Shown here: piece by piece, positions 1 to 64,000 of the stretch
How positions within the stretch are numbered: the stretch's first letter is position 1
How the letters are laid out: each line of letters starts with the position of its first letter
Source: Octopus bimaculoides
Taxonomy: Eukaryota
NCBI RefSeq assembly: GCF_001194135.2
Contig: NC_069001.1
Coordinates: 36,634,698 to 36,698,697 of the forward strand
Reading direction: 5' to 3'
DNA length: 64,000 nt
The notes under the pieces: generated by a model
The model's database searches: none
What the model saw: only the letters and a program-made list of their open reading frames with translations
What the model was told of the DNA's origin: nothing
Made by a program: the position numbers and the translations under genes

Positions 1-42374: not shown

Positions 42375-42963
42375 GTAAGGTCACTCCATGACTGTTAGAT
42401 GGACGTTTTCAATTCCCTAACATTTGTCTTCTAAATTTGTCCAGTACACTCTGTAAAGTGGTTGGCATTAGGAATGGCAGAGATTTTATGGCTGGATGCC
42501 CTCCCTAACACCAACCACTCCGCAGAGTGGACTCAGTGCTTTTTATGTGGCACTAGCACAGGTAAGGTTAGTTTTGGCAGGATTTTTACGACTGGATGCC
42601 CTTCCAAATGCCAACCACATTACAGTGTGGACTGGATGCTTTTAACATGGCACCAGCACTAGCAGGGTAAACAAGGCATGTCATGTATCTATTAGAAGAA
42701 ACAGCCCAGTTACTTTCTCTAACATTCCAACCACACAAGTAAATGTGTGATGAACAAAATGGGAATTTTGAAAGAATATTTATGAAACTAGTTTATAAAC
42801 ATTGAATGGCCATGGAAATCCACCGGAATAAAACAGTGACCAAAGGGGTCCATACGTTAAAAAAATGGTTGAGAATCAGTGAGTTAAAGGATTAGCCATA
42901 TCTGTTGCTGACCCCTAAAAAAAAATTTTATAATAAAATCAGCTAATTTTTTATTTCTTTCAG

Positions 42964-43109
42964 GATCAGAAGCTCGTATAATTCGGCAAATGTCCTCAGA
43001 CAGCATGTCCAGTATCAACAGTTTGTCTAGTGCTTGCAGTGCTGCCAGCCAGCAGTCTGCTGCCACAGATGGTGACATCGGCAAGAAAAAGAACAAAAAG
43101 AAGGGCTGG
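42964..43109 (+). CDS. NAV2: NAV internal coding exon
   Basis: Flanked by tttctttcag and gtaaat. 146 nt, phase 1/0, reads (G)SEARIIRQMSSDSMSSINSLSSACSAASQQSAATDGDIGKKKNKKKGW, matching NAV IRRQHSSDSVSSINS...KKKKxxW. Confidence 0.92.
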
Positions 43110-43507
43110 GTAAATATTTTGGCTCTCTCCTTTCTTTTTACCTTTTCACATTATCACTCTGTCTCTCTTACACAAAAAGACCTACTCACAAACTATATAT
43201 ACGTCTGTATGTATGTATATATATGTACACACACACACATATACATATTGATTCTGTTATTGGTTTCAGCCAGTAGATGTGGCCATACTAGGGCACTGTC
43301 ATGAACACTAATGCTCATTTATTTTAGAAACCTTTCCTGATTCTTTCTCCAGAATTGGTCCTGGAGAATTCGTCACTCAAACAGAACTGCTCTCCTTCCT
43401 ATTTCTTGTCATATATCTACACACACACACACACACACGTTTTTCCATTGTGTTTGTTCTCTCTTTCTTTCACTCATTCCTTCTTTCTTTCTTTCTTTCT
43501 ATTTCAG

Positions 43508-43677
43508 CTGCGTAGTTCATTCAGTAAAGCCTTCTCTCGCAAAAAGAATAAACATGGATCTATGTCAGACGTGGAACCAGATACCACTAGTCTAAGATCT
43601 AATTGTTCTGCTCCAAATTCTCCTCTTTTACAACTTTCACATCTCAATGGCCCTGGATCTATCAAGGGGTCACATTC
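43508..43677 (+). CDS. NAV2: NAV internal coding exon, 3' end lost in assembly gap
   Basis: Polypyrimidine tract and atttcag acceptor. Reads LRSSFSKAFSRKKNKHGSMSDVEPDTTSLRSNCSAPNSPLLQLSHLNGPGSIKGSH; joined to the previous exon it gives W|LRSSFxKAF, the NAV hallmark. Runs into N at 43678. Confidence 0.92.
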
Positions 43678-44389
43678 NNNNNNNNNNNNNNNNNNNNNNN
43701 NNNNNNNNNNNNNNNNNNNNNNNNNNNNNNNNNNNNNNNNNNNNNNNNNNNNNNNNNNNNNNNNNNNNNNNNNNNNNNNNNNNNNNNNNNNNNNNNNNNN
43801 NNNNNNNNNNNNNNNNNNNNNNNNNNNNNNNNNNNNNNNNNNNNNNNNNNNNNNNNNNNNNNNNNNNNNNNNNNNNNNNNNNNNNNNNNNNNNNNNNNNN
43901 NNNNNNNNNNNNNNNNNNNNNNNNNNNNNNNNNNNNNNNNNNNNNNNNNNNNNNNNNNNNNNNNNNNNNNNNNNNNNNNNNNNNNNNNNNNNNNNNNNNN
44001 NNNNNNNNNNNNNNNNNNNNNNNNNNNNNNNNNNNNNNNNNNNNNNNNNNNNNNNNNNNNNNNNNNNNNNNNNNNNNNNNNNNNNNNNNNNNNNNNNNNN
44101 NNNNNNNNNNNNNNNNNNNNNNNNNNNNNNNNNNNNNNNNNNNNNNNNNNNNNNNNNNNNNNNNNNNNNNNNNNNNNNNNNNNNNNCTTGTTTTAAAATT
44201 ATCTTAATTAAAACCTTCCTTTATAATTTCAAAACACCTTAATAATAAAGAAGTCATTTTACTAAATTTTCCACTGTTTTCAAAATGAATTGAAACAACA
44301 ACAGTTTATTTCAACAGAACTATAACAAAAGAGTTTTTTTTTTTTTTTAATTTAAGAAATACACAAAAATAGCACATACAAGCTTTTGT

Positions 44390-44425
<36 letters not shown>

Positions 44426-45267
44426 GGTCAGACCTGCAGTTCCAATCAGGAGTCAAACTATACAGAAATTAATCAATATGTTATCAGCCCTGATCAAACG
44501 AATCTATGATCAAATGCATTCAGCCATGATTGTCCACCCCCGCCCCTTTTTTCAGACCTAGTGTATCTTGGAGTACATTCTGCAATATACTCTCTCCTCG
44601 TTTTTGGATAGGAGCCAAATGCCCTAACCACTGAGCCACGCATCTTCATATATATATATATATCACCATCATCATCATTTATTGTCTGCTTTCCATGCTA
44701 GCATGGGTTGGACGGTTTGACTGAAGGCTGGCAAGCTAGGAGACTGCACCAGGCTCTAATCTGATCTGGCAAAGTGATATTTATATATGTGTGTGTGTGT
44801 GCACAGATGCACACACATATACATATACTTTCCTATTAACTATTGCCACACCAAACAGGCAAGTACTGGGGTCAATCTAATCGACTATTCCCCTCTGCAC
44901 AAATTTCAGGCCTTGTGCCTATAGCAGAAAGGATTATTATTCTTATTTATTTATTTATTTATTGCCCATAGAGGGCTAAACATAGAGGGAACAAACAAGG
45001 ACAGACAAAGGGATTAAGTCGATTACATCAACTCCAGTGCATAACTGGTACTTATTTAATCGACCCTAAAAGGATGAAAGGCAACCTTGGCAGAATTTGA
45101 ACTCAGAACGTAACAGCAGATGAAATACCGCTAAACATTATTATTATTATTATTATTATTAAGGTGGTGAGCTGGCAGAATCGTTTGCACGCTAGGTGAA
45201 ATGCGGTATTTCTGCCGCTATATTCTGAGTTCAAATTCCACCGAGGTCAACTTTGCCTTTCATCCTT

Positions 45268-45367
45268 NNNNNNNNNNNNNNNNNNNNNNNNNNNNNNNNN
45301 NNNNNNNNNNNNNNNNNNNNNNNNNNNNNNNNNNNNNNNNNNNNNNNNNNNNNNNNNNNNNNNNNNN
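45268..45367. other. Assembly gap of exactly 100 N (unknown-size scaffold join)
   Basis: Counted 3+30+60+7 = 100 N. Other large gaps in the window have irregular, estimated sizes. Confidence 0.8.
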
Positions 45368-45412
<45 letters not shown>

Positions 45413-45414
45413 GG

Positions 45415-46077
45415 AGACCTATTGTTGGCGTGTGGTCTGTGTGTAGTCTTGTTGCTAGTTTTCGGGTTAGTGGGCTAAGTGAGCACTTTCGGATCTATAA
45501 TTTCTTCATCAGAATTTACATTTTGTATGGTTGTTACTGCAGGCGTTGATTAGAAGCTGCATTAGTTAGAAGTTCCGGAGGCTGTAAATAAATTTCCAAC
45601 TGCCAAATTCGTTCCGGCGGTTGAGGCTGGGCGCCTTCTTCCTGATGAAATGAGCCGCCTTTATTCAGAGGTTGACTGCATCTGTTCCCCTGGCCAATAT
45701 CCGAGTGAAGAATTCTCCATCGCAGTGCTTGTGGTGTTGGAATATGGCGCTGGGTGTTGTGGCCTTGTGAAGATGTTCTTTCACTCTGACATGGGACTGT
45801 CGTTTGGTCGATCCAATATATTTATCTCTCCAAGTACAGGTCACTTCATGTATTACATTTGTCTGAAAACATAGCCTGGTACTGTTCGCTGGTTGTCTGG
45901 CCCTGATGGTGCATTAGTTCTAACAGGATGTGTTCCGTATGTTGTTGTGGAAGAGATGTTATCTTAGGGTGTGACCTCGCCTCGTGATTCTGAGAGGGAG
46001 GCCAGACTTTCTGACGACGTTCCTCAGTTGGTCTTCAACCTTTTTTCGATAGTACAGAAGGTTGATATATGTCCATC

Positions 46078-46116
<39 letters not shown>

Positions 46117-46950
46117 CCTGAGTCTGTATCCTCTACAGTACAGCATCCTGATGAAATTTTTCTTCACGTCGTCTTTTACATCAGCCTCGTCGCATCTATT
46201 TATGCGGTGGTTGAGCTCATTAAGGGCTACACTATGTTTCAATGTCTATGGGTATGCCGAATCCGAATGGAGGAAGTTGTCTTTCTTCGCCCCTTTCTCG
46301 AAGAAGAGGTTTGTGGCATGTCCCGATGTGAAGGATACGTTGAAGTCTAAGAGGCTCAGCGACTCATTTGCGGTTGAGTGTTCAATGTCGAATTGGATGT
46401 TGTGGAGTAGGTTGTTAAAGACATTATGGATCTTGATCGCCTCATCCCTGGATTTGGTTAAGACGAAGGCATCATCGATGTATCTCCGGTATAGGGTGAT
46501 GTGTCGTCCTGCGTGGAGTGCTTGGCGCTTCAGTTAGTCCAGGGTAAAGGCGGCCAGGATACCACTGAGTTTGGATCCCATTTGGAGGTTGCTGTGTTGT
46601 CAGTATGTGGTGTTTTTATACTGGAAGTATGTGCTAGCAGTGCAGAAATCCAGGATGAATTTGAGGCCTGCTGGTGGAAAGTCAGTGGCCAGCTTGTGGT
46701 TTCACTCTAGTCGCTCTTGGATTTCTAGTATAGCCTCAGCCGATGGTATGCTGGTATACATAGACTGTATGTCTAGGCTGAAGGGGTAGTTGTTGTCCGA
46801 GACGGTTCTGGGCGGAAGCTTACGTAGTAGCTCGATGAGTTGCCAGCTGTCCTCAAGGTGTGCTGGTATGTGTGCCAACAGTGACTTGAGGAGCCCTTCT
46901 ACAATTCATTCCATCTTCCGAAGTGGGGCGTACTTCGAGTTGCCCCAGGT
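45415..46950 (-). mobile_element. Decayed, 5'-truncated Penelope-like retroelement (RT + GIY-YIG endonuclease)
   Basis: Minus-strand translation gives PFSLDIQSMYTSIP, YFQYKNTTY*Q..LQMGSKLSGILA and YRRYIDDAF (PLE-type RT), then NVIHEVTC..DKYIGSTKR..HVRVKEH and EA.FIRKKAPSLNRRNE (GIY-YIG). Several stops and a (GA)n insertion near 46081-46111. Confidence 0.88.
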
Positions 46951-48337
46951 CGTTGGTTTCCTCGTGTGTTTTTATTTGGCAATAGAACAGCGAAAAAAAA
47001 AACTTTCCGGGTTTTCTCAAACGAGTATTACCAAAGACCTCCTCACGGTTCACTGTTTATATAAATATATTTATATTAATACCTCAGTTTCTCATCATCT
47101 TCAAGATGATTTTTATTTATTTATCTTTAATTTTTTTGAATATTTCTTAAATATTTTCTCTTTACGTTTTTCGTTTTTCATTCTTCATTCTTCATTTTTC
47201 AGTTTCCCAATTTTTCATTTTGTCGGTTCTCCACAGTTTTCTCTTCATTGCTCTATTCTACCATCTTTCCCCCTTAGCTCTTAGTTTCCCCATCGATAAA
47301 CCGCTACACTCCTCCCCCAGGTATCACCTCCTTCTACCTGTTCATTCTTTCCGCCTAACTCAACTTTACTTCTCTTAGCATAGTACCCCCTCTCACCATC
47401 CTACTACGGCGTCACCCTGTCACGCCTCTCTGTACTAGACCACAACCGTGTGGCCTGAAATACACCAATATCTTTTAGCTTCTATAACGTTTTTCATGCT
47501 CTTGCAAAAATGGTATGGTGTGAAGATAAATAGCAACCACAACTCATAGATTATTTTGGAGGTCACAAGTCTTGTCCGATACTTGCAATACAGTGGATTC
47601 AAAGTGACAATATCAAATCACGAAAGCATTAAATCCATCTCTGCAACAAAGAATGTTAACAAATGGGTGAACAGTAAGAAACTGAGCTCAAATCACTGAA
47701 TTAATGCTGCTAGCCATTACACAATAATAGAACTTTTTATTGTTAATAAATAAGCGGTGAGCTGGCAGAATCGTTAGAACCGCCGGACAAAATATTTAGC
47801 AGCATTTCCACCGGCTTAACGTTCTGAGCTCGAATTCTGCCGTGGTCGACTTTGCCTCTCATTCTATTGGAGTTGATAAAATCATGTACCAGTTGAGTTG
47901 TTGGATCGATGTAATTGACTAAACCACCATCAATTTAATTTAGGCTCTTTACGTTCTGAGTTCAAGTTTCGATGCGGTTATCTGCGTCATTCATCCCACA
48001 GAGGTTGACAAAATAATATGCAGTCAAGTACTTGGGTCGTCTATATCTACTATATACTCGACCCAATTTTTTCTTTTTTTTTATCAAGCAAATATTAGAA
48101 GTCAGGAATTAAGGAGGTGTACTTGCCAGGCAACCAATTTAATTTAAGACAGTGTGTTGAAACTAATTCCACGATTGCAGCGTGGAAGGCACGTGTTAGC
48201 CATTCAGAAACACAGCGATGACTTCAGTTAAACATTTACTGTTTGTATCGTGGTATCAAAAGTTCTCTCACTCGAAACTGCGACCCTGTCACTGACAATG
48301 TTACGCTGCACCTAATCATATCCAGAATTTTGCAACC

Positions 48338-48370
<33 letters not shown>

Positions 48371-50560
48371 TATATACATATATANNNNNNNNNNNNNNNN
48401 NNNNNNNNNNNNNNNNNNNNNNNNNNNNNNNNNNNNNNNNNNNNNNNNNNNNNNNNNNNNNNNNNNNNNNNNNNNNNNNNNNNNNNNNNNNNNNNNNNNN
48501 NNNNNNNNNNNNNNNNNNNNNNNNNNNNNNNNNNNNNNNNNNNNNNNNNNNNNNNNNNNNNNNNNNNNNNNNNNNNNNNNNNNNNNNNNNNNNNNNNNNN
48601 NNNNNNNNNNNNNNNNNNNNNNNNNNNNNNNNNNNNNNNNNNNNNNNNNNNNNNNNNNNNNNNNNNNNNNNNNNNNNNNNNNNNNNNNNNNNNNNNNNNN
48701 NNNNNNNNNNNNNNNNNNNNNNNNNNNNNNNNNNNNNNNNNNNNNNNNNNNNNNNNNNNNNNNNNNNNNNNNNNNNNNNNNNNNNNNNNNNNNNNNNNNN
48801 NNNNNNNNNNNNNNNNNNNNNNNNNNNNNNNNNNNNNNNNNNNNNNNNNNNNNNNNNNNNNNNNNNNNNNNNNNNNNNNNNNNNNNNNNNNNNNNNNNNN
48901 NNNNNNNNNNNNNNNNNNNNNNNNNNNNNNNNNNNNNNNNNNNNNNNNNNNNNNNNNNNNNNNNNNNNNNNNNNNNNNNNNNNNNNNNNNNNNNNNNNNN
49001 NNNNNNNNNNNNNNNNNNNNNNNNNNNNNNNNNNNNNNNNNNNNNNNNNNNNNNNNNNNNGATCGACCACACAATATACATCGCTGGTCACAATGACTTT
49101 TTGCATCGTCTTAGCTTTCGAATAATGCCACTTCGCTGGATAGGCAAGTAGGCCAACGTTCCTCCCGATCAAAAGGCTACTTTGTTATGGGGCTACCAAT
49201 TTACAGCTAGGTGGACAGGATCAAAGTGAAATGAAGGATTTTTACTTAAGAACACAACGCGCCGCCCGATCCGGGAATTGAACCCACGATTTAGCAATCG
49301 TAAGTGCAGCCCCCTAACAACTAGGCGGCCACAGAAGCCCACAACTCTGATGCAGTGTTGATTAATGAGTAGTTCGCTGTTTCGAGTGACGACATTTTAG
49401 TATCATATTGCATACAACAAATCTTTATGTGAAGCTAACAGCCTGTGTTTCTTTTTGGTTACACTTGCCTTCTACGCTACAGTGGTTTCAGAAGTCAATA
49501 TTACAATTGAATATTTTCTCGACACTAAGTTTATTGATTTCCATACGAAGTCAAAAACTTCACTCACATTCTTGGGGGTTTCAAAATTCCTCAAAAATGT
49601 AATTCATTTCTTTTTTTTTTTTTTTATTATTATCATTTTAACATTTTCTTTTCTTTTGCGTTTCACTTTCTTTCAGATAGGAACGTGCGTAAGAATGTAT
49701 GTATGAATGTATGCACAGTACGTACAGTATATATATATATATATATATATGTATAACTGCATGTATGTAAGTATGCATATATATATATATATATATATAC
49801 ATATATATACATGCATCGTTAGATTGATAGATATAGTCTCATACATACGTATACACCTATNNNNNNNNNNNNNNNNNNNNNNNNNNNNNNNNNNNNNNNN
49901 NNNNNNNNNNNNNNNNNNNNNNNNNNNNNNNNNNNNNNNNNNNNNNNNNNNNNNNNNNNNNNNNNNNNNNNNNNNNNNNNNNNNNNNNNNNNNNNNNNNN
50001 NNNNNNNNNNNNNNNNNNNNNNNNNNNNNNNNNNNNNNNNNNNNNNNNNNNNNNNNNNNNNNNNNNNNNNNNNNNNNNNNNNNNNNNNNNNNNNNNNNNN
50101 NNNNNNNNNNNNNNNNNNNNNNNNNNNNNNNNNNNNNNNNNNNNNNNNNNNNNNNNNNNNNNNNNNNNNNNNNNNNNNNNNNNNNNNNNNNNNNNNNNNN
50201 NNNNNNNNNNNNNNNNNNNNNNNNNNNNNNNNNNNNNNNNNNNNNNNNNNNNNNNNNNNNNNNNNNNNNNNNNNNNNNNNNNNNNNNNNNNNNNNNNNNN
50301 NNNNNNNNNNNNNNNNNNNNNNNNNNNNNNNNNNNNNNNNNNNNNNNNNNNNNNNNNNNNNNNNNNNNNNNNNNNNNNNNNNNNNNNNNNNNNNNNNNNN
50401 NNNNNNNNNNNNNNNNNNNNNNNNNNNNNNNNNNNNNNNNNNNNNNNNNNNNNNNNNNNNNNNNNNNNNNNNNNNNNNNNNNNNNNNNNNNNNNNNNNNN
50501 NNNNNNNNNNNNNNNNNNNATATATATATATATATATATATGTATGTATATATATATGTA

Positions 50561-50596
<36 letters not shown>

Positions 50597-50814
50597 TGTA
50601 TGTATGTATGCATGTATGTATGTATGTATGTATGCCCATGCTTGTGTGTATGTGTCTGTGTTTGTGCTTATACTAATGTCTATGCAAGCTTATATGTACA
50701 GAGAGGGAGAGAAGGAAAGAGAGAAATATTAAAGGTCCTAGTGGGTTTCAGTGTTTCCCTTGTTTTGTTTTGTTTTTTTCATAAGACTCTACAATTGGTT
50801 CAAAGTAATATATG

Positions 50815-50865
50815 ATAATAATAATAATAATAGTAATAATGATAATAATAATAATAATAATAATA

Positions 50866-50920
<55 letters not shown>

Positions 50921-50960
50921 TAATAATAATAATAATAATAATAATAGTAGTAGTAAGTAG
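50815..50960. repeat. (TAA)n/(TAG)n microsatellite, representative of dozens of simple repeats
   Basis: Direct reading. Other long examples: (AT)n 541-637, mixed AT/GT 30620-31030, (TAA)n 22178-22265. Confidence 0.95.
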
Positions 50961-51344
50961 TAGTAGTAGTAGATTATTTTGTTGTTCTTGTTTGTTTCGT
51001 GTTATTAAGTGGAGTATGTGTATTACTTCGCCTTTTCTTTCTTTTTTTTTTTATTTTTTCAAGCCAAAGGGTTAACCGAAACCACCTCTCTCGAGAGAAA
51101 GAGAAGATGAAGAAAAAAAAAACATGAAAGAAAGCATGGAAGAACCAAAATGATTCTTCAAGTATTAAGCTGCTGCAGAAAGAGAGTGAATTATAAACAT
51201 AACCGAATGTCTGGAGGCCACGTTTGAATATTCTGAGATATTGATTGAATGGAGATGATGTTTTTTTTGTTTTCTTTTCTTTTTTCTTTTTTTTTTTAAC
51301 ATGGTGGCTTTTGCATGGAACAATAATGCAAATGTGATCGTAAG

Positions 51345-54214
51345 TTAGTTTTTAGAAAACCGTGATTTTAATTCCTTCTTTAGTAGTTTCAATAAGAACA
51401 TGATAAAGTCATCGTCGTCATCATAGACACTTTTCAGTTGTTTGATGAATGAATCTATTTCTGTAGGATTAAATTCTTTTTCGATACCTTCCCTTTCTTC
51501 TTGCGTAGAAGAGTGGATTTGCCTAGAAATATTCATTGTTATTTTTAGTGGTGGCTTGTCGCCTGCTATTTTATAAGAAGTCAGCGATGGCGACTTTGTG
51601 CTTTGTGGCTTGCTATAGTCTTTCTTTGTACTTTCTGCTGATTCTGATTCATTGCTCTCATCATTAGCTAATGCATTTGTGAAGCCAGCCGATGAATTTG
51701 TAATAGTTATATTGGTCATAAAGAGTGGTTTCATGATCTCATTTAAGTCTTTATCAACCTGAGAGAATTTTTCGTCCATTTCATTGGATTCATCTTCTTT
51801 CTTTGACCTTTTAGTTGTTATGTTCAAATGTACCCCATGCTTACGGTTATGCTTTTTGCCATGGGCTTTCGTCTTTGGCGCTTTTGGTTTGATTGAAATG
51901 TGATGTTTATTCCCCTTTTTTACATGACGCACCTTAATGGTGGCCAGTAATTTCTTTTTCTGCGCTTTCGATTTCGTTTTTTTACGAGCAAACCAAGTAC
52001 CTTTTTTCTCTTTTCCCTTTTCTATGTGTTTTTTTGGATCTACCATACTCAACTTTTCACCTCCATTGTCATTATCGTCTTCATCCCGGTCGGAGACTGT
52101 GGGCAAGCTTATATCGCCATCGGAAACACAGATTAGTTTGGTGCCAGATTTTATTTTAATTGTTTTACATTTATCATCACCATTATCATTGTCGCCATCC
52201 TCCCCTTCATCCTCCTCCTCATCGTCGTCATCTTCATCGTCACTGTCGTCGTCTTCCCCATTATCACCTTCCTCGCCATTTTCATCATCGCCATTTTCTT
52301 CATCACCATTCTCTCCTTCATCACCATTTTCTTCATCACTATCATCATCCTCATCATCATTATTATCATCATCACCATTTTCGTCATCACCGTTATCCTC
52401 ACCTCCATTAGAGCTCTCCTCGCTTTCCTCTTCTTCCTCCCCCTCCCCTTCCTCTTCGTTCTCCTCGCTCTCTTCCGCCTCTTTCCCATTGGTTCCTTTG
52501 CTATTTTTTATTTTCACGGCAACTTTTATTTTCTTGTGTTTTGACTTTGATTTTCCTGCTTTACCATTATGTCCATTTAGTTTCGCTTTTATTCTAACTT
52601 TGTGTACTCTGTGAGATTTTTCACCATCTTTGCCATCCTCTTCATTCGTGGACTTTGCAGACGCAGATTTCTTTCCGTGTTTACCATTATTGCCCAAACG
52701 AATATTCACAGTTGTTGCATTTTTCCTTACCTTCGATTTACTCATTGCGCCCCCTTCCTCCTCCTCTTCGTCTTCCTGATCTTCCTCTTGTTCGTTCTCG
52801 TCCTCCTCTTCATCATCACCATTATCATCATCAATTTCACCAGCACCATTATCACCGTTGCCATTCCCATTTTCGTCGTCGTCGTCGTCATCATCATCAT
52901 CATCATCACTATCAGAACCACCGGTATCCTCATTTTTATTACCGTTAAAGCCATCTTTACAATTACCATTAAAACAATTATCATTACCATTACCGCCGCC
53001 ATTATCATCATCATCATCATCATCCTCATCATCGCCGTCACTGCTGTTGTCCTCTCCTTCTTCATCAACGACACCCATACCTAGCTCTGGTTCTCCTAAT
53101 TTCATTTGCATCGGATCGTCTTCATCCTCTTCTTCTTCTTCGTCTTCTTCTGATTCTTCATCACTCTCCTCTTCTCCGCTCTCTTTCGCATTTTCAGCCA
53201 CTTTCTTTTCTGTTTCTTCCTCTTTCTCCGACGATTCTTCACTTTCCTCTTCTCCCCCATCCTCATCATCATCCTCATTTTCCTCTTCTTTGGTAGCTTC
53301 GGCGCTTACGATTTTGCTTCCTGCCTCACTCGACGCATCAGCACCGCTTTGACTGGCCTTGCTATCCGCGTCTTCACTATCTTCTCCACCATCCTCATCA
53401 TTACCGAATCCTTGAGACAAATCGCTATCATCAATAAGGAATTTTGATTGTCCTCGACTTTCACGCATGTTACCAATATCTTTCACATTAATATCTATGA
53501 AGTTGTCGCTATGTCGCTTCATTCCATTACTATGCACAGTATTAGTCCTGGTTCTTTTAGGAATTGGAGTTTCAAGCACTGTATCTCTATATGGATCTTC
53601 AACCCCTATCGGATCTGCTTTCGATAAAATATTGCCATATTTAATCTCATCAAGTAGTCCTTTCAAAACTTTATTTCCGTTATCTAACGCTTGACTCATA
53701 TGAAAAATGTTACCAGGTCCGATATTATCAAAACTTTTGGTAATATCACTCTTGAACGGTAATGAGAATATTCTTTCTGTAAGTATTTTTCCATTGTCGG
53801 TTATGTTTTTAACGTTCTGTTCACTGTCTAGCCTCTCGTGGGTATCAATATTTGATACCAGGTTGCTATCAGGTCCTATATCTTTTATCATGAAAACCTT
53901 AAAGGAATTTTTGCCGTTGAGATAAGCGTTCTTTTTTTCTATAAGATAGTTGATCTTCTGGTCAAATCTCTCGCCTTCCTCGAAGAGTTTATTCATGGTC
54001 CTCATACCAAGTTTGTAATCGTTTGTCCAGTGTGAAGAGCCGACGTTTGGCGTGAACATCTGTCCACGATGTGGTTCATAGCTGACCTCGTTTGTGACTG
54101 TTGCCTTGGTTTCTAAGTCATTAAAGAAGTGACTTGTTGGAACTCGCGGATGGCCCATATTGTACTTGTCGTTTTCAGGTATCTCAGCAGATGAACTTGA
54201 ATCGGTTTCGTCGG
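51345..54214 (-). CDS. Large terminal exon of an unrecognised Asp/Glu-rich and Lys/His-rich low-complexity protein, probably secreted
   Basis: 937-codon stop-free ORF (54158-51345). The frame stays open 56 nt further upstream (xCC-DETDSSSSAEIPENDKYN-M) to a tttatttatttatttag acceptor (AG at 54216-54215). Non-repetitive N-terminal ~250 aa and an ordered C-terminus. Such a long open frame in AT-rich DNA is very unlikely by chance. Confidence 0.85.
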
Positions 54215-54429
54215 CTAAATAAATAAATAAATGAAATTATTAATAATCGTAACTGATTTAATTTCATATCATTTAAACAGAAAAGAAAAGCATTGTGATG
54301 GGAGAATAGTTAGATAGACATAGAAAATTCTCTTTGGGTACTTAGAAAATTCAATCTCAGCGGTATTTGAACTCAGAACGCAGAGACAGACGAAATGCCG
54401 CTAAGCATTTTCCCTGGTCTTCTAACAAT

Positions 54430-54650
54430 TATTGATTTCAAATTTTGGCACAAGGCTAGCAATTTCGGGGCAGAGGCTAAGTCGATTACAATGACCCCAG
54501 TATTCAACTGGTACTTATTTTATCGACCCCGAAATGATGAAAGGCAGAGTCGACCTCGGCAGAATTTGAACTCAGAACGTGAAGACGGGCGAAATGCTGC
54601 TAAGCACTTTGACCGACGTGCTAACGATTCTGCGAGCTCGCCGGCTTAGT
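54430..54650 (-). mobile_element. SINE family B, CpG-intact copy in the intron upstream of the acidic-protein exon
   Basis: Reverse complement of gagctggcagaatcgttagcacg..ttctgagttcaaattc.gccgaggtcgactttgcctttcatc..gtaccagttg. Other copies at about 7435, 45160, 47753 (+) and 11815, 20440, 21970, 22790, 25035, 44930, 57715, 63225 (-). Confidence 0.85.
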
Positions 54651-55286
54651 TATTTCATGTGTAACAGATACCTCACTTAAGGCTATCAGTTCAAAGCTTA
54701 AACTTAGCTTACATTATTTGCGCTATTTATTCTCACGTCTTTGTTCTTGTGTTGCAGTTTTATTAACTCATATATCGCCCTGTGAAATGCCAACGCCTGG
54801 TTCTTGAGTGTTTTTACTTGAGTTCACGCTGTTGCAAATATTCCCGATTTTCTATCTACAGAAAACTTCCAACCTATCTTCCACAAACCTCGGACGTCAT
54901 GAAACGAGTCATAGTGTTATATTCCTTATTATGTTAGATTATTATAACGCCCACTTCGGTATACAGTATACTTAGTAAAACCAGTAAAGACACGACTATC
55001 TCTGACCGCCTGCTACGTTCATATTCTTCATTAAGCACTCAGGCTTTTACACAGAGAGGACAGCACAAGGACAGACAGAATACCACCGTGGGAACAAAAG
55101 CATGAAACGAAAGAAAATTGGGAAAATGTTATATAATAAATGATAATGAATGGCTGCATGAGCCCCACTCTCATGCAGTACCATTTGAACTTTCTTACAG
55201 ACAGTTTATAATCTTTTCTTCTTTCCTTTTGTTTTTTCCATTAGCATCGTTTTTTTTTTAATTTTAGTTACTCTTTTGTTTTTTTT

Positions 55287-56676
55287 TTAATAGTTCATAT
55301 ATGCTTCTAATTCTCTATATTCCATCACTGGCGGCAGTTCGTCAAACTCCACCTCAAATCCCGGTGGACCGATATCCCTTCCAAACATTTCCTTTAACCT
55401 GTTATACCTCTCTTTATCTATAACAATTGCTTTCACATTTTCCATGTAAATCTCCGTAGGCAACTTTAACTCTTATTATGGAATTAGACTTCGTTATTTT
55501 TTTTCTATCGCCGTGCTCTTGGCGTATGTTACGAAATTCCACTTATGCTTCTTCGGTTTTCTCACCTGTTTGTTTTTTTCTTTGCTCCACTCTTGGCGCC
55601 TTCACTCAGTCTTTATCCTCCTCCATTTTAGTTAGTGTCACTGCTTCACTTTCATGCTGTTGTCTCTCTAAACCACCCAAATCTTCTTCCTCCGCTAGTA
55701 TGGCTAGTACCCTTGCTACTGTCACCTCTTTCTCAGTCTCCTCCTCAATCTCCTTTTCAAGCTCCTTATCCTCTGCTATTTTTTCTGCCTCTCCGTCGGA
55801 GAGCTTACTCTTTCTTTTCTTTTTTGTTTTTTAACCACTGTGAACACTCCCTCTGTTATTACCGTCTCCTTCATACCATCTTGTACCACTTCGTCCACTT
55901 TCTCTTGCTCTTCAGACTGTTCCATCTGTTGTTCCTCCTCTCTCTGGGGTCACCTCGCCTTCATGTAGCCTTTTCTCCACATTGTTAACATATAGGAGGC
56001 CTGCCCTCCGCTACTACTCTCGGCCTCACATCCTCGGGTAAAACTATTTCCTCCACAATTTTATTTAATTCTCTCAAACCCGCTTATATGGCCATCTCTA
56101 TGCTACAACCCCACAAATTCAACCTTTTGGTTCTCGTCACTTTAAGCATTTTTGCGTCCTCCTCCATGTTAAACACTACTGCTGTTACCAACCCTGTTTC
56201 ATTCATTTCCGGGGGCACCCCTCCCATCCAACCCCCGGCAACACACCCACCACAGCACGTTGGCAAAAGTACTCATTCCTCCGTCCTTATGGCCACTGTG
56301 GAGCGCCTCATCGCTCCACCCCCAGTCGCGAACCGCAATTCCACCGTGCCACACCTTCCTCTTCCTGTGATGAAAGTGGTGAACCCTCCAGCTTCCTTCA
56401 GATACTCTTCAATGGCTTCAACAGTTGCAATCACAACCTTCGGGATAACACCTTCAGTGTTTTATATATCACTGTTCCCCATCTTACACCATTTGTTAGT
56501 TCATCTGGTGGCGCTAATTCTAAGGCATGGCCCACCCACCTCAATAACCCTTCGCACTCTTTCAGCTTCTTCGGTTCCACCCTCACCTCACGAACCTCCA
56601 AAGTGTCAGAGTCCACTCCTCTGCCAGCCACCACCGCCGCCGCACAACTGTGGCCCTTTACTGGTCCAATTTCCAT
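55287..56676 (-). mobile_element. Degenerate ORF1/gag-like frame of a non-LTR (L1/Tx1-like) element, no ORF2 seen
   Basis: Frameshifted minus-strand frame from ATG 56676 to TAA 55287. Contains GTVELRFAT, ..RVVAEGRPPIC*QCGEK.Y.KAR*P (decayed CCHC knuckle) and a Glu/Lys-rich tail, followed by A-rich sequence. Confidence 0.6.
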
Positions 56677-56865
56677 TTTTCTTCTTTTCTCAGGCTCCCC
56701 AACAAATGGGAAGAAAACAAACACAAATCAACAAACCCGTATGTAAAAACAGCAACTTCAACAATCAGCAATCGTAGGCACACCCACAAGGAGAGACCTT
56801 CAACAAATATATAACAATGCGACTTACGTCCAACAAGGATCAAAAATGACCAAAAAACCGGCTGC

Positions 56866-57559
56866 TGCGTACTTTCGTACTTCATGTACTTCTCTTTACT
56901 TATAGTAACTAGGTTATTTCATTCATCACGTGGGAGGGGTGCGTCATTTTTACTAATCCCCTACAACATCTCCCCTTTTAAATTTTTCATGGGAAATGTC
57001 ATTTCGAGAAACTATCAACTACCACTAAGTAGTACGAACCATTTAAAGGACCAGCGAAATCGATTTGTAGTCTCGACCACGGAACATCTACTTTTGGCTA
57101 AGGTTCACTTTTTATAGTGGGCAATTTTGCTGCTAGAGCCTTTCACTAAATTTTCGATTTCTTTGTCCATTTTCGGCCAGTATACGTAGCTACACATTAA
57201 AGCTTTCATCCTTGTAATACCAGGATGTCCGACGTGAAATTCTCTCACCATTTTGTTTGTAGTGTTTCCGGTATCACTACTCTCTGTTCATATATCAGCA
57301 TGCCATCACACATTGAGTATAGATTCACGTCTTGGTTTCGTTTCACACCAAACCTATTCCTGTTTTCTTTTGTGGAACACAGTGTTCTTTTTGTTTCCTT
57401 TATAAACTGGTCTTTTACACGACAAAATTAACTCCGATACGAATATCTCAAACCGCCTAATACGTACTTTCGTACTTCACGTGCTTCCCTTTACTTATAG
57501 TGACTATGTTATTCTGTTCGTCACATGAAAGGGACCATTATTAATAATTCCCTACAACA
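56866..57559 (-). mobile_element. Miniature Ty3/Gypsy LTR element (TRIM-like) with integrase remnant
   Basis: Direct repeats of about 100 bp (57461-57559 and 56866-56968) start TGTTGTAGGG on -. A polypurine tract AAAAGGGGAGA (56979-56969) abuts the 3' LTR. The interior reads RVVIPETLQ..EFHVGHPGITRMKAL..YVYWPKMDKEIE...PWSRLQIDFAGPLNGSYYLVVVDSFSK. Confidence 0.85.
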
Positions 57560-58281
57560 CATAGAATTTCTGAAAAAGTTCATTTATCCCCTTCTGAGAT
57601 AACTCTTGCAGTTAGTCCACATGCATTCCGTAGTGAATGAAATAAGTACTTGCTAAATACTGAGATTAACTCAAACACCTGAAACATCTATTCCAAAGAT
57701 GTAGCCTTGTAGCTATATTGATTTCAAATTTTGGCTCAAGGTTAGCAACATCAGATGTGGGGTAAGTCGATTACATCGACCCCAGTCCTCAACTGGTACT
57801 TTATTTATCGACCACGAAAGGATGAAAGACAAAGATGATCTCGGCGAAATTTGAAATCAGAACGTAAGGACGGACAAGATGCCGCCAAGCATTTTGCCCA
57901 GCGTGCAAACGATTCAGCCTAGAAGAATTTTTAGTCGAATGAATCAAACCCAGTACTTATTATGTCGGTCTATTTTGCCAAACCGCTAGATTACGGGGAC
58001 GTAAACAAACTAGCACCGGTTGTCAAGCGGCCGGGAGGGGGGACAAACACAGATGCACACACACACACACACACACACATACACTTACGACGGGTTTCTT
58101 TCAGCTTCCGTCTACTAAATCCACACAGTTTTGATCGGCCCGATGCTCCCAACCACATGGTTCTGGGTTCAGTCTCACTACGTGGCACCTTGGGCATGTG
58201 TCTTCCATTATAGCTTTGAGCCAACCAAAGCCTTGTGAGTGGGGAGTGGATTTGATAGACGGAAACTGAAAGAAGCCCGTC

Positions 58282-58356
<75 letters not shown>

Positions 58357-58687
58357 TTGATATATAAAAATATATATCGGGAGGGAACACGTACGAATAC
58401 GAGTCCAGCTGCTTGCTAGAAAGAGATGCTAATGTCTAAAAACTATCTAACATATCACCATAAAATAACACGCGTCGTACACGTGCAAATAAACGAAACA
58501 GATTCATGAAGCGGTTCAATTCACATCAACTGATTTCAAGATTAAGGGGCAATCCCTTTTTCTATCATCAGTGTAATACAACCAGGTGAATGCACATAAC
58601 CACGAACAAAAATACATACCTGTGGAATAGAAGAAGCTCCGCACCGTGAATACGTTGTTGGTACTTATACACATAATAAAAATTCAA

Positions 58688-58868
58688 AAATCAGGTATCG
58701 TTTAGCTACCTGATAAAATCTATTGATAAAATCTATTGATAAAATCTAACGTAGATTTTATCTTGAATTTTTTGTATATAAAAAATTTTTTTTTTCAATA
58801 TACCATTTCACCCAAACCAAAATTATTCAATTATTTAACACGTGGTCGAAATAAACGATACCTGATTT
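58688..58868. repeat. 181-bp segment bounded by a perfect 17-bp inverted repeat with an internal 13-bp triplication
   Basis: aaatcaggtatcgttta (58688-58704) / taaacgatacctgattt (58852-58868); (tgataaaatctat)x3 from 58711. Confidence 0.7.
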
Positions 58869-60216
58869 ATGTATGTTGTACAATATATCTTAGATGTTAT
58901 ATCATTCTACATTTTGAAACACATGTAATACGCATTTTTAAAGATAAAATGTACTTCGACCTCTTCATTCAAGGTAAAAGAAAAAAATAAATGGAGAAAA
59001 AGATAAATGGACAAATTCCAATTTATGCATGATGGCTTTTCCAATTTTTTTTTTCTGTAAAAATATAAATTATAAGTATTTCAAAATGTGGAATACTACA
59101 TGATGAAAAACAACAAAACGGAAGAAAAAAATAGTGGTGGCTTGTGTTGTGAGCGGTGTGAGTAGAGGTTTCAAAAAATACGGATTAGAAAGTTTTATTT
59201 CAAAGTAAGTCCGCTGGTGAGTATTATGAAATGTGGGACATTTATAAAATGTGAAAAAGGCTGGAGAAAAAGAAAAAAAAAACAGAAATTCTGATAGTCT
59301 GACGAATACATAATTAAATGCCTCTTTCTACTTTTTCCAGACATTCTTAATGACAGAGTTTCTAAAATAAGAATTTGAAATAAATTGTTGAAAACACCGA
59401 AAATCAAAAAAATCGGGCTGGTTAAATGAGCTCCGATTGGAACTTCACTACAATAACGTTATGCACTTCTTACGATATTTTAACAGTTCTAAAAAACAAA
59501 ATTGTTATATTAATCTATATTTATAATTACTGTTGTTTTAATCAATGTAAGAATTTGTTGGGTGGGGCCTATATCTAAAGCAAATATACGAAGACAAATT
59601 CTAAAGTTTGTCTGATACTGAATACTTACAAACTTTATAAAATGGGTGTTTTTTTTTTCTTTCTTTTCCAGGTTATTTCGCATGCTTTCAACAAATATTA
59701 CATCAAAAGCACGAATAAACGGCTCCTTTCTCCGGAAAAGGAAAGATTTGGCTGCTATTCTTCTTTCATGCCCCGCTATCATGTAACAGGTATTTCGGGA
59801 TAATTCCAGATCCCGGATTTCTGGTTTATAAATGTATGAACATTTAATGTGGTTTTAGAGTCAAAGTTTGACTGCTATTTCAAGCATGGTGGTATCTCTT
59901 AGATACCCTAAATTATAATTATANNNNNNNNNNNNNNNNNNNNNNNNNNNNNNNNNNNNNNNNNNNNNNNNNNNNNNNNNNNNNNAAGAAAATGCATGAA
60001 AAGACTTTGTATTTCAATGAAGCTCAATAAATCCCATTTTTTTTTCTGTTTCAGGTAGTACTCACTATGGCCTGCAGTGGAGTGCATTTATTTTTGAAGA
60101 GTTTGTATTTCTTGTTTCTTCATGTGTTTGTTTTTTATTAACCTTTGAAATCAGGGCAACCTTTCTGCTGCATTATTTACATTTGATGGATATTTGTCCT
60201 CATCTTGTTTGTTGTT

Positions 60217-60262
60217 AACACAACGTTTCGGCTGATATACCCTCCAGCCTTCATCAGGTATC
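60217..60262 (-). ncRNA. Minimal type I hammerhead ribozyme-like motif
   Basis: Minus strand: GATAC-CTGATGA-A-GGCTG-gagggtatat-CAGCC-GAAAC-GTT-GTGTT. Core, 5-bp stem II, 5-bp stem I (two G-U pairs) and palindromic ACGU stem III are all present. Confidence 0.65.
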
Positions 60263-60351
60263 TTGGGAAATTTCGAACCTGGGTTCTCATTTCTAAAGTA
60301 TTTTTCGGTTTTGTTATTGTTGTTATTATTATTATTATTATTATTATTAAT

Positions 60352-60700
60352 ATTAAGGAAACTACCTGGCGATGTTTCGCCTTTGTATAACCTATCACAG
60401 CTGCATGGGATGGAGTACACGCGGTTTTTGGTCATTTTCTCTTCTATTGGTGGTTTTACTCGAAGGAGATATTTGCAAAGAGTTGTACTACTCTTGAATA
60501 CTGTCCTGATGTCATATGGGCTGCATATCTTTTGTATCTTTTCGGAGAGGCCTTTCACATAGAGTAGACAGTCTGTGGACAGTTTAATGGTTTCATCCTC
60601 TCTTTTCTTTATAATTGGAGTGGATAGTATGTTTTGGGGATAGTTGTTGCTTAATAGATTGTTACTGAGCTTGATCATTTCCGCGTGGTGGGTATCACGT
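60352..60700 (-). mobile_element. Penelope-like fragment (linker and start of GIY-YIG) from a second family
   Basis: LLYVKGLSEKIQKICSPYDIRTVFKSSTTL..LLRVKPP...KNRVYSIPCSCDRLYKGET is typical of the PLE LPYVKGLSE...VYxIPCxC..YIGET region. Confidence 0.82.
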
Positions 60701-60887
60701 TCGCTACTTATATTCTTTGCTCGATGTTTTTTTCAACGCCCCTGAACAAGATCTTATCACTTCCTCCATGTGGCTGGTACCGACCACCTCGCTAACCAAC
60801 GTTTTAATGTATGTCACGTTCGATCAATCGCACAACTAACGTTTCATCGACTTAACCAATGGAGGATTTATCACTCACTCACACATG

Positions 60888-61006
<119 letters not shown>

Positions 61007-61399
61007 TTGTGTGTGTGCGTATGTGTCTGTGAGTGATAAATTTCCATTGGTTAAGACGATGAAACGGTAGTTGTTCGATCGATCGAACTTCAGATCCATT
61101 CAAACGGTGGTTAGAAGGATGGTCGGTACCGCCCCCTCGGGAACAGCAATAAGACCTAGTGCGGATGTTTGAAAATCGATCTGTAAAAAATTGCTTGAAC
61201 TAGGTTATCTCCTCAAAACAAGTACAAAGAAGAAAAATAAAATAAAAAAACCGAAAAGTACATTGACAAATCTGATTATAAAATTCCCAACAAAGATATA
61301 TATTAAACAAAAGCAGCGTTAACAACGCTAACGACAAGTGTATCAGCAACAACAGAATAAAAATTACATACATACGCGCGCGCGCGTGTATGTGAGAAT

Positions 61400-61718
61400 T
61401 CGCGTGGGTTAGTGGTTAGGATATAAGGATCACGATCGTTAGATCGGGAGTTCAGTTCCCGGTGATGCATTGTGCCCTTGAGCATGACACTTTATTTCAC
61501 GCTGCTCCAGTCCACTCAGCTGGCAAAAATGAATAGTACTTGTATTTCAAAGGGTTAGCCCTGTCAAACTCTGAGTCACGGTGAATCTCCCTGAGAACTT
61601 ACGTTATGGGTACACATGTCTGTGGAGTGGTCAGCCACTTCACGCTAATTTCACGAGCAGGCTGTTCTGTTGATCGGATCAACTGGAAACCTCGTCGTCG
61701 TAGCCGATGGAGTGCCAT
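61400..61718 (+). mobile_element. tRNA-head SINE, family D
   Basis: A/B-box-like head, ttgtgcccttgagcatgacacttt core, gctccagtccactcagctggcaaaaatga. Related copies at 61962-62110 (+), about 17590-17770 (-) and 49200-49330 (-). Confidence 0.75.
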
Positions 61719-61738
61719 ATTTGTGTGTGTATATATAC

Positions 61739-61794
<56 letters not shown>

Positions 61795-62489
61795 GNNNNN
61801 NNNNNNNNNNNNNNNNNNNNNNNNNNNNNNNNNNNNNNNNNNNNNNNNNNNNNNNNNNNNNNNNNNNNNNNNNNNNNNNNNNNNNNNNNNNNNNNNNNNN
61901 NNNNNNNNNNNNNNNNNNNNNNNNNNNNNNNNNGTGTGTGTGTGTGTGTGTGTGTGTGTGTGGAGGCACGTGGCTTAGTAATTAGGTTGTCAGCATCATG
62001 ATCGTAAGATTGTGGTTTCGATTCCTGGACCGGGCGACGCGTTGTGTTCTTGAGCAAAACACTTCATTTCACGTTGCCCCAGTCCACCCAGCTGGCAAAA
62101 TGAGCAACGCTGCGATGGCTGAAGTGGAGGGGGCACCATGGCCGTATGTGTTAATAAGGGGTGGTTTAAGTAAACACCAATGTACACAGATCAAAAAGAG
62201 GGATGCACATTAATAATGTTCATGCCTACATGTCAAAGGTCATGCTCGCAGTTTACCCCATGTTATCATACTATGAACAGAGGATAATTAAAGAAAGCTT
62301 GTGCTGAAGTGGGGTGGTGTGGCATCATGACCCCAGACGATAATAGGGAGTATTTTAAGTAAGCACTAATGTATACTGATCAAATCAGCGAGGTAAAACT
62401 GCCCCACAATCCTTGGTGCATGAGTAAACGGTAGAAGTTGTAAGCAAAAAGCAATGTTAATCCAGTAAATTGCAAATCTAATGCAAATA

Positions 62490-62750
62490 AACTTAACAAA
62501 ACAGTTTAAAATAGTCAATTAAGCATGGGTAATATTCTTGCCAAATTTGGAGCAAATCAGTTTTGTAACTGCGGAAAAATCGAATTTTACGCAGTTATTC
62601 GCAGACTTTTCCATTCAACGAAGATTGACTCAACAAAAACGTAGGTTTAAAACAATTCTTAAAGCATGATTGACATTTGCGCCAAATTTGAAGCGAATCG
62701 GTTGGAAACGGCAGAAAACTGATTTTTACACAGTTATTAGCGGATGTTTC
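62490..62750. repeat. Diverged tandem repeat of about 141 bp (two units)
   Basis: aagcatg..gccaaatttg.agc.aatc.g..tttac.cagttatt.gc.ga recurs at 62521 and 62662. Confidence 0.65.
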
Positions 62751-63224
62751 ACAATTAACATGGTTGACCTTGACATCATCATATTTTAAGTTCGTTTTAT
62801 CATGCTTGCATAGGTTTTTACCCAGCTCATCTGTACCTCCGTACCACGTCGCTCATGCACGCTAATATAACACAACCAGCGGAGCTGGTTTGTTTCATAT
62901 ACTCTCCACCCTTCGCACATTCTCTACGCTTAAAGTTCACTTTCCCCTACCCAGCTACATTACACTACGTATACAAGCATCGTGTAATCTACTCTTCGTG
63001 CGATGACAGAGAGTATCCTTTGTTTCCAGCAGAAATAATGTTCATATTCTGGCTACTATACTTTCAGAGCACCCTCCAACCTCTACAGCTGCTTAGGTCG
63101 CCTATCTAACAGAAGGCATTTCCAATGGAGTTTTGCTAACATTGAAAAGCATTTATTGTCAGTTACATCTTCCGATTAAGAAATGGGGTTTTCACTGAAT
63201 AATACAATAAGACTAATATCGATG

Positions 63225-63412
63225 TCAAGCAAGTTCGGAGGTGGGCATAAATCGATTACATCGACCAGAGTGTTCAACTGGTACTTCGATCTCCGAAAGG
63301 GATGAAAGGCAATGTCGACTCGGCGGAATTTGAACTCAGAAAGTAAAGATGAACGAAATGCCGCCAAGCATTTCTCCCGGCGAGCTAACGATTCTGCTAG
63401 ATCGCCGCCTCT
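63225..63412 (-). mobile_element. SINE family B, CpG-intact copy
   Basis: gtcgactcggcggaatttgaactcagaa..cggcgagctaacgattctgctagatcgccgcc. Confidence 0.8.
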
Positions 63413-63857
63413 CAGTGAAACTGAGTATGGAATTGGGACCTATAGGAACGTTTGGTGCTGCTTATCAATGGTGGGTAGTGGTTTTGTATGTGTGTGTATC
63501 ACGGTGTGTAGAGGGACATAAACAATGCTTGGACCTAGGTGGACAGGGCTATGCAGCTAGTTAGATCGATGAAGAGACAGGCAATGAAGTGTAGATTAAT
63601 GACGAGACGAAAATAGAAAAATCACTTAAATTTACATAATTGATCAAACATTTTTCTTTTATCTCCGGGCTGCGGCCATGCTGGGACACCATCTTGAAGT
63701 GTTTAGTCGAACAAATTAACCCCAAAATTTATTCAGATTTTAAAGTCTGGCACTTATTCTATTTTAGTTGCCGAACCGCTAAGTTATGTGGACTTTTAAC
63801 AAATTCATACCGTTTGTCAAGTGTTGGTGAAGACAAACAAATAGCAGCACAGACACA

Positions 63858-63902
<45 letters not shown>

Positions 63903-64000
63903 ACACGCACTCACACACACATATATATATATATAGATAGATATATACGTATACAGACATATATACATACATTACACATATGCTTATATATATATATATA

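What the first reader, a model, noticed from the sequence alone, without database searches (positions are those of the whole stretch)
51345..54214. Unrecognised ~955-codon acidic exon: candidate secreted biomineral (statolith) matrix protein
Seen: one stop-free frame with poly-Asp and poly-Glu tracts, ENGD/DNGD and Asn-Gly repeats, many S-x-E motifs (e.g. EESEEESSEK, ESGEEESDEESEED), at least eight N-x-S/T sequons (NIT x3, NSS x2, NAT, NES, NIS) and KR dibasic sites in the N-terminal part. No globular domain is recognisable. Established: Asp-rich disordered secreted proteins (bivalve Aspein/Asprich, zebrafish otolith Starmaker, vertebrate SIBLING/DSPP) control CaCO3 or apatite growth; S-x-E is the FAM20C kinase consensus; nacrein carries Gly-X-Asn repeats. 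Inference: in a shell-less coleoid this could be a lineage-specific matrix protein of the aragonitic statolith or another secreted extracellular structure.
Basis: partly seen in the sequence, partly recalled or inferred. Interest (0 to 1): 0.85.

Follow-up and report, generated by a model that had tools for sequence, protein, structure and literature searches.

The report
Octopus-only secreted acidic protein gene
The long open frame is real: it is the main coding exon of an already annotated but unstudied Octopus bimaculoides gene for a secreted, very acidic, mostly unstructured protein found so far only in octopuses, and nothing yet links it to the statolith.

Summary
The frame is real. It lies on the minus strand (54214..51345): 955 codons plus TAA, behind a T-rich tract and an AG acceptor. 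It is not unrecognised. It is exon 2 of 2 of an annotated O. bimaculoides gene (XP_014785381.1 / A0A0L8G0Z6, 992 aa), auto-named "dentin sialophosphoprotein".

O. sinensis and O. vulgaris keep the same intact 955-codon exon, and all indels are in frame. The mature protein is about 107 kDa, pI 4.4, net charge -132. It alternates two polyacidic blocks (-98, -66) with two Lys/His-rich blocks (+21, +23). No Pfam domain, PDB relative or confident AlphaFold fold was found. The searches that worked found no relatives outside Octopus.

Asn-Gly and [DE]NG[DE] repeats are strongly enriched. S-x-E, N-x-S/T and KR counts are at chance level for this composition. There are no DSS repeats, so it is not DSPP.

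Best reading: a lineage-restricted, fast-evolving, secreted cation-binding polyampholyte. Tissue and function are untested, and the statolith role remains speculation.

The parts
51348..54214 (-). Coding part of exon 2 (the last exon) of the O. bimaculoides gene for XP_014785381.1. It covers residues 37 (split codon) to 992.
   Evidence: 100% identity to P0001 residues 37-992.
51345..51347 (-). Stop codon TAA.
54215..54245 (-). 3' splice site: a T-rich tract (ttcatttatttatttatttag) ending in AG at 54216-54215. The intron is phase 1 and 16,092 nt long. Exon 1 (ATG, signal peptide, GT donor) lies outside the window, at window-equivalent 70307-70415 (= L001:10001-10109).
53412..54214 (-). N-terminal region, residues 37-304, net charge -7. 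It is the most conserved part: 95% nt identity to O. sinensis and 89% aa identity. A helix is weakly predicted at residues 100-136.
52746..53411 (-). Acidic block 1, residues 305-526: 49% D+E, net -98, with D7 and D11 runs and NGNGN / DNG repeats.
52488..52745 (-). Basic block 1, residues 527-612, net +21. It has alternating hydrophobic/Lys strand-like motifs (HKVRIKAKL, KIKVAVKIK) and the NAT sequon.
52173..52487 (-). Acidic block 2, residues 613-717: 64% D+E, net -66. It is made of imperfect tandem (E/D)NGD(D/E) repeats; the DNA period is 15-33 nt.
51789..52172 (-). Basic block 2, residues 718-845, net +23, Lys/His-rich. It begins with the conserved two-Cys motif CKTIKIKSGTKLIC (52128-52169), which is weakly predicted to be a beta-hairpin.
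51348..51788 (-). C-terminal region, residues 846-992. It has four conserved N-x-S/T sequons (a fifth, NES, is not conserved) and an S/T-rich stretch. Two conserved helices (residues 953-989, 51357-51467) flank a D5 run.
51050..51055 (-). AATAAA, a candidate polyadenylation signal about 290 nt after the stop codon.

Best explanation
Shown. Window 54214..51345 (minus strand) is the large second and last exon of a two-exon O. bimaculoides gene that is already annotated. Exon 1 supplies an N-terminal signal peptide. The product enters the secretory pathway and has no second hydrophobic segment, no KDEL/HDEL-type ending and no hydrophobic C-terminus, so it is most likely released as a soluble protein. 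The mature protein is about 107 kDa, pI 4.4, net charge -132. It has a moderately conserved N-terminal region, then polyacidic / basic / polyacidic / basic blocks, then a glycosylation-prone tail ending in two conserved helices. Detectable relatives were found only in Octopus, and amino-acid identity is weakly constrained.

Inferred mechanism. The carboxylate-dense blocks act as low-affinity, high-capacity binders of Ca2+ or other cations. The Lys/His-rich strand-like blocks can pair electrostatically with the acidic blocks of the same or neighbouring chains. The protein would therefore behave as a self-condensing (coacervating) polyampholyte whose state depends on Ca2+ and pH. The N-terminal region and C-terminal helices would serve as anchoring or oligomerisation ends. 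That behaviour suits an extracellular matrix, mineral-associated, adhesive, egg-coat or secretory-granule material. Sequence alone cannot say which tissue uses it.
For: Gene model and identity.
Splice sites.
Signal peptide as the only hydrophobic segment (mean Kyte-Doolittle hydropathy 2.12 over residues 7-22; best 19-residue window elsewhere 0.65).
Intact orthologous 955-codon exons with only in-frame indels in O. sinensis and O. vulgaris.
Charge-block architecture.
Enrichment of NG and [DE]NG[DE].
No Pfam domain, no PDB sequence relative, no confident AF2 structure (pLDDT 34 full length, 40 N-terminal region), no structural match.
Octopus-only hits: full length; exhaustive HMMER with the C-terminal 274 aa against 1.84 billion representatives; the one other hit, P0004, is a spurious bacterial repeat protein.
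Precedent: an acidic shell protein undergoes Ca2+-induced coacervation that stabilises amorphous CaCO3 (Pif80, PMC5540247). That Pif80 is also rich in basic residues is from my memory; the passages read did not state it.
Against: No expression, localisation or biochemical data were obtainable, so the mechanism rests on composition only. A signal anchor rather than a cleaved signal peptide cannot be excluded, because the uncharged stretch runs from V7 to I31. The low AF2 confidence may reflect the three-sequence alignment rather than true disorder. dN/dS of about 0.7-1 outside the acidic blocks, and a C-terminal third that diverges faster than flanking non-coding DNA, show little constraint on exact sequence. 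That is compatible with a bulk-charge function but also with a marginal one. Both homology searches with the N-terminal region failed to return even the known Octopus proteins. The claim of no relatives therefore rests on the full-length and C-terminal searches only.
Confidence: 0.5

Rival explanations
1. One reading: a biomineral matrix protein, specifically of the aragonitic statolith. It would be secreted by the statocyst macula and would control CaCO3 nucleation and growth through its Asp/Glu blocks.
For: It has a signal peptide, polyacidic blocks and enriched NG/DNG repeats, and is predicted to be unstructured. Known otolith regulators (Starmaker, Stm-l) are secreted acidic IDPs with no sequence similarity to one another, so lack of homology does not count against this reading (PMC4260845). 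Cephalopod statolith matrix proteins are still largely uncharacterised, so the niche is open (PMC6597576).
Against: There is no link to the statocyst or to any mineral. S-x-E sites are not enriched, Ser is only 8.7%, and there are no DSS repeats. About a fifth of the protein is strongly basic. Acidic low-complexity secreted proteins are common outside mineralised tissues. A distant signal-peptide exon (16 kb away in O. bimaculoides, about 26 kb in O. sinensis) appears in the models of both species. This suggests transcript support from the tissue sets used for annotation, and I have no evidence that these included statocyst (inference).
Confidence: 0.12
2. A protein of the regulated secretory pathway. 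It could be a granin-like granule-condensing Ca2+ buffer, or a polyprotein precursor in which the acidic blocks neutralise cationic peptides (for example the disulfide-closed CKTIKIKSGTKLIC hairpin and the Lys/His-rich segments) that are released as antimicrobial or toxic peptides.
For: It has a signal peptide and alternating polyanionic and polycationic blocks. It has a conserved two-Cys cationic hairpin motif and amphipathic C-terminal helices. The basic and C-terminal parts evolve fast (dN/dS about 1), and the C-terminal third diverges faster than flanking non-coding DNA, p = 0.0014. That pattern is typical of immune or venom effectors (my own knowledge).
Against: Dibasic KR sites are at chance frequency and only 1 of 3 is conserved. 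There is no granin Pfam match. No tissue data exist.
Confidence: 0.15
3. A reproductive or adhesive secretion, such as an egg coat or egg-stalk cement from the oviducal gland, a spermatophore component, or skin or sucker mucus. The oppositely charged blocks would drive complex coacervation and setting.
For: It is secreted, is a block polyampholyte, has N-glycosylation sequons conserved in the C-terminal part, is restricted to the lineage and evolves quickly.
Against: This is purely compositional reasoning. There are no DOPA/Tyr-rich, mucin-type PTS or chitin-binding modules (Y is 1.0%; Pfam finds nothing).
Confidence: 0.15
4. An intracellular (nuclear or nucleolar) acidic/basic protein of the nucleolin or nucleoplasmin kind, or an ER/SR-resident Ca2+ buffer of the calsequestrin or HRC kind.
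For: Alternating D/E and K-rich blocks resemble nucleolar proteins. Luminal Ca2+ buffers are also acidic and carry a signal peptide (my own knowledge).
Against: A conserved N-terminal signal sequence argues against a nuclear location. The protein ends in ...SRFSKN, with no KDEL/HDEL-type retrieval ending. There is no significant similarity to any such protein.
Confidence: 0.05
5. Not a functional gene: an open frame kept by chance in GA-rich low-complexity DNA.
For: The low-complexity DNA also gives spurious antisense and off-frame ORFs of 110-225 aa. dN/dS is high.
Against: About 550 of the 955 codons are not low-complexity. P of such an open frame by chance is about 1e-23. The frame is intact with only in-frame indels in three species, despite about 8% divergence in flanking non-coding DNA. 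The two-exon structure with a signal-peptide exon is conserved.
Confidence: 0.02

Closest known systems
Vertebrate dentin sialophosphoprotein (DSPP, SIBLING/SCPP family), the name NCBI's pipeline gave this protein
   Same: Both have a signal peptide, are very acidic, are predicted to be disordered, and would be expected to bind Ca2+.
   Different: There are no (Asp-Ser-Ser)n repeats (DSS occurs once), Ser is only 8.7%, and there is no RGD. No significant similarity was found to any non-Octopus protein. The gene has two exons with a phase-1 intron. The name reflects composition, not homology.
Fish otolith regulators Starmaker / Starmaker-like / OMM-64
   Same: These are secreted acidic IDPs that control aragonite or CaCO3 ear stones. 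Family members share no detectable sequence similarity and were identified by expression and knock-down (PMC4260845).
   Different: Those proteins are Ser-rich and heavily phosphorylated. This one has Ser at 8.7%, has S-x-E at chance level and carries two strongly basic blocks. Expression in a balance organ has not been shown.
Molluscan acidic shell-matrix proteins: Aspein/Asprich (poly-Asp), nacrein and N16/pearlin (Gly-X-Asn / NG repeats), Pif80 (acidic; rich in Asp, Lys and Arg as I recall it)
   Same: It shares poly-Asp runs and NG/GN repeats. It shares acidic and basic clusters in one chain, as in Pif80, which coacervates with Ca2+ and stabilises amorphous CaCO3 (PMC5540247). The comparisons with Aspein, Asprich, nacrein and N16, and Pif80's basic content, come from my own knowledge.
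   Different: Asp is only 13.4% overall (D+E 27%), against more than 50% Asp in Aspein (my own knowledge). There is no carbonic-anhydrase, VWA or chitin-binding domain. The organism has no shell. No homology was detected.
Granins (chromogranin A/B, secretogranins)
   Same: They are acidic, hydrophilic secretory proteins that bind Ca2+ with high capacity and condense in granules (my own knowledge).
   Different: There is no granin Pfam match. Dibasic sites are neither enriched nor conserved. The protein is much larger and has long homopolymeric D/E runs.

Membership tests
DSPP / SIBLING (SCPP) | Significant sequence similarity to DSPP or other SCPP members | tested here: not met
   the full-length query gave only three hits at E <= 0.001, all from Octopus (8000 candidates were scored); no Pfam family.
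DSPP / SIBLING (SCPP) | Phosphophoryn-type (Asp-Ser-Ser)n repeats and a high Ser content | tested here: not met
   DSS occurs once, SSD once, and Ser is 8.7%.
DSPP / SIBLING (SCPP) | N-terminal signal peptide | tested here: met
   This was judged by features, not with SignalP.
FAM20C-substrate secretory phosphoproteins | Enrichment of S-x-E/pS motifs | tested here: not met
   15 observed against 11.4 +/- 3.0 expected from composition (p = 0.16). Ten of the 15 are conserved in the three species, no more than the overall identity predicts.
Asp-rich shell-matrix proteins (Aspein/Asprich type) | Signal peptide plus long poly-Asp blocks | tested here: met
   runs of D7, D11, D5 and D4.
Asp-rich shell-matrix proteins (Aspein/Asprich type) | Asp makes up most of the mature protein | tested here: not met
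   D 13.4%, E 13.6%, K 10.9%.
Asp-rich shell-matrix proteins (Aspein/Asprich type) | Expressed by a mineralising epithelium and occluded in the mineral | not testable with these tools
   No expression or proteome data could be reached. No paper cites the accessions.
Otolith/statolith acidic IDPs (Starmaker-like, by function) | Secreted, acidic, intrinsically disordered | tested here: inconclusive
   The signal peptide and pI of 4.4 are met. Disorder is only suggested by AF2 pLDDT of 34 on a three-sequence alignment and GRAVY of -1.43.
Otolith/statolith acidic IDPs (Starmaker-like, by function) | Expressed in the balance-organ epithelium, with loss of function altering the crystal | not testable with these tools
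   This needs in situ hybridisation, RNA-seq or knock-out.
Granins | Granin domain or motif and multiple conserved dibasic processing sites | tested here: not met
   no Pfam hit. KR is 3 against 2.6 expected; only PIPKR is conserved.
Nuclear/nucleolar acidic proteins (nucleolin, nucleoplasmin, NOLC1 type) | No signal peptide, and recognisable RRM, nucleoplasmin or SRP40 domains | tested here: not met
   A signal sequence is present and conserved. There are no Pfam domains.
ER/SR luminal Ca2+ buffers (calsequestrin, HRC, calreticulin) | Thioredoxin-like or calreticulin domains, or a C-terminal KDEL-type retrieval signal | tested here: not met
   no domain; the C-terminus is ...KSRFSKN.

The most novel reading that the evidence does not exclude
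This gene encodes a molecularly identified matrix protein of a cephalopod statolith, or of another octopus mineral or condensate. It would be an octopus-born block polyampholyte that converged on the Starmaker/DSPP/Pif80 way of controlling CaCO3 through Ca2+-driven condensation.
Probability: 0.1. Interest if true: 0.7.

Novelty: new member of a known kind. Interest (0 to 1): 0.3.

Why it matters
If its tissue and role were established, it would be a clean example of a taxonomically restricted gene that builds a secreted material from charge blocks alone. It would also be a concrete candidate for the largely uncharacterised organic matrix of cephalopod statoliths (PMC6597576). As it stands, the practical value is corrective. 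The database name "dentin sialophosphoprotein" reflects composition only. The O. sinensis and O. vulgaris gene models are truncated or chimeric relative to an intact 955-codon exon. The motif arguments (S-x-E, sequons, KR) carry no statistical weight.

Tried and rejected
1. Two homologous-protein searches with the N-terminal region, one with a single sequence and one with a three-species alignment, returned nothing. They did not even return P0001-P0003, which contain the query, so their silence is uninformative and I do not use it as evidence of absence.

2. The exhaustive HMMER search with the C-terminal 274 aa gave one non-Octopus hit, P0004. It is a 4582-aa bacterial Big_9/cadherin-like repeat protein that scores by summing a weak 37-residue match over more than 20 repeats. 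I rejected it as spurious.

3. PDB sequence searches with the N- and C-terminal regions found nothing below E = 0.17.

4. AlphaFold2 gave pLDDT 40 for the N-terminal region and 34 for the full length. Foldseek of the N-terminal model against the PDB gave a best E of 0.23 and TM below 0.2, which is meaningless.

6. A search for internal repeats between the two basic blocks, and between the N- and C-terminal regions, found none.

7. Exon 1 was sought in the window and is not there.

8. Literature searches found nothing relevant. No paper holds the accessions. 'Dentin sialophosphoprotein' plus 'octopus' gave only irrelevant papers. One broad search was badly designed and useless. The Argonauta eggcase paper does not mention such a protein. 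The 2015 octopus genome paper is not held.

9. Pfam scans of the other open frames in the window identified only one retrotransposon integrase fragment.
Full report
**1. The observation**

The window holds one outstanding open frame. It is on the minus strand from 54214 down to 51345 and comprises 955 sense codons plus TAA. Directly upstream lies a T-rich tract ending in AG (ttcatttatttatttatttag|CC), which is a canonical 3' splice site.

With the window's own stop-codon frequency (5.4% of codons over six frames), a 955-codon stop-free run has P about 1e-23. The ORFs of 110-225 aa on the plus strand and in the other minus-strand frames of the same interval (S-rich on the plus strand, Met/Lys/Arg-rich off-frame) are by-products of the GA-rich low-complexity DNA.

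**2. Identity**

The exon product matches one database protein at 100% identity over its whole length. That protein is P0001 = XP_014785381.1 / XP_014785382.1 / UniProt A0A0L8G0Z6 of Octopus bimaculoides, 992 aa. NCBI names it 'dentin sialophosphoprotein' and UniProt calls it 'uncharacterized'. The window is 100% identical to chromosome CM046621.1 of assembly GCA_001194135.2. The exon is therefore not unrecognised.

The gene has two coding exons. Exon 1 (L001:10001-10109) holds the ATG, 36 codons and one further base, and is followed by GTGAGT. It lies 16,092 nt upstream of exon 2, about 6.3 kb beyond the window's end, and is absent from the window.

Exon 1 encodes MVTTSKVILLSAFLLSVVTQLWCAPIPIITIGNQQH. 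This has a short n-region containing Lys, a 16-residue uncharged h-region (mean Kyte-Doolittle hydropathy 2.12), and small residues (C23, A24) followed by prolines. It is the only hydrophobic segment in the protein: the best 19-residue window elsewhere scores 0.65, against 1.95 here. It differs by one residue in O. sinensis. I read it as a cleavable signal peptide, with cleavage probably after C23. SignalP was not available, and a signal anchor cannot be strictly excluded. The C-terminus (...KSRFSKN) has no KDEL-type or GPI-type signal.

**3. Conservation**

O. sinensis (XP_036361564.1, 753 aa) and O. vulgaris (CAI9729108.1, 773 aa) were the only other hits. Their genomic loci each contain an intact exon of 955 codons downstream of the acceptor, within a 963-codon stop-free stretch. 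These exons have the same architecture and only in-frame indels. Each locus also has a signal-peptide exon about 26-27 kb upstream.

Both annotated models differ from this intact exon. The O. sinensis model is shorter because it splices out part of the low-complexity core. The O. vulgaris model does the same and also replaces the signal exon with an unrelated ORF from the far upstream end of the locus, 21 kb beyond the signal-peptide exon; that ORF looks like retroelement gag to my eye but was not scanned.

Nucleotide identity between O. bimaculoides and O. sinensis is as follows:
- 91.4% in the 1.3 kb of intron next to the exon;
- 91.8% in the 3' flank;
- 95.1% in the N-terminal coding region;
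- 88.0% in the C-terminal coding region.

The C-terminal third has more mismatches than the non-coding proxy (10.1% against 6.5%, Fisher p = 0.0014). The N-terminal region does not differ significantly from the proxy.

Nei-Gojobori dN/dS values are as follows:
- 0.67 overall;
- 0.85 in the N-terminal region, where dS is only 0.058;
- about 1.0 in the basic blocks and C-terminal region;
- 0.35-0.5 in the acidic blocks, where the alignment is least certain.

So the frame and architecture are under selection, but the exact residues are only weakly constrained, and the C-terminal part is fast-evolving.

**4. Anatomy of the protein**

The mature chain of 969 aa is about 107 kDa, with pI 4.4, GRAVY -1.43, 262 D+E, 130 K+R and net charge -132. 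The blocks are:

| Block | Residues | Net charge | Notes |
|---|---|---|---|
| N-terminal region | 24-304 | -7 | most conserved part |
| Acidic block 1 | 305-526 | -98 | 49% D+E |
| Basic block 1 | 527-612 | +21 | |
| Acidic block 2 | 613-717 | -66 | 64% D+E |
| Basic block 2 | 718-845 | +23 | Lys/His-rich |
| C-terminal region | 846-992 | -5 | |

Acidic block 2 is made of degenerate tandem repeats of the type (E/D)NGD(D/E), with a DNA period of 15-33 nt. The basic blocks contain alternating hydrophobic/Lys motifs with the highest beta-type hydrophobic moments in the protein (KVRIKAKLN, KIKVAVKIK, KLLATIKVR). They also contain a conserved two-Cys motif, CKTIKIKSGTKLIC. The C-terminus carries two conserved helices around a D5 run (EIDSFIKQLKSVYDDDDDFIMFLLKLLKKELKSRF).

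AlphaFold2 gives no confident structure: mean pLDDT is 34 for the full length and 40 for the N-terminal region. It sketches only the signal helix, a helix at residues 100-136, a hairpin at 719-732 and the C-terminal helices. With only three close sequences in the alignment, this is weak evidence of disorder. Pfam, PDB sequence search and Foldseek found nothing. No internal sequence repeat links the two basic blocks.

**5.

NG is enriched (27 against 7.4 +/- 2.4), and so is [DE]NG[DE] (9 against 0.6). Homopolymer runs are present: D7, D11, D5, D4 and three E5.

S-x-E (15 against 11.4 +/- 3.0, p = 0.16), N-x-S/T (8 against 10.7) and KR (3 against 2.6) are what this composition gives by chance. 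Only one KR site is conserved. DSS occurs once and RGD never. The FAM20C and prohormone arguments therefore have no statistical support. The NG/DNG repeats are the only short motif that stands out.

**6. Relatives**

The full-length search found only Octopus proteins, but only the 8000 candidates sharing the most words were scored. The exhaustive HMMER search with the non-repetitive C-terminal 274 aa, against 1.84 billion cluster representatives, found only the Octopus cluster and a spurious bacterial repeat protein.

Two searches with the N-terminal region returned nothing at all, not even the known Octopus proteins, and are therefore uninformative. Which cephalopod proteomes the libraries contain is unknown to me. 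'Octopus-restricted' thus means 'no detectable relative below 50% identity in these libraries'.

**7. What it most likely is and does**

Shown: this is a real, annotated, two-exon gene for a signal-peptide-bearing, highly charged, low-complexity protein that is conserved in architecture within Octopus.

Inferred: it is a soluble secreted polyampholyte. Its acidic blocks would bind Ca2+ or other cations with low affinity and high capacity. Its basic blocks would allow intra- and intermolecular charge pairing, giving cation- and pH-dependent condensation. This is the behaviour shown experimentally for the acidic nacre protein Pif80 (PMC5540247).

This mechanism is shared by several biological settings, including a mineral matrix, a granule core, an adhesive and an egg coat. 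The sequence does not choose among them. The statolith reading is legitimate for three reasons:
- otolith regulators are secreted acidic IDPs without mutual sequence similarity (PMC4260845);
- cephalopod statolith matrix proteins are essentially uncharacterised (PMC6597576);
- the protein passed the signal-peptide test.

It has no positive evidence, however. I put it at about 0.1, the generic 'secreted cation-binding polyampholyte' statement at about 0.5, and the remainder on the rivals listed.

**8. Comparison and novelty**

This is not DSPP: there are no DSS repeats, no similarity, and the taxon and gene family are wrong. It is not a member of the granins or of any Pfam family. It belongs to the known kind 'secreted acidic low-complexity proteins', as a lineage-restricted new member with an unusual, regular alternation of polyanionic and polycationic blocks.

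The gene model is already public but, as far as the library shows, it has never been discussed. Interest is modest (0.3). It would rise sharply with a single expression or proteomic result.

Noticed in passing
window 53079-53080 and 52854-52855 (GT donors), 52097-52098 (AG acceptor), minus strand; L002 and L003 equivalents: The shorter O. sinensis and O. vulgaris gene models remove the acidic/basic core through in-frame internal splice sites. The donors are CTAG|GTATGG and AACG|GTGAT, and both models share the acceptor CCCACAG|TC. All three sites are conserved in O. bimaculoides, where splicing would delete 328 or 253 codons. This could be a real alternatively spliced internal intron that produces isoforms without the charged core, or it could be an annotation artefact in repetitive sequence.
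   Followed up: partly
window 57108-57287, minus strand (inside the 16 kb intron): An open frame matches the Pfam Integrase_H2C2 zinc-binding domain (E = 2.8e-11). It is a fragment of an LTR retrotransposon.
   Followed up: yes
window 45537-47056, minus strand: Several adjoining open frames carry a reverse-transcriptase-like YIDDAFVL motif and a GIY-YIG-like KYIGSTKRQSHVRVKEHL motif, which suggests a decayed Penelope-like retroelement. Pfam gave no hit on the three pieces tested.
   Followed up: partly
window 55290-55949, minus strand (intron, about 1.1-1.7 kb upstream of the exon): There are open frames of 57-74 codons, two of them K/E-rich. They include ...NVKAIVIDKERYNRLKEMFGRDIGPPGFEVEFDELPPVMEYRELEAYMNY. 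The lower part of the interval (up to about 55500) lies in the 1.3 kb intron stretch that is 91% identical in O. sinensis. There is no Pfam match and no called gene, so the identity is unknown.
   Followed up: partly
L003:9896-12185 (O. vulgaris locus): The annotated O. vulgaris protein CAI9729108.1 begins with about 145 residues from an upstream ORF that looks like retroelement gag and RT/integrase, spliced onto the exon in place of the true signal-peptide exon. The true exon is present at L003:31094-31201. The model is chimeric.
   Followed up: partly
window ~42900-43672, plus strand: These are the terminal exons of a convergent neighbouring gene (1196-aa product in the assembly's annotation, 3' end near 43672). 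It includes the Ser-rich ...SFSKAFSRKKNKHGSMSDVEPDTTSLRSNCSAPNSPLL. No Pfam hit was found on the pieces tested.
   Followed up: partly
window 50800-50970 and throughout: A long (ATT/TAA)n microsatellite lies about 400-550 nt 3' of the stop codon. The window is otherwise full of (TA)n/(CA)n microsatellites (the YIYI/HTHT pseudo-ORFs) and at least ten assembly gaps of N.
   Followed up: no
(tool behaviour): the search for homologous proteins with the N-terminal 271 aa, alone or as a three-species alignment, did not return the proteins that contain this sequence exactly. For this query, the tool's negative results cannot be trusted.
   Followed up: no
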